Positions 1 through 64,000 of a DNA stretch of 64,000 nt are shown piece after piece; within the stretch, counting starts at the first letter, position 1, and the number at the start of each line of letters is the position of its first letter. This DNA is from an uncultured Planctomycetia bacterium (GTDB lineage Bacteria > Omnitrophota > Gorgyraeia > JABMRN01 > RBG-13-46-9). The notes under the pieces are model-generated. The model was not told the origin of the DNA. It did not search any database and saw only the letters and a list, made by a program, of their open reading frames with translations. The stretch covers positions 1,599 through 65,598 of the forward strand of contig CAYTQI010000003.1 in the NCBI GenBank assembly GCA_964440235.1, read 5' to 3'. The translations under genes and the position numbers were made by a program.

Positions 1-348
1 TTTCTGATGCCCTATAACGGCTATTTTCTTTCCGTCCACTTTCGCCAGCCCGCACACGATAGCTTTATCATCTCCGTAAAGCCTGTCCCCGTGAAGTTCC
101 ATGAAATCCGTCATGATCAGGTCTATATAATCCAGCGTATACAGCCTTTTAGGGTGCCGCGCTATCTGCACCCTCTGCCAGGGGGTAAGATTTTTAAACA
201 CTTCCTGTTTTACTTTTTTAAGCCTCTCCTCGAGTTTTTTTATCTCGCCGGAAAGGTCGATATCCTCCCTGGAGGTAAAACTCTTGAGCTCTTCTATCTT
301 TTTCTCAAGTTCCAGTATCGGTTTTTCGAAATCCAGTCCGTTCATGGC
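1..348 (-). CDS. accA: acetyl-CoA carboxylase carboxyltransferase alpha subunit, N-terminal about 116 aa; the gene runs off the window start
   Basis: Reverse-complement translation from ATG at 348 gives [21 protein letters not shown]...[20 protein letters not shown]...[30 protein letters not shown], colinear with the AccA N-terminus. Not in the ORF track because it is truncated by the window edge. Confidence 0.7.
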
Positions 349-352
349 CCGC

Positions 353-1183
353 TCACTCGATTATAGTGACCTCTGTTCCGCCGGGGACAATAGAATAAAG
401 TTCCTCGACGTCTTTATTTTTCATTCGGACACACCCTTTGGTAATATGCCTTCCTATGGAAGATTCGTCTCTGGTGCCATGTATGCCGTATCCGGACGCG
501 GAAAGCCCCATCCAGCGCGACCCAAGTTCGTATTCAGTGGCTCCCGGCTGAACGATAGCCCCTACCTTCTTGTACCAGGGGGGCTTTATGAGCTTTTCCT
601 CTATTTTAAACGTTCCGAGCGGTGTGGAAAAATTTTCTCCCGTGGAAACAACATATGTTTTCACGGTCTCGCCGCCGGGTTTCCTGAGCAGGAGAATATT
701 TTCCGACCTATCCACTAAAATATCGAATTTCGTTTTATTCACTTTTAAAAAATTTCCGGGCATTATAAGATTGCCTTTGATGCCGTTTGATTTTTTTAAC
801 AACTCGACAGTGGTATTGAACCTGGAAGCGATACCTGCCAGCGTGTCACCCCGTTTTATTTCGTAAGATAAGCTATCTTCGACGGGTATATTCGAGAAAA
901 GAATCTTTATATTTATCTTTTCCATGTCTTTACGCGCTTTCGCGGCTTCGGGCCTGTCCGGAAAACGCGAGATAAATTCCTTAAAAGCTTCTTTTGCCCT
1001 TAGGTAATCTTTTTTTTCCAGATAGGCGGCGCCTGCCGTGAAAAGAGTTTCCCTGTTTTCCAGGTCGGCGCGGCTCAGAAGCTCCACGCCCTTGTTGGAA
1101 ACGATTTTTTTCAGGCTGAAAGAAAAGAGAAGTATGACTGAGGCTATGACCGCTATGATTAAGATCAGAAGTTTATTATTCAT
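353..1183 (-). CDS. L,D-transpeptidase (YkuD domain) with N-terminal TM/TPR-like region and a LysM domain
   Basis: LysM-like [23 protein letters not shown]; catalytic L,D-TPase motif HGT...[13 protein letters not shown] near the C-terminus; N-terminal hydrophobic anchor. Confidence 0.8.
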
Positions 1184-1199
1184 TTATGTGCGCTCATCA

Positions 1200-1667
1200 T
1201 TATCCGAATAATTGCCAGAGTAAAAGCGCGCTTATGACGCCACAGGCAATACCGGCAAAAACTTGCACCGGGGTATGCCCAAGAAGTTCTTTAAGCCTGT
1301 CTTCCTGTATGCGTTTTTTCCAGTATATGTCATCCAGAATCTTGTTTAGAACCTCCGCCTGTTTTCCGGTAGCCCGCCTGAATCCCTGCGCGTCAACTAT
1401 AACTATAACCGTGAACGCCAGCGTAACAACGAATATGACGGAATCAAATCCGCACGATAGGCCCACCAGGGCCGCCAGAGCGCTTACCGTCGCCGAGTGT
1501 GAGCTTGGCATACCGCCGGTCCCGACAAACCAGCGAAAATTGAATTTCCTCTCCCGTATGGTACCTATAAGCACTTTTATGCTCTGGGCGATCATCCAGG
1601 AGTAAAGGGTAAACCAGAATATCCTGTTTCCCGCTACCTCAAGCAAGGCCTCTTTTGTGTTCAGCAT
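1200..1667 (-). CDS. divergent PAP2 / acid phosphatase-vanadium haloperoxidase-related membrane protein (DUF212, YuiD-like)
   Basis: Polytopic 155 aa protein with a PSSHSA motif typical of the DUF212 divergent PAP2 family. Confidence 0.55.
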   Translation of the reverse strand: MLNTKEALLEVAGNRIFWFTLYSWMIAQSIKVLIGTIRERKFNFRWFVGTGGMPSSHSATVSALAALVGLSCGFDSVIFVVTLAFTVIVIVDAQGFRRATGKQAEVLNKILDDIYWKKRIQEDRLKELLGHTPVQVFAGIACGVISALLLWQLFG

Positions 1668-1729
1668 ATGTTCTCCCGCTTTCTTTAACGTAAGGGAATA
1701 TTATATTATAGAATCATCTTCGGCGCAAC

Positions 1730-3172
1730 TTATTTTCCAATACAGAATTTTGAAAAAATTCTATCCAGCATGTCCGGGCCCGTCGCCTCGCCAAGAATGG
1801 AGCCGAGAAAAAATACGGCATCCCTCAGTGCCAAAGCGGTTATTTCCGGTTTGAAAAGAGAGCCCGGACGCAAGGTGTTTACGGCCATTTTTACGCGTTT
1901 ACGGGCGCGTTCAAGATCCTTTTTATGCCTCAGATTTGTTATAAACGCCGCTTCGGGATGCCTCAGGCGCCCCCTCCAGATTTCTCCCAGTATCGACTTT
2001 TCTATCATGTTCAGATTCTTTTTTTTCAGCACCGAAATTTCCATTATATCGTCTTTTCGCGTAACGCGTTTTACCTTCTTCAAATCAAGCCTTTTCGGAA
2101 GGTCGCTCTTATTGGCGATTACCATGAATTTTCCGCCCTTTATCTTGCTGAATATATCGCTGTCGGCTTTGGACCATGGCTTGCTCGAATCCAGCATGAA
2201 CAGGATAAGGTCGGCTGCCTTTATGTAGGACCTGGACTTTTGCATCCCGCGCCTCTGGACAATATTTCCGCCGGCGGAAATACCGGCGGTGTCAACAATT
2301 CTTATCGGTATACCGTCTAAACTTATTTCCTCCTCTATCGCGTCACGGGTCGTGCCCGGAACCGGGGTAACGATAACCCTGTTCCGCCTCAAAAAAGCGT
2401 TCATGAGCGATGACTTGCCCGCGTTGGGCCTGCCGCATATAACGCACATTATGCCTTCCCTGAGAATAATACCTTTATTCGCGCCGTCAATAAGTTTTCC
2501 CATCTCCCCGGAAATACGCGTTAAACCGCGCGAAAGCGATTTTTTGGGCGTGAACTCTATGTCATCTTCGGAAAAATCGATCCGCGCCTCTATTTCACTC
2601 AAAACGTTCAGAACTTCTTTTTTTAACCGGTTTATTTTCCCGGAAAGTTCCCCTTCCAGCTGGCATAGAGCCGCCTTCATGGAATCCTCTGTCTTTGAAC
2701 GGATAATATCCAGGACCGCCTCGGCCTGGGCGAGATCGATCCTTCCGTTCATAAAAGCCCTTCTTGTAAATTCACCCGGCTGCGCGAGCCGCGCACCCAG
2801 ACTTAAAATAAGCTCCAGCACTTTACGCAAAGGGACTATGCCCCCGTGGCAGTTTATCTCGACGATATCTTCTTTTGTGTAACTTTTTGGCGAGCGCATT
2901 ACGGTGAGTATGACTTCATCTATAACTTCCGCGTTTTTGTCATCGCGAAAAATCCTGCCGGGCCCGGGGCGGTATTTCGGGGCTCGGGGCGCCGCGAAGC
3001 AAATAATGTGGCCGTAGTGCGTAGTGTATGTTTTAGATTCAGAGGGCTTACGCCCGCTTTTCGGCCTGAATATTTTATCAGCCACCGAAAGCGCCCTTTG
3101 GCCGCTCATGCGCACTATGCCGATACCGCCCTCGCCTACAGGCGTTGATATCGCAACGATCGTGTCTTCCAT
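1730..3172 (-). CDS. mnmE: tRNA modification GTPase MnmE (TrmE)
   Basis: N-terminal MEDTIVAISTPVGEGGIGIVRMSG, G-domain GxPNAGKSSL and TRD motifs, C-terminal CIGK tetrapeptide. ATG confirmed at 3170-3172. Confidence 0.9.
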   Translation of the reverse strand: MEDTIVAISTPVGEGGIGIVRMSGQRALSVADKIFRPKSGRKPSESKTYTTHYGHIICFAAPRAPKYRPGPGRIFRDDKNAEVIDEVILTVMRSPKSYTKEDIVEINCHGGIVPLRKVLELILSLGARLAQPGEFTRRAFMNGRIDLAQAEAVLDIIRSKTEDSMKAALCQLEGELSGKINRLKKEVLNVLSEIEARIDFSEDDIEFTPKKSLSRGLTRISGEMGKLIDGANKGIILREGIMCVICGRPNAGKSSLMNAFLRRNRVIVTPVPGTTRDAIEEEISLDGIPIRIVDTAGISAGGNIVQRRGMQKSRSYIKAADLILFMLDSSKPWSKADSDIFSKIKGGKFMVIANKSDLPKRLDLKKVKRVTRKDDIMEISVLKKKNLNMIEKSILGEIWRGRLRHPEAAFITNLRHKKDLERARKRVKMAVNTLRPGSLFKPEITALALRDAVFFLGSILGEATGPDMLDRIFSKFCIGK

Positions 3173-4464
3173 GTCCGGTTTACTTTCATTTTTTTTATTT
3201 CACCCGCCACGTAAAAAGATCCCGCGGCCAGTATCATGTCGGGCTCTCCCGCCAGGGAACGCGCTTTTTTCATCGCCTCATTCACGGAGTTTGTTAAAGT
3301 TACATTTTTTTTCCCGGCAAAACGCGCGATAACGCGCGGGCTTTCGGCCCGTTTTGTCATCGCCCTTGTCAAAATAACATGGTCGGCCGCGGAAAAAAGC
3401 TCATCGCACACGCCTTTTATATCTTTTTCTTTCGAAATACCGAGTACTAAAATAAGGCGGCGATAACTAAAATTTCTTTTAATTGTTTCTTTTAAGGCCG
3501 CGGCGCTCGCCCTGTTTTGCGCTCCGTCAAGAACGATATAAGGTTTTCTCGCCATTACCTCGCACCTCGCGGGATTCCGGGCCTTCGCCAGCCCTTTTTT
3601 TATCGCCGGGACGGATATTTTTTTACCCAGGGCTTCTATCGCCCCGATTGCGCAGGCGGCGTTCGCTATCTGGTGGCGGCCGAGTAACCGGATAAGCAAC
3701 GGCCCGTAATTTCCGTTTTCGCCCGCAATGTCAAATACCTCGCGCCGCGTATCATGTGAAATTTCGCTGAATTTTATATCCTCTCCCGCCAGAATAAGCC
3801 GCGCGCCAAGGCGCCGGCACCTTTTCCTGATAATATCAATAACTTTTTCGTCCTGCGGCGCGCTTACCGCCGTGGATTTCTTTTTTATTATCGCGCTTTT
3901 TTCCACGGCTATGGACTTAACATCTTCCCCCAGGACACGCGTATGGTCGCGGCTTACCGGAGTTATGACCGAAACAAGCGGGCGCACTATATTCGTCGCG
4001 TCCAGCCGGCCGCCGAGGCCTGTTTCTATAACGCCAAAATCTATTTTTCGCGCCCTGAAATAATTAAACGCGAGAAGCGTGTAAATCTCAAAATATGTAG
4101 GGGTAAATCCAACGTTTTTTTTCGCGAGTTTCTTTTTTATTCCGCCGGCGTGAAAAGCGAGGGCGGCCTTACTTATCATTTCATTATTGACTTTTATTCT
4201 CTCGCGCGGAGTAACAAGATGCGGGGATGTGTAAAGCCCCGCGCGGAATCCCTCCTCCATCAGGACGGCGGATATAAAAGCGGCCACCGAGCCCTTGCCT
4301 TTTGTGCCCGCGATATGAATGGAACGAAAACTTTCCTGGGGTTTATCAAAAAGTTCCGCGAGGCGACGCATTCTCTCCAGGTCAAACGACAGGCTGGCCT
4401 TATGTCCTGTCTTCTCGTAATCTGCAAGAGAATTCAAATACCGGACGGCTTCGCGGTAACGCAT
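3136..4464 (-). CDS. folC: bifunctional folylpolyglutamate synthase / dihydrofolate synthase (Mur ligase family)
   Basis: P-loop HIAGTKGKGS and Mur ligase central and C-terminal motifs. The longest ORF begins at 4620, but it overlaps the upstream gene; the ATG at 4464 (MRYREAVRYLNSL) lies just after the upstream stop at 4469 and is the likely start. Confidence 0.8.
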   Translation of the reverse strand: MRYREAVRYLNSLADYEKTGHKASLSFDLERMRRLAELFDKPQESFRSIHIAGTKGKGSVAAFISAVLMEEGFRAGLYTSPHLVTPRERIKVNNEMISKAALAFHAGGIKKKLAKKNVGFTPTYFEIYTLLAFNYFRARKIDFGVIETGLGGRLDATNIVRPLVSVITPVSRDHTRVLGEDVKSIAVEKSAIIKKKSTAVSAPQDEKVIDIIRKRCRRLGARLILAGEDIKFSEISHDTRREVFDIAGENGNYGPLLIRLLGRHQIANAACAIGAIEALGKKISVPAIKKGLAKARNPARCEVMARKPYIVLDGAQNRASAAALKETIKRNFSYRRLILVLGISKEKDIKGVCDELFSAADHVILTRAMTKRAESPRVIARFAGKKNVTLTNSVNEAMKKARSLAGEPDMILAAGSFYVAGEIKKMKVNRTWKTRSLRYQRL

Positions 4465-4468
4465 GATC

Positions 4469-5026
4469 TCACTTTTCGAGAATGCGAATTTCGGTCCTGA
4501 TAAGGCGCATTTTCTCCCGGAGCCCGTCGAGTGTTTTGCGGAGAGTGGCGATCGTATTTTCAAGTTTTCGCACCCTGTCATTCCAGACGGAAAGCTCGTC
4601 TGAAGAAAGGGCGAGTTCATTTTTTTTCTCCAGAAGTTTTTGTATATTCGCCGCCTTAGCGAGGGAATTTTTTAATTCACCGTGCTTCAAAGCGTATTCG
4701 GAGCGTTTCTTCTCCAGATTCGCGCGCAGGGATTTTATATTCGGCTTCATACCGGCTTCCAGGCGGAGAATCTCGCGTTTAAGATCATTTTTTTTATCCC
4801 GCAAACTTATTTTAAGAGCGCGCATTTTTTTGGCGGTATCGCTTTTTTTCTTCCGGTAGGAATCTTTTAAATCCGATATTTTTAACGCTATCTCTTTTTT
4901 CTTTTTTAAATCCTTCTCGAAAGAAGGGTCTTTTTTAAGAATTTCATTGATCCTGTTTTCGTTTACCCCGCCGCATCCCGCGAGAAAAATAAAAGTTATC
5001 AAAAATATGAAACTTGCCAGTCGCAT
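4469..5026 (-). CDS. coiled-coil lipoprotein, function unknown
   Basis: From the internal ATG at 5026: MRLASFIFLITFIFLAGCGG has a lipobox (LAGC). The rest is K/E/R-rich heptad-like coiled coil. The ORF track gives a longer N-terminal extension (to 5110) that lacks a signal peptide. Confidence 0.5.
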   Translation of the reverse strand: MRLASFIFLITFIFLAGCGGVNENRINEILKKDPSFEKDLKKKKEIALKISDLKDSYRKKKSDTAKKMRALKISLRDKKNDLKREILRLEAGMKPNIKSLRANLEKKRSEYALKHGELKNSLAKAANIQKLLEKKNELALSSDELSVWNDRVRKLENTIATLRKTLDGLREKMRLIRTEIRILEK

Positions 5027-5087
5027 AACCAACCTATTCCGGATCCGGGATACGCTTGTTTCCCCCGCCGGGGCCTTCCGCGAATCT

Positions 5088-6107
5088 CTATACGCTGAAC
5101 CTGAAGTCAACTACATCCCCATCCCGTATTGTATACTCTTTCGGCTCTAATTTCAACAACCCTTTTTTCTTCGCGTTCTGCATCGATCCGCATGACACTA
5201 AATCATCAAAACCGATAATCTCGGCTTTTATGAATCCCTTCTGTATGTCCGAGTGTATTTTTCCGGCCGCCAAAAAAGCGGATGTGCCTGCTTTCAGGGG
5301 CCAGGCTTTTGCCTGACCCCCCTTAACCGTAAAAAATGTTATATATCCGAGTGAGTCGTAAGCGCGCCTGATTATCTTTTCAGGCGTTTTTTTCTCAAAA
5401 CCCATTTCCCCGAGAAACAGTTCTTTTTCTTTTTCGTCGAGATCGGCGATTTCGGATTCGAGCTTCGCGCAGAATTCGCTGTATTCAATTTTTTTTTCGC
5501 GGCAAAGTTTTTCTACTTTTTCCGTTAAGCGCCCGGATGCGCGATTTTCTTCTGTATTGGCGAGAATAAAAACGGGTTTTCTGCTTAAAAATTGAAAACC
5601 GCGAATTTCTTTTTCCGGGCCCGCTTTTAATTCCAGTTCCCTGAGCGGCTTATTTTTTTCAAGAAAATCCCTGCATAAAAGCAGTGTCTCGCGTTCCGCC
5701 AGGGCCTCCGCGGGCGGGTTGGGGACTTTTAGCTCCTTCTCCATGGTCCCCAGCCTGTTGTTGATTATTTCCAGGTCGCTCAGCATGAATTCTGTTTCCA
5801 CGTTTTCGATATCTTTGGCCGGGTCCCTGCCGGAAAAAAGGCCCAGAACCTCCATGACAGCGTCCGCTTTCTTGATCTGCGGAAGATAAAAACCGGGGAG
5901 ATCCTCAAAAGTAATTTCGGCGGGCGTGAGTTTTTTCGGGTTAAAAATAGATTTTAATTTTTCGAGCCTGGAATCGGGAATTTTTACGGCACCGAGGCGC
6001 GGTTTGGTGGGGTCGTGGTTTTGAGCCTCTTCTTTTTTCTTCCGCGTAATCGCTTTAAAACAGGTCGACTTACCGCATCCCGAAAAACCGATTATCGCGA
6101 TTTTCAT
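5088..6107 (-). CDS. ychF: ribosome-binding ATPase YchF (Obg-family GTPase with TGS domain)
   Basis: From the ATG at 6107: MKIAIIGFSGCGKST P-loop. C-terminal AAGKIHSDIQKGFIKAEIIGFDDL...EYTIRDGDVVDFRFSV matches the YchF TGS C-terminus (AAGKIHTDFEKGFIRAE...DYIVKDGDVMNFLFNV). The N-terminal half is divergent. Confidence 0.75.
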   Translation of the reverse strand: MKIAIIGFSGCGKSTCFKAITRKKKEEAQNHDPTKPRLGAVKIPDSRLEKLKSIFNPKKLTPAEITFEDLPGFYLPQIKKADAVMEVLGLFSGRDPAKDIENVETEFMLSDLEIINNRLGTMEKELKVPNPPAEALAERETLLLCRDFLEKNKPLRELELKAGPEKEIRGFQFLSRKPVFILANTEENRASGRLTEKVEKLCREKKIEYSEFCAKLESEIADLDEKEKELFLGEMGFEKKTPEKIIRRAYDSLGYITFFTVKGGQAKAWPLKAGTSAFLAAGKIHSDIQKGFIKAEIIGFDDLVSCGSMQNAKKKGLLKLEPKEYTIRDGDVVDFRFSV

Positions 6108-6129
6108 CTCGCCCGCAATGACAGGTTGC

Positions 6130-8412
6130 TTATCCGCACTTAGAATAACCGCAGGACCTGCAAACCATGCACCCCTCGACATGCCACAGCGCCCCTCCGC
6201 AATCCGGGCACACGCCGACAACACTCGCCATTTTCTTCTTTGCGGTTACACCGGCCGGGGCGGCCCCGAAAAGCGGCCCCGTAACCGAAGGCGGGCCATC
6301 TTTTTCTTCTCTCTTCGCCTTTACCAGGCGCCTTTCCATAACGCGCGCTATGGCGTCACTGCAGGAAAATATCCTTCCGCCCTTTTCCCAGCTCGGCGCC
6401 GGGCACCTTATCCCCTTTAACTGCTCGATGATAGAAAGTATTTCTATGCCGCTTCGCAGGGCGAGAGAAAGAAGCCTGCCGATAGCCTCGAGCTGGCTCA
6501 TCGCGCATCCGCCGGCTTTTCCCATCTGCATAAACACCTCAAAAGGCAACCCGTTCTCGTCCTCGTTTATGGTAACATAAAGATTGCCACAGCCTGTCGC
6601 GATTTTTGTGGTGGTCCCGTATATAACGTCGGGCCTCGGGCGGGGAACTATTTTCGAAACGGTCACGGCGGTTTCTTTCTCTTTCTCTTTCTCTTTCTCT
6701 TTCTCAATATTTAATACCTGTTCCTGCCGCGACTTGTCCCTGTAGACGGTAACGCCTTTGCATCCGGCCCTGTGCGCCAGCAGATAAGCCTGTTTTATGT
6801 CTTCCTCGGTGCTTTTGTTAGGAAAATTTATCGTCTTTGAAACAGCGTTATCCGTATGTTTTTGGAACGCGGCCTGTATTTTTATGTGCCATTCGGGGGA
6901 TATGTCATGGGACGTAACGAAAATTCTTTTTACATCATCGGGAATTTCTTTAAAATCCTGTATACTGCCTTTGACGGCTATTTTTTTGAGAAGCTCCTCG
7001 CTCCAGAATCCCCTTTCTTCGGCTATTTTTTTAAAAGCGCCGTTGATCTCGGGAAGCCTGTCTTTATCCATCACCTCTTTGTAGTAAACAAGGGCGAAAA
7101 TCGGCTCTATCCCGCTGGAGCAATCCGCGATAATACTCAAAGTTCCCGTCGGAGCGATAGTGGTTAATGTGGCGTTTCTCAGATTCGGTCCGTTCGGACT
7201 GTTATACACGCTTTTTTTGATATTCGGGAAAGCCCCTCTTTCCCGCGCCAGCTCGCAGGACGCTTTTTTTGCCTCGTTTAAAATAAAACTCATGACTTTA
7301 TCGGCCGTGAATACGGCCTCATCCGAGTTATAAGGTATGCCCAATTCGACAAGCATGTCCGCGAAACCCATAACGCCAAGCCCTATCTTGCGGTTGGCCT
7401 TTGTTATTTTCTCGATTTTCTTCAGCGGAAATTTGTTCATGTCAATAACATTATCGAGAAAATGAACGGCCGTTTTCACGATCCTGGCGAGTTTTTCCAT
7501 GTTGATTTTCCCGTTCGAGACTATCCGGGAAAGATTTATCGAAGCCAGGTTGCACGATTCATGGGGTAAAAGCACCTGCTCGCCGCAGGGATTTGTTGAT
7601 TCATATAATCCGACCTTCGGCGTCGGATTGAATTCATTCATCTTATCGATGAATATAATTCCCGGCTCACCGTTTTTCCACGCCATTTTTACTATGAGAT
7701 CGAAAACCTCGCGGGCGTTTAACCTTGTGACGGATTTTTTGCTGCGGGGATCCACAAGGTCATAATCTTCGCCCGACTCCACCTTTTCCATGAAGTCCTC
7801 GGTAACGGCTACCGAAATGTTGAAATTATTTATCGCTTTGTCGCTTTCCTTGCAGGTAATAAATTCCAGAATATCAGGGTGGTCAACGCGCAGTATACCC
7901 ATGTTGGCCCCGCGGCGGGTTCCCCCCTGCTTTACGGCTTGTGTTGCCGCGTCAAAAACTTTTAAAAATGATACCGGGCCGCTGGCCACGCCTCCGGTTG
8001 AACGCACCTGGCTGCTTTTGGATCGCAAACGTGAAAAGGAAAATCCTGTTCCGCCTCCCGACTTATGAATCATGGCCGTATCTTTGATGGTTTCAAATAT
8101 CGATTCCATCGAATCCTCTATCGGCAGCACAAAACAGGCGCTTAATTGCTGCAGGTCCCTGCCGGCGTTCATGAGAGTAGGCGAATTGGGTAAAAATTCC
8201 AGGGCGGTCATCGCGTTATAAAATTTTTCTCTTGTTTCCTGAAGGCCTTTTCCGGACGCGTACAATTTGTCCGCGAAAGCAATGTTTTCGGTCACTCGCA
8301 GGAACATTTCCTCCGGCGTCTCGGAGACTTCGCCTTTTTCGTTTTTCGCGAGATACCTTTTTCTGAGAACCTTTACGGCGTTTTCTGAAAGACGTAAATT
8401 TTTATTTTTCAT
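6130..8412 (-). CDS. nrdJ: adenosylcobalamin-dependent ribonucleoside-diphosphate/triphosphate reductase, class II
   Basis: 760 aa. N-terminal ATP-cone-less RNR II signature (LSENAVKVLRKRYL...ETPEEMFLRV), catalytic NPCGEQ, C-terminal CxxC...CxxC redox tail. Contains an internal (EK)5 low-complexity insert. ATG and GGAGGG SD confirmed at 8410-8430. Confidence 0.9.
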   Translation of the reverse strand: MKNKNLRLSENAVKVLRKRYLAKNEKGEVSETPEEMFLRVTENIAFADKLYASGKGLQETREKFYNAMTALEFLPNSPTLMNAGRDLQQLSACFVLPIEDSMESIFETIKDTAMIHKSGGGTGFSFSRLRSKSSQVRSTGGVASGPVSFLKVFDAATQAVKQGGTRRGANMGILRVDHPDILEFITCKESDKAINNFNISVAVTEDFMEKVESGEDYDLVDPRSKKSVTRLNAREVFDLIVKMAWKNGEPGIIFIDKMNEFNPTPKVGLYESTNPCGEQVLLPHESCNLASINLSRIVSNGKINMEKLARIVKTAVHFLDNVIDMNKFPLKKIEKITKANRKIGLGVMGFADMLVELGIPYNSDEAVFTADKVMSFILNEAKKASCELARERGAFPNIKKSVYNSPNGPNLRNATLTTIAPTGTLSIIADCSSGIEPIFALVYYKEVMDKDRLPEINGAFKKIAEERGFWSEELLKKIAVKGSIQDFKEIPDDVKRIFVTSHDISPEWHIKIQAAFQKHTDNAVSKTINFPNKSTEEDIKQAYLLAHRAGCKGVTVYRDKSRQEQVLNIEKEKEKEKEKETAVTVSKIVPRPRPDVIYGTTTKIATGCGNLYVTINEDENGLPFEVFMQMGKAGGCAMSQLEAIGRLLSLALRSGIEILSIIEQLKGIRCPAPSWEKGGRIFSCSDAIARVMERRLVKAKREEKDGPPSVTGPLFGAAPAGVTAKKKMASVVGVCPDCGGALWHVEGCMVCRSCGYSKCG
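6672..6705. repeat. hexanucleotide microsatellite (CTTTCT)n, about 5 units, in-frame inside nrdJ, encoding (EK)5
   Basis: tttctttctctttctctttctctttctctttctc; the minus-strand reading GAG AAA x5 gives EKEKEKEKEKE between the catalytic core and the C-terminal domain of NrdJ. Confidence 0.8.
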
Positions 8413-8472
8413 ATTTCATTCCCTCCGTTTGAAGGCAAGTATATCACAGAAAATAAATTTGTCAAGGGGAAA

Positions 8473-8520
8473 ACACAACATATCGTGGTTGTCGACATGA
8501 AAAACTACTATTTGTGGTGT
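8473..8520 (-). promoter_or_regulatory. candidate tandem NrdR boxes in the nrdJ promoter region
   Basis: ACACAACATATCGTGG (8473-8488) matches the NrdR-box consensus acaCwAtATaTwGtgt at 13 of 16 positions. A weaker second box CTACTATTTGTGGTGT (8505-8520) lies 32 bp away, the usual three-helical-turn spacing. They sit 60-110 bp upstream of the nrdJ ATG (8412). Confidence 0.35.
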
Positions 8521-8543
8521 TTATGAATGGAATTTTTAGCGGG

Positions 8544-8735
8544 CTATTTCCGGCTTTTCAGCGTATCTTTTAACTCGCTTAATCCGGCAAAAATCGCGAT
8601 AAGCCCGCCGGCTATAAGCAGGGCCGGTATGCCGGCTCTCAGCATAAAAAGAAATTCGTACCACCAGGCAATGAGCATAATAAGCCCCACAAAAACTGAC
8701 AGGGCGCCTATCGCGATACTTAAAGTCTTACCCAT
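8544..8735 (-). CDS. small membrane protein (63 aa, two predicted TM helices)
   Basis: Hydrophobic ORF MGKTLSIAIGALSVFVGLIMLIAWWYEFLFMLRAGIPALLIAGGLIAIF; no homology recognised. Confidence 0.4.
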   Translation of the reverse strand: MGKTLSIAIGALSVFVGLIMLIAWWYEFLFMLRAGIPALLIAGGLIAIFAGLSELKDTLKSRK

Positions 8736-8799
8736 TTTCTACCTCAACTTTCAAGCAATAAAAGTATACCACAATCCGCAAAAATGACAAGTTTTTTTA

Positions 8800-9180
8800 C
8801 TAATAATACTCGCTCATGAAACTGTTTATGATGTCCTCGCGCGTTACCGCCCCCACTACTTTTTTGTTTCGTGTGACGGGAATACGCCTGAAGGCATTTT
8901 CCGTGAAAATTTTTGAAACATATTCAAGCGAATCGTTTTCCTTTACCGAACAAACCATTTTTGTCATGATATCTTCGGCGGTAAGCTTCATGAAATTCTC
9001 CGATCCCATAGCCCTTATGATATCCTGCTCGGAAACAACGCCCAAAAGGGCGCCCCTGCTATCCGTGACGGGCATGTTACTTATCTTTTTTTCCGTGAGA
9101 ATTTTGCTGATATGCCGAATGGGCTCATGGATTTTAGCGACAATGATTTCCTTCTTCATGATGTCCCTTACGTAAGGCAT
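8800..9180 (-). CDS. CBS-pair domain protein
   Basis: Two CBS motifs (VRDIMKKEIIVAK...; EDIMTKMVCSVKEND...RRIPV). Confidence 0.75.
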   Translation of the reverse strand: MPYVRDIMKKEIIVAKIHEPIRHISKILTEKKISNMPVTDSRGALLGVVSEQDIIRAMGSENFMKLTAEDIMTKMVCSVKENDSLEYVSKIFTENAFRRIPVTRNKKVVGAVTREDIINSFMSEYY

Positions 9181-9184
9181 AATA

Positions 9185-11497
9185 TCACCCCCTTTCTTCT
9201 TTGCCGTAAAACGTATATGTTTTATTGAACGTTATTTTATGAACCGAATTAAAACATTTGATAAGCATGGCCCCTTTTTTCCGGCTTTCGGCGAAAATTT
9301 TTATTTTTTTATTTCTAACGGAGACCCTCAGGATAGACTGGCGCCAGTTAAGGCAGAATTTTATATTTTTCCAGTGCTCGGGAAGCCGCGGCTCGAATGA
9401 AGGCAGGTTATGCATATTCCTGAAACCGGCAAACCCCATTACCACCGCCTGCCATGTGCCGCCCAGTGAGGCGGCATGTATGCCGTCACCCGTATTTGAA
9501 TGGGTATTTTTAAGATCCGCGTAGAGTGAAAAAAGAAAATACAGGTAGCTTCTCGTGCGATCTTTGACCTCGGAAGCGATTATTGAATGAATGCTCGGGC
9601 TGAGAGAAGATTTGTGCAGGGTTCTTTTTACATAATATAAATAATTTTTCGCGATATCGTTTTCCCTGAAATTTTCCGGTAAAACGTATGTAAGCATCAC
9701 GACGTCGGCCTGCTTTACCAGCTGTGTCTTCTTTATACCGGCCAGGGAAATTTCGTGAGGGGTAATCGGCATGAAATAGCTGTTAAATTTTTTCGGAATG
9801 ACGTCTTTTTTTCTGAAATATCCGTCGAATTCCTCAATAATCCCTTTTGATTTTGAAAACGGGAATTTTATATTTTTCGCTATGTCCGCCCAGTGCCGGA
9901 TCTCGCCTTCCTTGAGCGATATTTTCCTCGCTACCCTTCTCAGGCCCCGTGGCCTTTGCCTGTAAAAACGCCCGTATAGGTCTTTCGCCATCAGAAGGTT
10001 CCACCTGGCCATCTGGTTGGTATAGGCGTTATTGTTGACATTTTCGTGAAATTCGTCCGGGCCGATAACGCCGTTTATGTCAAATTTTTTCTTCTTTCCT
10101 TTACGCGTCACGCGGCTGGCCCAGAATCTGGCCGCCTCAAATATCATCTCAAGGCCGGCCTTCAGCATGAAATCAATGTCAGCCGTAATATTAAAATAAT
10201 GCCAGATGCCGTAGGAGACATCGGAAACGATATGGTGTTCAAGATCTCCGGTATGAATTTCTATGATGGAACCGTCCAGATTTTTCGCGTAGGGCGGCGT
10301 TGTCTCACCCCCGGTATCGGCGGATTCCCAGGGGAAAAGCGCGCCCCTGTAGCCCTTGGATTTAGCTATTTCCCGGGCCTCATCAAGCCGGTGAAATCTA
10401 TACATCAAAAGGTTTCTGGCTATGGCCGGAGACGTATATATGAAAAACGGCAGAATAAAAATCTCCGTATCCCAGAAAATATGCCCCCTGTAGCCGTGCC
10501 CGCTCAATGTCTTCGCTCCTATACTTACATTGTCATCGCCTTCCTTGCCCGATATAAGCAGATGGTACATGTTGAAACGCAGGGCCTTCTGGGCTTCTTT
10601 GTCACCCGCTATTTTTATATCCGCGTCATTCCATCTATCCCGCCACTTTTCGGTATGCCTTTTTAAAAGTTCCTTAAATCCAGCCTGTTTCGCCCATCGC
10701 AGGTCATTTACGGTTATTTTTTTCAATTTTTCGCGGCTTATGTGCTTGGATGTGTGTATTGAGAAAATTTTTGTGAAACACAGCGTTTCATTTCTTTTTA
10801 ACGACATGTTGAAAATTTTATTCAGAGTCCCCATGCCCTCGCCAAGCCCCCTTCCGACCGCGAGAAATGAGGCGTAGGCAATCCAGATCTTGTTCGTAAA
10901 AGTCTTTACGCAGAGATAGTTCAGGTCTTCGGCGGCTGAAACATCCACTAGCTGGGTATGCCTTTTTCTTCCCTCGAGAATGTCGCCGGGATTTGTCACC
11001 GAATCATCCACGGTATCCTGTACGATTATCCTGGCAGGCTTATCCATAGCCTTCAGATAAACCTGCATCGCGCCTATATGCGTATCACGCATGCTGAAAA
11101 ATCGGAGCGATTCATACAAAAATCTCCTTTTTTTCGTATCGGAAAATATCGTTTTCCTGGCGAGAATACCGTTTTTCAGGTCAAGGACCCTTTTGTTTTC
11201 TATAATATCCATTCTGCCGATATCCAGCTTTTCGCCTTCTACCGCGATTCGAAAATTAATCGGGTTAGGGGCGTTTACCAGTTCCGGAACCATGGAAACC
11301 GCTTTATCGTAAATACCTGCTATGTATGTACCGGCTTCCGTACCCTCGGGTATTTCTTCGTAAATACCCCTTGAACCGAGATATCCGTTTCCCAGGGTAA
11401 AAATACTTTCTCCCGCATTTAAACCTCGGGAAGAATATCCGTTTTCCGCTATAAGCCAGCTTTTATCGGCCAGATATTTATAAAATCTGCTTTTCAT
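9185..11497 (-). CDS. glycoside hydrolase family 65 disaccharide phosphorylase (maltose/trehalose/kojibiose/nigerose phosphorylase family)
   Basis: 770 aa. GH65 central catalytic signature GHIFWDTEIFILPFF plus N-terminal beta-sandwich and C-terminal domains. Adjacent beta-phosphoglucomutase. Confidence 0.8.
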   Translation of the reverse strand: MKSRFYKYLADKSWLIAENGYSSRGLNAGESIFTLGNGYLGSRGIYEEIPEGTEAGTYIAGIYDKAVSMVPELVNAPNPINFRIAVEGEKLDIGRMDIIENKRVLDLKNGILARKTIFSDTKKRRFLYESLRFFSMRDTHIGAMQVYLKAMDKPARIIVQDTVDDSVTNPGDILEGRKRHTQLVDVSAAEDLNYLCVKTFTNKIWIAYASFLAVGRGLGEGMGTLNKIFNMSLKRNETLCFTKIFSIHTSKHISREKLKKITVNDLRWAKQAGFKELLKRHTEKWRDRWNDADIKIAGDKEAQKALRFNMYHLLISGKEGDDNVSIGAKTLSGHGYRGHIFWDTEIFILPFFIYTSPAIARNLLMYRFHRLDEAREIAKSKGYRGALFPWESADTGGETTPPYAKNLDGSIIEIHTGDLEHHIVSDVSYGIWHYFNITADIDFMLKAGLEMIFEAARFWASRVTRKGKKKKFDINGVIGPDEFHENVNNNAYTNQMARWNLLMAKDLYGRFYRQRPRGLRRVARKISLKEGEIRHWADIAKNIKFPFSKSKGIIEEFDGYFRKKDVIPKKFNSYFMPITPHEISLAGIKKTQLVKQADVVMLTYVLPENFRENDIAKNYLYYVKRTLHKSSLSPSIHSIIASEVKDRTRSYLYFLFSLYADLKNTHSNTGDGIHAASLGGTWQAVVMGFAGFRNMHNLPSFEPRLPEHWKNIKFCLNWRQSILRVSVRNKKIKIFAESRKKGAMLIKCFNSVHKITFNKTYTFYGKEERG

Positions 11498-12147
11498 TCC
11501 TTAAAAAGTCCTTTCAGTTTCGCGTAATCGACCTCCGCGAGATCCCTCACCACTATATCCGCTTTTTTAAGAAACCCTTTGCCTTCTTTTCTTTCGATGC
11601 CAACCGAAAGCATGAGTCCGTTTTTGGCGGCTTCCACCCCGAGTATCGCGTCTTCAAAAACCACTACTTCCGCCGGTGAAAGCCCGAGCCTCGAGGCGGC
11701 CGTGAGAAATATCTCGGGGTCCGGCTTTCCTTTTTTAAAATCTTTCCCGCTTACGATAACGTCAAAAAAAGCAACCAGCTTCGTTTTCTCCAGTATATAC
11801 CTGCAATTCCTGCTTGAAGACGCGGCGGCGATTTTTATACCGTTTTTCTTAAGCTCGTTTATCAGGTTCACCGTGGAGGGATAGGTTTCAATCTCCCCGG
11901 CGTCAACGAGTTCAAGATAATATCGCTGTTTTTTTAAGGCTGCCTTCTCAAGTTCCGCGGCATCCAGGCCGGTAAGAATAGCCCTCGCTCCGTCAAGACG
12001 CGGTATGCCGTCGACTTTCCGCTTATAATCCTCGTGGGTAAAATTCCTGCCGTATTCGGAAAACATTTTCTTCCATGCCTCGAAATGCAACGGCACTGTA
12101 TCCACAATAACGCCGTCCAGGTCGAATATAGCTCCTTTAAAACTCAT
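11494..12147 (-). CDS. pgmB: beta-phosphoglucomutase (HAD superfamily, subfamily IA)
   Basis: HAD motif I FDLDGVIVDT, motif III K...GKPDPEIF, motif IV FEDAILGVEAAKNGLM. Classic partner of GH65 phosphorylases. Confidence 0.8.
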   Translation of the reverse strand: MSFKGAIFDLDGVIVDTVPLHFEAWKKMFSEYGRNFTHEDYKRKVDGIPRLDGARAILTGLDAAELEKAALKKQRYYLELVDAGEIETYPSTVNLINELKKNGIKIAAASSSRNCRYILEKTKLVAFFDVIVSGKDFKKGKPDPEIFLTAASRLGLSPAEVVVFEDAILGVEAAKNGLMLSVGIERKEGKGFLKKADIVVRDLAEVDYAKLKGLFKE

Positions 12148-12566
12148 TTTCTCACCATCTTTCCCACCCTACCAAAAAATCCTATTACAAGAAAAATAAA
12201 AAGGGTGCCCACCAGAGAAATATAATACTTTCCGAGGCCGATGGCGAGGCCGATAGCGCCCATTACCCATATCCCGGCCGCGGTCGTAAGGCCTTTCACG
12301 GAAGCGCCTTCACGCATTATCACGCCCCCGCCGAGAAAGCCCATACCTATGAGGAGCCCCTGCGCGAGCCGCAATATGTCGGCCTCCGGATAACTCGCTG
12401 TCAGCTCAAGCCCGATCAGGGCAAACATACAGGAGCCCATGCAAACTAAAATATGCGTCCTCAGCCCGGCCGCCTTGTCGCTGATTTCCCGCTCCATACC
12501 TATTATTGACCCGCACACGATAGCCAAAAAAAGGCGCAGAACTAAGGTATTAACGGATATTATCAT
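12144..12566 (-). CDS. MgtC/SapB family membrane protein
   Basis: 140 aa polytopic protein with the MgtC-family signature (RLFLAIVCGSIIGMEREISDKAAGLRTHILVCMGSCMF). Confidence 0.75.
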   Translation of the reverse strand: MIISVNTLVLRLFLAIVCGSIIGMEREISDKAAGLRTHILVCMGSCMFALIGLELTASYPEADILRLAQGLLIGMGFLGGGVIMREGASVKGLTTAAGIWVMGAIGLAIGLGKYYISLVGTLFIFLVIGFFGRVGKMVRK

Positions 12567-12567
12567 T

Positions 12568-13590
12568 TTACCCTCCTGCTATAAAATTAAAATACGCGCT
12601 CAAAAGAAAAATAATGAAGATGACCGGAACGTACCAGCTTATATTAAGAAAACTTTTTTTTGGCTTCGTCGCCATACCGATAATCACAACGGCTGTCATG
12701 GCCATGACCGAGAAGGCCTGGCGAAGATGGCCCGGAGAAACAGCCCCGAGTATCGGGCCTTTCCGGTATAAAACGTCGTTTACGAAAATAATAGCGATAT
12801 TAAAAAGATTGCTTCCGAGCATGTTGGCCACGGCGATTTCCCGGGCCCCTATGATAAGCGCCGCCACGGAAACGGTGATTTCCGGAAGCGTGGTAGCCAA
12901 CCCCATGAAAAGGCTGCCCACGAAACTCTGGCTGAGCCCCATGATTTCCGATATCTCCTTACCTATATAAGCAAGCCAGATACCGCTTAATATGATCACG
13001 CCCGCGGAAATTCCGTAATGGATATAAGCTTTTTTTAGAGAAATATCGCCGTATCTGGCGGACGAATTTCCGGGCCGGTTAATATTCTCTTTTTTCGCGG
13101 ATTTTCTTTTTTCAAGATTATAAATAACTCTTGTGATGATACAATATGAAACAACGATAGCAATGCTGAAAAAACCTACATTTTCTACGCTCCATACGTG
13201 AAAACCGCTTTTCCATAATATTATCCCGAGCGTGGCCAGTAAAAGGGGTATCAGCGTAAAAACAGCCGTTAAAAGCTGGCCGGGCCCGAGAGAGGAAAGC
13301 AGCGGGCTTCCTTTCGCGAGCAGATCAAGAAATCCGATATTCAAAAGATTATATGAATTCGCCCCGAACAGGTTACCAACCGTAAGATCCGGCGCGTCTA
13401 TAAAAACAATGCTGCCGATACCGGTAAAAAGTTCCGGGAGGCTTGTCGCCACCGCCACGAGAATAAGGCCTATCCACAATCCACCGAGCCCGGTTTTCCA
13501 GGCTATGACATCGGCATATCTGGCGATGCGCTTGCCGGCGAAAAGGATAAGCAGCGCGCATATCCCGAATTTAACCCACATCATATACAT
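12568..13590 (-). CDS. Ca2+/cation antiporter, CaCA (Na+/Ca2+ exchanger, YrbG-like) family
   Basis: Two alpha-repeat regions with ATSLPELF and GSNLFNI motifs; about 10 TM helices. Confidence 0.8.
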   Translation of the reverse strand: MYMMWVKFGICALLILFAGKRIARYADVIAWKTGLGGLWIGLILVAVATSLPELFTGIGSIVFIDAPDLTVGNLFGANSYNLLNIGFLDLLAKGSPLLSSLGPGQLLTAVFTLIPLLLATLGIILWKSGFHVWSVENVGFFSIAIVVSYCIITRVIYNLEKRKSAKKENINRPGNSSARYGDISLKKAYIHYGISAGVIILSGIWLAYIGKEISEIMGLSQSFVGSLFMGLATTLPEITVSVAALIIGAREIAVANMLGSNLFNIAIIFVNDVLYRKGPILGAVSPGHLRQAFSVMAMTAVVIIGMATKPKKSFLNISWYVPVIFIIFLLSAYFNFIAGG

Positions 13591-13638
13591 TTTCTCACCC
13601 TTTTAACCCTCATCGGCCCTTGAGGTATCATCGCGGAA

Positions 13639-14643
13639 TTACCACACTCCCTCTACTGCCGTATTACACGCGGGACATTTTCCGTTTTTTATATTATTTT
13701 CTTCGACAGCATAACCTGCCCTGACAATAAGCTTATGGCCGCATTCATGGCATACTGTATCGATTTCTTCGGCAACGTTACCCGGATATATGTATTTGAG
13801 GCCCGCCGCCTTCCCTATTGATTCGGCTTTTCTAAGGCTCTCGAGCGGGGTTTCTTTCGTATCCGTAAATTGATAATCAGGGTGAAACCTGCTTACATGC
13901 CAGGGGATAGCCGCGTCAACGCTTTTTATAAACCCCGCGATACCTTTTAACTCCTTATCACTGTCGTTCAGCCCCGGCACTACAAGCGTCGTAATCTCAA
14001 CCCACATCCCAAGCTTCTTCATGAGCCGGATAGATTCAAGAACCGGTTTAAGAGAGGCCTCGCATATTCTTTTATACATTTTTTCATTAAAAAATTTTAG
14101 GTCCACGTTGCAGGCGTCAAGATATGGTTTTATTTTTTTAAGCGCTTTGCCTGTCATGTATCCGTTTGTCACGAAGGTATTAAAGATCCCCTCCTGCCCG
14201 GCGAGTTTAGAGGTATCATAAGCGTATTCAAAAAATACGGTCGGCTCCGTATAGGTGTAAGAAATACTTTTACATTTGTTTCTCTTCGCCTGCCTTACGA
14301 TTTCTTCGGGCGTAAGACCCACCCCGGCGGAAAAACCGTTTTTTTTCGACTGCTGCGATATCTGCCAGTTCTGGCAGAACGGGCAACGGAAATTACATCC
14401 GGCGGTCGCGACGGAAAACGCATTCGTGCCCGGAAGAAAATGGTAAAACGGTTTTTTCTCTATCGGGTCCACGTGCGCGGCGGCTGCCTCGGCATATACA
14501 CATGTATAAAGAACGCCTTTTTCGTTTTTGCGGACGCCGCAAAAACCGTATCGCGAATCGTCTATTTCGCAATTGTGGGCGCATAAGAGGCAGCGAACGC
14601 GATTATTTTCGAGTTTTTCGTAAAGTAATGCCTCTTTTTTCAT
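13639..14643 (-). CDS. AmmeMemoRadiSam-system radical SAM enzyme (PflA-like activase family)
   Basis: CNFRCPFCQNWQIS radical SAM Cx3Cx2C motif plus an upstream Cys cluster CLLCAHNCEI...FCGVR characteristic of the family. ATG at 14643 (MKKEALLYEKLENNRVRC) follows the upstream stop at 14646; the longer ORF to 14742 overlaps nth. Confidence 0.7.
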   Translation of the reverse strand: MKKEALLYEKLENNRVRCLLCAHNCEIDDSRYGFCGVRKNEKGVLYTCVYAEAAAAHVDPIEKKPFYHFLPGTNAFSVATAGCNFRCPFCQNWQISQQSKKNGFSAGVGLTPEEIVRQAKRNKCKSISYTYTEPTVFFEYAYDTSKLAGQEGIFNTFVTNGYMTGKALKKIKPYLDACNVDLKFFNEKMYKRICEASLKPVLESIRLMKKLGMWVEITTLVVPGLNDSDKELKGIAGFIKSVDAAIPWHVSRFHPDYQFTDTKETPLESLRKAESIGKAAGLKYIYPGNVAEEIDTVCHECGHKLIVRAGYAVEENNIKNGKCPACNTAVEGVW

Positions 14644-14645
14644 AA

Positions 14646-15308
14646 CTACCGTCCGGCCCGGTCCGGCCGGACGAATCGGCCCGCTGAAGGGCATAGACGC
14701 CTTATGGCGCATTCCGCGCAGAGGGCCTTTCGCGCGCCGCAAATCTTACGTCCATGACTGACAAGAAGATAATTAAAATCAAGCCAGTCGCCGCGCGGGA
14801 CTATTTTCATAAGATCTTTTTCGATCCTGACAGGGTCTTTCTCGGCACTCAAACCGATTCTTTGTGAAAGCCGCTTGAGGTGGGTATCAACCGCTATGCC
14901 CTCGGCTTTCCCGAAAGAACCGGAAAGCACGATATTGGCAGTTTTCCGCGCCACCCCCGGAAGGCTCGTAAGGGCACTCATTGTATCGGGAACCCTGCCG
15001 GCGAATTCCTTCACTATCTTTTTTGACGCGGCTATGATATTCCTCGCCTTGCTTTTGTAGAAACCGGCAGAGTGTATCTCTTTTTCCAGAATACTTTGTT
15101 TTAAACGGGAAAAGCTGCCCGGATCTTTGTATTTTTTGAAAAGCCCCGGCGTTATTTCATTGACGCGCTTATCGGTGCATTGCGCCGAAAGCATTGTAGA
15201 TACGAGAAGTTCGAAAGGCGACCTGTGGCGTAACGATGTTTTCGCATCAGGGTATTCTCTGCGGAGTATTTTTATAATACGTTTAATCCGTTTTTTCGCT
15301 GATTTCAT
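14646..15308 (-). CDS. nth: endonuclease III (DNA glycosylase/AP lyase, HhH-GPD with 4Fe-4S cluster)
   Basis: HhH-GPD motif LPGVARKTANIVL, catalytic Lys/Asp region, C-terminal CxxxxxxCxxCxxxxxC Fe-S cluster loop. Confidence 0.85.
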   Translation of the reverse strand: MKSAKKRIKRIIKILRREYPDAKTSLRHRSPFELLVSTMLSAQCTDKRVNEITPGLFKKYKDPGSFSRLKQSILEKEIHSAGFYKSKARNIIAASKKIVKEFAGRVPDTMSALTSLPGVARKTANIVLSGSFGKAEGIAVDTHLKRLSQRIGLSAEKDPVRIEKDLMKIVPRGDWLDFNYLLVSHGRKICGARKALCAECAIRRLCPSAGRFVRPDRAGR

Positions 15309-15341
15309 ACTATCCGGCCCCGCGGATCATGCAGGACTAAT

Positions 15342-15908
15342 TTACCTTTTAAACTTTCCCATGAGCTCGGCTTCCGCGATGACCCGTCCCTTTATAGCGT
15401 CCAAAAGAGCTTTTTTGGTAAGCCCGGGTTTCAAATTTAATTTCGTCCCGAGCGCGTAAAGTTTAAAAAAATACCTGTGCGCCGCGCCCGGCGGCGGATA
15501 TGGCCCTCCGTAACCTGTGCTCCCGAAACTGGTCATGCCCTGCATGGAACCGTCCGGTAAAAGGCCGTCTTTTTTTATTTTTTCCGGGAGGCCTTTTTTA
15601 TCCGCGGGAATATTATATAAAACCCAGTGAACCCACGTCCCCATGGGCGCGTCAGGATCGTCTGATATAAGCGCGAAGCTTTTTGTATCCGCCGGCGCCG
15701 AGCTCCATTCAAGCGGCGGTGAAATGTCCTCGCCTTCACCGGTATATTTATCCGGTATAAATTCCCCGTTTTTGAAAACCGGGCTCGTTAATTCAAGCGC
15801 CATAACACCACCCCCTGCCGTTACGGTAAAAATCAAAATATAAAATCCGAGTAAAAAACGAAATCCCGCGCCGCCGGGTATAAGCGGCGGGATAAACTTC
15901 AAAGTCAT
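15342..15908 (-). CDS. YbhB/YbcL family Raf-kinase-inhibitor-like protein (PEBP), probably periplasmic
   Basis: PEBP signature DPDAP...HWVLYNI...GPYPPPG..HRYFFKLYAL; N-terminal hydrophobic signal-like segment. Confidence 0.8.
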   Translation of the reverse strand: MTLKFIPPLIPGGAGFRFLLGFYILIFTVTAGGGVMALELTSPVFKNGEFIPDKYTGEGEDISPPLEWSSAPADTKSFALISDDPDAPMGTWVHWVLYNIPADKKGLPEKIKKDGLLPDGSMQGMTSFGSTGYGGPYPPPGAAHRYFFKLYALGTKLNLKPGLTKKALLDAIKGRVIAEAELMGKFKR

Positions 15909-15909
15909 A

Positions 15910-16917
15910 TCAAGGCCACCGGTGCTGATCGCCCTTTACATTACATTCAACATCGGTAATAGCGTCCCCTTTGAATATCATGGTATAATCCTTGCCTTTC
16001 CCGCTGCCCGAAGGGCAGCTATGCCACTTCTCGTTTCTAAGATACTTTCTTTCCGAAAGGGCATCCAGGCGTTCCTCATCGCTCATATCCGCCAGGGAAT
16101 CTGTTTCATTTAAAATATACCCCACCGCTGCGGCAAAAATCGCCTTCTGGTTGGCAAGGCACAACTCATTTTGCGTGCTTGAACGGGCTTTCATGTAATT
16201 CGGTATGGCTATCATCATCAAAAGTCCGACAATGGCGGTTATAACCAGTATTTCAAAAACAGTAAACCCCGACGCGGTATAAATTATATCCTTACCGAGC
16301 CGCCTTATGTTTTTTACACGCAACCCGAAGGCGTTTTTTATGCTCTTGATACCCATATCCCCTACGCTTTCCACCCCCTTGCCCATGATCTTTGGCGATA
16401 TAACAGCTATAACCTTATCGGCGAGGCGGGCCTTCAGAAAGGAAGCGATAACACGCGAACCGCCCTCCACAAGTATTTTTCTCATTCCTCTCTTATAAAG
16501 TATACGGATAATCGCGTTCAAGTCAATATGGCCGTTTTTCGCGGCCGGTAAAACAATAATTTCAATTCCGGCGTTTTCAAAGTACTTTATTTTACCGACC
16601 GGGGCCGCAGGTGTCGTGATAATCATTGTTTTCGCGAGATCGGTTTTTTTCACGACGCGCGCGCTCTCCGGCACGCGAAGCCTGCTGTCAATAATAACCC
16701 TGGCTGGATTTTTCCCCTTAGCAAGGCGGACGGTAAGAGACGGGTCGTCGTTCAGGACAGTTTCTATCCCCACGATAACGGCATCGTTTTTCGCGCGTAA
16801 GGCATGGGCGAATTTCCGTGAGCGCGGGGCGCTTATCCACTTTGACGAGCCGTCGGGAGCGGCTATTTTTCCGTCAAGCGTCTGAGCGAATTTTACCGTT
16901 ATGTAAGGCCTTTTCAT
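15910..16917 (-). CDS. chimeric ORF: RibD C-terminal-type reductase domain (aa 1-217) continuing in-frame into a type IV pilin/pseudopilin-like N-terminal methylation motif plus about 100 aa pilin-like C-region
   Basis: The N-terminal half looks like RibD_C/DHFR-like (VKFAQTLDGKIAAPDG...VEGGSRV). At aa 218 the classical prepilin signature GFTVFEILVITAIVGLLMMIAIPNY begins, with no in-frame ATG/GTG/TTG between the domains. ATG at 16915-16917 confirmed. Confidence 0.55.
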   Translation of the reverse strand: MKRPYITVKFAQTLDGKIAAPDGSSKWISAPRSRKFAHALRAKNDAVIVGIETVLNDDPSLTVRLAKGKNPARVIIDSRLRVPESARVVKKTDLAKTMIITTPAAPVGKIKYFENAGIEIIVLPAAKNGHIDLNAIIRILYKRGMRKILVEGGSRVIASFLKARLADKVIAVISPKIMGKGVESVGDMGIKSIKNAFGLRVKNIRRLGKDIIYTASGFTVFEILVITAIVGLLMMIAIPNYMKARSSTQNELCLANQKAIFAAAVGYILNETDSLADMSDEERLDALSERKYLRNEKWHSCPSGSGKGKDYTMIFKGDAITDVECNVKGDQHRWP

Positions 16918-17189
16918 TATTGAAAGCTATAGTGTTTTCTCACCGGATTCCTTATGTCCCATACACAGCTCAGGCCTTTCGGGAACGTAACAAAATCACC
17001 CGGGCCGAAGTTTACGTTTTTTCCGTCTTTCGTTTCGACGCTAACTTTTCCCTCCAGGATGTAACACATTTCCGTATCATCATAATGCCATTCAAAACGT
17101 GATATTTCTTTTTCCCATACCGGCCACGAAAAAACTCCCATTTCCTTAAGTTTTTTTTCGGATAATTTTTCAACCCTTATCTGTTCCAT
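16917..17189 (-). CDS. small cupin-fold protein (cupin_3/DUF861-like)
   Basis: 90 aa with the cupin beta-barrel motif (EWHYDDTEMCYILEGKVSV...GPGDFVTFPKG). Confidence 0.6.
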   Translation of the reverse strand: MEQIRVEKLSEKKLKEMGVFSWPVWEKEISRFEWHYDDTEMCYILEGKVSVETKDGKNVNFGPGDFVTFPKGLSCVWDIRNPVRKHYSFQ

Positions 17190-17192
17190 TTT

Positions 17193-18383
17193 TCACCTCG
17201 GGCCCAGCAGGACCCAGTAGTCGGTTTTTTTCTTAACTTTAAAAAGATAGAGCCGGCGGTTCAGGTTCGGCTGCCTCCCTAAAATACGGATATAAAAATC
17301 GTCAAAATAGTCCGGGGATTCAAGGTAATAGCCGTGGCGGGCGCTCGCGTTATTTACCGGGGTTACGTCAACCAGGGAAATCTTATCCGGCTGAAGCGAT
17401 TTGAGATACATCAAATTTTTCATCTCCTCGAACTGCTTGTGGCTTTTCACGCTTTCAGAGGGCTTTATTACCTGACGGCCCAGTTTCCTCTCGCCGTCTA
17501 TGATTCCGCTTAAAAGAAGCGCCTCGTCATCCGAAGAAACATACGCTGTCAGGAATCTGGTAAGAGAGGCTATTTCGTCTTTGAAGTCGCTGTCAAATTC
17601 ACCTTCTGCGACATCAGGCGCGGAAAGTATTACATGGTCTATTTCGAAATCCGAATCGGCGAAATCGGAACTTTTGCACATGCTCCCGAAGGCCGAGCAC
17701 ACGACCTGGGCGCCAAGGCTGGACGAGGCGAGCCAGAGTTTTTGCGGCCTCACCTCCCGCACGATCTTTCCCATAAGGTTGCACAGGTATGGGCCGGATT
17801 TCTCGGCCAGTTTCCTCGCTTTTCCGTAACCCTCCAGGGATACCGGCTGGTTGCCCGGCCAGTCAAAAAGAAGAACCGGCGTATTGACATCAAGCAGATA
17901 GGCGAAATAGGCCGCTTTTATCGCCGTAACCTCAAAATCATCCTTGTAACCGAAGGTAAGCACGAGCAGGGAATTATGCGGTGAATTTTTAACCGCCTCC
18001 TGCAGCTCTGAAATAAAATCATCTGTTTTCATTTTCTCAAGATCATCCATTTTTATCATGCCCCTTCGCTTAAGGGCGGCGGGACGCATTCTTCCTATCT
18101 TGAGGCCCGGATCCACCTTGATATCCATTTTCCCGTATGATATGTCCTCACCGATTTTCGGCAGGAAACATGACGAAAAATTCTTTCCCTCCCCGATATC
18201 CCGGCATGTCGCGTAGAAAATATTTATTACCCTGTAGCGGCCGTCAAGTTTATAGGGAATGCGCCTGTACAGGTCTTTTACATAAGGCGCGGCCGTTTGT
18301 ATGGGGAAATAGGAACAGCCCTGTAAGAATACGCCCAGGAACGTGATCAGCAGGGTTGAAAATAAAAACCGATTTTTTTTCAT
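17193..18383 (-). CDS. lipoprotein with alpha/beta-hydrolase fold domain of the DUF900 family (putative esterase)
   Basis: Signal peptide plus lipobox (FLQGCS); central region with the nucleophile-elbow-like LASSSLGAQVV typical of PF05990. Confidence 0.6.
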   Translation of the reverse strand: MKKNRFLFSTLLITFLGVFLQGCSYFPIQTAAPYVKDLYRRIPYKLDGRYRVINIFYATCRDIGEGKNFSSCFLPKIGEDISYGKMDIKVDPGLKIGRMRPAALKRRGMIKMDDLEKMKTDDFISELQEAVKNSPHNSLLVLTFGYKDDFEVTAIKAAYFAYLLDVNTPVLLFDWPGNQPVSLEGYGKARKLAEKSGPYLCNLMGKIVREVRPQKLWLASSSLGAQVVCSAFGSMCKSSDFADSDFEIDHVILSAPDVAEGEFDSDFKDEIASLTRFLTAYVSSDDEALLLSGIIDGERKLGRQVIKPSESVKSHKQFEEMKNLMYLKSLQPDKISLVDVTPVNNASARHGYYLESPDYFDDFYIRILGRQPNLNRRLYLFKVKKKTDYWVLLGPR

Positions 18384-18522
18384 ACTACCCCCTTTTATCC
18401 GCGGTTTTGATCATGCCTCTTTTCAATTATACCTTTAGAGATGAAAAGCCTCAAGTTTTATTTACGCGTAAAAATTATCCGCAACGTCAGGAAAGGCCTA
18501 AAACCGCCCTTCGGCTTTAACT

Positions 18523-19509
18523 TTACCATCCAAAAACCGCCCCGGCGTAAACGGCGGCCTCCTTCCTTGATTTAAGCCCCTTCACGTAAGCCTGGCCATT
18601 TCCTTTCATTATTCCGCGGGAAAGTTTTACATTAGCGCTTAAATCCCTGCCGCTTTCGCTTCTGAGCCGGAATAATACCGTATCCCCGGACGTTAGTTTC
18701 ATGTCCGCGCTGAAAACGATTGCGTGAATTTTTCCGTTTTTATATTTTATTTCAAACGCAAGCTCTTTGCCCCGCCTGACTTTCCAGCTGCCGAAAAGGG
18801 TGACTGTCCGACCAACCGGCGGGGCCTTTCGCGAAAGGCCTATGCCTATTTTGTATTTTATGTAATTTTTTCGGAAAATGCGAGCGCTTGTTTTAAAAGA
18901 AAATTTTGATTTCGTATTTCCGTCAAAAACATATGAAATTCCGGCATCGTCCGTAATGTTCCAGTGCCCTTTAAAAACCAGCGTGTGTATTTTTTTCGAT
19001 TTTCGGATAAGATGGGCTTTTTCATAGCGGTATATGACCTGATGATGCCTGTTTACTTCCCATATGCCGTCAAGGATAAGGATGTCATGCCTTCCGTGTT
19101 CTTTTTTTACCCTGAAGGTAAGGCGGTTATGGCGGTCGGCGCGCCAGGAACCTTTGAGTTTCAGGCAATAAGTCGAGCGGGTGGATTTTTTTGTCTGAGT
19201 GGAAACGGCAAAAAAAAGCGTGTCTTTATCTACGCGTACTATGTCACCTGTAAGCGTCAGTTTGTCGCCGGAGGCCCGCCTTCCCCGTTTGTCAAGCGTC
19301 AATGTTAGACGGCGGCGGCCTGAAAGCGACCACTTTCCCCTTAATTTTACCTGATGCGGGATTTTCGCTCCGCGCGGAAAGGGATCGTTTACGCTGTAGA
19401 TCAGCGTGTTATTTTTGCCTGTTTTGAATTTGCCGCTCAGAACCCTTCTGAAGTTGTGAAGGCGAACCAGTCTGTTATGCGGGTCGATCTCATACTTTGA
19501 CTTATGCAT
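18523..19509 (-). CDS. hypothetical very basic protein with four internal beta-rich repeats, no signal peptide
   Basis: 328 aa, K/R-rich. The repeat module h-x-h-x-G-x-W...L-x-F occurs four times (VKLRGKWSL / LKLKGSWRA / LVFKGHWNI / VTLFGSWKV). No recognisable family. Confidence 0.5.
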   Translation of the reverse strand: MHKSKYEIDPHNRLVRLHNFRRVLSGKFKTGKNNTLIYSVNDPFPRGAKIPHQVKLRGKWSLSGRRRLTLTLDKRGRRASGDKLTLTGDIVRVDKDTLFFAVSTQTKKSTRSTYCLKLKGSWRADRHNRLTFRVKKEHGRHDILILDGIWEVNRHHQVIYRYEKAHLIRKSKKIHTLVFKGHWNITDDAGISYVFDGNTKSKFSFKTSARIFRKNYIKYKIGIGLSRKAPPVGRTVTLFGSWKVRRGKELAFEIKYKNGKIHAIVFSADMKLTSGDTVLFRLRSESGRDLSANVKLSRGIMKGNGQAYVKGLKSRKEAAVYAGAVFGW

Positions 19510-19523
19510 CTATCCCCGCGGAA

Positions 19524-20285
19524 TTATTTTATTTCCAGGTCGTTTTTATAGGTTCTCTGTTTGGCCAGCTCCCAGGAATATTCGTAAAGGTGGAGCCCCT
19601 TGGAGCAGGCCACGATCTCCCCGTTTTCCACCCCTATTTCGTCCGCCATATATTGTTTCACGAGTTCAAGCCCGCCGAGATTTGACGGAAATCCTCCCCA
19701 AAGGTCCCATGAGCGAAAATACAGAAAAAAGTGCAGTTTTCCATATCGCACACGTGTGTCTATTATACGCAGGCACGGCGGGTCCTCGAGCATTATGTCT
19801 GAGGGCATGCCTATTTCCATGACCGCCTGGTTTGTCCCGAACCCCTGTGCCTTGTAGATTTTTATGACTTCCTCAACCTGGTTGCATTGAAGGGGCATTT
19901 CTTTAATCATTTTTTTCCCGTTAATTTTTGTTTCGATTTTCGCCTTCGGGTCCACCAGCCTCTCTCCATAGGTATAATCCTCGGTACTGGTCTTCTGGCT
20001 CGTGAGAAGGTAGGACAGGTACTGTTGTATATAATTCATGTCGGTAGGGGCGGGTATCGCGGAACCTTCCGGCATGAGCGGGATTATCTGATGGGACGGA
20101 TTTTTGACCCGTACGGTAATGAAATCAAATTCAAGCCGCTTTTGTCCCGCGTAACTTCCTCGGTCGATCCTGTAAACAAAACCGTGCTGCAGTATTTCCG
20201 ACAGGCACCTGAACCAGGCGTCATCAAGGTCAATCGCCTCTATATAAACCGGATTCAGGGCTTTTTCGCTTTTACTTTTTTTCAT
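19524..20285 (-). CDS. divergent thymidylate synthase (ThyA-fold) family protein, possibly archaeal/methanogen-type thymidylate synthase or a pyrimidine hydroxymethylase
   Basis: 253 aa. The ThyA catalytic core is conserved in position: PPCLRIIDTRVRYGKLHFFLYFRSWDLWGGFPSNL matches the canonical PCH...QFYV..GKLSCQLYQRSxDxxLGxPFNI (nucleophile Cys, RSxD). The rest is strongly divergent from bacterial ThyA. ATG at 20283-20285 confirmed. Confidence 0.6.
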   Translation of the reverse strand: MKKSKSEKALNPVYIEAIDLDDAWFRCLSEILQHGFVYRIDRGSYAGQKRLEFDFITVRVKNPSHQIIPLMPEGSAIPAPTDMNYIQQYLSYLLTSQKTSTEDYTYGERLVDPKAKIETKINGKKMIKEMPLQCNQVEEVIKIYKAQGFGTNQAVMEIGMPSDIMLEDPPCLRIIDTRVRYGKLHFFLYFRSWDLWGGFPSNLGGLELVKQYMADEIGVENGEIVACSKGLHLYEYSWELAKQRTYKNDLEIK

Positions 20286-20313
20286 TTATATTCGTCACCC
20301 TTTTTTCCGCGCC

Positions 20314-20679
20314 TCATGCAAAGTAAATAATCAATAAGCCGAAAATAATAGGAATAAAGCTCGCCAGGCGCAGCGTTTTAAGCGGCTTGCCCCGCCATTT
20401 TTTAACCATATTTTTACATTTTTCGATACCGAGAATAAAAATAACGATGCCCCCGGTTAATGGAAAAATACCCAGCGCCACTATAACCCATATCACCCTG
20501 CACTGTGAGGCGGCCATGAGCAGTATAAGGCCGACAATGATCCTCGCAGCGCCTATTCCATAGATTCTCTTGCGCTTCAGGGCGTAAGAAAAAACACCTT
20601 TCATTGTTTCCGGATTCATGAGAAAGATAAGCCCCGCGCCCACAGAAATAACACCTATAAGCCTGGTCAGTAAAAACAT
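20314..20679 (-). CDS. membrane protein, four predicted TM helices, unknown function
   Basis: 121 aa hydrophobic ORF. Sits in an operon between the Maf gene and the ThyA-like gene. Confidence 0.5.
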   Translation of the reverse strand: MFLLTRLIGVISVGAGLIFLMNPETMKGVFSYALKRKRIYGIGAARIIVGLILLMAASQCRVIWVIVALGIFPLTGGIVIFILGIEKCKNMVKKWRGKPLKTLRLASFIPIIFGLLIIYFA

Positions 20680-20682
20680 GCT

Positions 20683-21339
20683 TCACTCCTCCTTTCGCGG
20701 CCCCGGCAACTTATTAACAGTATACCTGCGGAAAGAATAATTTGCAAGCGGAACGATTATTTCGCAGAGATCCGCGCCTAATTTTCCGAAAAGGCCGTAA
20801 AGCTTCGTAAGCGGCAGGCCCAATATATTATAGAACGAACCCTCTATGTTATCGAATATAAACGCGCCGGGGCCTTCTATGGAAAAACCGCCCGCTTTAT
20901 CGTGAGAAAGCGCAATTTTTACGAATTTATCTATTTTTTTACGTGAAAGTTTTTTAACATGAATTTTGGATACGTCTACCGCGCTTACTGATTTTTTTTT
21001 GGCGGCGTCTATCACGCATATTCCGGTATAAACAAGAATCGTTTTCGCCGAAAATGCTTTAAGAAAGCGCCTTGTCTCTTTTTTTGTTTTGGGTTTTCCG
21101 ATAAGGCGCCTGCCCATTAAGACGACGGTGTCGGCGCCGATTACAAAACCCTCCTTTCGCCCTTTCGCTATTTTCCCGGCCTTGGCGCGGGCATTATAGA
21201 GAACGCTGAACCCGGCGCCTCTTTTATGGTCCATTTTTTCCGGCACGCGGCTTATAGCGACTCTATGGGGTATGCCGCACTCCTTAAGTATTTTTGAGCG
21301 CCGTTTCGAAGCGGACGCCAGTATTATTTTAACCTTCAT
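20683..21339 (-). CDS. maf: Maf-like nucleoside triphosphate pyrophosphatase
   Basis: From the ATG at 21339: MKVKIILASASKRRSKILKECGIP...GKP, the Maf family N-terminal signature; conserved acidic/Lys catalytic residues are present. Confidence 0.8.
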   Translation of the reverse strand: MKVKIILASASKRRSKILKECGIPHRVAISRVPEKMDHKRGAGFSVLYNARAKAGKIAKGRKEGFVIGADTVVLMGRRLIGKPKTKKETRRFLKAFSAKTILVYTGICVIDAAKKKSVSAVDVSKIHVKKLSRKKIDKFVKIALSHDKAGGFSIEGPGAFIFDNIEGSFYNILGLPLTKLYGLFGKLGADLCEIIVPLANYSFRRYTVNKLPGPRKEE

Positions 21340-22571
21340 ACGTTGTCTCCGCAAACCCACCCCGTGGAAAATGCGGCCTGCATATTATAACCGCCGGTGG
21401 CGGCATCCACGTCAATCACCTCGCCGGCGAAAAAAAGGCCTTTCACAATCCTTGACTCCATGGTCATTGGATTTATTTCCCTTGTGCTGACGCCCCCCCT
21501 TGTAATAATACCGTTTTTGACCGGCATTACGCCGGAGGCGGTTATTCTAAAGTCAAATAATCCGTTTATAAGTTTTTTTCTTTCCGCTAACGTAACCCCG
21601 CACGCGGGTTTTTTGCCGTCAACACCGCAATATATAAAAAACTTTTCCGTTATACGCCCGGGAAGAAGATTTTTAAATACATTTTTTACGCTTTTTCGCG
21701 GGGACGCCTTAAATTCACGTAAAATCCTCGCGTTCAGTTTTTTATAGTCCAGGGCGGGTTTAAAATTGATAGAGATCGCCGCGCCGGGTTTTTCTTTCAA
21801 CTCGTCATACACGGACGCGCTCATGTCAAGTATAACCGGGCCCGACAAGCCAAAGTGAGTGAACAGCATTTCGCCGAATCTTTCTCCTATTTTTTTGCCG
21901 CCGGAAAAAAGCGAAATCCTAACGTTTTTAAGCGATACGCCCGCCCACTCTTTTGTAAATTTTTCCCTGGTGAGGACGCCGGAGAGCGCCGGTCTCAACG
22001 GAATAATTTTGTGTTTCAGTTTTTCGGCAAGCGCATACCCGTCTCCCGTGGAACCCGTCCCGGGATAGGAAAGCCCTCCCGTGGCAATAACCGCGCTTGT
22101 TGACGGAAAATATTTTCCCGAATACGTTAGAACACCTTCTATTTTTTTGTTTTTCGCGATGATTTCGCGCGCGCGCGTCCCGCGCCGGATTTCAACATTC
22201 ATCTTTTTAAGTTTTAATTTCAGGGCGCCGAGAATATCCCCTGCCGCGCCGCTCGCCGGAAATACGCGGCCGCCCCGCTCTGTTTTGAGCCTGACCCCGG
22301 CGGTTTCGAAAAAAGATATGAGCTCGATGTTGAAAAACTTCGCGAAAGCGTTCCTTAAAAATTTACCAGAAGGCGAAAATTTCCCTATAAAGTCCCCGAT
22401 ATCGCGGGAATTCGTAAGGTTGCACCGGCCTTTTCCGGAAATTAAAAGTTTTCTGCCAAGACAATCATTACGTTCAAAAAGAAGAATTTTCTTTTTTCTT
22501 TCCGCGGCGCGTATAGCGGCCATCATTCCGGCCGGGCCCGCTCCGATTATGATCGTGTCAGATTTTCTCAT
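21336..22571 (-). CDS. HI0933/BaiN-family FAD-dependent flavoprotein (NAD(P)/FAD oxidoreductase)
   Basis: From the ATG at 22571: MRKSDTIIIGAGPAGMMAAIRAAE Rossmann GxGxxG, HI0933-like central and C-terminal motifs (GKGRCNLTN, GEVIDVDAATGGYNMQ). The 64-codon N-terminal extension in the ORF track overlaps the divergent promoter and is probably not translated. Confidence 0.8.
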   Translation of the reverse strand: MRKSDTIIIGAGPAGMMAAIRAAERKKKILLFERNDCLGRKLLISGKGRCNLTNSRDIGDFIGKFSPSGKFLRNAFAKFFNIELISFFETAGVRLKTERGGRVFPASGAAGDILGALKLKLKKMNVEIRRGTRAREIIAKNKKIEGVLTYSGKYFPSTSAVIATGGLSYPGTGSTGDGYALAEKLKHKIIPLRPALSGVLTREKFTKEWAGVSLKNVRISLFSGGKKIGERFGEMLFTHFGLSGPVILDMSASVYDELKEKPGAAISINFKPALDYKKLNARILREFKASPRKSVKNVFKNLLPGRITEKFFIYCGVDGKKPACGVTLAERKKLINGLFDFRITASGVMPVKNGIITRGGVSTREINPMTMESRIVKGLFFAGEVIDVDAATGGYNMQAAFSTGWVCGDNV

Positions 22572-22716
22572 GGAGAAACATATAATACCAGAAACCCTCT
22601 TTTCTATCAACGAAATTAATAGTATAATAACCCGAGCGGGCGGAGGGGCGTGGTTTCGGACAAGGGTTGAGGGCCGCTTCCTGTAATAGCGCGCCTCTTC
22701 CGCGGTAACCCATACA

Positions 22717-23727
22717 TTGATGATGATATACGCGATAAAACCAAAAATATACCTCGCTCCCATGTCGGGAATAACGGACCTCTCGTTCCGGCTTGTTAGC
22801 CGCTCTTTCGGCGCCGCTCATTGTTTTTTTGAAATGCTTGACGCGAGAGCCCTGATCTATGAGCACCCGAAAAACAGGCGCCTGTTAAAAACCATTAAAA
22901 AAGATTCACCTCTGTCCGCGCAGCTTCTCGGGCGGGATCCTTCCGTGATGCTTGATGCCGCCGAAAAGCTGCTGAGTTTCGCCGACATATCCTTTCTGGA
23001 TATAAACAGCGCCTGCCCGGCGAAAAAAGTACTAAAAAAAGGCGCCGGCGCCGCTCTTTTGCGGAATCCGCCGGAACTGGGTAAAATCATTAAAAAATTG
23101 GCTTCCGGGCTCCGGGTACCGGTCACGGTTAAAATACGAAGCGGTTTTCACAAAAGAGATGCGGCCGAATGTATCAGGACCGCAAAATTGTGCCGGGACA
23201 ACGGCGCCTCGTGTATTTTTATACACGGCAGGACAATGTCGCAGGGGTACAGCGGCGATATCGATTATGAGATAATAAAAAAAGTGAAGGGCGCGCTGAA
23301 AATACCTGTCTTCGGAAGCGGTAATATATTCACTCCTTTCATGGCCAAAAAAATGCTGGATGAAACCGGCTGCGACGGGATACTGGTGGCGAGGGGGGCG
23401 CTCGGTAATCCATGGATATTCGGGAATATTGAAAAATACCTGAAAAGCGGGGCCGCCCCCGAAATTCCGGGCCTGGCCGTGAGGAAAAAGGTCCTTAAAA
23501 CACACCTCGCCTGCGTAGAAAAATATAAAGACATAGCGGCATCCAACAAGACGGGCTTTATGGGCAAGATAGCGATGTGGTATCTTAAAGGCATTCCGGA
23601 AGCCGCGAAAATCCGCAACCTCATCTCGAAAGCCGGCTCTTATCGTGATTTAATACGCCTTATCAATCGTATTCCGGCTAAAGCGGGCGGGCCTTCTAAA
23701 GCGTTTCCGCGAACCAATCGAGAATAA
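22717..23727 (+). CDS. dus: tRNA-dihydrouridine synthase (DusB-like, TIM barrel)
   Basis: LAPMSGITDLSFR, catalytic Cys in INSACPAKKV, and the FMN-binding KIRSG...HGRT motifs. One of only three plus-strand genes. Confidence 0.85.
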   Translation: MMMIYAIKPKIYLAPMSGITDLSFRLVSRSFGAAHCFFEMLDARALIYEHPKNRRLLKTIKKDSPLSAQLLGRDPSVMLDAAEKLLSFADISFLDINSACPAKKVLKKGAGAALLRNPPELGKIIKKLASGLRVPVTVKIRSGFHKRDAAECIRTAKLCRDNGASCIFIHGRTMSQGYSGDIDYEIIKKVKGALKIPVFGSGNIFTPFMAKKMLDETGCDGILVARGALGNPWIFGNIEKYLKSGAAPEIPGLAVRKKVLKTHLACVEKYKDIAASNKTGFMGKIAMWYLKGIPEAAKIRNLISKAGSYRDLIRLINRIPAKAGGPSKAFPRTNRE

Positions 23728-24532
23728 GTTTCTCGATCCTATCCGGATTGAACTGAATTATTCTTTCGGCGTGAAGCCCCCCTTTTACTATTTCTATCTT
23801 TTTGCGGACCCGTGCCGCCTCATAGAGCTTTCTGGAATGGCTGTCTTTGACAAGCCAATCCCTGTCGCCGTGTATGAAAAGTATCGGGGTGTCTTTTATA
23901 AGGCCTATCATGTCTATCGGCTTTTTTTTCGGCTCGAATATACTGCCGCACCTCGCGCCCTTGCCTTCCCACCCGCACTCTATATTATCTTTTAAATCCG
24001 AAAACATCCCGGGTTCCCAAAAATGAAAATTTACCATTTTAAAGCTTGACGGCGCGCTTATAAGCACCATACTGCCGACATCGCCCCTCTCCGAGGCGAC
24101 GTTAATGGCGGAAGCGGCCCCGAGAGAAAAAGCGACCAATCCCACGCCATCATACCCCTCGGCCCTGGCGTAATCGATAACGACATTCAGGTCATGGTGC
24201 TCTCTGGCTGACCAGGTAAACTTTCCGCCGCTTTCGCCGTGGCCCCTCGGATCGAAAATTATAACGTCATACCCGGAAGATATAAAATCCGCCGTTTTAC
24301 GCATCCACCTGTTTTTCTTGCTGTTGTAAAAACCCGGGCATATTATTACCACTTTTTTAAATCCGTTTTTGTACCGCTCGTACGCTATCGAAACGCCGTC
24401 TTCTGTCATAAGCGCGCCCTTCAGGCATTCCGCGAGCGGCCGCGAATTAACGGCTCCGGCGCAAAAACAAACTATCGCGTAAAAAAACAGGATAAAATAT
24501 AGATACTTCCTCACGTACGCTCTTTTATCCAT
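23696..24532 (-). CDS. alpha/beta hydrolase with N-terminal membrane anchor/signal
   Basis: Nucleophile-elbow region VAFSLGAASA, acid/His region LFIHGDRD...GGLH; N-terminal hydrophobic segment. Confidence 0.7.
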   Translation of the reverse strand: MDKRAYVRKYLYFILFFYAIVCFCAGAVNSRPLAECLKGALMTEDGVSIAYERYKNGFKKVVIICPGFYNSKKNRWMRKTADFISSGYDVIIFDPRGHGESGGKFTWSAREHHDLNVVIDYARAEGYDGVGLVAFSLGAASAINVASERGDVGSMVLISAPSSFKMVNFHFWEPGMFSDLKDNIECGWEGKGARCGSIFEPKKKPIDMIGLIKDTPILFIHGDRDWLVKDSHSRKLYEAARVRKKIEIVKGGLHAERIIQFNPDRIEKLILDWFAETL

Positions 24533-25323
24533 TTAAAAACATCCTCAAAAACCTTCCCTCGCCCCAGCTCGACGTTCAGGGCGTGATACATGCCGGGATA
24601 CTCTATGAGCGTTTTATCTTTTATTTTCATTCCATTAAATACTTTTCTGCAGGATCCGGAAGAGACCAGCGCGTCCTCGCCCGCCAGAAGAAAAAGCACG
24701 GGGGATTTGATCCTGTTTTTTAAAATCACCCCCTGTAATCCCGCCAGAAATATTGACACGAGAAGATTTGACGTCGCGAACCTTATCTCAAGTTCGTCGG
24801 AATCCATGGATTTTTGATAATCAGTGTCCCTCGTGCACATTTCCGCGGAAAAAGGCAACTTGAAATTTTTCTTTCCGTTGTAAAAAAATGACGCGAAAAT
24901 ATCCGCGTACTCAAAAATTTTAAATTTAAGTTTTGGCTTAAAAGCCGGAGCCACGCAAATAACGCCGCTGAAAAGATTCGGATACAGCGCCGAGGCGGTA
25001 AAAACGATCACGCCTCCCATGCTTTGTCCGGTAAGAAAAATCTTTATATCACCGTTTTCCCTTATTATTATCTCGCGCAGCGCCTTTATATCATCATAAT
25101 AGGCGCTGAAAGAATCTACATAACCTTTAGTTCCCGCGGTTCTGCCGAATCCCCTTAATTCTATGGCGTATGACGATATATTTCTTTTAAGAAAAAAATC
25201 CCCCATGAATTTCCAGGAATCACCGTACGTGCCAAGGCCGTGCACCAGCAAAAACGCCGCCCTGGGCGAGGCGGCGGCCCATTTCCTGTAAATAACGCCT
25301 GTTTTTTTGTCTTTTTTTATCAT
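24511..25323 (-). CDS. alpha/beta hydrolase, lysophospholipase/monoacylglycerol-lipase-like (paralog A)
   Basis: LLVHGLGTYGDSW oxyanion region, GQSMGG nucleophile elbow, C-terminal YPGMYH His region. Confidence 0.7.
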   Translation of the reverse strand: MIKKDKKTGVIYRKWAAASPRAAFLLVHGLGTYGDSWKFMGDFFLKRNISSYAIELRGFGRTAGTKGYVDSFSAYYDDIKALREIIIRENGDIKIFLTGQSMGGVIVFTASALYPNLFSGVICVAPAFKPKLKFKIFEYADIFASFFYNGKKNFKLPFSAEMCTRDTDYQKSMDSDELEIRFATSNLLVSIFLAGLQGVILKNRIKSPVLFLLAGEDALVSSGSCRKVFNGMKIKDKTLIEYPGMYHALNVELGRGKVFEDVFKWIKERT

Positions 25324-25397
25324 TGTGCCTTATTTTAATATACTTGTAAAAGCGGATTTTTGCAAGCGGGAAAGAGATTTTAGAGGCAGGAAATCAG

Positions 25398-27110
25398 TCA
25401 GGCGCTTACCATTTCACTAACGGCTTTTCTTTTTATTTTCCTGGTCACCGTTTTCGGCAGTTCCTCAAGCCGCACCTGAAAACCCGTTATCCTTTTATAT
25501 TCGGCCAAATTCCTGCCCAGGCGCGTGAGTTCCGATGATATCTTCTTTCTGATGTTCTCCATGTCAGGGGTTTCGCCTTCGCCGAATATCTCAAGATTTG
25601 GCACGATAACGGCGTAAATTTCCTCATGCCCTTTCCGGATGCCGCGGGAGGCGATCCTGCCGAGAACCGCTATTTCTTTTATGTAAGGGCTCTTCTCCAT
25701 TACGCCTTCTACTTCTTCCGGAAAAACTTTTTTGCCGGTGCCCATGGCGATCAGGTTCCTGGTCCGGCCGGATATATGCAGGAAATTGTCGTTGTCAAAA
25801 TAACCTATGTCACCGGTGTGAAGCCATCCGCCTCTTATTATTTCGGCGGTCTTTTCCGGATTATTATAATAGCCCTTCATCACATGCGGGCCGCGCGTTA
25901 TGATCTCGCCTTCCCGGGAAAATTTTTTCTTTTTAAGGATTTTTACCTCAACCCCCGGCAACGGCTTTCCCACAGAAGCGATTTTGTTATCATTAAAAGT
26001 ATTTACCGATATAACCGGCGCGGTTTCGGTGAGGCCGTAACCCTGCAGCACCCTGAACCCCAACGCGTTCAGATCTTTCTCCACGCCGGTGTCAAGCGGC
26101 GCCCCGCCGCTTATAAATCCGCGAAAATGCCCTCCGAATTCATCGTGAATCGCGGCGAAAAGCCTCTTTCCTATCCTTATGTTAAATTTAAGCAGGCCCC
26201 TGGAAAGCGCGAGGCTTGCCCTGAATACCTTTTGCCTGGAATGTGGGAATTTGGCGATTTTTTTCATGATACCGCCGTGTATCAATTTGAGCACAAGGGG
26301 CACGCAAATCATCGCCGTGGTTTTTGTTTCCTTCATAAGCCGCAAAAGCGCGCCCGATTTAAGGCTGCCGGAATAGGTAATACACGAACCGCTATACAGG
26401 GGAACCATAAGTCCGCCTGTAATCTCAAGCATATGGTTTAACGGCAAAACTGAAAGGAGATTATCGCTGGGGCAGGAATGGATTATCTCGCTGAAAGCCA
26501 GCACCTGAAATAAAAGGTTCCTGTAGCTTATCTCGACACCTTTGGCGACGCCGGTTGTGCCGGATGTATAAACAATCAATGAAGTGTCTTCGGGGTACAC
26601 GGGGCGCCCCCTTTGTTTTCCCCTGTGACGGCTCATGTTTTTAAGGAGTATCGCTCCGGCCGTAGCGGACCCGTCCAAAAGAATGATATGTTCGAGCCCG
26701 GGAAGGACTGTTTTTAAATTATTTATGACCGGAAGATATTTTTCGCTGACAAACACGCATTTTACCCGGCTGTCATTCATTATGAATTGTATTTCCTTTT
26801 CGCTTAACTTGGCGTCAATCGGGACCACTATGCCGGCGCAGGATATTATGCCAAAATACGCAAGCGCCCATTCAGGCCTGTTCTCGGAGAGGATAGCTAT
26901 TTTATCACTTTTTTTTACGCCAAGCTCCATGAGCGCGGAAGAAATCGTCACCACCCGGCGCCCCAGCTTTACATATGAAATATCTTTTAAGCGCCCGTCT
27001 TTCGCTTTTATCCTGAGAGCCGGTTTTTGGCCATATTTTTTATTTATCGCCTCAAGTATATCTCTAATGGTGATATTACGTAAAACCGTTTTTACCATTG
27101 AGTTTATCAT
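25398..27110 (-). CDS. long-chain fatty-acid--CoA ligase (AMP-dependent synthetase/ligase)
   Basis: AMP-binding motif VYTSGTTGVAKGVEISYRNL, central GYGLTE, C-terminal PKTVTRKIKR. Confidence 0.85.
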   Translation of the reverse strand: MINSMVKTVLRNITIRDILEAINKKYGQKPALRIKAKDGRLKDISYVKLGRRVVTISSALMELGVKKSDKIAILSENRPEWALAYFGIISCAGIVVPIDAKLSEKEIQFIMNDSRVKCVFVSEKYLPVINNLKTVLPGLEHIILLDGSATAGAILLKNMSRHRGKQRGRPVYPEDTSLIVYTSGTTGVAKGVEISYRNLLFQVLAFSEIIHSCPSDNLLSVLPLNHMLEITGGLMVPLYSGSCITYSGSLKSGALLRLMKETKTTAMICVPLVLKLIHGGIMKKIAKFPHSRQKVFRASLALSRGLLKFNIRIGKRLFAAIHDEFGGHFRGFISGGAPLDTGVEKDLNALGFRVLQGYGLTETAPVISVNTFNDNKIASVGKPLPGVEVKILKKKKFSREGEIITRGPHVMKGYYNNPEKTAEIIRGGWLHTGDIGYFDNDNFLHISGRTRNLIAMGTGKKVFPEEVEGVMEKSPYIKEIAVLGRIASRGIRKGHEEIYAVIVPNLEIFGEGETPDMENIRKKISSELTRLGRNLAEYKRITGFQVRLEELPKTVTRKIKRKAVSEMVSA

Positions 27111-27111
27111 T

Positions 27112-27927
27112 TTATACCCTTTTCTTAATCCATTTTGCTACGTCAGCAAAAACTTTTTCCCTGCCGAGTTCCGCGGTGAGGGTATGGCGCATACCCGGGT
27201 ACCTGATCAATTTCTTGTCTTTTGTTTTCAGGCCCTTGAAGATTTTACGGCTCGCGCGGCCGCATACAAAAGTGTCTTTTCCGCCAAGAAGAAAAAGCGT
27301 TCGCATTTTCACCTTTCGTTTCAGGATTTTTGAGTACATCTGGCCGATCAATATGTTTAAAAGAAGCCCCGGGGTGGCAAACCTGTGCTCAAGGGGATCC
27401 GAATCCATTTGTTTTCGGCAGGCCTCGTCCCGCGTACACATCTCGGAATTGAAAGGCATGTAAAATTGTTTTTTCGGATTATAAAGCCAGGCCAGCGTCA
27501 TTTTTACATAATCCATGATAGAAAATTTCAATAGGCTTCCGAAACCGGGCGATATGCATATGAGCCCGCTGAAAAGGTCCGGCTTTTTTATCGCAGCTAT
27601 GAAAGCGATGAGCCCTCCCATGCTTTCGCCGGCCACAAAAACCTTCTTTCCCCTGTGTTCTCTTTTTATAATATGATGCAGGCGCCGGACATCTTTTACA
27701 TAAGTGTCAAGCGAATCTATATGCCCTTTTACCCTGCCCGCCACATCCTCGCCAAAACCCTTCAGTTCCAACGCATAACAAGCGATATTCTCGCGAATCA
27801 AATAATCTGAAAAATATTCCCAGTTATTACTGTGGCCGCCGAGGCCGTGGACCAGGAGGATAATGGCTTTCGGCGAGGAGCATCCCCATTGTCTGTAAAA
27901 TATGTTTCTTTTACCGCATTTTCTCAT
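27112..27927 (-). CDS. alpha/beta hydrolase, lysophospholipase/monoacylglycerol-lipase-like (paralog B of 24511-25323)
   Basis: Collinear with paralog A (LLVHGLGGHSNNW, GESMGG, YPGMRH). The two flank the acyl-CoA ligase. Confidence 0.7.
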   Translation of the reverse strand: MRKCGKRNIFYRQWGCSSPKAIILLVHGLGGHSNNWEYFSDYLIRENIACYALELKGFGEDVAGRVKGHIDSLDTYVKDVRRLHHIIKREHRGKKVFVAGESMGGLIAFIAAIKKPDLFSGLICISPGFGSLLKFSIMDYVKMTLAWLYNPKKQFYMPFNSEMCTRDEACRKQMDSDPLEHRFATPGLLLNILIGQMYSKILKRKVKMRTLFLLGGKDTFVCGRASRKIFKGLKTKDKKLIRYPGMRHTLTAELGREKVFADVAKWIKKRV

Positions 27928-28080
27928 CAGTATAACAAGAATACCATATGGAATTAGTTAAGTCAATAAAAATCCAGCTTCCTTTTTCATCACTAACTCT
28001 TTAAGAAACCATGCCTCGCATTTTCGTTTCTTCCCTTTTTCCTCAATAAAATAGCGAATACAAAGGCCTGAACCCTTATT

Positions 28081-28344
28081 CTACGCGCCTATTAACTGAC
28101 GCAATTCCTGTATCCGGCCCAAACATAAACCGTATAAATCCATTGATATTTTTATAAGCCATATGTTTACGGCAACAACCAGTAATGTTATGCCGATTTT
28201 GAGTTTTTTACTAAAAGCCGGGCTTATCCATAAAAGCGGCAACGCTAACGCCCCCACGCAAAGAATTGCCGTAAACACGGCAACCGGCCTGTGGTACCAC
28301 TTGACCTGCCTGATTACCGTGTTTCCTGAATCCATTTTTAACAT
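28081..28344 (-). CDS. small membrane protein (87 aa, two TM helices)
   Basis: ATG at 28344 preceded by GGGAG SD. The ORF-track version (to 28572) runs through the zinc-ribbon gene in another frame and is therefore over-extended. Confidence 0.45.
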   Translation of the reverse strand: MLKMDSGNTVIRQVKWYHRPVAVFTAILCVGALALPLLWISPAFSKKLKIGITLLVVAVNIWLIKISMDLYGLCLGRIQELRQLIGA

Positions 28345-28351
28345 ATTTCTC

Positions 28352-28379
28352 CCTAAATAATAGTAGGGCACTCCAAAAT
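28352..28379. other. perfect 10-bp stem hairpin (AGTAGGGCAC, 8-nt loop, GTGCCCTACT) between the zinc-ribbon ORF and the small membrane protein gene
   Basis: Seen directly. Flanked by A-rich and T-rich runs, so it could be a bidirectional intrinsic terminator or attenuator. Confidence 0.4.
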
Positions 28380-28432
28380 GTGCCCTACTATTTCTTTTTA
28401 AACTACCTCTATTTTTGATTTGTCCGGTGCTT

Positions 28433-28600
28433 TTACCGGCCTTCGTTCCTGCGTCTTGAAAAACACTCTCTGCAATATACCGGGCGGTCTCCGCTCGGCT
28501 TGAAAGGAACTTCACATTCTTTCTTGCAGTCAGCGCAAATCGCTTTGTGCATTTCGCGCGGGGGCCTGTCAAATCCTCCGCCGCTTTTGTAATCTGCCAT
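28433..28600 (-). CDS. small zinc-ribbon protein, 55 aa (CxxC...17...CxxC, basic C-terminus); missed by the ORF track because it is under 60 aa
   Basis: Hand translation: MADYKSGGGFDRPPREMHKAICADCKKECEVPFKPSGDRPVYCRECFSRRRNEGR. Strong SD AAAGGAGGT 3-4 nt upstream of the ATG; the CxxC-x17-CxxC spacing is typical of small bacterial zinc-ribbon proteins. Confidence 0.55.
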   Translation of the reverse strand: MADYKSGGGFDRPPREMHKAICADCKKECEVPFKPSGDRPVYCRECFSRRRNEGR

Positions 28601-28697
28601 GATACCTCCTTTTTACCGCTTTAATTATATAACTTTTCCGTCGTAACTTCAAGACCTTTTTTATGAGATAAAAAATTTCCGCGCGGGGCGGCCTGCG

Positions 28698-29369
28698 TTA
28701 AAACGACCAGTTGATAAGAACCATGAACTCCAGCGGTTTCTTGTCGCCGTTGTAATTGGCGAGGCCTATTTGAAGGCCATCGAGAGATTCGGTATAATTA
28801 ACCAGCCCCAGCTGGAATCCATGCATTTCCGCGGCGTAATTAATAAACCCTCCCTGAAAGCCCCTGAACGATCCGCTGTTATAATTCACTATTCCTAAAT
28901 TTCCGCCTACAGTCCGGCTTTTTGAAATATTTACAAGGGCGCATTGCGCTCCGTGCATGAAACCCTCGGCCCAGTTCACAAAACTCCACTGCAACCCGGT
29001 AAAATCACCCTCTACCACATTCACCGCGCCGTATTGCAGGCCGACAAAACGCTTTCCGACATGATTAAGAACGGCAAGCTGCCCGCCGTATGAAGAACCC
29101 TCAACCCAGTTTCCGAGCCCGATCTCAAACCCTTCCACGTTTCCAAGGGCCCTATTAACGCCGGCCCATACAATACTTAATCCCGCGACATCTTCATTAA
29201 CGGTATAAAACAGGCTTAAACGCAGGCCTTTAATGGAATCTTCCTCGGGAACGAGCTGGACAGGATTAAAAACCGCCAGCTGCAAGGGCCCGGTGGTTTC
29301 CGCTTCGGCGAATTGAATTGTCGTAATTAAAATTATTAAAATTAAAAAAAATTTTTTTACGCCTTCCAT
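28698..29369 (-). CDS. secreted repeat protein, putative outer-membrane beta-barrel (GxQxGxVN-type 14-19 aa repeats, C-terminal Phe)
   Basis: From the ATG at 29369: signal peptide MEGVKKFFLILIILITTIQFAEA, then about 11 tandem amphipathic repeats (GLQYGAVNVVEGDFT / GLQWSFVNWAEGFMH / GFQLGLVNYTESLD / GLQIGLANYNGD...) ending in ...INWSF, the typical OMP C-terminal aromatic. Confidence 0.5.
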   Translation of the reverse strand: MEGVKKFFLILIILITTIQFAEAETTGPLQLAVFNPVQLVPEEDSIKGLRLSLFYTVNEDVAGLSIVWAGVNRALGNVEGFEIGLGNWVEGSSYGGQLAVLNHVGKRFVGLQYGAVNVVEGDFTGLQWSFVNWAEGFMHGAQCALVNISKSRTVGGNLGIVNYNSGSFRGFQGGFINYAAEMHGFQLGLVNYTESLDGLQIGLANYNGDKKPLEFMVLINWSF

Positions 29370-29413
29370 GTATCGCCTCCTCACATTAAATGCGGTTTTG
29401 TTTGGCTTCAACG

Positions 29414-29659
29414 TTAACCCTCTTTCACCATTAAAAGCAACGCTATCGCGATAAGAAGATAAGCGATTGTCCTGGCAATGATTAAAATATTTACAAGCGC
29501 CGAGTCAAGGCCGATAATTGTCAGGATGTGGGAAAAGCCGAAGATCCCAAAAGATATCCCGATAAATAGAGTGGGCAATCCTTTGTTTTTGCCATAAGCC
29601 AGGTAACTCAAGAGAACTATCACGATACACAAAACTGTATTTATCACGGTCAAAACCAT
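29414..29659 (-). CDS. small membrane protein (81 aa, three TM helices)
   Basis: Entirely hydrophobic ORF at the head of the minus-strand transcription unit. Confidence 0.45.
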   Translation of the reverse strand: MVLTVINTVLCIVIVLLSYLAYGKNKGLPTLFIGISFGIFGFSHILTIIGLDSALVNILIIARTIAYLLIAIALLLMVKEG

Positions 29660-29844
29660 TTTTCGCCTCCCATTTTCTTCCTATACGGCTTAAGTTTCCG
29701 GCAAACTTGCGAATTCTGACGCGCCGGACAAAAAGCGGCCGGCAAGAACATCCTTAACGGCAGGATACGCGTTTCTCCCGATTAATACCACTTATTTCGT
29801 AAAATTATACCTCTAAAACCGGCTGCCCTCAAGGTTTATTTGCC

Positions 29845-29930
29845 GCCCGCGGAATAAATCCATTTCAGGTGTGTCCAAATAAATAATTTTTATTCCGCCC
29901 ATGGAATAGATTCATTTTTTCGGCTTGCAC
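29845..29930. promoter_or_regulatory. repeated GCGGAATAAA-type motifs (two direct copies about 44 bp apart plus one inverted copy) in the divergent promoter region upstream of the patatin gene
   Basis: ccgcccgcGGAATAAATCCATTT ... (inverted) aaataatttttattccgcc ... ccgcccatGGAATAGATTCATTT. Confidence 0.3.
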
Positions 29931-29959
29931 TTTGCGGGGGCAGCAGGTATACTTTGACT

Positions 29960-30892
29960 ATGAAAGAAGAAAAGCGGTACCGGATTCTATCGCTTGACGG
30001 CGGAGGGGCGAAAGGTATTTATACGCTCGGGGTTCTAGCCGGGATAGAAAAAAAGCTTGGCTCGGCGCTTGTTAATCATTTCGACGGCTTTTACGGCTGC
30101 TCAACAGGGGCGCTGATAATCGCCGACATGGCACTCGGCAGGACGGTAGGCCACGCCACAGAGATGTATCTTGAGAATATTCCCCGTATCATGGGCTGCT
30201 ACAGGGCCTGCTCCAGGACAAAAGCCCTCAGAAAAGTCCTTGAAAAAGAATTCGGAAACGGCGATTTTATGAATTTTAAGAAAGAGGTCACGATATTCGC
30301 CACCTCCGCCAGTAAACATCTCCCGCTTATTTTTAAATCGCGTCATTATAAAAATTACACGAATCTAAACATTATCGAGCCGGGGGCATATCACACAATC
30401 ACGGAAGCGCTCATGGCTTCGTGTTCAGCGGTACCTTTTTTCGAGAAAGCTGTTATTAAAAAATCTTTCGCGAGCGAGAAAGAAGCGGTAATGGACGGTA
30501 CGTTCGCCGCGGAAAACCCGATACTGGCCGCCATGATAGACATGGTAAAAAAATACAAAAAATCCAAAGAGGAAATAATCGCCGTAAGCGTCGGAACGGG
30601 TGAATTTCCCGTCGGGATAAACACGCAATTTTTGCTTTCTACGATAATCCGGCTCGATAAGCTGCTGCTTTTGGATCGGCTGATGCACCTGAACACCAAT
30701 ACCCTGCAAATCATCACACAGGCCTTTTTTAACGATTACAACATCATACGCATCAATGATAAATTTACCGACCCGTCGCTGAAAACAAATCTTCTCGAAC
30801 ATAATGTCAAAAAACTCAAGCTTCTTTATGAAAAAGGCAGGGAATCGTTTGCCCGCGCCGAAAAAAAATTCGAAAAGACGTATTTCAAGTAA
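29960..30892 (+). CDS. patatin-like phospholipase
   Basis: Oxyanion-hole ILSLDGGGAKGIY, nucleophile GCSTG (GxSxG), catalytic Asp in VMDGTFAAENP (DGA/G). The ORF track starts at TTG 29954; the ATG at 29960 is more likely. Confidence 0.8.
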   Translation: MKEEKRYRILSLDGGGAKGIYTLGVLAGIEKKLGSALVNHFDGFYGCSTGALIIADMALGRTVGHATEMYLENIPRIMGCYRACSRTKALRKVLEKEFGNGDFMNFKKEVTIFATSASKHLPLIFKSRHYKNYTNLNIIEPGAYHTITEALMASCSAVPFFEKAVIKKSFASEKEAVMDGTFAAENPILAAMIDMVKKYKKSKEEIIAVSVGTGEFPVGINTQFLLSTIIRLDKLLLLDRLMHLNTNTLQIITQAFFNDYNIIRINDKFTDPSLKTNLLEHNVKKLKLLYEKGRESFARAEKKFEKTYFK

Positions 30893-30913
30893 AAAAATAA
30901 ACCGGGGGTTTAA

Positions 30914-32128
30914 ATGAGCGGTATTCTGATAGCAGGCCTTGTGCTTTTCATAGGCTTCGTTTTTGGGCAGGAGCTAAAAAGGTTCAAATTTCCGAAAATA
31001 GTCGGGTATATCCTGGCGGGGGTTCTATTGAATCCCGGAATATGCCGTTTTGTACCGGAAAATATCATTTCGCAAACCGATATAATCGAAAATATCGCGA
31101 TCGCCTTTATCGCATTCGCGATAGGGGGTACAATAGTATTCTCCGAGATAAAAAAACTCGGCAAGGGGATTGTTTACATCACGCTATTTGAGGCCGAGGT
31201 TACTTTTTTAGTTATCATGGCCGGATTTCTCATTATCCTTCCTTTTGTCACGCGGATACCCGGAGCTACATGGTTTACTACTTTCATACCCATAGCGCTG
31301 ATGCTCGGGTGCCTGGGGTCTCCGACAGACCCTTCGGCGGCTTTGGCGGTTAGCCATGAATATAAAGCAAAGGGCGAAGTCACCTCGACAATGTTGAGCG
31401 TCGCCGCTTTTGACGACGTGCTTGGCATAATAAACTTCAGCGTCTCCATGGTTCTGGCAAGGGCGCTGCTGACAAAAGCGTCTTTTAACGCCTTTGATAC
31501 TGTGCTTACTCCGTTTCTTATCATTCTTGAATCGGTTGTTCTTGGCTCGATAATGGGTTTCATTTTTAATTTCATAACCGGTAGATTGAAAGAAAAAACG
31601 CCCGGGCCGCTTTTTGTGCTGATACTTAGCTTCATCACCCTTTGCTGGGGGCTCGCCTCCCTTATCCGCGCGGAAGAAATCCTTTCCATCATGATAATGG
31701 CCATGGTTGTCACAAATTTCAATCCCCATTCTAAAGCCATTTTTTCCATGCTTGAAAGATATTCCGAAGAACTTATTTTTCTGATATTTTTCACGTTAAG
31801 CGGCATGCATTTGAGTTTCAGCGGAGCGGGGATCGCGATAGCGCTGCTCGTGTTCTTCACCATATTCAGGATAATCGGAAAATTTACCGGGACCATGATC
31901 GGCGCCTCGATAGCGCGTTCCTCCCCCAAAATAAGGAAGTATACGGCAAGCGGCCTTATACCCTACGGCGGCATCGTCATAGGCCTGGCGCTTATTATGC
32001 AACAAGATCCCGCTTTCAGTGAAATCGGCACGCTTGTGGTAAATATCATCGTAGGCGCCACTATCGTAAACGAGTTTATCGGCCCTATTCTTATAAAGAA
32101 AACGCTTAAAAATTCGGGTGAGATTTAA
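30914..32128 (+). CDS. monovalent cation:proton antiporter (CPA1/CPA2, Na+/H+ exchanger family)
   Basis: 404 aa, about 12 TM helices, Na_H_Exchanger-like segments (GYILAGVLLNP, LGSPTDPSAALAV). Confidence 0.8.
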   Translation: MSGILIAGLVLFIGFVFGQELKRFKFPKIVGYILAGVLLNPGICRFVPENIISQTDIIENIAIAFIAFAIGGTIVFSEIKKLGKGIVYITLFEAEVTFLVIMAGFLIILPFVTRIPGATWFTTFIPIALMLGCLGSPTDPSAALAVSHEYKAKGEVTSTMLSVAAFDDVLGIINFSVSMVLARALLTKASFNAFDTVLTPFLIILESVVLGSIMGFIFNFITGRLKEKTPGPLFVLILSFITLCWGLASLIRAEEILSIMIMAMVVTNFNPHSKAIFSMLERYSEELIFLIFFTLSGMHLSFSGAGIAIALLVFFTIFRIIGKFTGTMIGASIARSSPKIRKYTASGLIPYGGIVIGLALIMQQDPAFSEIGTLVVNIIVGATIVNEFIGPILIKKTLKNSGEI

Positions 32129-32790
32129 GGGGAAGGCTGAACGGGAAGCGAAATATCCGCCACTGTCATTTCGCCTGTTTTGTTCGGGCCGTCGTTTTTG
32201 ATAAAACCCGTCTTAGGGAAGGCGAATGTAACTGTCCTGACAGCCTTTATGCAGCTCCCGAGCGCTTTTCCGTTAGTGGCATCCAGGCCCGAAGGCACGT
32301 CTACGGACAAAATGGGTTTTCCGGATTGATTCATCGATTCTATCGCGCCCGCGAGAGGCCGCCTCACTTCTCCGGAAACACCTATTCCCAGTATGGCGTC
32401 TATCAAGAGATCCGATGCTTGCAGGCTATTTTTAAAACTATCAAATTCCCCGCCGGTTTCCGTTGATTTAATCTTTATCCCCATTTCGCGAAGTATATTG
32501 TAATTTATTTTAGCGTCGCCTTTCAAATTCGCGGGATTGGCAAGTAAAAAAATTTCCACGTCAAATCCGTTATTTACGAGATGCCTGGCCGCGACAAATC
32601 CGTCGCCGCCGTTATTACCCCTGCCGCAAACGCAAAATATCTTTTTCTCTTTCGCGCCCGAAAGTATCCCGCGCGCTGCCGCGTACACGGCGCGGCCGGC
32701 GTTTTCCATCAGAATAATGGACGGTATGCCGAATTTCTCCATGGCCTCTTTATCCAGACTGCGCATCTCCCGGGAAGTCACGTATCGCAT
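32125..32790 (-). CDS. NAD(P)H-hydrate epimerase (YjeF N-terminal domain)
   Basis: VCGRGNNGGDGFVAARHL signature of the YjeF_N/Nnr1 family. Confidence 0.75.
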   Translation of the reverse strand: MRYVTSREMRSLDKEAMEKFGIPSIILMENAGRAVYAAARGILSGAKEKKIFCVCGRGNNGGDGFVAARHLVNNGFDVEIFLLANPANLKGDAKINYNILREMGIKIKSTETGGEFDSFKNSLQASDLLIDAILGIGVSGEVRRPLAGAIESMNQSGKPILSVDVPSGLDATNGKALGSCIKAVRTVTFAFPKTGFIKNDGPNKTGEMTVADISLPVQPSP

Positions 32791-33689
32791 TAATTAACGT
32801 ATCCTCCGAACTGCAAAAAAACCTCCGTGAGGCCTTTTACCACTTCCGCGATATTTTCATAATTAAGCGTCTCATAAGTATCCGATTTCCTATGATAATT
32901 GGGATTCCTGTAAAATGCGGTATCTGTAATCATTACCGCGCGATAACCCTCTTTCCAGAAAGACCAGTTATCGGAAAAATCGATTCCGGGAACAATAGCG
33001 GGAAGCACGAACAACTCCACGGGAAAACGGCTTTTATTTTTAAAAATGGAAACAATTTTCCGCGCGAGATTACCCGAAACCGGATTTCCAACGACACCGA
33101 TATAATCGCCTCTGTTCGGGTGAAAAAAACGCATTATCGGCAAATATTTCTGGGACCACGGCCTATCCGTATAGTAGCCGATTGACTCCAGGATAATGGC
33201 GGCTTTAATGTCTTCCCCTCTTGTCCTGGCGTCTCTGGCATAAACGTAACTGCCCATTTTTTCCGTTTTAAAAAACGGTGGCTCTTCGTTGACAAAAGCG
33301 ATGAATTTCACGGTGCGCTCGGTTTGTTTATCAAACATAAATTTCGCCAGTTCCAAAAGCCCCGCCACGGCGCTTGCGTTATCGTCCGCTCCGGGGTTGA
33401 AATAGCTGTCATAGTGGGCTCCGGCAACGATCACCTCTTCCGGGTACTTCACGCCGGTTTTCGAGACGATTATATTTTTGGCCGCCTTTCCCCGGGCCTC
33501 ATATTCCTGAAATTTAACCTCATACCCGAAAGAAGAAAATGTTTCGGTTATGTACTGAGCCGCTTCGCAAAGTTTATCATATTTAGAAATGCTGCGGTCG
33601 CCAATCTCGTGGGAAAGCCTGTAAACATGCGATTCTAATTTTTTAACCAATTCCGTATCCTCCTTAATGTCAGGGCCGTTTGGGTTCAT
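32790..33689 (-). CDS. M28 family zinc peptidase (aminopeptidase)
   Basis: Metal ligand blocks AGAHYDS and GADDNASAVAGLLELA, and EEPPFF (the NEE glutamates). Confidence 0.75.
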   Translation of the reverse strand: MNPNGPDIKEDTELVKKLESHVYRLSHEIGDRSISKYDKLCEAAQYITETFSSFGYEVKFQEYEARGKAAKNIIVSKTGVKYPEEVIVAGAHYDSYFNPGADDNASAVAGLLELAKFMFDKQTERTVKFIAFVNEEPPFFKTEKMGSYVYARDARTRGEDIKAAIILESIGYYTDRPWSQKYLPIMRFFHPNRGDYIGVVGNPVSGNLARKIVSIFKNKSRFPVELFVLPAIVPGIDFSDNWSFWKEGYRAVMITDTAFYRNPNYHRKSDTYETLNYENIAEVVKGLTEVFLQFGGYVN

Positions 33690-33804
33690 TTTTTTATTAT
33701 ACCTTTTATAGCGTTAAATCCCAAGGGAAATATAAAACGCCGGGGGCCGGGCATTCGTATTCGCCATTTAGCAAGAAAAGTTAGAAACGGTAAACGAGGA
33801 GGCC

Positions 33805-35058
33805 CTATTTGTTTTGGGGTTCGTAATTTCGGGATTCGAAATTGTGTGTCCAGTAGTTCACGCCCCGCTTGAGCACTGAAAGGCCCATTTCCTGCCCGGT
33901 TTTAAATATCAGGATAAACCAGAAAAGGACAAGCGCCGGCGCCGCCAATAGCAGTCGTTTCAGCAGTGAGCGCATGCTCCTTATGGCGAGTATGCAGGGA
34001 AAAATTCCGAAAAGTATGACCTTGCCGGTTCCTCCCACAAAATCGAGAGCACTAAGAAAAATATTCGGATATAAAAGCGATATAATGAGCGGCGGCGCGA
34101 AAGACAGCGCGAAACTAAGGAATCCGCTCGAGGGCATTCTGGTATGATTCGTGATTATGTCATCAATAAAATCAATTTGCGTCCGCCCGATCGATATATA
34201 CGAGGTTATGATGGCCGTAAGGGTAAACATCAGGGCGGCCTGCATGAAAAGCGGGCTTTTTATCGCGTTCGCGAGGGGTACGGTCGCCGGAAGGTTTTTT
34301 TGAAGGGCGTTTAAAATACCTCCGGCCCCCTCAAGATTCAAAACCCCTATTCCCACCTGTATCCATATCACATTCATGATAAAACCTATTACGGCACCGA
34401 AGGTAAAAGCCAGCAATATGTCCCTGATGTTCCAGTTAAGTTTTTTACATATGGTGGGTATTATATTGTGAAAATTTGCCGCCATTACTATGATTGGGAG
34501 AGCGGCCGGAAGCATTTTCCAATCCCTGTAAGCGAAACGCGAGGCATCCACGTATTTCTCTCCCATGATTACAAGAACGCCGAACGAAATCCATAAAAAC
34601 ACCACAAATAAAGTACTGCACCATAGAAGCAGTTTAGGCCTGAAAAATGTTATACCCGTAAAAATCGTGAAAAATATAAGCATGATCGCCGATTTCGGGA
34701 CCGGAACATTGAGGAGCCGCGCTATAACCGTGGTTGAACCGGTAAGATATACGGTAAGAAGCCCGTAAAGTATGATAAGGTTCGCCAGTGTAGCTATCCA
34801 TTTTCCGGCGGTACCGAAATACTCCTGATATAAACTGGGATAGTGAAAATTTTCCCGGCGATTTTTTATTGATTCCTTCGCGAGCACGACCGCCGTGAAA
34901 AAAAGCGCCGCGCTAAGCGCGAGCAGCCCTGCCATCGATGGCCAGAAACCGGCCATGCCGGTTTTTATCGGCAACCCCAGGATCCCGGCGCCTATCATGT
35001 TACCGGTAATAAAACACCCGACCATAAAAATAAGTGAAAACGGTATTTTTTTATTCAT
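33805..35058 (-). CDS. aromatic amino-acid (Trp/Tyr) permease, HAAAP family (paralog 1)
   Basis: N-terminal NMIGAGILGLP signature of Mtr/TnaB/TyrP transporters; 11 TM helices. Confidence 0.75.
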   Translation of the reverse strand: MNKKIPFSLIFMVGCFITGNMIGAGILGLPIKTGMAGFWPSMAGLLALSAALFFTAVVLAKESIKNRRENFHYPSLYQEYFGTAGKWIATLANLIILYGLLTVYLTGSTTVIARLLNVPVPKSAIMLIFFTIFTGITFFRPKLLLWCSTLFVVFLWISFGVLVIMGEKYVDASRFAYRDWKMLPAALPIIVMAANFHNIIPTICKKLNWNIRDILLAFTFGAVIGFIMNVIWIQVGIGVLNLEGAGGILNALQKNLPATVPLANAIKSPLFMQAALMFTLTAIITSYISIGRTQIDFIDDIITNHTRMPSSGFLSFALSFAPPLIISLLYPNIFLSALDFVGGTGKVILFGIFPCILAIRSMRSLLKRLLLAAPALVLFWFILIFKTGQEMGLSVLKRGVNYWTHNFESRNYEPQNK

Positions 35059-36242
35059 TTCAGATGTCTCATTTGTTTTTCCGCGGTGGTTTTACGAAAT
35101 ATGTAATACGCGCAAAGAAGAACGCTGAAAAAAGTAAAAATCGCGGAAGAATAAAACACGGAATCAATTCCGAGCCGGTCCATTATAATACCCGCGGCTA
35201 TCGGCGCGATAACGATCCCCGCGCTCATTACCGCCCAGAACACGCCCATCCACATCCCCATACCGACCTGTTTGCCTATTTCCAGGGAAAGGCTCGTTAC
35301 TGCCGGCACGCATATAGCGATTCCGAGTCCCATAAAACACCCCGCGGTAAAAAGAGCCCAGTAATTCGGGCAAAGCGGCAAGACAAATATGGCCAGCATC
35401 GAAACAGAGATCCCCATGCTTGACTGAAGCAGTTTACCAAGCCGTCCAAGGCGCTGCGCGAGTTCGCCGAAAGGAATCTGCAGGAGGCCCGCTATAAATA
35501 TAGACACGGATATAATAAGGCCCGTGTGGGCGATGTCCACAAAATCCCTTATAGCCATTGACGGAAGAAATGACATGAATACAGCCGAAAGAGCGGTTGA
35601 TATAAGCGTCATTATCAAAACCGCTTTTACGTAATTGTACTTAAGCAATATGTTAAACGGCGCGATGCCGGGCGCCTTGCGCCTTGTTGTGCCTTTCGCC
35701 TCCGGAAGTAAAAACATCACAAAAAGAAGCGTTATGCCTCCGAGAACAGCCATCGTGTAAAAAACAGCGTCGAAACCGCGCCGTTCGGCAAGTTCTCCGC
35801 CGATCAGCGGGCCCGCCGCTATTCCCAGGTATAATACCGTATTCAGCCCGCCTACCGTTAAGCCTTCTGTGCCCTGTCTCGCAAGTTCACCGACGTACGC
35901 CATCACAATAGGTAATATCATGCCGGCCGACAGCCCGTGAATAAGGCGGACCGCTGTCAACAGGTAAACGTTGTCGGCTTCCGTGTAAAGGAGAGAGGCA
36001 AGGGAATAAAGTACAAGCCCCGCCACGACAAATATTTTACGCCCTATCCTGTCGGAGATTTTTCCTATGAATGGCGTCACAATGCCTCTCGATATGGCAA
36101 AACCGGCGAATATCATACCTATCCAGAAGCCGTTAGCGCCGTGGCTTTGGGCAAGTTCCGGCAGAAAAGGAGATATTACCGCAAGTCCCAGCGACGCGGA
36201 AAAAGCGGCCATCATCAAAAGGCAAAAAGTACGTACATTCAT
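35055..36242 (-). CDS. MFS transporter
   Basis: 12 TM helices, MFS motif A-like GKISDRIGRK between TM2 and TM3. Confidence 0.8.
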   Translation of the reverse strand: MNVRTFCLLMMAAFSASLGLAVISPFLPELAQSHGANGFWIGMIFAGFAISRGIVTPFIGKISDRIGRKIFVVAGLVLYSLASLLYTEADNVYLLTAVRLIHGLSAGMILPIVMAYVGELARQGTEGLTVGGLNTVLYLGIAAGPLIGGELAERRGFDAVFYTMAVLGGITLLFVMFLLPEAKGTTRRKAPGIAPFNILLKYNYVKAVLIMTLISTALSAVFMSFLPSMAIRDFVDIAHTGLIISVSIFIAGLLQIPFGELAQRLGRLGKLLQSSMGISVSMLAIFVLPLCPNYWALFTAGCFMGLGIAICVPAVTSLSLEIGKQVGMGMWMGVFWAVMSAGIVIAPIAAGIIMDRLGIDSVFYSSAIFTFFSVLLCAYYIFRKTTAEKQMRHLK

Positions 36243-36302
36243 ATAATCAGAATATATCCTTAAAAATACAAGACATTAAACAGGGACACGGGTTAAAAAT
36301 TT

Positions 36303-37574
36303 TCACTTTTCTACGGAAAACGTTTTGTGTTTCCAGTGTTCTTTTGACGCGTCTAATTTTAGCATCCCGGATTCCTGGGCTACTTCGCACAATAAGAATG
36401 TTGAAAACGCCGCTATCATTACAATAGCGGCCACTTTAAACAACTTTCCCCTTTCACGCGCCATTTTGAGCATGATAAAGCTCGGCAATAACCCAAAAAC
36501 TATCAGTATCCCAAGGCCGCCGGCCAGGTCTATGGCCTTTAAAAAAAGTCCGGGATAGATCATCGCCACCAGAAAAGGCGGGCCGAATGAAAGCAGCACT
36601 ATGGCGTATTTGCTGGGTTTTTTGAAATAAAGCGATAAAATCCCCTTCATAAACCCTCTGAGGGCTATACCCGTAGGGATATACGAAGTGGCCATGGCGG
36701 TAAGCGCGAAAAACATTCCGGTAACCGTAATCACCCTGGAATGCAAAGCCAAAGCGAGCGGAATAGTGGCGGGATAATCATTTTGCAGGGCACTGAGTAT
36801 ATTTGTTTTTCCGGGGCCGCTGACCGGAAGAGCCCCTATCACCACTGTCATCCACAATATATTCATAACCAGCGCCATAAAGCTTCCCAATAATACCGCC
36901 TTCAAAGCGGCCCATGGGTTTCCGTCGAGATTGCTGCATATAAAAGGAACGACATTGTGAAAAGAAAACGCGACGATTATTATGGGTATTACGGAAGGTA
37001 TCAAGCCCCACTTTCTGTAGCTGAAACGGCTGGCATCAACATGCTGTCCGGTTTTGAACAGAAGAATCGAAAAAGACACAAGCAGGACTGCCATGATTAT
37101 CGCGTTCGCGTTTTTGGCTTTGTCAGCGCCAAGAAGGACAAGGCCTGTAAAAATTACAAAAAAGGCGGCCATCCATACATGGCTCCCTGCGTTAAGAGGC
37201 ACCAGGTTCACAAGTATAGCGGCTGAACCCGTTAAATACGCCACAAGAATACCGTAATAATTCACCAGATAACCAAAGACACTGATCCACTTGCCCTTGG
37301 GCCCCAATTCGCTTTGAAAAAGTGTCGGATAATCGCGGGATCTTTCTTTCGGGTGGGTAAATTTGTAAATAAATACGATTGCCGTACACAGCATAAGAAC
37401 CCAGACTGAAAACATGCTTAAGAGCGAAGGCAGCATACCCGCGAGCCCGGTTTTTACGGGTAGGCCCAGAATGCCCGCGCCTATGGTCATGCCCATGACA
37501 AGCAGGCTGTTAATAAATATTTTTACGAAAGTTATTTTTTTTTCCAACTTGTAAACCATAAAGGGGACGGGCAT
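36303..37574 (-). CDS. aromatic amino-acid (Trp/Tyr) permease, HAAAP family (paralog 2)
   Basis: MTIGAGILGLP signature, collinear with paralog 1. The start is either ATG 37574 or ATG 37559. Confidence 0.75.
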   Translation of the reverse strand: MPVPFMVYKLEKKITFVKIFINSLLVMGMTIGAGILGLPVKTGLAGMLPSLLSMFSVWVLMLCTAIVFIYKFTHPKERSRDYPTLFQSELGPKGKWISVFGYLVNYYGILVAYLTGSAAILVNLVPLNAGSHVWMAAFFVIFTGLVLLGADKAKNANAIIMAVLLVSFSILLFKTGQHVDASRFSYRKWGLIPSVIPIIIVAFSFHNVVPFICSNLDGNPWAALKAVLLGSFMALVMNILWMTVVIGALPVSGPGKTNILSALQNDYPATIPLALALHSRVITVTGMFFALTAMATSYIPTGIALRGFMKGILSLYFKKPSKYAIVLLSFGPPFLVAMIYPGLFLKAIDLAGGLGILIVFGLLPSFIMLKMARERGKLFKVAAIVMIAAFSTFLLCEVAQESGMLKLDASKEHWKHKTFSVEK

Positions 37575-37630
37575 TCACATCCGGCGAAAATGTCAAATGT
37601 GAAGACCTGACCCCTTTCACCTGACTTGGA

Positions 37631-38377
37631 TTACCTTTTACGGGCGCGGGCTTTAGGGCCCGGCTGATTAACTTTTTTAAATTTTGGCCTTGTTCCTCGG
37701 ACTTTTTTATGCCCGGGCGGATTTTTTAGTTTTTTCGGCGGAAGCGGCTTTTGCCCGGCTTCCTTGTCTTTTAAATGTTTACGTCCGTGGGGACTTTTTT
37801 TCGGGGGTAATTTGCGGGGAGGCCGTTTTCGAGGAGGCCTTCTGTGTTTCGGAGGAAGTTGGCCCTCCGCGTCTTCTACGGATTCCGCGGAGTCTTTATG
37901 CCCCATATAACCACCCTCACCCTCGCCACGATGAACCTTTTTCGGTTTTCGTTCACCGCGCGGGCGCTTTCGCGGCGGCCGTTTTCGAGGGGGTAATTTG
38001 CGCGGCGGCCGTTTTCGAGGAGGCCTTCTGTGTTTCGGAGGAAGTTGGCCCTCCGCGTCTTCTACGGATTCCGCGGAGTCTTTATGCCCCATATAACCAC
38101 CCTCACCCTCGCCACGATGAACCTTTTTCGGTTTTCGTTCACCGCGCGGGCGCTTTCGCGGCGGCCGTTTTCGAGGGGGTAATTTGCGGGGCGATTTACC
38201 CGGGCCCCCTTTAGGGCCGGGCGGATTACCTTTTTTCATTGCCGGTGACTTACCCGGGCCCCCTTTAGGGCCGGGCGGATTACCTTTTCGTTGCGCGTAA
38301 GATAATGACGTTGATAGTGTAAAAATCAACATCGTAAAAAGGACTATTGTATTGAACACTACAATTTTTTTCCGCAT
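37631..38377 (-). CDS. secreted, extremely basic Pro/Lys/Arg-rich tandem-repeat protein
   Basis: ATG at 38377 with a perfect SD AAAGGAGGAACAGGT; signal peptide MRKKIVVFNTIVLFTMLIFTLSTSLSYAQ. Two 18-aa repeats (KKGNPPGPKGGPGKSP), then two identical 62-aa repeats (RKLPPRKRPPRKRPRGERKPKKVHRGEGEGGYMGHKDSAESVEDAEGQLPPKHRRPPRKRPP) encoded by a roughly 186-bp tandem duplication that is 100% identical. Confidence 0.6.
   Translation of the reverse strand: MRKKIVVFNTIVLFTMLIFTLSTSLSYAQRKGNPPGPKGGPGKSPAMKKGNPPGPKGGPGKSPRKLPPRKRPPRKRPRGERKPKKVHRGEGEGGYMGHKDSAESVEDAEGQLPPKHRRPPRKRPPRKLPPRKRPPRKRPRGERKPKKVHRGEGEGGYMGHKDSAESVEDAEGQLPPKHRRPPRKRPPRKLPPKKSPHGRKHLKDKEAGQKPLPPKKLKNPPGHKKVRGTRPKFKKVNQPGPKARARKR
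37790..38300. repeat. nested tandem repeats inside the basic secreted protein gene: two copies of a roughly 186-bp unit (100% identical over about 180 bp), two copies of a 54-bp unit, and short CGGCCGTTTTCGAGG(G/A)GG sub-repeats
   Basis: Unit copies start near 37822 and 38008; the 54-bp unit (ttacccgggccccctttagggccgggcggattacctttt) starts near 38196 and 38250. Confidence 0.8.
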
Positions 38378-38460
38378 TTTACCTGTTCCTCCTTTCGCTA
38401 ATTCGCGTCCAAGGAAGTATACCACATAAAATGGTGAGGGTCAAATGCCCGCTCAAAAAA

Positions 38461-39333
38461 TCAAAAAGGCCCTTTTTCGCGGTCTTTATTTATAAAATGT
38501 TTGTTTATCTGTTCCTTCAGATAATAGAATGTTTCATCCACATTGTCGAATATTTTAAAAAATTTCAAATCCCCCGCTGAAATTGTCCCCCATTTGCGCA
38601 TTTCGTCAAAATTGATTACTCTCTGCCAGTAATCCCGGCCGAACAAAATGACCGGCAGGGGCCTTTTATGTTTGCCTGTCTGCGCAAGAGTAAGCAGCTC
38701 AAAAAGTTCATCCATCGTACCAAAACCGCCCGGAAAGACAACAAGCGCCTTTGATAAATAAAAAAACCAGAATTTACGTATGAAAAAATAATGGAATTCA
38801 AACGCGAGATCCCTGGTCTGGTAAGGATTCGGGGGCTGCTCCACCGGAATGCTGATATTTAACCCCACGGACTTACCGCCGGCCATTTTCGCGCCCTGGT
38901 TCCCGGCGGCCATTATGCCGGGCCCGCCTCCGGAACAAATCATAAAATTCTTGCCTTTTTTTCTTAACCCCTTGAAATAATGAGTAAGGCGCCTCGCGAG
39001 AAGGCGGGCGTCATCGTAGTAACGCGACATCGCCGCTTCCCGTTTTGCCTGTTCGTAACGGCTCTTGAGGGCGGGCGTGGGTTTCTTTATCTCTTTCATT
39101 TCTTTCTTTATTTTTTTGAGCTTAAGGGATGTAACGCCCCTGGGGAAAATTCTGGATGATCCAAAAAATACAACGGTATCCTTTACGCTATATTTACGAA
39201 AACGCGCGGCAGGTTCGATCATCTCGGACAGAATCCTTATGAGGCGCGCCGGCGAACTGTTTAAAAAATCCTTATTTTTGTAGGCTTTTACCGGCCAGCC
39301 GCGCGCGGTTTTCTTTTTACTTTTTGATCTCAT
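38461..39333 (-). CDS. LOG family protein (TIGR00730 lysine-decarboxylase-like / nucleotide 5'-monophosphate nucleosidase family)
   Basis: PGGFGTMDELFELLTLAQTGKH and GGGPGIMAAGNQGA motifs. Confidence 0.75.
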   Translation of the reverse strand: MRSKSKKKTARGWPVKAYKNKDFLNSSPARLIRILSEMIEPAARFRKYSVKDTVVFFGSSRIFPRGVTSLKLKKIKKEMKEIKKPTPALKSRYEQAKREAAMSRYYDDARLLARRLTHYFKGLRKKGKNFMICSGGGPGIMAAGNQGAKMAGGKSVGLNISIPVEQPPNPYQTRDLAFEFHYFFIRKFWFFYLSKALVVFPGGFGTMDELFELLTLAQTGKHKRPLPVILFGRDYWQRVINFDEMRKWGTISAGDLKFFKIFDNVDETFYYLKEQINKHFINKDREKGPF

Positions 39334-39337
39334 GCCC

Positions 39338-39751
39338 TCAATACTCCTCGGAGGGGGTTTTACGCAGTTTTTTCTTTTCGGAACGCGCCTTTTTGGCTTT
39401 AAGCATTTTCTCTTTGGCCCTTTTGGAACGTTTTCGTTTCTGGCGCTTTATTTTTTCTATTTTTTTTTGCCGCTCGGCCTCTCTGCCCAAAAAAAGCGAT
39501 TCAACTTTCTCAACAAGTATTCTTCTCGCGAAAAAACGGTTCAAGGCCTGGGAACGTTCCCGCTGGCACTTGACCTCGATACCGGTAGGGCCATGTTTGA
39601 TGTAAACACGCGAAGAGGTTTTGTTCACTTTTTGTCCGCCAGATTTGCTCGCGCGTATAAATTTTTCGTATAAATCGGCCTCTTTTATCCCTAGCAAAGC
39701 CATCTTCGCCTTCAGGGCTTCTTCTTTACGGCCGCTTACATTAAACTTCAT
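39338..39751 (-). CDS. RF-1 domain peptidyl-tRNA hydrolase, ArfB (YaeJ)-like ribosome rescue factor
   Basis: 137 aa. GGQ motif (SKSGGQKVNKTSS) followed by YIKHGPTGIEVKCQRERSQALNR (the RF domain-3 core) and a long K/R-rich C-terminal tail, as in ArfB. Confidence 0.7.
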   Translation of the reverse strand: MKFNVSGRKEEALKAKMALLGIKEADLYEKFIRASKSGGQKVNKTSSRVYIKHGPTGIEVKCQRERSQALNRFFARRILVEKVESLFLGREAERQKKIEKIKRQKRKRSKRAKEKMLKAKKARSEKKKLRKTPSEEY

Positions 39752-39953
39752 CCCGCCCCTTAAAAACTTTCTTTTTCCCCGTTCAGGGCCTGCTCTTCGC
39801 TTTCTTTTTCCCGCATGTTTTTTCTATCTAACTTCCGCTGTAGTTTTTTTTCTTTTTTTTTCTTTTTCGCGAATTCTTTTTGGCGCTTTCGGAACGAATA
39901 ATTATCTCTTGCCAATATGCCCTCCTTCTTTACCCAGCCATACCTTTTGTTTG

Positions 39954-39982
39954 ATTATATCACTTTTACCCCAAAATAACAA
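39954..39982 (-). promoter_or_regulatory. sigma70-like promoter for the ArfB-like/LOG/repeat-protein transcription unit: TTGTTA, 17 bp spacer, then TGaTATAAT (extended -10)
   Basis: The minus strand reads ...TTGTTAttttggggtaaaagTGATATAAT.... It lies about 200 nt upstream of the ArfB-like start, implying a long leader. Confidence 0.35.
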
Positions 39983-40040
39983 AACAAAAGCCTTCCAATG
40001 CGCGGATTTTCAATACCGCGGTCCGCAAAATTCCAGTTTT

Positions 40041-41063
40041 TTAAGTTGTCAGCAATTTTTCGGCGGAGGCAAGAACTTCAGCGGGTGTAATCGCCTCAAG
40101 GCACTTAAAACCGATCCTGCAATTATGGGCAAGGCAAATCCCGCAACCGGCATCTTTGTGAAAAACAACGCTTTTCCTGCCGGTGGGCCCCCATCGCTTC
40201 GGAGACAACCCGGGATCCTTTCTTCCAAAAATAGAGATTACCGGCGTACCTACGGCACAGGCGATATGGACAGGCCCGGAATCGTTGGATATAAACAATT
40301 TGCACCTCGAAAAAAGAGCGGCAATTTCACCGACACCGGTTTTTCCCGCAAGATTCACCGGTTCGTATTTCATTGATTTCGCAACAGCGTCGGCGAATTT
40401 CTTATTCGCCCCGTCCGATACGATTAATATTCTTGCTTTGTGCTTCGCGGAAAGGGCATCGCACAAAACGGCGAAGTTTTCCGGTTTCCACCGTTTGGAC
40501 GGGCAGCTGGCGCCGGGATTTACGGCAACAAGCGGGACGCCAGTGCCGACATGGTATTCATTGAGTAATTTTCTGATTTTTTTCATGTCATTTTCGCGCA
40601 CGGGAACAAAAAGTTCCCTTTCTTTCGCCGTTATTCCGATACTGCGAAGAAGGTCAAGAGTATATTCGATTTCGTGTTTTTTCCCTTCCTGCTTAAGATG
40701 CGGTACTTTTTTCGTAAGAAGAAACGGGATCTTTCTGTCATATCCTACTCTTTTCGGGATGCCCGCGAGATACGCTATCAAATGCGCGCGGTTTGTCGGG
40801 TGAAGCATGACCGCCAGATCGAATTTCTTTTTCCTCAAAAACAAGGCAAACATAATCGTGCTTAATAAGCTTTTTTGTTTGCCGTATTTATCATAAATTA
40901 TCACCTCGTCCAGATAAGGATTGCCCTCAACTATGTCTTTCGCGTACGGGCGTACCATAAAAGCGATATAAGCCCCGGGATATTTATCGCGGGCCGCTTT
41001 TATGGCCGGCGTGGATAAAACAACATCGCCGAGCCTGTCTGTTCGTGTCATTAGTATACGCAT
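40041..41063 (-). CDS. glycosyltransferase family 9 (ADP-heptose:LPS heptosyltransferase family)
   Basis: N-terminal RLGDVVLSTPA, GT9 central and C-terminal blocks (NPGASCPSKRW, SNDSGPVHIA). Confidence 0.8.
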   Translation of the reverse strand: MRILMTRTDRLGDVVLSTPAIKAARDKYPGAYIAFMVRPYAKDIVEGNPYLDEVIIYDKYGKQKSLLSTIMFALFLRKKKFDLAVMLHPTNRAHLIAYLAGIPKRVGYDRKIPFLLTKKVPHLKQEGKKHEIEYTLDLLRSIGITAKERELFVPVRENDMKKIRKLLNEYHVGTGVPLVAVNPGASCPSKRWKPENFAVLCDALSAKHKARILIVSDGANKKFADAVAKSMKYEPVNLAGKTGVGEIAALFSRCKLFISNDSGPVHIACAVGTPVISIFGRKDPGLSPKRWGPTGRKSVVFHKDAGCGICLAHNCRIGFKCLEAITPAEVLASAEKLLTT

Positions 41064-41099
41064 TGCAACCTGTCCGGCCGCGCCGGCCGTTATTGTTTG

Positions 41100-42101
41100 T
41101 TAGCGGCTGTCGAGAAGCTTTTTCACCGCCTCGAACGCCTCTTCCACCGAAATTGATTTAAGACACTCGTACTTATTCCCCTCATTTACGCACTGGGGAG
41201 CCTCGCAGGGAGAACACTTTATGTTTTTCCTTAATACCCTACTCGCGGCTTTCGTGAACGGGCCGTATTTGTTCTCGTCCGTAGGGCCAAAAAAAGCGAG
41301 TATCCGCGCGTCGACCGCGCTTCCGAGGTGAAGCGGCGCGCTGTCGTTTGTTATTAGAAGCGCGCTTTTTTCGATAAGGCAGGCGAGCTGGCTGATATTC
41401 GTTTTCTCGATAAGGTTAAGGGGTTCTGTCTTCATATAAAAAAGCATTCTTTCAACAACAACCCTGTCATATTCATCGCCTATCAAAACAACACCGCAGG
41501 CGAGTTCTTTCTTTATCCTGTCGCAAAGTTTCGCGAAATTTTTCAGGGGCCATCTTTTTACGTGGCTCTTCGCGCCGGGGCTTACCACGACGAACGGCTT
41601 TCCGGTCAGGCCATTCAAAAGATTTTCCGCGCGTTTTCTGTCGTTATCCCCCGTCGGGACATAGGCGCGGGCCCGGGGCGCGTCAATACCTATTTCCTTA
41701 AGTCTTAAAAGATAGGCGTCTTTCTTGTGCATCCTTCCCCTTCGCCGGTATCGAAACGGATTGGTGGCGAACCGTGCCCCGAGTATAAACGGAAAAATGG
41801 TGTTGCGTAAATCCACTACGAGATCGTAATTTTTTCTTCTAAGTTTGAGGAAAAGAGTGAGTTTCGAGAAGAAAGGGCTTCTCTTATCGTATACTATCAC
41901 TTCGCGCACTTTTTTGTGGGCCTCGAAAATTTCCTTTCCGCCCGGGCCTACCATTATATCAAGCTCCGCTGAGGGAAATTCCGCGATAAGGGCTTCCGTG
42001 ACAGGCGTAGTTAGTATAACATCGCCTGTGTTGGTTAAGGTTATTACCAGCATGCGTTTTACGCGAGCGGGGGCGGGCGCCTCTATACGGTTTTTCTTCA
42101 T
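41100..42101 (-). CDS. glycosyltransferase family 9 (heptosyltransferase family), second tandem paralog
   Basis: TGDVILTTPV, SPGAKSHVKRW, TNDSAPLHLG. Confidence 0.8.
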   Translation of the reverse strand: MKKNRIEAPAPARVKRMLVITLTNTGDVILTTPVTEALIAEFPSAELDIMVGPGGKEIFEAHKKVREVIVYDKRSPFFSKLTLFLKLRRKNYDLVVDLRNTIFPFILGARFATNPFRYRRRGRMHKKDAYLLRLKEIGIDAPRARAYVPTGDNDRKRAENLLNGLTGKPFVVVSPGAKSHVKRWPLKNFAKLCDRIKKELACGVVLIGDEYDRVVVERMLFYMKTEPLNLIEKTNISQLACLIEKSALLITNDSAPLHLGSAVDARILAFFGPTDENKYGPFTKAASRVLRKNIKCSPCEAPQCVNEGNKYECLKSISVEEAFEAVKKLLDSR

Positions 42102-43183
42102 TAAAACACCTGTCGGGTGCGATACATTTCACCGAACACTTCTAAAACGTCATCAACCTTTATCGCGTCCATGCACCTGTAATTATCGCATGTAAGGTCG
42201 TAGCACGGGATTTCGCAGCCCACATTCTTTTGTATCACCCTGTAATCACCGCCCCCGTAAGGGCCTGTAAAGGATGGGGATGTCGGTCCGAAAAGCGCTA
42301 TTACCTTTGACTTCACCGCCGCGGCCATGTGCATGGGTCCGGTATCCCCGGATATAACGAAATTCGCCCTTTCCATTAACGCGCCGAGTTTATCCAAATC
42401 GGTCCTGCCGGCAAAGATTATAAGAGGATTTTTCATTTTCTCTTTTATGCGTCTTGAACGTTCCAGATCCTTTTTTGCTCCGGCGGCAACCATTTTAACC
42501 CCGTATTTTGTTACAAGCTCATCGGCTAAAAGCGCGAAGTTTGTCTCGCTCCAGCGTTTCGGGGGCCAGTTCGCCCCGGTGTTAATAACGACAACAGTGT
42601 CTTCTTCCTTAACGCCTTCTCCGGCGAGCTCCTCCCTTATGTACTTACGCGCTTTATCCGTTACGAAAAATTCATAATTTTTATCGGAAGTATCGCATCC
42701 GAGAGCGTCCGCGATTTTTAAAAAATATTCCACTTTGTGAAGCGGCTCGGAAAAGGCGTCGACCGGGCGCGTAAGAATAAATTTTCGTTTTTTTGTCGCG
42801 TAACCGGCGCGTTCGCCGATTCCCGCTAAATATGTCATGAGCGCTTTTGTAAAGGACCTGTGTAAAAGTACGGCGAGATCAAAATTTTTTTTTCTGATCA
42901 ACGATACAAGGCGCGCCTTTCCGAGAAACCCCCTGTGCCTGTTTTCTTCATCATAAATTATTATCTCGTCTATCCGGGGGTTGCCGGTCAGCATTTTTTT
43001 CGCGCGGGGCGCGACCATGCAGGCGATATGAGCGGTTTTGAATTTTTTGCGAAGCGCCTTTATAAATGGGGTTGAAAACAAAACGTCCCCGAGCCAGTTT
43101 ACCTCAACTATGAGTATGCGCTTATACAACCTATCACTGCCGTAGGAGAAGGCCTCGGCCTTTACCTGTCGCGCCGCTTTCAT
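42101..43183 (-). CDS. glycosyltransferase family 9 (heptosyltransferase family), third tandem paralog
   Basis: LGDVLFSTPF, NTGANWPPKRW, SGDTGPMHMA. Confidence 0.8.
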   Translation of the reverse strand: MKAARQVKAEAFSYGSDRLYKRILIVEVNWLGDVLFSTPFIKALRKKFKTAHIACMVAPRAKKMLTGNPRIDEIIIYDEENRHRGFLGKARLVSLIRKKNFDLAVLLHRSFTKALMTYLAGIGERAGYATKKRKFILTRPVDAFSEPLHKVEYFLKIADALGCDTSDKNYEFFVTDKARKYIREELAGEGVKEEDTVVVINTGANWPPKRWSETNFALLADELVTKYGVKMVAAGAKKDLERSRRIKEKMKNPLIIFAGRTDLDKLGALMERANFVISGDTGPMHMAAAVKSKVIALFGPTSPSFTGPYGGGDYRVIQKNVGCEIPCYDLTCDNYRCMDAIKVDDVLEVFGEMYRTRQVF

Positions 43184-43186
43184 CCG

Positions 43187-43984
43187 TCAATCCTCATCCC
43201 TGTGCTCTTTGATAAACGTATAATATCCGCTTGTTTCTATCCAGAATACCAGCATGTTATTCGATGTCATGGAAATTCTGATTCTTTTAAGGGCGTAAGA
43301 ATCCGCGGCTGAATACTTTTTTCCGGGATTTGTCGCCACAGCACCTGTATACCCGGTTTCTTTGGCGATTTTTTTTACCCTTTCATCAAAAGCGCCCACC
43401 GGGTATGATAAAATTTTTACCGGTTTGCCCGTGGCCCGCTCTATCGCGTTTTTTGAACCGGCCAGCTCTTCACGAATACCCTTTTCGTTCAATGACGGCA
43501 GCCATGACTGGGTAACGGTATGGCTGCCGATAGATATATTATTTTTCCGCATTGCCCGTATATCATCCCAATTCATATAGCCTTCCTTTCCGACGGCGCC
43601 TGACGGCACGAACATTATCGCCGGAAAATTATATTTTTTTAAAACGGGATAAGCGTACAAAAAATTGTTTTTAAGCCCGTCGTCAAAAGTTATGGCCACG
43701 GTTTTATGCGGGATTTTTTCGCCTTTTTTTATTCTTTCGACAAAATCGGCAAGGCCTATAACTTTGTAATTGTTGTCATGCAAAAACTTCATTTGCCTTT
43801 CGAACGCGGCGGGAAGCACGTTAAGTTTTGACCGATAACCCCGCGGAGTTTCGCGGGCGGGGCAAACGGAATGATACATGAGAATAGCCGGAACATATAC
43901 GGAGTCGAGAAAAAATTTTCCCGCCGCGAATAATATTGAAACTGCTATTATGGATATAACGGTGATTTTTTTATATGATTTCAT
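43187..43984 (-). CDS. polysaccharide deacetylase (NodB homology domain) with N-terminal TM anchor
   Basis: NodB motifs VAITFDDG and HTVTQ; N-terminal hydrophobic helix. Confidence 0.75.
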   Translation of the reverse strand: MKSYKKITVISIIAVSILFAAGKFFLDSVYVPAILMYHSVCPARETPRGYRSKLNVLPAAFERQMKFLHDNNYKVIGLADFVERIKKGEKIPHKTVAITFDDGLKNNFLYAYPVLKKYNFPAIMFVPSGAVGKEGYMNWDDIRAMRKNNISIGSHTVTQSWLPSLNEKGIREELAGSKNAIERATGKPVKILSYPVGAFDERVKKIAKETGYTGAVATNPGKKYSAADSYALKRIRISMTSNNMLVFWIETSGYYTFIKEHRDED

Positions 43985-44093
43985 TTTTTTATTCCATTTG
44001 TTAAAGTAAATTGTTTTAAAACATCAGGCGCCTTTGCGTGCCACAAACCTTCCGGCCGATACCCTTACAACCGGGTATCCCCGCCCGGGCGGA

Positions 44094-45200
44094 TCAAACA
44101 GAGCGCGCGGTCTTATAAATTTTAATAACTTTGTCGGCCATGCCGTCCAGCGAAAATTTCTCTTTTACCAGGGCTCTTCCGTTTTTTGCCAGCGAAACAC
44201 CGAGCCTGGTGTCGCCGAGCACTCTCATTATGGCCGCTTTCAGCGCGCGCTTATCCTTGGGGGGAACAAGAATACCCGTTACGCCGTTTTCAACGACAGA
44301 AGAAACCCCGCCTACATCAGAAGCGACACACGGCTTGCCGGCGGCCAGGGCTTCAAGAAGCGAAAGCCCAAGCCCTTCTTCCAGTGAATAAAACACAAAA
44401 ACATCAATAATTGACAAAAATCGCTGCGTTCTGGTGGTATTCATGGCGAAAAAAACATTTGCCTCGATACCGAGTTTTTCCGCGAGCTGCATAAGGTAAG
44501 CTTTCGACGGGCCCTCACCCACGAGAAGAAGTTTTGACTCGGGCATTTCCCTCAATATATCCTTCATGGCCAATAAAAGATATTTAAGCCCCTTGACCGG
44601 GGAAAGCCTCGATACCGAACCGATAACGGGTGAGCGCTCAAAACCCAGCTTTATCTTAAGGGATTTTTTCTCATCTTCCTCCGTACCGGCGGGGGAAAAA
44701 GCGCCTGTGTCCACCCCGTTATATATCAGGAAAACATTTTTTTCGTCAATACCCAAATCTTTTGTCAAATGCCTCTTCACAGCATCGCTTATGGCGATAA
44801 CATGGTTTCCCCAGGCCCTGAATAATCTTCTCGAAATCCTTTTTCCCCTGAAAAAACCATGGCATGTACTGATATAAGACACCGGGCTCAATTTTGAAAG
44901 CAGGTACGCGAGCACTTGCGTAACCCTCGTCTGAGCGTGTATCACATCGATTTTTTCTTGCTTTATGAATCTGTTTAATTTTAGAAGCGTGAAAAAAAGT
45001 TTTGGGTGAAATTCAAATTTTGTTTTTACGGAAACCGGTAAATGCGTTATGCCGTTTTTTGCGAGCGACCCTTCAAGCTCTCCGCCGGCTGAGGCGACAT
45101 ACACTCGTATACCCTTTTTTTTCAGGGCTTCCGCGAGGGTCACCGTATAAACCGCGACTCCTCCTATATTGAGATGAGTGGTGAAAAGCAATACCCGCAT
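44094..45200 (-). CDS. glycosyltransferase family 4 (GT-B, retaining)
   Basis: 368 aa, Glyco_trans_4-like N-domain plus Glycos_transf_1 C-domain (EGLGLSLLEALAAGKPCVAS). Confidence 0.8.
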   Translation of the reverse strand: MRVLLFTTHLNIGGVAVYTVTLAEALKKKGIRVYVASAGGELEGSLAKNGITHLPVSVKTKFEFHPKLFFTLLKLNRFIKQEKIDVIHAQTRVTQVLAYLLSKLSPVSYISTCHGFFRGKRISRRLFRAWGNHVIAISDAVKRHLTKDLGIDEKNVFLIYNGVDTGAFSPAGTEEDEKKSLKIKLGFERSPVIGSVSRLSPVKGLKYLLLAMKDILREMPESKLLLVGEGPSKAYLMQLAEKLGIEANVFFAMNTTRTQRFLSIIDVFVFYSLEEGLGLSLLEALAAGKPCVASDVGGVSSVVENGVTGILVPPKDKRALKAAIMRVLGDTRLGVSLAKNGRALVKEKFSLDGMADKVIKIYKTARSV

Positions 45201-45279
45201 CTTTTGTGCCTTTTAACGCTTACGCGCGCCGTATCCTTCCTGATATAATATATTTCCCGTTTGTAAACATGATTTACGG

Positions 45280-47427
45280 TTATTTTTCCTTTAATCCCAT
45301 CAAAACCGCTATCTCCTCATACACCTCTTCGGGTTTAATTGCCTTCATACAACTGTTGCGCTTGGCGCAACGGCTGTGATAGCACGGGCCGCACTTGAAT
45401 TTTTTTCTTAAAACTACGTGTTTTTTTTCGAACGGCGGCAGGTGCCTTTTCGGGTCGGTCGGCCCGAAAAGCGCGACAAAAGGAGTACCGACGCCCGCGG
45501 CCACGTGCAGCGGAGCGCTATCAACACACAGGACAAGATCGCACCTTTTTACCAGGGCCGCAAAATAAAGTATGTTCGTCCTGCCAATGGCGTCTATAGG
45601 TTTACACCTGGCGCGTGCCAAAAATTTATTCGCGAGAGGGCGTTCTTTTTCGAGGCCTGTCAGCAGGACTCGAATACCGAAGTTCAATGCGAGTTTGTTG
45701 CAAACCTCGGCAAAATATTCCGCCGGCCACAGTTTTGTATTCCAGCCGGCGCTCGCGCCGAGGCTAATGGCTATAATTTTTTGCCCGTCTTTCACCCAAT
45801 GGGACTTCAGGAAATTATCCGCCCATTCCTGATCTTCTTTTGAAAGGCAAATTTCCGGGCGCTTATCCATTCTGTATATACCCAGAAGATTCAGCACCTT
45901 TAGCTGGTGTTCCACCGGGTCAACGGGAAAACCTGAATCCCTGATTTTCCTGTTTAACAAAAAACTCATTTTCCCGTTGTCGTAACCGTACCTCTTCGGC
46001 ACGCACGCCATAAACGCGAGCATGTGGCTTTTTTTGTTGTTCTGAAAATCGATTGATATGTCAAAATTTTCGGCGTGAAGTTTTTTCAGGACACGCAGGA
46101 AACCCGCCGGGGAAGCGTCCCTGCCCTTGAAATCGCATATGATTATGTCGTCTATAAAATTGAGATTCGCGAGAACCCCCCTGTTTTCCACGCCAAGCAG
46201 AACTTTTATCTTCGCTTTCGGAAACTTCTTTCTTATGGCTCGAAGCGACGGAACAGCCAGGATAACGTCCCCCAGCGCCCCTATCTTTATGACAAGTATA
46301 TTCATACTCGAGGACGCTTCTTCATAAAGATCCAGTGTAGATTCCATTATGCTTTTTGTGCCGTATTCCTGTTTTAAAAGTTTTTCTGATTCGTTTTTGA
46401 TGTCGCTTTTTAAATTTTCATTTCTGTACAAACCGATTATCGCTTTCGCCGCCTCGCCCGGTTCTTCGCCTGAAATCAGGAAAGCTTTCTTGTTATCCCG
46501 CGCGTAATCTTTTATCCATTCAGCGCGCGTCGTAAACACCGGCACCCCTCCGGCCCAGGCACGCAAAAAAAGTTTCGGGGATGTGTACGCATCCGCGTTA
46601 AAATGCATGAACAAATCCAGGCCGGATATGGATTCCGATACTTTCTCGCCGGGCAAAAGAGTGACAACGCCTTCGAGCGAATACCGCCTTACGAGAAGCC
46701 TGAATTTTTCCAATTCCCTTTTTTGGCTTGTCAGCGCGCTATTAATCAAAAAAACCCTCATATTATATATTGTCCTGGAAATAATCGAAATTGTTTTTAC
46801 AAAATTTTCCGCCGCTTCCTGCGATGTAAGCGGCAAATTCACCCCAATATCAAAATACTTACCTCGTTCCACTGCGTCAGTGGAAAGAGGGGTACTCTTT
46901 CCACTGACGCAGTGGAACGAGGGGTTTTTCATGGAATTGAACTCCTGCGTGCCGGCAAACGGTGGTATAACGCGTATTTTGCCTCTGTGAATAAGGCCTT
47001 TTTCCATAAAGTACCTGGCAAAGCTTTCACAAGAACAGATTACGCGTTTTGCCCAAAATTGAGCCCTTGATCCCAACCCCCTTCCGCAAAAACCGTATAC
47101 CGTAGAAACAAATGTGCGTTCGGTAATGCGGCTTGCAAAAAATGATATGAGAGCCGAAGCGGGGCATCTCGCGTGTACAATGCGTATATCTTCTTTTCGA
47201 ATAATTTGTGACAGCTTAAAAATTGCCGCAGGAATCAGGAAAATATTCGCCGGAACCCCGAGAGCGTAATGACGCGCCCCGACTTCATCGATTTTTTTCA
47301 CGAGTTCACTTTTTGGGGAAGCCACGACAATCTTATGCCCGTTGAGAGCGAGAAAACGCGTGGAAACAATGACGTCGTCGGCGGCATCGCTCGAATCTAA
47401 CTTCGATATTACCTGTAGTATATTCAT
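45280..47427 (-). CDS. two-domain protein: N-terminal GT4-like glycosyltransferase fused to a C-terminal GT9 heptosyltransferase-like domain
   Basis: 715 aa continuous ORF. aa 1-370 are GT-B/GT4-like; aa 375-715 are GT9 (GALGDVILAVPS, SLGASAGWNTKLW, VDSAPLHVAAG). It contains a 61-bp perfect palindrome inserted in-frame (encoding SFHCVSGKSTPLSTDAVERG). Confidence 0.7.
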   Translation of the reverse strand: MNILQVISKLDSSDAADDVIVSTRFLALNGHKIVVASPKSELVKKIDEVGARHYALGVPANIFLIPAAIFKLSQIIRKEDIRIVHARCPASALISFFASRITERTFVSTVYGFCGRGLGSRAQFWAKRVICSCESFARYFMEKGLIHRGKIRVIPPFAGTQEFNSMKNPSFHCVSGKSTPLSTDAVERGKYFDIGVNLPLTSQEAAENFVKTISIISRTIYNMRVFLINSALTSQKRELEKFRLLVRRYSLEGVVTLLPGEKVSESISGLDLFMHFNADAYTSPKLFLRAWAGGVPVFTTRAEWIKDYARDNKKAFLISGEEPGEAAKAIIGLYRNENLKSDIKNESEKLLKQEYGTKSIMESTLDLYEEASSSMNILVIKIGALGDVILAVPSLRAIRKKFPKAKIKVLLGVENRGVLANLNFIDDIIICDFKGRDASPAGFLRVLKKLHAENFDISIDFQNNKKSHMLAFMACVPKRYGYDNGKMSFLLNRKIRDSGFPVDPVEHQLKVLNLLGIYRMDKRPEICLSKEDQEWADNFLKSHWVKDGQKIIAISLGASAGWNTKLWPAEYFAEVCNKLALNFGIRVLLTGLEKERPLANKFLARARCKPIDAIGRTNILYFAALVKRCDLVLCVDSAPLHVAAGVGTPFVALFGPTDPKRHLPPFEKKHVVLRKKFKCGPCYHSRCAKRNSCMKAIKPEEVYEEIAVLMGLKEK
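46862..46922. repeat. 61-bp perfect palindromic element, copy 1: 28-nt arms CCTCGTTCCACTGCGTCAGTGGAAAGAG around a 5-nt centre, inside the GT4-GT9 fusion gene
   Basis: Seen directly: cctcgttccactgcgtcagtggaaagag-gggta-ctctttccactgacgcagtggaacgagg. Shares the 19-nt core TTCCACTGCGTCAGTGGAA and its reverse complement with copy 2. The host ORF reads through it in-frame. Confidence 0.85.
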
Positions 47428-47492
47428 TATGCCTCTGCGGGCTTACATCTGTAGTTTTCTTCGCGCATTCTTCATGCTCAAGCGCTGGCTAA

Positions 47493-49493
47493 TTAAACGC
47501 CCAGCCGCCACATGTGCATGTATACATCGTGCATGTGTCTTTGTGGCGGGCGTTTCCCGAGTTTTTCTAAATTTTCGCATATCGCTTTCGAAATTTCATC
47601 GGGTTCGACAATCGTTATGTATCCTTTTTTTTCTAAACCATTCAGCATTCTTTCAAATTTTCCAGCCTTTGCCGGGATTTTGAAAAATTTCTTTTTGAAA
47701 TTCTGTATTCGGGACGGATTTTTTTTTCTGGAATTCAAACGAAAAACAATAACTGATTTTCCGCTCTGTACGGCTTCGGAAACCATGGAAGCGCTCTCGC
47801 CGGAAACAACCACCGCGTCACAGAGGCCTAAAATTCCGTCCACCGCGCGAGGAATGTTTTTTTCATTCGCTATAACTAAAAACCCGCAACGCTTTTCCGA
47901 TAATAACCGCTCCTTTACCGCTTTTTCCGCTTGAGCCGGAGTTCTCCGCGAAGTTGTAAATAAAATATCCGCGTCCGCTATTTCGGAAGCATTGATAACA
48001 CCGTTCAGAACTTTTTCCGTTATTTCCGGTGTTAAAGTAAAATCTGAATTATCTCCACCTAAGAGAACTCCGATTCTTTGCGGGTTTTTTAGACGCGCTA
48101 AATCGGAAATTTTCCCCGCGGCTGAATTCATTCGCTCCTCGTCTATCAGGTTTGGCACGATTTCCGTTCTTATCACATGGTCCCGGGCTCGCCCGATTAT
48201 TCGGTCGTGGCGCGGCAGGACAACCATGTCAAACTTGTCGAATCCCGGTATTGAGGGATTCATTATCGCGGCGCTTTTGGCATTATTTTCCACGGAAAAA
48301 AATCTGTTAACAGCCGCCGTGCCCGAACCGCAACTGATTACTATATCAGCGTATTTTCCCATCAATTCATTGTAACAACTTTCCGTAAGGCAGAACTTGA
48401 GGCAACGCATGCAACCCTGGCAGCGTTTTCCGGAAAAAATAGAACAAAATTTAAGCAACGCTTTGGTTGTTTCATTTTTGAACCTGATATCCACCACTTC
48501 CACCCGCGTGTCTTCTTCCCTGTAATCATCTTTTTTCCTGTACCGCTTCAGCTCCCGGCAAACAGCCAGGGACTGGTTAAGATGGCCGGCTTTCCCGTCA
48601 TTCAATACTACAACCTTTTTAAGCGACGACGCTTTCCATCTCTTGTGGAGCCATAACCACTGATCGGGATACATTGTAACGTATTTTTCCAGGAGTTTAT
48701 TGTATTTTTCCAGATACGGCTTTATGTCCTCGCCCTTTTTAATTCTGATAGGTTCGCCTACCATTAACCTGTGATAAGGCCCTTTTACGCGCGCCATAAA
48801 AGCAGGCAATATAAGGGCGCCTGTTTTTGCGGCTATTCTCACTGTCCCGGGCGCCGTGGCGGCCGGCCTTCCGAAAAACTCAATTTGCTCGCCCGTTTTA
48901 CCGGCGTTTTGATCGCCCAGCATTCCTATTATTTTGCCCTCATGCAACGCCTTCACGATATACTTTATCGTGATCCCTTTTGTAACAACGGTAAGGCCCT
49001 TTGACCGGCGAAGCCTGTTCAAAAGATTATCCAGCCTTTTCATGTTTTGTTCCCGTGCCAGGACAATCAGCGGCAAGCCTATCAGGGCGCTTACCACGCC
49101 GGAAAGTTCCCAGTTTCCAAAATGCGCCGTCAAAAATATCACTCCATCTGGATGTCCCTCGATTTTATAGAAATTTTCGCCGCCCACTATTTCAACATGC
49201 TTATCTATATACTTTTTGTCTACTTTTGTGAGCGAAATAATTTCAAAAAAAACCTGGGTGAGCCCCTGGTATACTTTCCTGGTAAGTTTTTTAAGCTCAG
49301 CCGGGGATTTATTGCCGGAAAAAGCGGCTCTCAGGTTCGCATAGGCAATAATTCTTCTCGGCCTGTTCAAAAAATACACGATTATCGAACAACGCCTCGC
49401 CAGCCATAACGTAAATTTCATGGGCAGCAGATAAAAAATCAGGCCAAGCGCCGTAACCAGGCACGCGCATATGTAATCAAGCAAGGATCGCAT
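47493..49493 (-). CDS. lpxL: lipid A biosynthesis lauroyl/myristoyl acyltransferase (LpxL/HtrB family) fused to an ELM1/DUF1022 domain
   Basis: N-terminal TM plus LPLAT HFGNWE motif; the C-terminal roughly 370 aa match the mitochondrial-fission ELM1-like family (VVVLNDGKAGHLNQSLAV...). Confidence 0.7.
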   Translation of the reverse strand: MRSLLDYICACLVTALGLIFYLLPMKFTLWLARRCSIIVYFLNRPRRIIAYANLRAAFSGNKSPAELKKLTRKVYQGLTQVFFEIISLTKVDKKYIDKHVEIVGGENFYKIEGHPDGVIFLTAHFGNWELSGVVSALIGLPLIVLAREQNMKRLDNLLNRLRRSKGLTVVTKGITIKYIVKALHEGKIIGMLGDQNAGKTGEQIEFFGRPAATAPGTVRIAAKTGALILPAFMARVKGPYHRLMVGEPIRIKKGEDIKPYLEKYNKLLEKYVTMYPDQWLWLHKRWKASSLKKVVVLNDGKAGHLNQSLAVCRELKRYRKKDDYREEDTRVEVVDIRFKNETTKALLKFCSIFSGKRCQGCMRCLKFCLTESCYNELMGKYADIVISCGSGTAAVNRFFSVENNAKSAAIMNPSIPGFDKFDMVVLPRHDRIIGRARDHVIRTEIVPNLIDEERMNSAAGKISDLARLKNPQRIGVLLGGDNSDFTLTPEITEKVLNGVINASEIADADILFTTSRRTPAQAEKAVKERLLSEKRCGFLVIANEKNIPRAVDGILGLCDAVVVSGESASMVSEAVQSGKSVIVFRLNSRKKNPSRIQNFKKKFFKIPAKAGKFERMLNGLEKKGYITIVEPDEISKAICENLEKLGKRPPQRHMHDVYMHMWRLGV

Positions 49494-50508
49494 CTATTTC
49501 TTCTTTTCCCCGGATTAATTCAAGTTTTACTGAAAGCGCGAATATTTGCGGCGTAGATTTTTCCGGCTTCAGTTTTTTAAGTTTCACGGCATCCTTTTCC
49601 GTGGTGATAATAGTATCTATGTTTTTCTTTTTACATTCCCTGAAAATGCGGGCAAGTTCCGAAGCCCTGTATAAATGATGGTCCGGAAAAACAAATTCAA
49701 GCGCGACCTGCGCGCCGATTTTTTCTAATGTGTATTTGAAATATGCTCCGTCGCAAATACCGGAAAGCGCAGAAACTATTTTACCTTTTATAAACGTCAT
49801 CTCAAAAGTATTTTCTTTATATATTTCGAAAAGTTGTACGGGCCTGTGTTCGGCTTCCAGTATAGGTTTCCCCGGAATAATGTTTTTTAAGTTCCTCTTT
49901 ATGGCCTCGATGCTTTCTTTCCCCTTATCGGCCTTGGTAAGAACGATAACATCCGTTCTATTGAGATTTTTTATTGGTTCCCGTAAAATTCCGCGCGGAA
50001 AAAGATGCCTGTTGCCGAAAGGATTCGTTGAATCGAGAAGCGCTATGTCAACATCCCTCTTCAGGCGGCGATGCTGAAAGCCATCGTCAAGAATCAAGAC
50101 GTCCATACCTGATTTTTCGGCCGCTCCGGCGGACTTTATCCTGTCTTTTCCGACAAAAACCCTTACACCGCGCTTTCCAAGCTTTTCTTCCAGCATACCC
50201 CATTCGTCTTCGCCGTAACCGCGAATAAGAATGGCTGTTTTTTTGCCTTTTACAATTAACTTTTCGGCGAGCATCATCACGAACGGCGTCTTTCCCGTAC
50301 CACCGAGAGTTATATTGCCAACGCTTATGGTGGTAATGCCGGACTTATAGCTTTTTAGTAGATTAACTTTATAAAAAAAATTATGGGCAGCGGCAAAAAA
50401 ACCGTACACATAGGACGCTATCAACAAAAAAGGTTTGACGGCCCGTGATAGAAAAACATTTCGTTTGCCGTACATTATGTCCCGTATATAAGATTTCAAA
50501 ATTTCCAT
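49477..50508 (-). CDS. lpxK: tetraacyldisaccharide 4'-kinase
   Basis: P-loop GNITLGGTGKTP and LpxK central region ILIRGYG...LDDGFQH. Confidence 0.85.
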   Translation of the reverse strand: MEILKSYIRDIMYGKRNVFLSRAVKPFLLIASYVYGFFAAAHNFFYKVNLLKSYKSGITTISVGNITLGGTGKTPFVMMLAEKLIVKGKKTAILIRGYGEDEWGMLEEKLGKRGVRVFVGKDRIKSAGAAEKSGMDVLILDDGFQHRRLKRDVDIALLDSTNPFGNRHLFPRGILREPIKNLNRTDVIVLTKADKGKESIEAIKRNLKNIIPGKPILEAEHRPVQLFEIYKENTFEMTFIKGKIVSALSGICDGAYFKYTLEKIGAQVALEFVFPDHHLYRASELARIFRECKKKNIDTIITTEKDAVKLKKLKPEKSTPQIFALSVKLELIRGKEEIDAILA

Positions 50509-50528
50509 CCGCCCATAATAAATTTGTA

Positions 50529-51800
50529 CTATATCATCCCTATAAGCAACGTGACAAATAGTATCGTAATCAGCATAACAACTGTAGCGGTTTTAAGCCA
50601 TATTTTTATATCGATCGGCGCGTGGGTTTTTTCGCTCATGGAAAGCCCCACCACTCCGACAATAGAACCGATAGGCGTCCCGTTTCCGCCAAATCCTACG
50701 CCAAGGGCAAGAATCCACCATAGCGAATCAATGTTTAACCCCATCTCGCCAACGCGTTTTATTATAGGTATCATGGCGGTCGTAAAGGGAATGCGGTCCA
50801 CAAGGGAAGCGAACCCCGCCGACACCCAGAGAATAGAAACTTTCGCAAGATTATAATTGACCGACGCGAGCGCGACTACCCTTTCGGCGATTATGTTTAA
50901 AATTCCTGTTTTCTCGAGGCCGCCTATCAGTATAAAGAGCGACCCGAAAAAAACAAGTATGGGCCATTCTATGTCTTTTAACACTTCCTCTATGTTCGGC
51001 CTTACCAGTGTAAGTACTATTCCCGCGCCGAGCAACGCTATAAAAGCGTGGTGGAAATTGTGACTTTTCTGGAAAAAGAAAAGCAGGAGAACGATCCCCA
51101 GTGCCATGGCCACGTTGCGCAAAGCTTTTTCATCTTTTATGGCAGCTTTTTCGTTTATTGCCAATATGGGGCTAAAATCCCGGGGCTTCTTTTTCAGGTC
51201 CCCCCTGAAAACTATCGATAGCGTGACAATGGTGATCACGATGCCGCCGAGCGTAACCGGCAAAAGATGTATTATAAAATCATCAAAGGAAAATCCGCTC
51301 GCCGAGGCGATCATCATGTTGGGCGGATCGCCGATCATTGTCCCGACACCGCCTATATTGGAAAGCACTATTTCCGCCATTATAATCGGCAATGGGCTTA
51401 TATCAAGAATATCGCATATGAGTATCGTTATGGGAATGGTAAGAATTATTGTCGTGACATTATCCAATAGCATCGAAAGAAGCGCCGAAATACAACCCAT
51501 CATAATCATGAGGCGAAGCGGCGAACCGCGAGAGGCCTTTGCCGCCTTCACCGCCATATATGAAAAAAAACCTGTTTTTTTACACACGCTTACAATGACC
51601 ATCATTCCGACAAGGAGCCCTATCATGTTAAAGTCTATCGCGCGAAACGCTTCTTCCTGAGAGTAAAAACCCAGTATAACACCCGACGTAACCATCACAA
51701 TCGCGCCAACGAAACTCGCTATGGCCCTATTAAGTTTTCCGGAAAAAATGAAATAAAACGTCGCGATAAATATGGATACGGCAATAATGCAATTTATCAT
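50529..51800 (-). CDS. ArsB/NhaD superfamily ion permease
   Basis: 423 aa, about 12 TM helices, LLDNVTT signature of the ArsB/NhaD/CitMHS-like transporters. Confidence 0.7.
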   Translation of the reverse strand: MINCIIAVSIFIATFYFIFSGKLNRAIASFVGAIVMVTSGVILGFYSQEEAFRAIDFNMIGLLVGMMVIVSVCKKTGFFSYMAVKAAKASRGSPLRLMIMMGCISALLSMLLDNVTTIILTIPITILICDILDISPLPIIMAEIVLSNIGGVGTMIGDPPNMMIASASGFSFDDFIIHLLPVTLGGIVITIVTLSIVFRGDLKKKPRDFSPILAINEKAAIKDEKALRNVAMALGIVLLLFFFQKSHNFHHAFIALLGAGIVLTLVRPNIEEVLKDIEWPILVFFGSLFILIGGLEKTGILNIIAERVVALASVNYNLAKVSILWVSAGFASLVDRIPFTTAMIPIIKRVGEMGLNIDSLWWILALGVGFGGNGTPIGSIVGVVGLSMSEKTHAPIDIKIWLKTATVVMLITILFVTLLIGMI

Positions 51801-52264
51801 TTCTGTTTTGTTTCTCCGTTAAAAAGCGCCTTGCATATATCCATTCGCGTAATAATTCCCGCCAATTTATTATCATCGCCGGTCACGACAGGTAGCCTTC
51901 GTATATTATACTTATTCATTAAAACGGGGGCTTTCATTAAAGACGCGTTTTCCTTTATACTGATAACATTCGCGACCATGAGGTCTTCGGCAATAAAAAG
52001 CTCGAGTGACGGCATGAATTCAAGTTTTTCCTCAAGGGCGCCAAGGTCATCAATGAATAAAAAATCGCCTATCATTTCAAAATAATCGGGAATCAGAACA
52101 TCTATGAGTTCTGTTTTTGTAACCATTCCAAGGAGCCTGCCTTCGCCATCGGTAACGGGTACGCCGCCTATGTTTTTTTCGCAAAAAATTCTATATATCT
52201 GCCGAAGTCCTGTCGAAAGTCCGACTGTAGCAACATTTCTTGTCATTACATCTTTAACTTTCAT
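51797..52264 (-). CDS. CBS-pair domain protein
   Basis: Two CBS motifs (VKDVMTRNVATV...; EDLMVANVISIKENAS...RRLPVV). Confidence 0.7.
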   Translation of the reverse strand: MKVKDVMTRNVATVGLSTGLRQIYRIFCEKNIGGVPVTDGEGRLLGMVTKTELIDVLIPDYFEMIGDFLFIDDLGALEEKLEFMPSLELFIAEDLMVANVISIKENASLMKAPVLMNKYNIRRLPVVTGDDNKLAGIITRMDICKALFNGETKQK

Positions 52265-53549
52265 GCCGCCGGTGGCCTCCTATAAAATGCGTTATTTCCT
52301 CAACATTTTTAATCGTAGCCCCTTTTTGCCTGTCCAGCAATTTTTTCGCATTCTGCCCCAACACCTCGGCTGTACTTTTATCCAGGAGCAATCTTCGAAG
52401 CGCCCCGGTTAACCCATCTTTGTCCGCAACCTCAAGGGCGGCTTTTTTTTCCAGAAAAATTCTCGCCATGTCCCTAAAATTAAACATATAAGGCCCGAAA
52501 ATAATGGGTTTCCCGAACATTGCCGGCTCCACCATGTTATGCCCGCCCCTTTTGACAAGGCTTCCGCCCATAAAAACAATTTCCGCAAGACCAAAAATCC
52601 ATTTAAGATCCCCTAAAGTATCAAGTATAAGAATTGTTTTTTCGGAAATATTTTTTTTTGCCGTTTTTTTGAAATATGATACAAATTCCCCTTTAAAACC
52701 CATTTTGTCGGTCATTTTTTTTATCGCGGCCGAACGCCCTATGTGACGGGGTGCTATGAGAAGACGCAAATTCCGGAATTCACTTGTTAGCTCAGCATAA
52801 ACCTGGAGGATTATTTCTTCCTCACCGCCGTGTGTGGATCCGGCCACGAACAACCGCCCGCCCGCCAATTCCACTGCGTCAGTGGAACCGGTATCCCACT
52901 GACGCAGTGGAATTGGTTGTTCGGCATCGAATTTCATGTTTCCCGTTACTTTAACGCATCTTGCCGGAGCGCCGAGGGATTTTATGTTGTATGCGTCCGT
53001 TTCCGTCTGCATGCAAAAAAGGCTGATTTTTTTCAATATACCTTCAAAAAAAATCTTTATTTTCCGGTATCCCCGTAAAGACCTATTTGAAATACGTCCG
53101 TTTATAAGTATCACCGGTATCTTTTTTTTCGACAGTTCCAAAATAAAATTCGGCCAGATTTCCGTTTCCATGATAAACACAGCCGAAGGATTAATAATGT
53201 TTATCACATGCCTCACCACAAAACTAAAATCTACCGGAAAATAAAATTTCCTGATTTCATTTCCGAATAACTTTTCGGCAACGGTATTACCGGTACGCGT
53301 CGTCGTTGAAAGAACGATTTTTTTATCCGGAAATTTGTTGGATAATTTTTTTACGAAATTTTTTACGGCCAGGACTTCGCCCACGCTTACAGCGTGTATC
53401 CATACCGGGCGCAGGGCACCTATTTCTCTGAATGCTGCCGGCAGGCGCCCGAAACGCTGCGTAAAATCACGGTGCGCCTTTCCCTTTATGACAAGATAGG
53501 GAAGATATGCAAGCGCGAATACGAAAAAGAATACATCGTAGATTGTCAT
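52254..53549 (-). CDS. waaA: 3-deoxy-D-manno-octulosonic acid (Kdo) transferase
   Basis: KdtA signature PVWIHAVSVGEVLA and the C-terminal GT-B domain. It contains the second copy of the palindromic element in-frame (encoding IPLRQWDTGSTDAVELAG). Confidence 0.85.
   Translation of the reverse strand: MTIYDVFFFVFALAYLPYLVIKGKAHRDFTQRFGRLPAAFREIGALRPVWIHAVSVGEVLAVKNFVKKLSNKFPDKKIVLSTTTRTGNTVAEKLFGNEIRKFYFPVDFSFVVRHVINIINPSAVFIMETEIWPNFILELSKKKIPVILINGRISNRSLRGYRKIKIFFEGILKKISLFCMQTETDAYNIKSLGAPARCVKVTGNMKFDAEQPIPLRQWDTGSTDAVELAGGRLFVAGSTHGGEEEIILQVYAELTSEFRNLRLLIAPRHIGRSAAIKKMTDKMGFKGEFVSYFKKTAKKNISEKTILILDTLGDLKWIFGLAEIVFMGGSLVKRGGHNMVEPAMFGKPIIFGPYMFNFRDMARIFLEKKAALEVADKDGLTGALRRLLLDKSTAEVLGQNAKKLLDRQKGATIKNVEEITHFIGGHRRHES
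52865..52916. repeat. 52-bp palindromic element, copy 2: arms CCAATTCCACTGCGTCAGTGG / CCACTGACGCAGTGGAATTGG around a 10-nt spacer containing ACCGGT, inside waaA
   Basis: Seen directly: ccaattccactgcgtcagtgg-aaccggtatc-ccactgacgcagtggaattgg. Same core as copy 1 with different flanks and spacer; in-frame in the host gene. Confidence 0.85.
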
Positions 53550-53702
53550 GGGGACGTTTCGCTCTGTCTTAACCCTTTACGCAGCAATAAGATACATTCG
53601 GTCATGGTACACTTTTATGCCTTTACGTGTTCTGCTAATATGCACAAGTACGTGTTGTAACTTCTTTATTGGCGGCTAGTTAGGGAAAAGTGAAACGTCC
53701 CC
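53550..53702. repeat. inverted repeat pair (GGGGACGTTTC and GAAACGTCCCC, 11 bp perfect, 14 of 15 extended) bracketing the whole xerC-waaA intergenic region
   Basis: Left arm 53550-53560 abuts the waaA start codon; right arm 53692-53702 abuts the xerC stop; about 130 bp lie in between. Confidence 0.6.
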
Positions 53703-53703
53703 T

Positions 53704-54573
53704 TTAGGCCCGGGGATGAGCTTTATCGTATATTGTCTTAAGCCGCTCTGTCGTAACGTGAGTGTAAATTTGTGTTGTCGAAAGATTCTTATGGCCCAGA
53801 AGCTCCTGCACGCTCCTTAAATCAGCGCCCCTGTTTAAAAGATGCGTCGCGAAAGAATGGCGCAGCGTGTGCGGAGAAATACGCTCCTTCACGCTTAATT
53901 GCTTTATGTATTTATTCACTACGCGCCTCACGCTCCTCTGGTTCAGGCGCTTGCCTGCCCTGTTCAGAAAAAGTGCCTTCCCATCATTTTTCTTTCTGTT
54001 CCTGAACTCGAGGTATTCCCGGATAGCGTTTACGGCCTTGTCGCCTATTGGCGCGAGGCGTTCCTTTTTGCCTTTTCCGAGCACTTTCACGACACCCGAT
54101 ATAAAATCCACATCGGAAATATCAATGCCGACAAGTTCGCCAACCCTTATACCGGTACTGTAAAGCGTCTCAAGAAGGGCCTTATCCAGCAAACCGGGCA
54201 TGGTTTTTAAGTCAGGCGCTGAGACAAGTTTCTCTACGGTTTTCTCATCCAGAAATGCCGGCAGTTTCCTGTCCAACCTTGGCGCGGATATGCTTAAAAC
54301 CGGGTTATTTTTTATATAACCGTCTCTCTGAAGAAATCTGAAAAACATTCTCAGAGATGAAATTTTTCGCGCCACCGATCGCTTAGAGATGTTTTTGGAA
54401 CGCAGGTATCCCAAAAATTTTCTTACGGCCAGATAATCCACTTCTATCGCGGTAACGCCCCTCAAAAAACCGGAAAATTCAAGGAGATCGGACACGTAGC
54501 TTTTAACCGTATATGCGGAGTAATTTTTTTCAACAGTTAAGTAATTTTTAAATTTTTCTATGTAGCGTTTCAT
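53704..54573 (-). CDS. xerC: site-specific tyrosine recombinase XerC/XerD family
   Basis: R..HxxR..Y catalytic set (HTLRHSFATHLL...LLGHKNLSTTQIYTHV); the topA-xerC synteny suggests the chromosomal dimer-resolution Xer recombinase. Confidence 0.8.
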   Translation of the reverse strand: MKRYIEKFKNYLTVEKNYSAYTVKSYVSDLLEFSGFLRGVTAIEVDYLAVRKFLGYLRSKNISKRSVARKISSLRMFFRFLQRDGYIKNNPVLSISAPRLDRKLPAFLDEKTVEKLVSAPDLKTMPGLLDKALLETLYSTGIRVGELVGIDISDVDFISGVVKVLGKGKKERLAPIGDKAVNAIREYLEFRNRKKNDGKALFLNRAGKRLNQRSVRRVVNKYIKQLSVKERISPHTLRHSFATHLLNRGADLRSVQELLGHKNLSTTQIYTHVTTERLKTIYDKAHPRA

Positions 54574-54645
54574 ATTTATAGCGTATAGCGGATAGACAAA
54601 CAGAAGAAAATTTGAACGATATACGCAAAAACTTATGCGAGTTTT

Positions 54646-56643
54646 TCATGTATTTTCTTCCTTGGGCAACGACCTCGATGTATATTTGCACTCGGGAAAC
54701 TTCGTGCACCCGTAAAAAAACCCGCGTTTTGAGCGCCTTTCTATAAGTTCCCCGTCGCATCCGGGATTGGGGCATTTCACGCCTGTCGTAATGGATTTGG
54801 CAAATTTGCATTTTGGAAAATCGGAACAGCTTAAAAATTTTCCGCGCCTGCCCCATTTAATGATCATGGGCTTACCGCACAATTCACAAATCTCGTCGGT
54901 TTTTATGCCTTCTTTTTTTATGCTTTTCATATTTTTCTTGGCCATATCCACGCTGTGCATAAAAGGGCTGTAAAAGCCTTTTAACACTACGAGAGAATCG
55001 ATTTTCCCTTCTTCGATGCCATCAAGCTCTTCTTCCATTTTCGCCGTGAATTTAACATCCATTATTTTAGGGAAATGCTTTACAAGAAGGCTGTTCGTAA
55101 TTTCGCCTAATTCCGTGGGTGAAAGGTAACCCCTCATTCGTTTTACGTAATTACGCATTATGATAGTGTAAATAATCGGCGCGTAAGTGGATGGACGGCC
55201 TATCCCGTTTTCCTCCAACGCCTTTACCAGCGTGGCGTCGGAATAACGTGCCGGGGGTTTTGTAAAATGCTGGGATGGAACGAGTTTTAAAAGATTCAGG
55301 TGTTCCCCGACTTTTAATAGCGGCATCTTCCATTCGGACAGGCGCCTTTCCCCTTCTTTCTGTGTTTCAGAAGGGGTATATAAAATCGTGAAACCGTCAA
55401 AAACCACTCTTGTCCCGGATGTTTTAAAAAGGTAGGGGCCTGATTCTATAAAAACGGTATTTACCGAATATACCGCTTTCACCATCTGACTCGAGACAAA
55501 CCTCTTCCATATGAGTTCATATAACTTTAGTTGCTCCGGCGTTAAAAAATCTTTCAGTGTTTCCGGATTTCTTAAAGGTACTGTCGGCCTGATGCATTCA
55601 TGGGCCTCCTGGGCACTTTTTCGCGATTTATACACATTCGGTTTTGCGGGATAATACTTTTCGCCGTAAGTCTTTAATATATACTTTTTTGCTGCTTCCT
55701 GCGCGTCGCGCGAGACCCTTACGGAATCCGTTCTCATATACGTTATGAGACCCACACCCTCTTTATCTTCTAATTCCACGCCCTCATACAGGGATTGCGC
55801 TATGCGCATGGTTTTATTTACGGAAAAACGCAATTTGTTAAAAGCGTCCTGCTGCATTTTTGAAGTCGTGAAAGGCGCCTGTGGTGAACGTCTTTTTTTG
55901 CCTTCTTTTGTGTTTGATACAATAAATTCATTCTTTTTTATATTGTCCAGCGCGGAAGCGGCCTCTTTTTCGCTTGTAATGCGAAAATCTTTACCGTCAA
56001 TTTTGTCCAGGCTGGCCGTAAAACTGCGTTTCTCGTCAACCTTTTTTCTCAAATGCGCTTCTATTTCCCAGTATTCCTGCGGTTTGAATTTCCGTATCTC
56101 CGCCTCTTTTTCCACAACAAGCCGCACGGCTACGGATTGCACCCTGCCCGCGGAAAGGCCCCTGGTAATTTTTTTCCAGAGAAGAGGGCTCAAGCTGTAA
56201 CCCACAATTCTGTCCAGGATCCGGCGCGCCTGCTGGGCGCTTACAAGATTTTTATCAATGTCATGCGGGCGCTCAAAAGCTTTTGTTACAGCGGCGTGAG
56301 TGATTTCATCAAAAGTTACCCTGTATACTTTTTTTCCCCTGCCAAGTTCTCTTTTGAGGTGCCAGCTTATCGCCTCGCCTTCCCTGTCAGGATCAGCGGC
56401 GAGATATATGGCATCGCTATTTTTTATTTCTTTTTTTAGCTTTGCCAGGTATTTTCTTCTTTCGGGAATAACTATATACTCCGGCCTGAAATTATCTTCG
56501 ACATCGATTCCCATTTTGCTTTTCGGCAGGTCTATCATGTGGCCCATGCTCGAAAGCACTACATATCCCGAACCAAGTATCTTGTTGATCGTTTTGGATT
56601 TTGCGGGTGACTCCACTATGACAATTGCTTTTCTTTTAGGCAT
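54646..56643 (-). CDS. topA: DNA topoisomerase I
   Basis: TOPRIM N-terminus (IVIVESPAKSKTI, DPDREGEAISWHL), catalytic Tyr region, C-terminal Cx2C zinc-ribbon repeats. Confidence 0.9.
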   Translation of the reverse strand: MPKRKAIVIVESPAKSKTINKILGSGYVVLSSMGHMIDLPKSKMGIDVEDNFRPEYIVIPERRKYLAKLKKEIKNSDAIYLAADPDREGEAISWHLKRELGRGKKVYRVTFDEITHAAVTKAFERPHDIDKNLVSAQQARRILDRIVGYSLSPLLWKKITRGLSAGRVQSVAVRLVVEKEAEIRKFKPQEYWEIEAHLRKKVDEKRSFTASLDKIDGKDFRITSEKEAASALDNIKKNEFIVSNTKEGKKRRSPQAPFTTSKMQQDAFNKLRFSVNKTMRIAQSLYEGVELEDKEGVGLITYMRTDSVRVSRDAQEAAKKYILKTYGEKYYPAKPNVYKSRKSAQEAHECIRPTVPLRNPETLKDFLTPEQLKLYELIWKRFVSSQMVKAVYSVNTVFIESGPYLFKTSGTRVVFDGFTILYTPSETQKEGERRLSEWKMPLLKVGEHLNLLKLVPSQHFTKPPARYSDATLVKALEENGIGRPSTYAPIIYTIIMRNYVKRMRGYLSPTELGEITNSLLVKHFPKIMDVKFTAKMEEELDGIEEGKIDSLVVLKGFYSPFMHSVDMAKKNMKSIKKEGIKTDEICELCGKPMIIKWGRRGKFLSCSDFPKCKFAKSITTGVKCPNPGCDGELIERRSKRGFFYGCTKFPECKYTSRSLPKEENT

Positions 56644-57535
56644 ATTCCTCTTTTATAAAATTTTCGCCCGGCAAAGTTTTAATCAGCTTCTTAAGCTCAA
56701 GCCTAAGCAGCGTTTCCGATATTTTATTTACCGGTATGTTTATTATTTTCGATATTTCATCGATTGACCTGGGCTCGTTTCCCAAAATTTCGAATATTTT
56801 CGCCTCATCCGCCGACATGGACCTTACAATACCGGGTTTTGGTAAACCCGGTATTGTAAGGTTATTGCTGGTTTTCTTAATGTTAATGACGTAGCTGAGT
56901 TCCTCGAGTATATCCCCGACGTTTTCGACAAGCTTGGCGCCTTCCTTTATGAGGCGGTTTGTGCCGCTTGATTTGGCAGAGCTTACATTGCCGGGCATAG
57001 CGAAAACCTCTCTTCCCTGTTCAAGGGCAAAATTGGCCGTTATTAAAGCGCCGCTTTTTTGAGGGGCTTCTATCACAATTACGCCTTTTGACATGCCGCT
57101 TACTATCCTGTTTCTCCTTGGAAAATTCAGTTTAAGCGGCGGCGTCTCCGGCGAATATTCCGATATGACCGCCCCGTTTCTCACAATTTCGCGGTAAAGC
57201 TTGGCGTTTTCCGGAGGATATATATTATCGTGCCCGCTTCCCAGAACCGCTATCGTTCTCCCGCCGGCCTTTATAGCGCCTCTATGCGAGGCGGTATCGA
57301 TACCAAGAGCCATTCCGCTGACAATGGTTATTCCCCGCGCGGCCAGGTCAAATGAAAGTTTTTCGCACTGCCGGAGCCCGTAATCCGTGGCGCGCCTGGT
57401 GCCAACGATGGCTATCGCGTTTGAATCAGAGGCAAGGATTTCACCGTTAACAAAAAGCGCTTCCGGTGCGTTGTATATATGCCTCAAGATATCGGGATAT
57501 TCCCCGTTTTCCTTTTCTATTCTTCTTACAGCCAT
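56636..57535 (-). CDS. dprA: DNA processing protein DprA (Smf)
   Basis: Rossmann-like DprA core (IVGTRRATDYG...IVSGMALGIDTASH...IAVLGSGHD) plus a C-terminal winged-helix-like segment. Confidence 0.85.
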   Translation of the reverse strand: MAVRRIEKENGEYPDILRHIYNAPEALFVNGEILASDSNAIAIVGTRRATDYGLRQCEKLSFDLAARGITIVSGMALGIDTASHRGAIKAGGRTIAVLGSGHDNIYPPENAKLYREIVRNGAVISEYSPETPPLKLNFPRRNRIVSGMSKGVIVIEAPQKSGALITANFALEQGREVFAMPGNVSSAKSSGTNRLIKEGAKLVENVGDILEELSYVINIKKTSNNLTIPGLPKPGIVRSMSADEAKIFEILGNEPRSIDEISKIINIPVNKISETLLRLELKKLIKTLPGENFIKEEYA

Positions 57536-57541
57536 TCCGTC

Positions 57542-58180
57542 CTAACCCTTTCCGGCACGGTGCAGGCAATCCATGAATCTCTCCAGAAGCGCAGGGTCAA
57601 ACTTTCTGCCGGACTCTTTTTTCATGATACTCTTTGCCTTTTCGACAGAATACGCGCCGCGGTAAGCCCTTTTGCTTGTAAGGGCATCATACGCGTCAGC
57701 TATAGCCAAAATACGTGAAGCCAACGGTATATCCTCGCCTTTTAATCCGTCGGGATAGCCGGTACCGTTATAATTTTCATGATGATGCCTTACCGTGGAA
57801 ACAATAGGGCCAAAAAACTTGAGCGGTTTTATTATTTGAGCGCCGAGATCGGCATGTTTCTGGACCTCCTTATATTCCTTACTGTCAAGCGAACCGTTCT
57901 TAAGTAGTATACTTTCCTTTATTCCTACTTTGCCGATGTCATGCAGTATCGCCGCGAGCCTTATGTATTCCACTTCTTTTTTATAAAGCCCCAGAGATTT
58001 AGCCAGCATTACAGCGTAGTTTGAAACTTTTACCGAATGCCTTTTTGTATAAGGGTCCCTTGATTCCGTGAGATTGATAAGAGTGTGAATTGATTGCATA
58101 TACGCCCTGTGAACGGGTTTTGTGGAATTGGAAAACCTGCTGTAAAGCTGCTTGAGGTGTTTATCAGTTTCAGCGTACAT
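57542..58180 (-). CDS. HD-GYP domain protein (c-di-GMP phosphodiesterase family)
   Basis: HD motif AAILHDIGK, HHENYNGTGYP (GYP motif), IADAYDALTSKRAYR. Confidence 0.75.
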   Translation of the reverse strand: MYAETDKHLKQLYSRFSNSTKPVHRAYMQSIHTLINLTESRDPYTKRHSVKVSNYAVMLAKSLGLYKKEVEYIRLAAILHDIGKVGIKESILLKNGSLDSKEYKEVQKHADLGAQIIKPLKFFGPIVSTVRHHHENYNGTGYPDGLKGEDIPLASRILAIADAYDALTSKRAYRGAYSVEKAKSIMKKESGRKFDPALLERFMDCLHRAGKG

Positions 58181-58679
58181 TTTTTAAAATCCCTTCTACT
58201 TCATCGGCAACTTTTCCCACGGACATCGCGGAAGTATCTAAATGAAAATCGGCCGGCTCATAAAAATGCTTCCTGGATTCCAGAAGTTTTTTAATTTTTT
58301 CCAACGGGTCCCGAACGTTCAGAAGCGGTCTGTGAACGTATTTTTTTGTCCTTTCCAGAATAATCCCCGGTTCCGCCCGGAGGCAAAAAACCAGCCCCTT
58401 CTTTTTAAGATTCTTCAGGTTTTCCGGATCTATGACAACCCCTCCGCCGGCGTCAATCACGGCGTTTTCCATGAGCGAGACCTCCTTAACAACCTGTTTT
58501 TCCAGCTTCCTGAAATACGCCTCGCCTTTTCCGGAAAATATCTCACGTATAGAAATACCTTCTTTTTTTTCGATAAGCCGGTCGGTGCTCGCGTATCTCA
58601 TGTTGAGCCGCGCGGATAATACCTTCGCAACTTCCGTTTTGCCAACGCCCATAAAACCGACTAACACTATGTTTCGCAT
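58170..58679 (-). CDS. aroK: shikimate kinase
   Basis: P-loop VGFMGVGKT and shikimate-binding ISTGGGVV-like region (DAGGGVV). Confidence 0.85.
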   Translation of the reverse strand: MRNIVLVGFMGVGKTEVAKVLSARLNMRYASTDRLIEKKEGISIREIFSGKGEAYFRKLEKQVVKEVSLMENAVIDAGGGVVIDPENLKNLKKKGLVFCLRAEPGIILERTKKYVHRPLLNVRDPLEKIKKLLESRKHFYEPADFHLDTSAMSVGKVADEVEGILKNVR

Positions 58680-58731
58680 GATAATATTCAGCGGATAACG
58701 AATAGTTTTTTTATGCGCTAAACGCTACACG

Positions 58732-59859
58732 TTAGAATTTTTTTAAACTTTTTTTATACCCTTCGTAATTCCGCTTCATTTCCGTCAGTGAATCGCCGCC
58801 GAATTTTTCCGTAAACGCGCGCGCCACTTCCATGGCCGCGGCGCTTTCGGCTATAACGCCGGCCGAGGGCACAACGCACACGTCGGAACGTTCCACCTGG
58901 GCTTTGGCCTTTTTTTTGGTCCTGATATGAACCGAATCAAGCGCTTTCATGAGCGTTGCTATCGGTTTCATGGCCGCGCGAAAAACGATATCCTCGCCAT
59001 TCGTAATACCGCCCTCTATCCCGCCGGCAGCGTTGGTTTTCCTGTAAAACTTCCCGGATTTCGCGCTGAAAAATATTTCGTCATGCACGGCGCTTCCACG
59101 CTCGCGGGCCGCGGCAAAACCCCTTCCTATTTCGACGCCTTTTATCCCGGGAATCGACATGACTGCCCCGGCCAGCGCGCCGTCAAGCCGGCGATCATGC
59201 TGCGTGTAACTTCCAAGGCCTGACGGGGCCCCTTTTACGATTACCTCAAAAATACCTCCCAGGGTATCGCCGGAACTGCGCGCCTTTTCGATTTCGAGGC
59301 ACATGAGGCGCGAGGCCTCTTTTTCGGCGCATCTGACAGGTGAATTTTCGGCGCGTTTTTTTATTATATCAAATGAAAATCTTTTATCCGAGGTAACGCG
59401 CCCTATCGAGACAACATGGCTTAAAAACTTTATGCCGAATTCCCTTAAAAGAATTTTGCCGACGGCCCCCGCGGCAACCTTAGAGGCGGTTTCGCGCGCC
59501 GAGGCCCTCTCTAAAATATTCCTTATATCTTTAGCTCCGAACTTAAGCGCGCCGGCTAAATCAGCGTGGCCGGGCCGCGGCCTGCTTATAGACGGAAGAT
59601 CCTCTATCTTAAAATCTTTATTGGCGACAAAAAGCGCTATCGGGCTCCCTATGGTCATTCCTTTCCGGGTGCCGGAAAGGACCTCTACCCTGTCTTTTTC
59701 CATACGCATCCTCATTCCCCGGCCGAAACCTTTCATGCGCCGGGAAAGTTCGTTATTAATGAACTTGGCATCAAGCTTAAGCCCGGCGGGAACACCTTCC
59801 ACGATTGAGACGAGCGCTTTCCCGTGCGACTCTCCCGCGGTCAGGTAACGTATACTCAT
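58732..59859 (-). CDS. aroC: chorismate synthase
   Basis: N-terminal YLTAGESHG, three chorismate-synthase signature blocks (GRSSARETA-like RASARETA, GGISNG-like GGITNG). Confidence 0.9.
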   Translation of the reverse strand: MSIRYLTAGESHGKALVSIVEGVPAGLKLDAKFINNELSRRMKGFGRGMRMRMEKDRVEVLSGTRKGMTIGSPIALFVANKDFKIEDLPSISRPRPGHADLAGALKFGAKDIRNILERASARETASKVAAGAVGKILLREFGIKFLSHVVSIGRVTSDKRFSFDIIKKRAENSPVRCAEKEASRLMCLEIEKARSSGDTLGGIFEVIVKGAPSGLGSYTQHDRRLDGALAGAVMSIPGIKGVEIGRGFAAARERGSAVHDEIFFSAKSGKFYRKTNAAGGIEGGITNGEDIVFRAAMKPIATLMKALDSVHIRTKKKAKAQVERSDVCVVPSAGVIAESAAAMEVARAFTEKFGGDSLTEMKRNYEGYKKSLKKF

Positions 59860-59929
59860 GTCCGGCTCCTTTCTGCGTACTCTAACGAATAACGCATGTA
59901 TCGGCGCTTGAACGCAACTGCCCCCTGCG

Positions 59930-60703
59930 TTAATATACTAAAAACAACCTATTTAGTATTTTTTCCCCGAAAAAAATCGCCACTACGGCCGCCAGCGAAA
60001 GATACGGGCCATAGGGAATAATATCTTTTCCTTCTTTTAATTTCAAAATAACGCCCGCGAAAGACCCGAAAAATGGCGCCAAAAAAAATGTGAAAATCGC
60101 GAGTTTCCATCCCAGAAACGCGCCTATCATCGCGAGCAGCTTAACATCCCCTCCGCCCATTGCTTCTTTTTTAAAAATAAATTCTCCGATATAACCCAGA
60201 ATATAAATACTCCCCCCGCCGGCGACGACCCCAAGGGCCGAGTTTAGAAGGGACGAAAAAACACCTGTTTTATTCATAAGCGGCGGATATAAAGCCGATA
60301 AAAAAAGCCCAAGAACTATTCCCGAAAGCGTTATTTCATCGGGTATCTCGTGAATCTTGAGATCCACGAACGATACAACGATAAGGGCGCCCGTAAAATA
60401 AAACAAAATTAGGTATTTAGGCGTAAATCCGAAATGTAAAAAAAGTAAAGCGCACATAATCCCCGAAAGAATCTCCACCGCGACGTATCGCGGTGAAATC
60501 CTGCCGCCGCATGAACGGCACTTTCCCCTGAGGAAAATGTAGCTCAATACAGGTATATTGTCAAACCAGCGTATGGCAGTGCCGCACAGCGGGCACCTCG
60601 AACGCGGGAATACGATCGATTCCTTTCTGGGAAGTCTGTAAATACACACATTCATGAAACTTCCGAAAATCGCCCCAATGATAAACAGAAAAATTATAAT
60701 CAT
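59930..60703 (-). CDS. pilD: type IV prepilin peptidase (A24 family, PilD-like)
   Basis: N-terminal Cys tetrad (CPLCGTAI...CRSCGGRI), catalytic Asp-containing TM segments, polytopic. Confidence 0.85.
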   Translation of the reverse strand: MIIIFLFIIGAIFGSFMNVCIYRLPRKESIVFPRSRCPLCGTAIRWFDNIPVLSYIFLRGKCRSCGGRISPRYVAVEILSGIMCALLFLHFGFTPKYLILFYFTGALIVVSFVDLKIHEIPDEITLSGIVLGLFLSALYPPLMNKTGVFSSLLNSALGVVAGGGSIYILGYIGEFIFKKEAMGGGDVKLLAMIGAFLGWKLAIFTFFLAPFFGSFAGVILKLKEGKDIIPYGPYLSLAAVVAIFFGEKILNRLFLVY

Positions 60704-61551
60704 TTTTTAATGTTCGCCAGCAGTACTTTACGCATGATTCCGAGAGGGGCGTCTTTTTTTGTCCAATGCTCGAAAGAGCGGCCCGCCTGGTAAAGAAGCA
60801 TGTTTAATCCGTCGGAAGCGTTCGCGTTCCGGGCACGGGCCTCTTTTATGAGAGCGGTCTCTCTCGCATAAATCAAATCCAAAACAAAGTGCTTCCTATC
60901 AATATACTTGTAATTAAAAAGCCATTCGTCGGCGCTTTTGGCGCCGCATGGCGTGGCATTAACAATAAGGTCCGTTTTTGATATAAAATCATCGTACTGC
61001 GTTTTGTCCTGCGCGATGGTTATCACGGCATCGCCCCACTGTTTCCGGGAAAAGACATCCGCCAGCTTCACCGCCTTTTTAGTGTCAATGTCCGCGATAA
61101 CGATCCTTTTCGCGCCCAAAGTTATAAGCCCGTAGATAACGGCCCTGGCCGCTCCGCCGGCGCCGAAGACAAAAGCGCTTTTTCCCTCAATATTAAAATT
61201 CAGATCCCCTTCGTTAAATCCGCAAAGGACCTTTATGAAGCCCTGGTAGTCCGTGTTGTAACCCCTGAGAATGCCGCCGTCATGCAATACGGTATTCAGC
61301 GCGCCTATGGCTTTCGCGGCCGCAGTCGGCTCTTCGGTAAATTTTAACGCTTTTTCCTTATAAGGCACCGTAATGTTACAGCCGGAGATTTCGCCTTTTC
61401 GTAATTTCGCGAAAAAATCCTTCAGCCCTTCCCCGGAAATGTCAAAAAGAAGATACTCCGCGTCAATGCCAAGCGCCTTAAAAGCAGCATTGTGCATCGC
61501 GGGCGAGAGCGAATAGCTTATATCCCTGCCGAGAAGCCCGTATTTTTTCAT
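60700..61551 (-). CDS. aroE: shikimate dehydrogenase
   Basis: LLGRDISYSLSPAMHNAAF substrate-binding N-terminus, GAGGAARAV NADP Rossmann motif. Confidence 0.85.
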   Translation of the reverse strand: MKKYGLLGRDISYSLSPAMHNAAFKALGIDAEYLLFDISGEGLKDFFAKLRKGEISGCNITVPYKEKALKFTEEPTAAAKAIGALNTVLHDGGILRGYNTDYQGFIKVLCGFNEGDLNFNIEGKSAFVFGAGGAARAVIYGLITLGAKRIVIADIDTKKAVKLADVFSRKQWGDAVITIAQDKTQYDDFISKTDLIVNATPCGAKSADEWLFNYKYIDRKHFVLDLIYARETALIKEARARNANASDGLNMLLYQAGRSFEHWTKKDAPLGIMRKVLLANIKK

Positions 61552-61557
61552 ATAAAT

Positions 61558-63069
61558 TTATTTTCTGCCCGGCGCCTTTATTTTATTCAGCGCGTTAAGA
61601 TACGCTTTTATGCTCGCCTCGATAACGTCCGTCGAGGCTCCCCGTCCGGTCATTTCTTTTTTTCCGATTTTCATTTTTACCGACACCTCTCCGAGAGCGT
61701 CCTTGCCCGCGGTTACGGCATTCAGGTTGTAACCGAGAAGCCTGGGTTTACTCCCGACAATCTTTTCGATAGCTTTGTAGCAGGCGTCCACGGGGCCGTC
61801 CCCGGTTGAGTTCGCGACAAGATTTTTGTTCCTATATTTTATCGTAACTGTCGCGCTTGGCGTAATTTTGTTGCCGCTTAAAACATAAAAATTTACCAGG
61901 GCGTAAATAGGCTTTATGGACCCGATTTCATCTTCAACGATTGCGGCCAGGTCCTCGTCAAAAATTTCTTTTTTCTTATCGGCGAGTTTTTTGAATCTCC
62001 TGAACGCCGATTCGATTTCATCGCGTGAAAGGGTATAACCCATCTTTTTAAAACGCGCCTGGAGGGCATGCCTGCCGGAATGTTTACCGAGAACGAGTTT
62101 TGTATCGCCAAAACCTACATCCTCCGGACGCATGATTTCGTACGTCCGGGGCTCCTTTAAAAACCCGTCCTGATGAATGCCGGCTTCGTGCGCGAAAGCG
62201 TTGCCCCCCACGATGGCCTTGTTCGGCTGGACCGATATCCCGGTAAGCTTGCTTACAAGACGGGATGTTTTATATATGTCTCTCGTTTTTATATCTGTTC
62301 TGAGTTTAAATATATCCTTTCTCGTCGAAATAGCCATTACAATCTCTTCCAGCGAGGCATTGCCCGCCCTCTCGCCGAGCCCGTTAATCGTGCATTCGGC
62401 CTGCCGGGCGCCGTTTAACACCGCAGCTAACGTGTTGCTTACCGCAAGCCCGAGGTCATTATGGCAGTGGACGCTTATAACCGCCTTATGGATATTGGGC
62501 ACGTTTGCCCTTATCCCTTTTATTACATCACCAAACTCATACGGAGTCGCGTAACCAACCGTATCCGGAATATTTATTGTTTCGGCGCCGGCGTCAATAA
62601 CGGCTTCCAGGACCTCATACAGGAATCCCTTATCGGTACGCGAGGCATCTTCCGGGGAAAACTCTATATCTTTTATTTTGCGCTTCGCGTACTTCACGGC
62701 CCACACAGATGCCTTTAAAATCTGGCCTTTGGCCTTTTTCAATTTGTATTTCATATGTATCCGTGAAGTGGCCAAGAAAACGTGTACGCGCGGTTTTTTC
62801 GCGCGTTTAACCGCCAGGCAAGCGGCATCTATATCCGTTTTCACGGCGCGCGCCAGGGCGCATACTTTTGATTTTTTTATTTCTTTCGCGACGCCGGAAA
62901 CCGCCTGAAAATCTCCCGGGCTTGACGCCGGAAAACCGGCCTCTATGATGTCAACGCCCAGCGCCTCAAGCTGCCTGGCAACCTCTAACTTTTTCTTATT
63001 GTTCAGGCTCGCGCCGGGTGACTGTTCACCGTCCCTAAGCGTTGTGTCGAAAATAATTAATTTCTCCAT
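61558..63069 (-). CDS. leuA: 2-isopropylmalate synthase (LeuA family; a citramalate-synthase function cannot be excluded)
   Basis: [33 protein letters not shown] and a LeuA dimerisation C-terminal domain; next to ilvC. Confidence 0.8.
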
Positions 63070-63146
63070 CTTTTTACCTTAACCTGTTCAGGTTCAGGCG
63101 ACTTTTTTGTGGGTAACGCCGGGCGGGCGCCCACAAAAAATTCGTC

Positions 63147-64000
63147 TTACTCTTCCATCCAAGGCATCATTTTTCGAAGTTTTTTTCCCACTTCCTCAAT
63201 AACGTGCTTATCCTGCTCTTTGCGCAATTTATTAAAAAGAGGCCGTCCTTTTTTATTTTCTTCCATCCACTCTTCGGCGAATTTGCCTGTCCGTATGTCG
63301 TCAAGCATTTCTTTCATTATCCTTCTCGTATCATTATTAATTACGACCTTGCCTCTTGTGAGATCGCCGTATTCGGCCGTATCCGAAACTCTCTTGCGCA
63401 TTCCCTGTATACCGGATTTATAAATCAGGTCTGTTATAAGCTTCAGCTCATGAAGGCATTCAAAATAGGCTATTTCAGGCTGGTATCCCGCCTCCACCAG
63501 TGTGTCAAAACCCGCTTTTATAAGTTCTGATACACCGCCGCAAAGAACAGCCTGTTCCCCGAAAAGATCGGTCTCTGTTTCTTCCTTAAAAGTAGTCTCA
63601 ATAACGCCTGCACGGGTTCCGCCTATCGCTTTCGCGTATGCCAGAGCGAGTTTTAAAGCGTTCCCGGAAGAATCCTGAAAAATCGCCACAAGGCACGGCA
63701 CGCCTTTGCCTTCCTGATACTGTTGCCTGACAAGCGCGCCCGGCCCTTTCGGCGCAACCATAAAAACGTCAACATTTTTCGGCGGTTCTATCTGCCTGAA
63801 ATGTATGTTGAAACCGTGTGAGAAAACAAGCGCTTTATCTTTCTGTAAATTCGGCTCTATGGCTTCATTATAAACCTTGGATTGAACGTGATCCTGGGTA
63901 AGTATCTGAATTACGTCAGCGTTTTTCGCCGCTTCGGCTGATTTGACAGGCTTGAATCCGTCTTTCACGGCAGTCCTGTAATTCTCGGTACCTTCCAATT
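63147..64000 (-). CDS. ilvC: ketol-acid reductoisomerase, C-terminal roughly 285 aa; the gene continues beyond the window end
   Basis: KARI knotted C-domain motifs ([28 protein letters not shown]). The Rossmann N-terminus lies past position 64000. Confidence 0.8.

Follow-up and report, generated by a model that had tools for sequence, protein, structure and literature searches.

How does a perfect 61-bp palindrome come to lie within the reading frame of a lipopolysaccharide biosynthesis gene, and what kind of sequence is it? The palindrome is found in the window, by which we mean the whole stretch of 64,000 nucleotides of Omnitrophota DNA analysed here. An inverted-repeat search returned it at 46862-46922 with the same sequence that a first-pass annotation had quoted, and the open reading frame does run straight through it: the gene at 45280-47427 on the minus strand encodes 715 amino acids with Glyco_transf_4 and Glyco_transf_9 domains, the palindrome being translated as NPSFHCVSGKSTPLSTDAVERGKYF. 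We consider it very probable that the palindrome is a REPIN, a member of a REPIN/RAYT family, that is tolerated in coding linkers. The features of the locus are as follows.

45280-47427, minus strand: host gene, a 715-aa GT4-GT9 fusion, lipopolysaccharide heptosyltransferase II-like; Pfam domains Glyco_transf_4 (residues 24-157), Glyco_trans_1_4 (204-336) and Glyco_transf_9 (444-689)
46861-46925: copy a, probable REPIN, whole, with family flanks ACC-TCG-core ... core-CGA-GGGGT (blastn to family members)
46862-46922: perfect palindrome, 28+5+28; arms 46862-46889 and 46895-46922, 100% complementary, 5-nt spacer
46867-46885, plus strand: REP core unit 1, TTCCACTG-CGT-CAGTGGAA, 0 mismatches
46899-46917, minus strand: REP core unit 2, inverted; the plus strand reads TTCCACTG-ACG-CAGTGGAA; 0 mismatches on the minus strand
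46925-46929, plus strand: T-run directly after copy a, antisense to the host gene

The palindrome had been described as one element, and it is indeed perfect; however, each arm is itself a small hairpin (unit 1 alone forms 8 bp with a 3-nt loop), which makes the element a REP doublet instead of a single plain palindrome. The core recurs, as had been claimed, as an inverted pair in waaA, where the 19-mer TTCCACTGCGTCAGTGGAA matches exactly at 52869-52887 and with one mismatch at 52894-52912. This sharing of a 19-nt core exceeds chance, zero matches being expected from 100 dinucleotide shuffles.

52254-53549, minus strand: host gene waaA, Kdo transferase, 431 aa, PF04413; Pfam domains Glycos_transf_N (residues 29-209) and Glycos_transf_1 (248-403)
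52865-52918: copy b, probable REPIN, a perfect 21+10+21 palindrome at 52865-52916 plus a GGTT flank
52869-52887, plus strand: REP core unit 3, 0 mismatches
52894-52912, minus strand: REP core unit 4, 1 mismatch

The strong RNA hairpin that the annotation expected is predicted for the sense strand of both copies (-56.8 kcal/mol, z = -14.9, for copy a; -52.8 kcal/mol, z = -9.8, for copy b). Two further properties attributed to the pair did not hold. The perfect palindromes measure 61 and 52 nt and are not multiples of three, only the net frame being kept. Nor is the absence of stop codons special: family doublets average 3.0 of six frames open, versus 2.97 in random windows of the same lengths drawn from the same DNA, and on this comparison we rejected the idea that being stop-free in all frames is a designed property.

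The proposed search for the core beyond the window was productive: the core was present in 14 further doublets and one lone unit, spread over 11 metagenome contigs of the sister samples Ga0180431 and Ga0180432; by blastn, copy a matches the family members L144, L119 and L149, among others. Together, the window and these contigs hold 35 units with at most two mismatches to the 19-nt core, and the dispersal count spans both, the 64 kb of the window contributing four of the 35. The contigs have a GC content of 0.45-0.49, compared with 0.466 in the window, and a 27-nt motif unrelated to the REP is identical in the window and one family contig, which argues for a close relative. Copy density is roughly one per 30-40 kb, and the 2 kb beyond the near end of the window hold no REP. 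A whole-window Rfam scan at gathering thresholds gave no match, and a terminator and promoter scan, of little informative value here, passed over copy a. When the 17-mer TTCCACTGCGTCAGTGG was compared with genome contigs, no Omnitrophota genome appeared among the matches listed; these were rejected as family members, being isolated chance hits and a small Streptococcus ORF (MSKKLTFHCVSGR...) with no relation to the family.

In each doublet two REP units are inverted, 6-18 nt apart, and fold into one long hairpin. The flank consensus of the 35 units is (A)AACC-nn-core-nn-GGTT(T), with aaaCCCyg 5' of the core. A position-by-position consensus of the same units has no fixed GTAG or CGTC tag at its ends; some copies, but not others, have GGTAG or GGTTAG, and CGTC is confined to the apical loop. 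Across the 16 doublets, 90.5% of cells are paired, versus 79.9% in shuffles (reached in 0 of 500) and 29-48% when the partner is slid, and the flank positions adjoining the core have changed on both sides in six to eight of the 16 copies.

A candidate for the enzyme that would mobilise such units is encoded beside members of the family. In a closely related metagenomic genome (L144/L166), the same REP flanks a Y1/HUH transposase gene encoding 209 aa (P0241), with a doublet 38 nt before the start codon and, 19 nt past the stop codon, a single REP. P0241 matches Pfam Y1_Tnp (PF01797) at 31.1 bits (cut-off 23); its best NCBIfam match is NF047646, 'REP-associated tyrosine transposase' (69.4 bits, under the equivalog cut-off of 80), and among PDB structures it comes closest to E. 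coli TnpA-REP (4ER8, E = 2e-6), the HUH motif and catalytic Tyr of the two being aligned. The gene is placed between cinA and recA. This cinA-RAYT-recA synteny is seen in three species, homologues of P0241 at 60-63% identity in other Omnitrophota occupying the same locus beside different, species-specific hairpins; GCA_049642705.1 has its RAYT homologue (P0282, L176) at a different locus. On sequence evidence, the P0241-type Y1 RAYT, apparently single-copy, is the candidate transposase for the element, and by analogy with characterised systems it would mobilise the REPINs. No RAYT gene was detected within the 64-kb window by tblastn, and no genes are common to the window and the RAYT-bearing contigs in the DNA compared; the window's own genome nevertheless probably encodes a RAYT of this type. 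The ENA identifiers ERZ27256770 and ERZ27256778 are adjacent, yet belong to different samples.

Seven of the 16 doublets lie in frame within Pfam-validated genes, encoding the GT protein, WaaA, PyrK, CoaX, Sua5/YrdC, TrpE/PabB and a PMT_2/TPR protein, and the other nine are intergenic or at a gene start (one at a gene start). The comparison with RPEs and REP-type elements that insert in frame is thus borne out by a dispersed family with doublet architecture, a flanked RAYT gene and this in-frame fraction, whereas the significance attached to lipopolysaccharide enzymes as hosts is not, the remaining five hosts having other roles. The core is used in all five of its open reading frames, which means that no peptide is conserved. 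In PyrK, CoaX and Sua5 the element occupies loops inside domains, adding 11 aa to PyrK relative to 5KSW, 19 aa to CoaX (filled versus empty site) and 15 aa to Sua5 relative to 6F89. In the other three mapped cases it falls between Pfam domains (those of the GT protein ending at residue 157 and resuming at 204, with 209/248 in WaaA and 149/236 in TrpE/PabB). Filled and empty orthologous sites are seen between species for GT, waaA and CoaX.

Copy a corresponds approximately to residues 168-190 of the GT protein, in the linker that joins the two Rossmann halves of the GT4 module, a segment that is hypervariable in an alignment of GT homologues. The AlphaFold model of the protein has a mean pLDDT of 86, and its sole long stretch below 50 is residues 163-189, a coil between E151-153/H161-165 and E192-197. 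The insert therefore coincides with a low-confidence inter-Rossmann linker, and the model predicts a disordered peptide. The suggested ortholog alignment showed close orthologs that lack the element and have a shorter linker: it measures 33 aa in the window and 22-25 aa in orthologs at 68-71% identity, and there is no REP at the linker position in the orthologs L163 and L170. Copy b corresponds approximately to residues 213-228 of WaaA (IPLRQWDTGSTDAVEL), between the N-terminal and C-terminal GT-B domains. The WaaA linker is 11 aa longer than in Aquifex (2XCI), and in the alignment that structure is gapped by 11 residues at copy b. The linker is variable among 49 homologues, and the waaA orthologs L163 and L168 have no REP; at 24 aa, the window linker is no longer than the 25-27 aa of the closest orthologs, which leaves simple insertion a tentative reading in waaA.

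These observations suggest the following scheme. A REPIN of this family consists of two inverted REP units, each a mini-hairpin TTCCACTG-CGT-CAGTGGAA with short complementary flanks, set inside AACC...GGTT. By analogy with known RAYTs, its copying in trans would fall to a Y1 (HUH) tyrosine transposase that is encoded once, at a fixed place in the chromosome, and that recognises the REP hairpin in single-stranded DNA. Since there is almost no intergenic space in these genomes, many insertions would land in genes, and the copies that persist would be those that keep the frame, contain no stop in the phase being read and lie where the protein is flexible, in surface loops or in linkers between domains; at such places 15-20 extra residues may be harmless. 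Copy a would thereby add a disordered peptide to the inter-Rossmann GT4 linker, and copy b would sit in the equivalent GT-B linker of WaaA; the insert is probably neutral for enzyme function.

Could the hairpins instead have been domesticated, and kept inside genes for a role as nucleic acid? They might pause ribosomes at a domain boundary and so aid sequential folding of the Rossmann halves, stabilise or process mRNA, or terminate antisense transcripts. Consistent with such roles, the element lies between Pfam domains in GT, WaaA and TrpE/PabB, the arms remain complementary despite changes on both sides, the stems are very stable (-57 kcal/mol), the antisense strand of copy a presents a 28-bp stem followed by GGTTTTT, and an ortholog at 68% identity has a concertedly changed doublet in the same GT linker. 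However, a pure filter of tolerance predicts the linker position too, and PyrK, CoaX and Sua5 carry the element in within-domain loops. Moreover, the closest orthologs of both genes (L163, L170 and L168) lack it, nine of the 16 doublets lie between genes or where a gene begins, and the use of all five open frames indicates no favoured peptide or reading phase. We therefore regard domestication, in any of these roles, as unlikely.

Still less probable is that the palindrome arose in place, with no mobile element, by template-switch replication errors ('quasi-palindrome correction'). Such an event would leave the very footprint seen in a third perfect palindrome of the window, in the dprA linker (56821-56862, 19+4+19), where there is no length change, the 3' arm is homologous to ortholog coding sequence (16 of 19 nt) and only the 5' arm is new. 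The same process could keep REPIN arms perfect, yet the perfection of the arms is at most what it accounts for: it leaves unexplained why 35 units, spread over a dozen contigs and present beside a RAYT gene, share an identical 19-nt core, and how two copies came to lie in unrelated surroundings at a distance of 6 kb. We give a similarly small chance to a MITE of Correia/NEMIS or RPE type, derived from an IS with a DDE transposase and associated with the RAYT by coincidence. Like Correia/NEMIS and other MITEs, which are often co-transcribed, the element is short and non-autonomous, and its palindromic form, dispersal and co-translation recall the descriptions of RPEs and of some MITEs. The likeness to Correia elements and MITEs drawn in the first-pass annotation nevertheless fails on structure. 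MITEs are marked by terminal inverted repeats, by target-site duplications and by descent from a DDE-type IS, and none of these was seen for the REPINs here: the element comprises about 60 nt in two self-complementary 19-nt units and not terminal inverted repeats around a core, no direct repeat adjoins either window copy as judged by eye, and no DDE-type relative came to light. The sole associated transposase is of Y1 type, with the same unit on both flanks of its gene, and RAYT homologues occupy the same locus with other hairpins. Hairpins can also cause assembler errors, but an assembly or chimera artefact has a negligible probability. The identical GT gene is present on 10 contigs, whose DNA was checked, from JGI 3300029267, SRR6963311, SRR14699969, SRR14699967 and SRR6963479, and its occurrence in at least five independent assemblies shows that the palindrome is not an artefact. 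Assemblies from JGI, Logan and ENA, covering at least five samples, contain the same DNA on long contigs (up to 60-88 kb) with the reading frame intact. Presence/absence polymorphism was not seen among the 10 contigs with the GT protein, all of which carry copy a. The host organism (Candidatus Omnitrophota) is present in ERZ27256778 too, and the protein has entries in NCBI, JGI/IMG, Logan, ENA and GEM.

The REPIN reading places the family beside the characterised REP/REPIN-RAYT systems, namely the E. coli REP with TnpA-REP and the Pseudomonas REPINs (Bertels & Rainey 2011, PMC3116915; Messing 2012, PMC3479197; see also Nunvar 2010; Ton-Hoang 2012). As in those systems, the 19-nt unit is a hairpin, inverted pairs with a short variable spacer form a long hairpin, identical cores are dispersed, and a Y1/HUH gene, apparently single-copy, is flanked by the same units; the conserved chromosomal locus and lineage-specific REPs of the RAYT are shared as well, and its vertical inheritance is probable. 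Unlike them, the family has no conserved terminal GTAG, its copy density is far below that of Pseudomonas or E. coli, and, while a REP is usually extragenic, about 40% of doublets here are in frame inside genes and not between them. Intragenic GTAG/CGTC REPs have been described in Opitutus terrae, Rickettsia conorii (RPE-4, RPE-6), Thauera, Xanthomonas and others, mostly as dimers encoding 20-30 aa and most abundantly in O. terrae and R. conorii, and the orthologous recB genes of X. campestris and X. oryzae have REPs that differ from one another but lie in roughly the same position (Di Nocera, De Gregorio & Rocco 2013, PMC3733652). The present family resembles these in its in-frame singles and dimers in housekeeping genes, truB being among the hosts, and differs in belonging to another sequence family, in having CGTC in the apical loop and not at one end, and in residing in lipopolysaccharide and metabolic enzymes where the others reside mainly in DNA-repair genes. 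With RPE-1 (Ogata et al. 2000, 2002) it shares palindromic selfish DNA read in frame at surface-compatible positions of functional proteins. RPE-1, however, is longer, at about 100-150 bp, occurs in Rickettsia alone and codes for a conserved peptide of 30-50 aa, as opposed to about 60 nt, five frames and a candidate transposase here. The behaviour is alike, but its Omnitrophota host and the frames used set the family apart from RPE-1 to RPE-10 as described, as does its size from RPE-1.

Intragenic REPs, including dimers encoding 20-30 aa, have been known since 2013, and the family adds only modestly to the concept. O. terrae is, like Omnitrophota, a member of the PVC group of phyla. With the family, REPIN/RAYT systems would reach the Omnitrophota, a phylum whose bacteria are ultra-small and mostly uncultured; no paper in the literature searched brings up RAYT or REPIN in connection with this phylum. 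Here a REP family with a candidate transposase appears to behave like the Rickettsia RPEs, adding predicted disordered peptides to essential enzymes. We know of no mobilising enzyme for RPEs, and a system with both features therefore makes it testable how selfish DNA can enter genes and leave them working. Such repeats can also break assemblies and create lineage-specific indels in marker proteins, and in Omnitrophota they could lead domain annotation or alignment-based phylogeny astray.

One observation at the GT site is unexplained. The ortholog at 68% identity (L165, in GCA_049642705.1) carries a variant doublet, TTCCACTCCGGGAGTGGAA / TCCACTCCCGGAGTGGAT, in the same linker, with both arms changed in concert relative to the window (G8:C12 to C8:G12, and CGT/ACG to CGG/CCG), which a plain recent random insertion does not predict. 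We considered whether this doublet is the REP that flanks the RAYT of the same MAG and found no support for it, as P0282, the one RAYT found in GCA_049642705.1, is flanked by the unrelated hairpin AACCGACCC..CAACCGCCCCGGTTG..GGGGTCGGTT. It is conceivable, if rather doubtful, that a coding site in this Omnitrophota clade, once occupied by a REPIN, retains it or receives REPINs again over the long term. If so, a RAYT may direct incoming REPINs to older hairpins that resemble REPs, so that the latter are overwritten where they stand; alternatively, the arms may be continuously homogenised by template switching as in dprA, with the coding hairpin kept for function. In the GT ortholog L163, the sequence TCCGGGATTAAACCT looks like a decayed remnant, and GAGTTCAATTCC is kept just upstream of copy a in the window, at the point where the ortholog arm starts with GAGTTCCACTCC.

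Two perfect inverted repeats with a common core lie in the window, each within a gene whose homologues all belong to Candidatus Omnitrophota:

46862-46889 and 46895-46922: arms of the first palindrome, I1 (28 nt, 5-nt spacer, 100% complementary)
52865-52885 and 52896-52916: arms of the second, I2 (21 nt, 10-nt spacer, 100% complementary)
45280-47427, minus strand: host of I1, the 715-aa GT4-GT9 fusion (GT), with Glyco_transf_4 (24-157), group-1 GT (204-349) and Glyco_transf_9 (444-689) domains
52254-53549, minus strand: host of I2, the Kdo transferase WaaA, with a Glycos_transf_N domain (29-209)

Around them lies an LPS core operon with lpxK, an lpxL-like fusion and several GT9 genes; xerC-like, topA and dprA genes come before it. 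A 666-aa fusion at 47493-49493 (minus strand), which joins a lipid A acyltransferase domain (PF03279) to an ELM1-like domain (PF06258), is kept beside the GT4-GT9 fusion in relatives, at syntenic loci.

The 19-mer TTCCACTGCGTCAGTGGAA occurs four times in the window at up to one mismatch, against a chance expectation of none (100 dinucleotide shuffles), and a degenerate search tolerating up to three mismatches found no further copy there. Each 19-mer is a hairpin of its own (TTCCACTG / CGT / CAGTGGAA), and the inverted arrangement within a pair gives one unit CGT and its partner ACG as the central triplet. The element is thus made of two small palindromes, a doublet able to fold as a single long hairpin as well. 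The strong RNA hairpin expected in the first-pass annotation is indeed predicted on the sense strand, at -56.8 kcal/mol for I1 (z = -14.9) and -52.8 kcal/mol for I2 (z = -9.8). Its statement that both ORFs run uninterrupted across the palindromes also holds: GT reads ...NPSFHCVSGKSTPLSTDAVERGKYF... and WaaA ...QPIPLRQWDTGSTDAVELAGG..., with the second unit in the same frame in both proteins (STDAVE) and the first in different frames (FHCVSG versus PLRQW).

The palindromes are not an artefact of local assembly. Ten contigs (JGI 3300029267 and four Logan runs) encode an identical 715-aa GT protein, and all five of these loci that were fetched carry the same palindromes in their DNA. The organism is also present in ENA ERZ27256778.

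Further copies of the core, which the first-pass annotation had proposed to look for in this genome, turned up on metagenome contigs. A metagenome scan with the pattern CCACTGNNNCAGTGG-N(0-30)-CCACTGNNNCAGTGG returned 50 stretches, many of them tandem repeats of an unrelated kind; 15 carry the same 19-nt core, on 11 contigs from the sister samples Ga0180431 and Ga0180432, with a GC content of 0.45-0.49 (0.466 in the window). The consensus of 35 aligned units is (a)aaCCCyg-TTCCACTGCGTCAGTGGAA-..., with C at position -4 in 30 of them, and the window copies match it (ACC-TCG-core...core-CGA-GGGGT; minus strand AACC-AA-core). Doublets are mostly oriented CGT..ACG; three are ACG..CGT and one is a direct pair. 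In the 16 inverted doublets the outer flanks vary in sequence yet remain complementary, with 90.5% of cells paired versus 79.9% after shuffling (0 of 500 as high) and 29-48% when the partner was slid; at the two core-adjacent flank positions, both sides have changed in 6/16 and 8/16 copies. The direct pair (CGT..CGT), at 6695-6753 of L124 (contig Ga0180432_10003241), is translated in frame between two Pfam domains of a TrpE/PabB-like gene, and its spacer and right flank make a separate inverted repeat, CCACTCGTTCTACCCG / CGGGTAGAACGAGTGG.

Seven of 16 doublets, the window included, are intragenic and in frame, and their host proteins match Pfam families to either side of the insert:

GT and WaaA: the window
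PyrK: contig L119
CoaX: contig L134
Sua5/YrdC: contig L162
TrpE/PabB: contig L124, insert between Anth_synt_I_N and Chorismate_bind
PMT_2/TPR membrane protein: contig L139

One doublet, at the beginning of truB, possibly precedes the true start codon; the other eight take up nearly the whole of very short intergenic gaps. Each of the core's five stop-free frames is in use. The first-pass annotation had counted the lack of stop codons as a sign of non-randomness, an argument that fails: random DNA of equal length is just as open (2.97 open frames of six, versus 3.0 for the element), so in-frame survival looks like a filter rather than a design.

Comparison with relatives shows empty orthologous sites. 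The GT linker from IPPF to (K)YF spans 33 aa in the window versus 22-25 aa in orthologs that are 68-71% identical, and the REP (the 19-nt hairpin unit) is absent from it in L163 and L170, in keeping with the insertion that the first-pass annotation had suspected. CoaX with the element (L134) is 19 aa longer than its empty, ~76% identical counterpart (L176); PyrK gains 11 aa over 5KSW, Sua5 15 aa over 6F89 and WaaA 11 aa over Aquifex 2XCI. The closest WaaA orthologs, L163 (76%) and L168 (70%), also lack the REP; their linker is 25-27 aa versus 24 aa in the window, and therefore no net insertion can be demonstrated at that distance. An AlphaFold model of GT (60 sequences; mean pLDDT 86.1, pTM 0.84) has a single long stretch of low-confidence coil (residues 163-189), which joins the closing elements of the first Rossmann half (E151-153, H161-165) to the strand that opens the second (E192-197). 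The translated I1 element falls in this disordered linker.

A close relative encodes a REP-associated tyrosine transposase (RAYT) flanked by REPs of this family, whereas the 64-kb window itself has no RAYT gene. This 209-aa ORF (locus L144; same locus in L166 and L167), which has a good ribosome-binding site, lies between cinA and recA; 38 nt separate its start from a doublet upstream, and 19 nt its stop from a single unit downstream. The protein scores 31.1 bits against Pfam Y1_Tnp (cut-off 23); its top NCBIfam match is NF047646, 'REP-associated tyrosine transposase' (69.4 bits, under the equivalog cut-off of 80), and its top structural match is E. coli TnpA-REP 4ER8 (E = 2e-6), with the HUH motif (LMPTHLHLI with VLPEHMHCI) and the catalytic tyrosine (RYIHLNPV with DYIYINPV) aligned. 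More than 2,000 homologues exist, many annotated as Omnitrophota transposases. Two from other species (60-63% identity) occupy the same cinA-recA interval with different hairpins, TTGGCGACCG-CGT-CGGTCGCCAA and TCAACCTCGTAGG-TTAA-CCTACGAGGTTGA; each homologue below has its own hairpin family:

L173, 2865-2990 and 3644-3670: hairpins flanking a cinA-recA homologue
L175, 2950-2985 and 3648-3680: hairpins flanking the other cinA-recA homologue
L176, 1-155 and 830-870: hairpins flanking a homologue that adjoins groEL instead

An apical GCGTC loop is common to the L173 hairpin and the window's REP family. RAYTs are described as single copy and vertically inherited, with lineage-specific REPs (PMC5581495), a pattern that this gene and its cinA-recA homologues may follow.

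The original interpretation is essentially right and the finding real, the element being more precisely a REPIN (an inverted REP doublet) of a REP/RAYT system. That is the closest known family (PMC3116915, PMC3337134, PMC5581495), although an 'extragenic' location and a 'terminal GTAG' do not characterise the elements here. RPE-1 behaves in the same way, but is longer, has a conserved peptide and has no known transposase. GTAG and CGTC REPs inside genes were reported in 2013 by Di Nocera et al., most numerous in the PVC relative Opitutus terrae and in R. conorii (RPE-4, RPE-6), with truB among the hosts and, in recB of two Xanthomonas species, different REPs at roughly the same site (PMC3733652). 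No paper in the library searched links Omnitrophota with RAYTs or REPINs. The element belongs to a known kind, here in a phylum that has been little studied; its intragenic fraction is unusually high, and one same-site variant is anomalous. In the best-supported reading, the REPIN would be copied in trans by a RAYT, presumably encoded in the window's own genome and catalytically active on REPs, acting on the hairpin in single-stranded DNA. The genome being very compact, many landing sites would be coding, and copies would survive only where they keep the frame, carry no stop and fall in flexible linkers and loops, their peptides probably neutral.

The variant and a third perfect palindrome are as follows:

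L165, 2646-2687: doublet TTCCACTCCGGGAGTGGAA-AGCCT-TCCACTCCCGGAGTGGAT, in frame in the same linker of a 68% identical GT ortholog (GCA_049642705.1)
56821-56862: palindrome (19+4+19), ACCTTACAATACCGGGTTT / AAACCCGGTATTGTAAGGT, in dprA (56636-57535, minus strand)

Relative to the window, the L165 doublet carries the same concerted, pairing-preserving changes in both arms. It may be an ancient insertion whose arms were kept palindromic by homogenisation, or an old REP site may have been colonised anew. The GT ortholog in L163 (10001-12103) has TCCGGGATTAAACCT at the place of TCCGGGAGTGGAAAGCCT in L165, which may be a decayed relic. The dprA palindrome, in the linker between the Rossmann and winged-helix domains, leaves the gene's length unchanged against the ortholog in L168; its 3' arm agrees with the ortholog's coding sequence at 16/19 nt, new sequence lies only in the 5' arm, and no other copy occurs in any locus examined. 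Its sequence makes it look like an in-place template-switch product (quasi-palindrome correction) rather than a REP copy, so arm-homogenising events probably occur in this genome. The only RAYT found in GCA_049642705.1 (L176), the genome with the variant, is flanked by an unrelated hairpin.

A 27-nt motif unrelated to the REP, AAATGTCAAATGTGAAGRCCTGACCCC, is intergenic in the window (37588-37614) and matches exactly at 10273-10299 of L155, a REP-bearing Ga0180431 contig, which supports close kinship of the two genomes. Rfam gave no match for it; it may represent another family of small repeats or a regulatory site that has been conserved. The L155 copy forms the right half of a 16-bp palindrome (TTCACATTTGACATTT...AAATGTCAAATGTGAA), and a 20-nt portion recurs on L166 (minus strand, position 16569). 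The metagenome scan also returned unrelated tandem arrays based on CCACTGnnnCAGTGG (period ~20-25 nt or more), located on short contigs from other samples (L113, L114, L118, L120, L127, L131, L138, L151, L154, L157). Among the matches listed for the 17-mer TTCCACTGCGTCAGTGG in genome contigs were chance matches and an unrelated Streptococcus small ORF (L006-L112), conserved as MSKKLTFHCVSGR(D/N)LL..VGLPHAQH directly after a strong ribosome-binding site. This ORF resembles one for a small peptide or leader, has no relation to the REP and shares the peptide FHCVSG with it only because the DNA word is identical.

Follow-up and report, generated by a model that had tools for sequence, protein, structure and literature searches.

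This locus raises the question of what a perfect palindrome inside the reading frame of an essential LPS gene is and how it came to lie there. We analyzed a window of 64,000 nucleotides from a Candidatus Omnitrophota genome, in which the Kdo transferase gene waaA (GT30, 431 aa) occupies positions 52254 to 53549 on the minus strand. The gene was assigned by PF04413 (E=6e-62) and by its match to Aquifex WaaA (2xci), which confirms the original prediction that the palindrome is in frame in a Kdo transferase gene. The palindrome, CCAATTCCACTGCGTCAGTGG-aaccggtatc-CCACTGACGCAGTGGAATTGG, is a perfect inverted repeat at positions 52865 to 52916, where the letters are exactly as first transcribed. Its two 21-nt arms (52865 to 52885 and 52896 to 52916) are 100% complementary around a 10-nt spacer. 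It corresponds to nucleotides 634 to 685 of the gene and to codons 212 to 229 (the earlier estimate of about 211 to 228 was essentially right), which encode the peptide PIPLRQWDTGSTDAVELA.

Each half of the palindrome contains a shorter unit that matches a 19-mer. The left unit (52869 to 52887, plus strand) is an exact match, TTCCACTG-CGT-CAGTGGAA, and on its own folds into a small hairpin, in which a CGT triloop closes an 8-bp stem. The right unit is inverted (52894 to 52912, minus strand), reads TTCCACTGCGTCAGTGGGA on that strand, and has one mismatch to the 19-mer. The whole hairpin is predicted to fold with -54.2 kcal/mol as RNA (z=-7.95 against shuffled controls) and with -26.8 kcal/mol as single-stranded DNA (z=-11.0). 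The 15-nt core CCACTG(CGT/ACG)CAGTGG occurs four times in the window, compared to 0.04 occurrences expected from shuffles.

The waaA palindrome had been proposed to be the second copy of a repeated element, and the sister copy was indeed located at positions 46862 to 46922, with 28-nt arms (46862 to 46889 and 46895 to 46922) and a 5-nt spacer. Its host is a gene for a 715-aa GT4-GT9 fusion glycosyltransferase (45280 to 47427, minus strand), with a GT4-type region at aa 24 to 349 and a GT9 heptosyltransferase region at aa 444 to 689. The sister copy is also in frame, encoding aa 169 to 189 (PSFHCVSGKSTPLSTDAVERG), which lie where the two halves of the N-terminal GT-B module meet. As originally described, the right arm is read as STDAVE in both genes, while the left arm is read in different frames (FHCVSG versus PLRQW). 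In L001, the ortholog of this fusion protein lacks the palindrome; it is shorter by 15 aa, and the alignment gaps fall at the position of the element, a difference that resembles a filled and an empty site.

Beyond the window, a census on metagenome contigs rather than on a whole genome found a dispersed family on at least 13 contigs. The 19-nt core TTCCACTG-CGT-CAGTGGAA was present at 19 metagenome loci, 13 to 14 of which are inverted doublets on Ga0180431/432 contigs; the window's own contig was not among these matches. In total, we counted 33 units, 4 in the window and 29 at 14 Ga0180431/432 loci (13 contigs), arranged as 15 inverted doublets and one direct pair, with doublets of 44 to 75 nt overall. 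The tetranucleotide usage of the family contigs correlates with that of the window at r=0.990, compared to 0.994 between the window's own halves and 0.95 to 0.96 for sister lineages. Scanning one representative genome per GTDB species for the core returned one match only, a single unit on a Streptococcus oralis contig, which we took as chance and not as a family member.

Alignment of the family explains the flanks of the two window copies. The stem of the unit is extended by a variable stem base, AACCC...GGGTT, with a loose consensus across the family of AACCC-N-G ... C-N-GGGTT that covaries between the arms. The unshared flanks (cctcg/cgagg and ccaa/ttgg), originally suggested to reflect either subfamilies or palindromic target duplication, fit this consensus and are the variable, covarying base of the stem, which rules out target-site duplications; direct repeats were found at none of the copies examined. 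Over 15 doublets, 94.4% of cells are paired and 11 of 25 pairs change in both arms, a score reached by 0 of 500 shuffles, with slid controls at 30 to 52%. The arms stay complementary within each doublet even where the copies differ.

The same unit that forms the left half of the waaA copy also flanks a candidate RAYT gene in L016 and L027. This ORF (L016, 7174 to 7803; 209 aa; present in L016, L027, and L028) matches PF01797 Y1_Tnp with 31.2 bits (cut-off 23) and the NCBIfam model REP_Tyr_transpos (NF047646) with E=5.5e-19 and 68.5 bits, below the 80-bit equivalog cut-off. It also matches E. coli TnpA-REP (PDB 4er8, E=3.3e-6) and contains the HUH motif. A doublet lies upstream of the gene, and a single unit with a 15-bp stem lies just past its stop codon. 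The gene sits between cinA and recA, an order that is the same in L027 and L030, with RAYT and RecA proteins 63% and 78% identical, respectively. RAYT relatives are widespread in Omnitrophota MAGs, and orthologs and homologs there have flanking hairpins of this design whose stems differ by compensatory changes (CCCACCT-CGT-AGGTGGG in L030, TCCACCT-ACG-AGGTGGA in L033). A tblastn search of the 64-kb window returned no RAYT, and the putative pairing of this family with its RAYT is based on the identical core and on the compositional agreement between contigs rather than on physical linkage within a single assembled genome.

Because the core lies in inverted doublets on at least 13 matching contigs and flanks a Y1 transposase gene, we identify the element left unnamed in the original prediction as a REP doublet (REPIN) that has a cognate RAYT. 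We regard it as highly probable that the waaA palindrome (52865 to 52916, no strand assigned) is a REPIN, that is, an inverted REP doublet, of a multicopy REP-RAYT family in this Candidatus Omnitrophota genome, given its perfect arms, the core identical to that of the dispersed family, the codon mapping, and the hairpin energies. An odd palindrome in an essential LPS gene thereby gains a concrete and checkable identity, and REPIN-RAYT systems are extended to an uncultured phylum. In the literature library searched, no relevant report on REPs or palindromic repeats in Omnitrophota was found.

If the system works like IS200/IS605 and E. coli TnpA-REP, the cognate enzyme would be the RAYT, an IS200-type HUH/Y1 transposase acting on single-stranded DNA. 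The single-stranded element would fold into a single long hairpin or into two small hairpins, and the RAYT would recognize the small hairpins, cut and rejoin the strand, and so spread copies. The waaA copy would have landed in the variable linker that joins the two Rossmann-like GT-B domains, probably overwriting part of it.

The family shares several features with the REPIN-RAYT systems of other bacteria (Bertels and Rainey 2011, PMC3116915; 4ER8). These are inverted doublets of a short hairpin unit that can form one long or two small hairpins, compensatory changes between arms, and a Y1/HUH transposase gene flanked by matching units (PMC3116915). The RAYT also lies in a housekeeping neighborhood, here with the cinA-RAYT-recA position repeated in a second lineage. 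However, the doublets here are tighter, at 44 to 75 nt overall versus a unit spacing of 71 to 110 nt in Pseudomonas (PMC3116915), and the conserved tetranucleotide occupies the apex of the hairpin instead of the 5' end. In addition, about half of the doublets here are intragenic (7/16), while REPINs have been described as almost exclusively extragenic (bioRxiv 10.1101/2021.07.10.451892).

With the identity of the element in hand, we turn to what it does to its host protein. The REPIN lies between the N-terminal domain (PF04413, aa 29 to 209) and the C-terminal domain, which begins near aa 232, in agreement with the proposed inter-domain location in a GT-B enzyme where tolerance would be expected. 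The best structural match of the AlphaFold model of WaaA was Aquifex WaaA. In this model, pLDDT falls below 50 only at residues 213 to 227 and at the C terminus, and the single internal low-confidence segment is the element peptide. On this model, the element would be translated as about 18 residues of a disordered surface loop. Five of the six frames of the REP core are free of stop codons; with the reading frame kept by the event, waaA therefore stays open. We favor the view that the REPIN is a selfish passenger tolerated by WaaA and has no adaptive role in the enzyme; its presence would be neutral for WaaA function.

Comparison with orthologs showed that the linker (NMKFD...AGSTH) is hypervariable, and the segment is not conserved ancestral WaaA sequence. 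The expected insertion of roughly 17 aa did not hold up either. The linker in the window is 11 aa longer than that of Aquifex and 7 aa longer than the palindrome-free linker of L026, yet it is shorter than those of the closest orthologs, P0001 and P0003. Since the linker is hypervariable and no longer than in its closest relatives, simple insertion with a net gain of about 17 aa is ruled out.

How a REPIN can arrive with little change in length is shown by two other waaA genes, P0009 and P0007, which are 97.6% identical. Where P0007 has 29 nt, P0009 has 53 nt that include a perfect 42-nt REP doublet, which P0007 and its relatives lack. The pair comes from a related clade and concerns a sister REP type (GACCT), not the window's own core. 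It is a clean filled/empty pair, from which we conclude that REPIN arrival replaces resident linker DNA.

Three or four lineages carry a REP doublet in this waaA linker, and the REP type differs among them: CCACTG in the window, GACCT in L001 and P0009, and a decayed copy of the GACCT type in L024. The doublets of the window and of L001 share the same codon register, with centers within 1 nt of each other, and L001, L024, and P0009 share a common left junction (GAA|ACCGA). Among the fetched loci, the L001-type core occurred in L001 itself and also in the waaA linker of P0009 (L035), and CACCT-type relatives of it flank RAYT genes in L030 and L033. A quartet of waaA from the window, L001, L024, and L026 gave 26, 25, and 21 informative sites for the three groupings, numbers that do not distinguish common ancestry from independent hits. 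Lineages that differ in REP type at an orthologous position within a gene provide material for studying RAYT target choice and the turnover of REPIN populations.

These observations allow a more speculative reading, which we think has a modest chance of being correct. REPIN-RAYT in this Omnitrophota clade could be a site-directed remodeler of linkers, whose doublets do not insert at random but target specific loops or linkers and overwrite them, perhaps where a REP-like sequence or a decayed REP is already present. The doublet at an orthologous site would then be replaced periodically by the type that matches the current RAYT of the lineage. Such a remodeler would explain the differing REP types in the waaA linker, the shared register and junctions, and the replacement rather than addition of sequence.

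Residence within genes is common across the family. Of 16 doublets, 7 are securely in genes and in frame, 8 are intergenic, and 1 is ambiguous, at the N terminus of truB in L014, where the gene may in fact start just downstream of it. The seven in-frame hosts are waaA, the GT4-GT9 gene, pyrK, trpE/pabB, tsaC, coaX, and a gene for a PMT-TPR protein. Compared with solved homologs, the other in-frame copies fall in gaps or loops: a 15-aa gap in TsaC, an 11-aa gap in PyrK, the inter-domain region of TrpE/PabB, and further sites in CoaX and the PMT-TPR protein. With about half of its doublets in frame in housekeeping enzymes, the family is unusual for how often it is translated.

Omnitrophota and Opitutus are both members of the PVC superphylum. 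Intragenic REPs tagged with GTAG or CGTC are most numerous in Opitutus terrae and Rickettsia conorii (Di Nocera, De Gregorio, and Rocco 2013, PMC3733652). They occur in frame in known genes as singles and dimers that encode about 20 to 30 aa, for which a place in flexible linkers or loops was argued (PMC3733652). The family here resembles them in its in-frame genic residence and in that truB, a recurrent host there, is possibly a host here. The Xanthomonas recB gene, with different REPs at about one site, likewise parallels the waaA linker (PMC3733652). The two differ in that CGTC (window type) and GTAG (L030/L033/L001 type) here straddle the triloop-stem junction at the apex instead of forming a terminal tag; the conserved end of our unit is about AACCC-N-G. 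In addition, CGTC families were stated to be without a dedicated transposase, whereas the family here flanks a RAYT, and the hosts here are LPS and central-metabolism enzymes, while those reported were mainly DNA-repair genes (PMC3733652). Intragenic REPs and the palindromic elements of Rickettsia have already been described, and the element here adds to a known kind.

We then weighed explanations that do without a selfish REPIN. The one that survives best, though we judge it quite unlikely, is a selected cis-acting element that pauses translation between the WaaA domains, stabilizes or cleaves the mRNA, or binds a protein coordinating LPS-core genes. In its favor, the two window copies share a strand and both reside in glycosyltransferase genes for the LPS core, the predicted mRNA hairpin has high stability, the waaA linker carries doublets in three or four lineages, and REPs have been reported as RNA elements in other bacteria (PMC3733652). 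However, the remaining copies are in unrelated genes (pyrK, trpE/pabB, tsaC, and coaX) and intergenic spacers, and L026 and most other orthologs have no palindrome in the waaA linker. An Rfam scan of the whole window gave no family above threshold. A terminator scan found none on the waaA sense strand and one weak site on the antisense strand, which is at chance level; an intrinsic terminator was rejected, as the sense strand after the hairpin (CGGGCGGGCGG) has no U-run. The transposase association accounts for the spread of the REPIN without a host function.

Less probable again is an origin in situ, in which local template switching (quasi-palindrome correction) in a loosely constrained linker built the palindrome with no mobile element. 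Such mutations make perfect inverted repeats in place with length unchanged, and the waaA linker shows no net length gain. A hairpin-templated process would also yield complementary arms even where copies differ and could explain the perfectly matched arms of every doublet. A third perfect palindrome of the window, in the dprA linker (56821 to 56862), looks exactly like template switching: the linker has the same length as in L024, the right arm is homologous to L024 sequence, and the left arm is new. The arm of this dprA palindrome was found among all fetched loci only at its own site, whereas the exact 19-nt core in waaA is also present in a copy 6 kb away, in at least 13 doublets elsewhere, and next to a RAYT gene. 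Local template switching cannot place an identical core at many unlinked loci or produce a transposase association, and the census therefore largely refutes it as the source of the waaA copy. It may help to keep the arms of the REPIN symmetric.

RPEs measure about 100 to 150 bp, and the window copies, at 52 to 61 nt, are far below this size. To our knowledge, RPEs are restricted to Rickettsia and its relatives and have no identified transposase. Like RPEs, the elements here are palindromic selfish repeats in frame in genes, adding a surface peptide that the host enzyme tolerates; at 44 to 75 nt and with an associated RAYT, they are set apart by size and transposase. We consider another mobile class, either a DDE-derived MITE or an RPE without a dedicated transposase, a slightly poorer candidate than template switching, even though short, palindromic, multicopy elements that can be translated in frame are typical of RPEs and some MITEs (PMC10969869, PMC3733652). 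None of the copies has a target-site duplication, the units are hairpins with a conserved triloop and not the terminal inverted repeats of a larger IS, and a Y1 transposase flanked by matching units is present. A non-exhaustive search revealed no parent IS for a MITE.

Finally, perfect palindromes are a classic product of multiple-displacement amplification and assembly, but an inverted chimera has a negligible probability here and is refuted by independent assemblies. An identical WaaA protein with the palindrome was found on 7 contigs that were assembled independently and come from several sources, records of the GT4-GT9 protein exist in five sources (NCBI, JGI, Logan, ENA, and gem), and the core is on many independent contigs. 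For annotation, a perfect hairpin within an ORF of such a genome should be taken neither for a frameshift nor for an artifact, and the extra loop residues are derived from the element. Among the WaaA records, a 252-aa JGI gene call (P0008), for which there was no exact-match record, is 100% identical to the C-terminal 58% of WaaA and is probably a shorter call of the gene.

The original prediction placed a second copy of a palindromic element in frame within waaA, and this observation was confirmed, while its interpretation held in part. The sequence it gave for positions 52865-52916 matches the window exactly and forms a perfect inverted repeat, in which arms of 21 nt flank a 10-nt spacer. 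The repeat lies in the Kdo transferase ORF (52254-53549, minus strand; PF04413, E=6e-62; best solved relative, Aquifex WaaA 2xci), where codons 212-229 encode PIPLRQWDTGSTDAVELA. The other copy (46862-46922; 28-nt arms, 5-nt spacer) lies in a gene for a 715-aa GT4-GT9 fusion glycosyltransferase (45280-47427, minus strand) and is read as PSFHCVSGKSTPLSTDAVERG at residues 169-189, so the proposed difference in reading frame between the copies was correct. A 15-nt core common to both elements occurs four times in the window, compared to 0.04 expected from shuffles, and these two sites are the only ones in the window matching the 19-mer core with three or fewer mismatches. Each arm is a small hairpin by itself, TTCCACTG-CGT-CAGTGGAA, so that two hairpin units in inverted orientation make up each element. 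The waaA palindrome is identified as an in-frame REPIN, i.e., an inverted doublet of short hairpin units (REPs). As RNA, the waaA hairpin is very stable (-54.2 kcal/mol, z=-7.95); as single-stranded DNA, it folds at -26.8 kcal/mol (z=-11). One JGI gene product (P0008, 252 aa) covers the C-terminal 58% of the window WaaA at 100% identity, beginning from an internal Met that precedes the element; it has no exact match on record and probably reflects a shorter call of the gene and not a split gene.

The 19-mer was found at 19 loci in JGI metagenome contigs, with inverted doublets on 13 to 14, all of them Ga0180431/432 contigs. These samples are sisters of those containing L024/L025, a relative of the window. 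Tetranucleotide composition of the family loci correlated with that of the window at r=0.990, compared to 0.994 for the window's own halves, 0.95 to 0.96 for sister lineages, and at most 0.5 for unrelated loci. Among representative genomes, one per GTDB species, the single match to the 19-mer was on a Streptococcus contig, which we read as chance.

Units from the window and the family loci (L004-L022) were aligned and oriented by the CGT loop. They have in common a 5' flank of about AACCC-N-G, and the 3' flank is unconstrained on the inner side of doublets. The conserved 5' flank makes the unit asymmetric, like classical REPs. Both CGT..ACG and ACG..CGT orders were seen, as was one direct pair (L005). 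Over 15 doublets, 94.4% of arm positions paired, both sides were changed in 11 of 25 pairs, and the observed covariation score was reached in 0 of 500 shuffles; sliding the partner arm by 1 to 3 columns lowered pairing to 30 to 52%. Compensatory arm changes are likewise a property of the REPINs of Bertels and Rainey, which also adopt alternative hairpin or “clover” folds (PMC3116915). The unshared flanks of the two window copies (cctcg/cgagg and ccaa/ttgg), once suggested as a possible target duplication, are instead one-substitution variants of the stem base, altered on both arms.

One family locus, L016 (=L027, L028), carries a 209-aa ORF with a doublet upstream and a single 15-bp-stem unit directly after its stop codon. 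The ORF matched PF01797 (Y1_Tnp) at 31.2 bits (cutoff, 23), the NCBIfam model “REP-associated tyrosine transposase” (E=5.5e-19) with 68.5 bits against an equivalog cutoff of 80 bits, and Escherichia coli TnpA-REP (PDB 4er8; E=3.3e-6). It carries the HUH motif MPTHLHLIL. A Y1 ORF with REP-type hairpins around it is what defines a REP-RAYT system, RAYT being the REP-associated tyrosine transposase. The gene is located between cinA and recA in L016/L027, and an ortholog occupies the equal position in L030 (10001-10630 in both L027 and L030, in the order cinA-RAYT-recA-recX-alaS), with the RAYTs 63% and the RecA proteins 78% identical. Relatives at 55 to 64% identity are widespread in Omnitrophota MAGs. 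The hairpins beside the RAYT genes of L030 (CCCACCT-CGT-AGGTGGG) and L033 (TCCACCT-ACG-AGGTGGA) follow the design of the L016 family, with compensatory stem changes. Flanking stems differ between L027 (CCACTG) and L030 (CCACCT) around a common CGT loop, and the transposase and its hairpin look to be co-diverging between these lineages.

REPIN-RAYT systems have already been described in detail (PMC3116915; bioRxiv 10.1101/2021.07.10.451892). No report of REP or palindromic elements in Omnitrophota turned up in the literature that we searched; the kind of system is known and, per that literature, the phylum is what is new. Compared to textbook REPINs, the doublets of the window family are very tight, about half are translated, and arrival replaces resident sequence. 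In addition, the CGTC (window type) and GTAG (sister type, with the GACCT/CACCT stems of other lineages) tetranucleotides sit at the hairpin apex and not at the unit end. Most likely, the element is a nonautonomous REPIN; by inference from IS200/IS605 and TnpA-REP, the RAYT would spread it via single-stranded DNA, and the waaA copy would be a tolerated passenger.

Template switching in situ may keep the arms symmetric, but it cannot account for an identical core at many loci. It does fit a separate palindrome in dprA (56821-56862, within 56636-57535, minus strand; 19-nt arms ACCTTACAATACCGGGTTT/AAACCCGGTATTGTAAGGT, 4-nt spacer). This palindrome is perfect, has no REP core, and encodes NLTIPGLPKPGIVRS in frame within the linker that joins the DprA domain to the C-terminal winged-helix domain. 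The dprA linker has the same length as that of L024, with the right arm homologous to L024 sequence and the left arm not; it looks like an in-place conversion of a quasi-palindrome to a palindrome. At the same position, L001 has a 79%-complementary palindrome (3008-3067). Selection by the host for an RNA or DNA element is an improbable and unnecessary explanation of the waaA copy: the hosts are unrelated, most orthologs have no palindrome, and neither an Rfam match nor a terminator on the sense strand was found. Neither a DDE-type MITE nor an RPE is a likely identity, given the lack of target-site duplication, the wrong size, and the presence of a RAYT. An assembly artefact is refuted because the identical WaaA protein is on seven contigs from independent assemblies.

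Seven of the 16 doublets analyzed can be placed with confidence within genes, all in frame: in waaA, the GT4-GT9 gene, pyrK, trpE/pabB, tsaC/sua5, coaX, and a gene for a PMT-TPR protein; eight are intergenic, and one, at the truB N terminus, is ambiguous. Only one of the core's six frames contains a stop codon, and the encoded peptides are built of words such as STDAVE, FHCVSG, and PLTQW. Against solved homologs, the peptide falls in gaps summing to 15 aa in TsaC, in an 11-aa gap in PyrK, and in the interdomain region of TrpE/PabB; in CoaX, it replaces a variable loop with length unchanged. Intragenic REP singles and dimers, which encode 20 to 30 aa in linkers or loops, have been well described too; they reach their highest numbers in Opitutus terrae and Rickettsia conorii, and truB is a recurrent host (PMC3733652). 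An AlphaFold model of WaaA from an ortholog alignment (mean pLDDT, 83.6; best structural match Aquifex WaaA, E ~1e-22) shows low confidence internally at just one place, residues 213-227; the N domain's final strand (199-201) precedes it, and the opening strand of the C domain (232-239) follows. The element is thus predicted to be translated as a disordered interdomain loop, in agreement with the tolerated interdomain position originally proposed.

WaaA homologs placed the window in Candidatus Omnitrophota, and four syntenic relatives were fetched (L001 [=L002, L003], L024/L025, L026, and L035), all with the gene order dprA-topA-xerC-waaA-CBS-arsB-lpxK. The WaaA alignment varies most in the stretch from NMKFD to AGSTH, and the segment is not a conserved part of WaaA. 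The anticipated net insertion of about 17 aa was not seen. At 23 aa, the window linker exceeds that of the palindrome-free L026 by 7 aa and that of Aquifex by 11 aa, but the linkers of L001 (27 aa) and L024 (25 aa) are longer still. The L001 linker contains a perfect 45-nt palindrome (L001 6895-6939) of a different REP type, with GACCT-ACG-AGGTC units, in one codon register with that of the window and with centers at most 1 nt apart. It agrees with the doublet beside the L033 RAYT gene in 36 of 42 positions and is therefore a sister-type REPIN, of which the L024 linker holds a decayed form. The window/L001/L024/L026 quartet is a star without resolution (26/25/21 informative sites), in which common ancestry and separate hits are inseparable.

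A more distant clade provided a filled and an empty waaA, P0009 (L035 3001-4251) and P0007 (L036 523-1749), whose DNA is 97.6% identical. In the linker, with identical sequence on either side, P0007 has 29 unrelated nt, of a linker type also found in the relatives P0011 and P0014, and P0009 has 53 nt that include a perfect 42-nt REP doublet, CCTGACCTCGTAGGTCTGGGT/ACCCAGACCTACGAGGTCAGG. Thus, a REPIN arrived recently in this linker, in frame, replacing resident sequence with a net gain of 24 nt. Replacement of this kind accounts for the lack of extra length in the window linker. Taken together, these data show that the waaA linker has been hit repeatedly, with different REP types, as in Xanthomonas recB, where different REPs lie at about one site (PMC3733652). 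That linkers are overwritten in a site-directed way, with the REP type following the lineage's RAYT, is a speculative reading that we consider rather improbable. At L036 ~1130-1200, which spans the P0007 linker and the conserved coding stretch SDLGISESEE, the conserved linker end TCGGATCTGGGAATCAGCGAGTCCGA is a weak quasi-palindrome (TCGGA...TCCGA) resembling part of the REP doublet (AGGTCTGGGTAC); it might be a preferred target or an old decayed element.

No Rfam family, including tRNAs and rRNAs, reached threshold across the 64 kb of the window. Positions 37803-38193 are a tandem duplication (period, 186 nt; 2.1 copies; 98% identity) with a 15-nt subrepeat inside it at 37960-38025. GC skew on the plus strand is negative in each 2-kb window from 1 to 64000, and every gene examined near the finding is on the minus strand, which is consistent with a single replichore.
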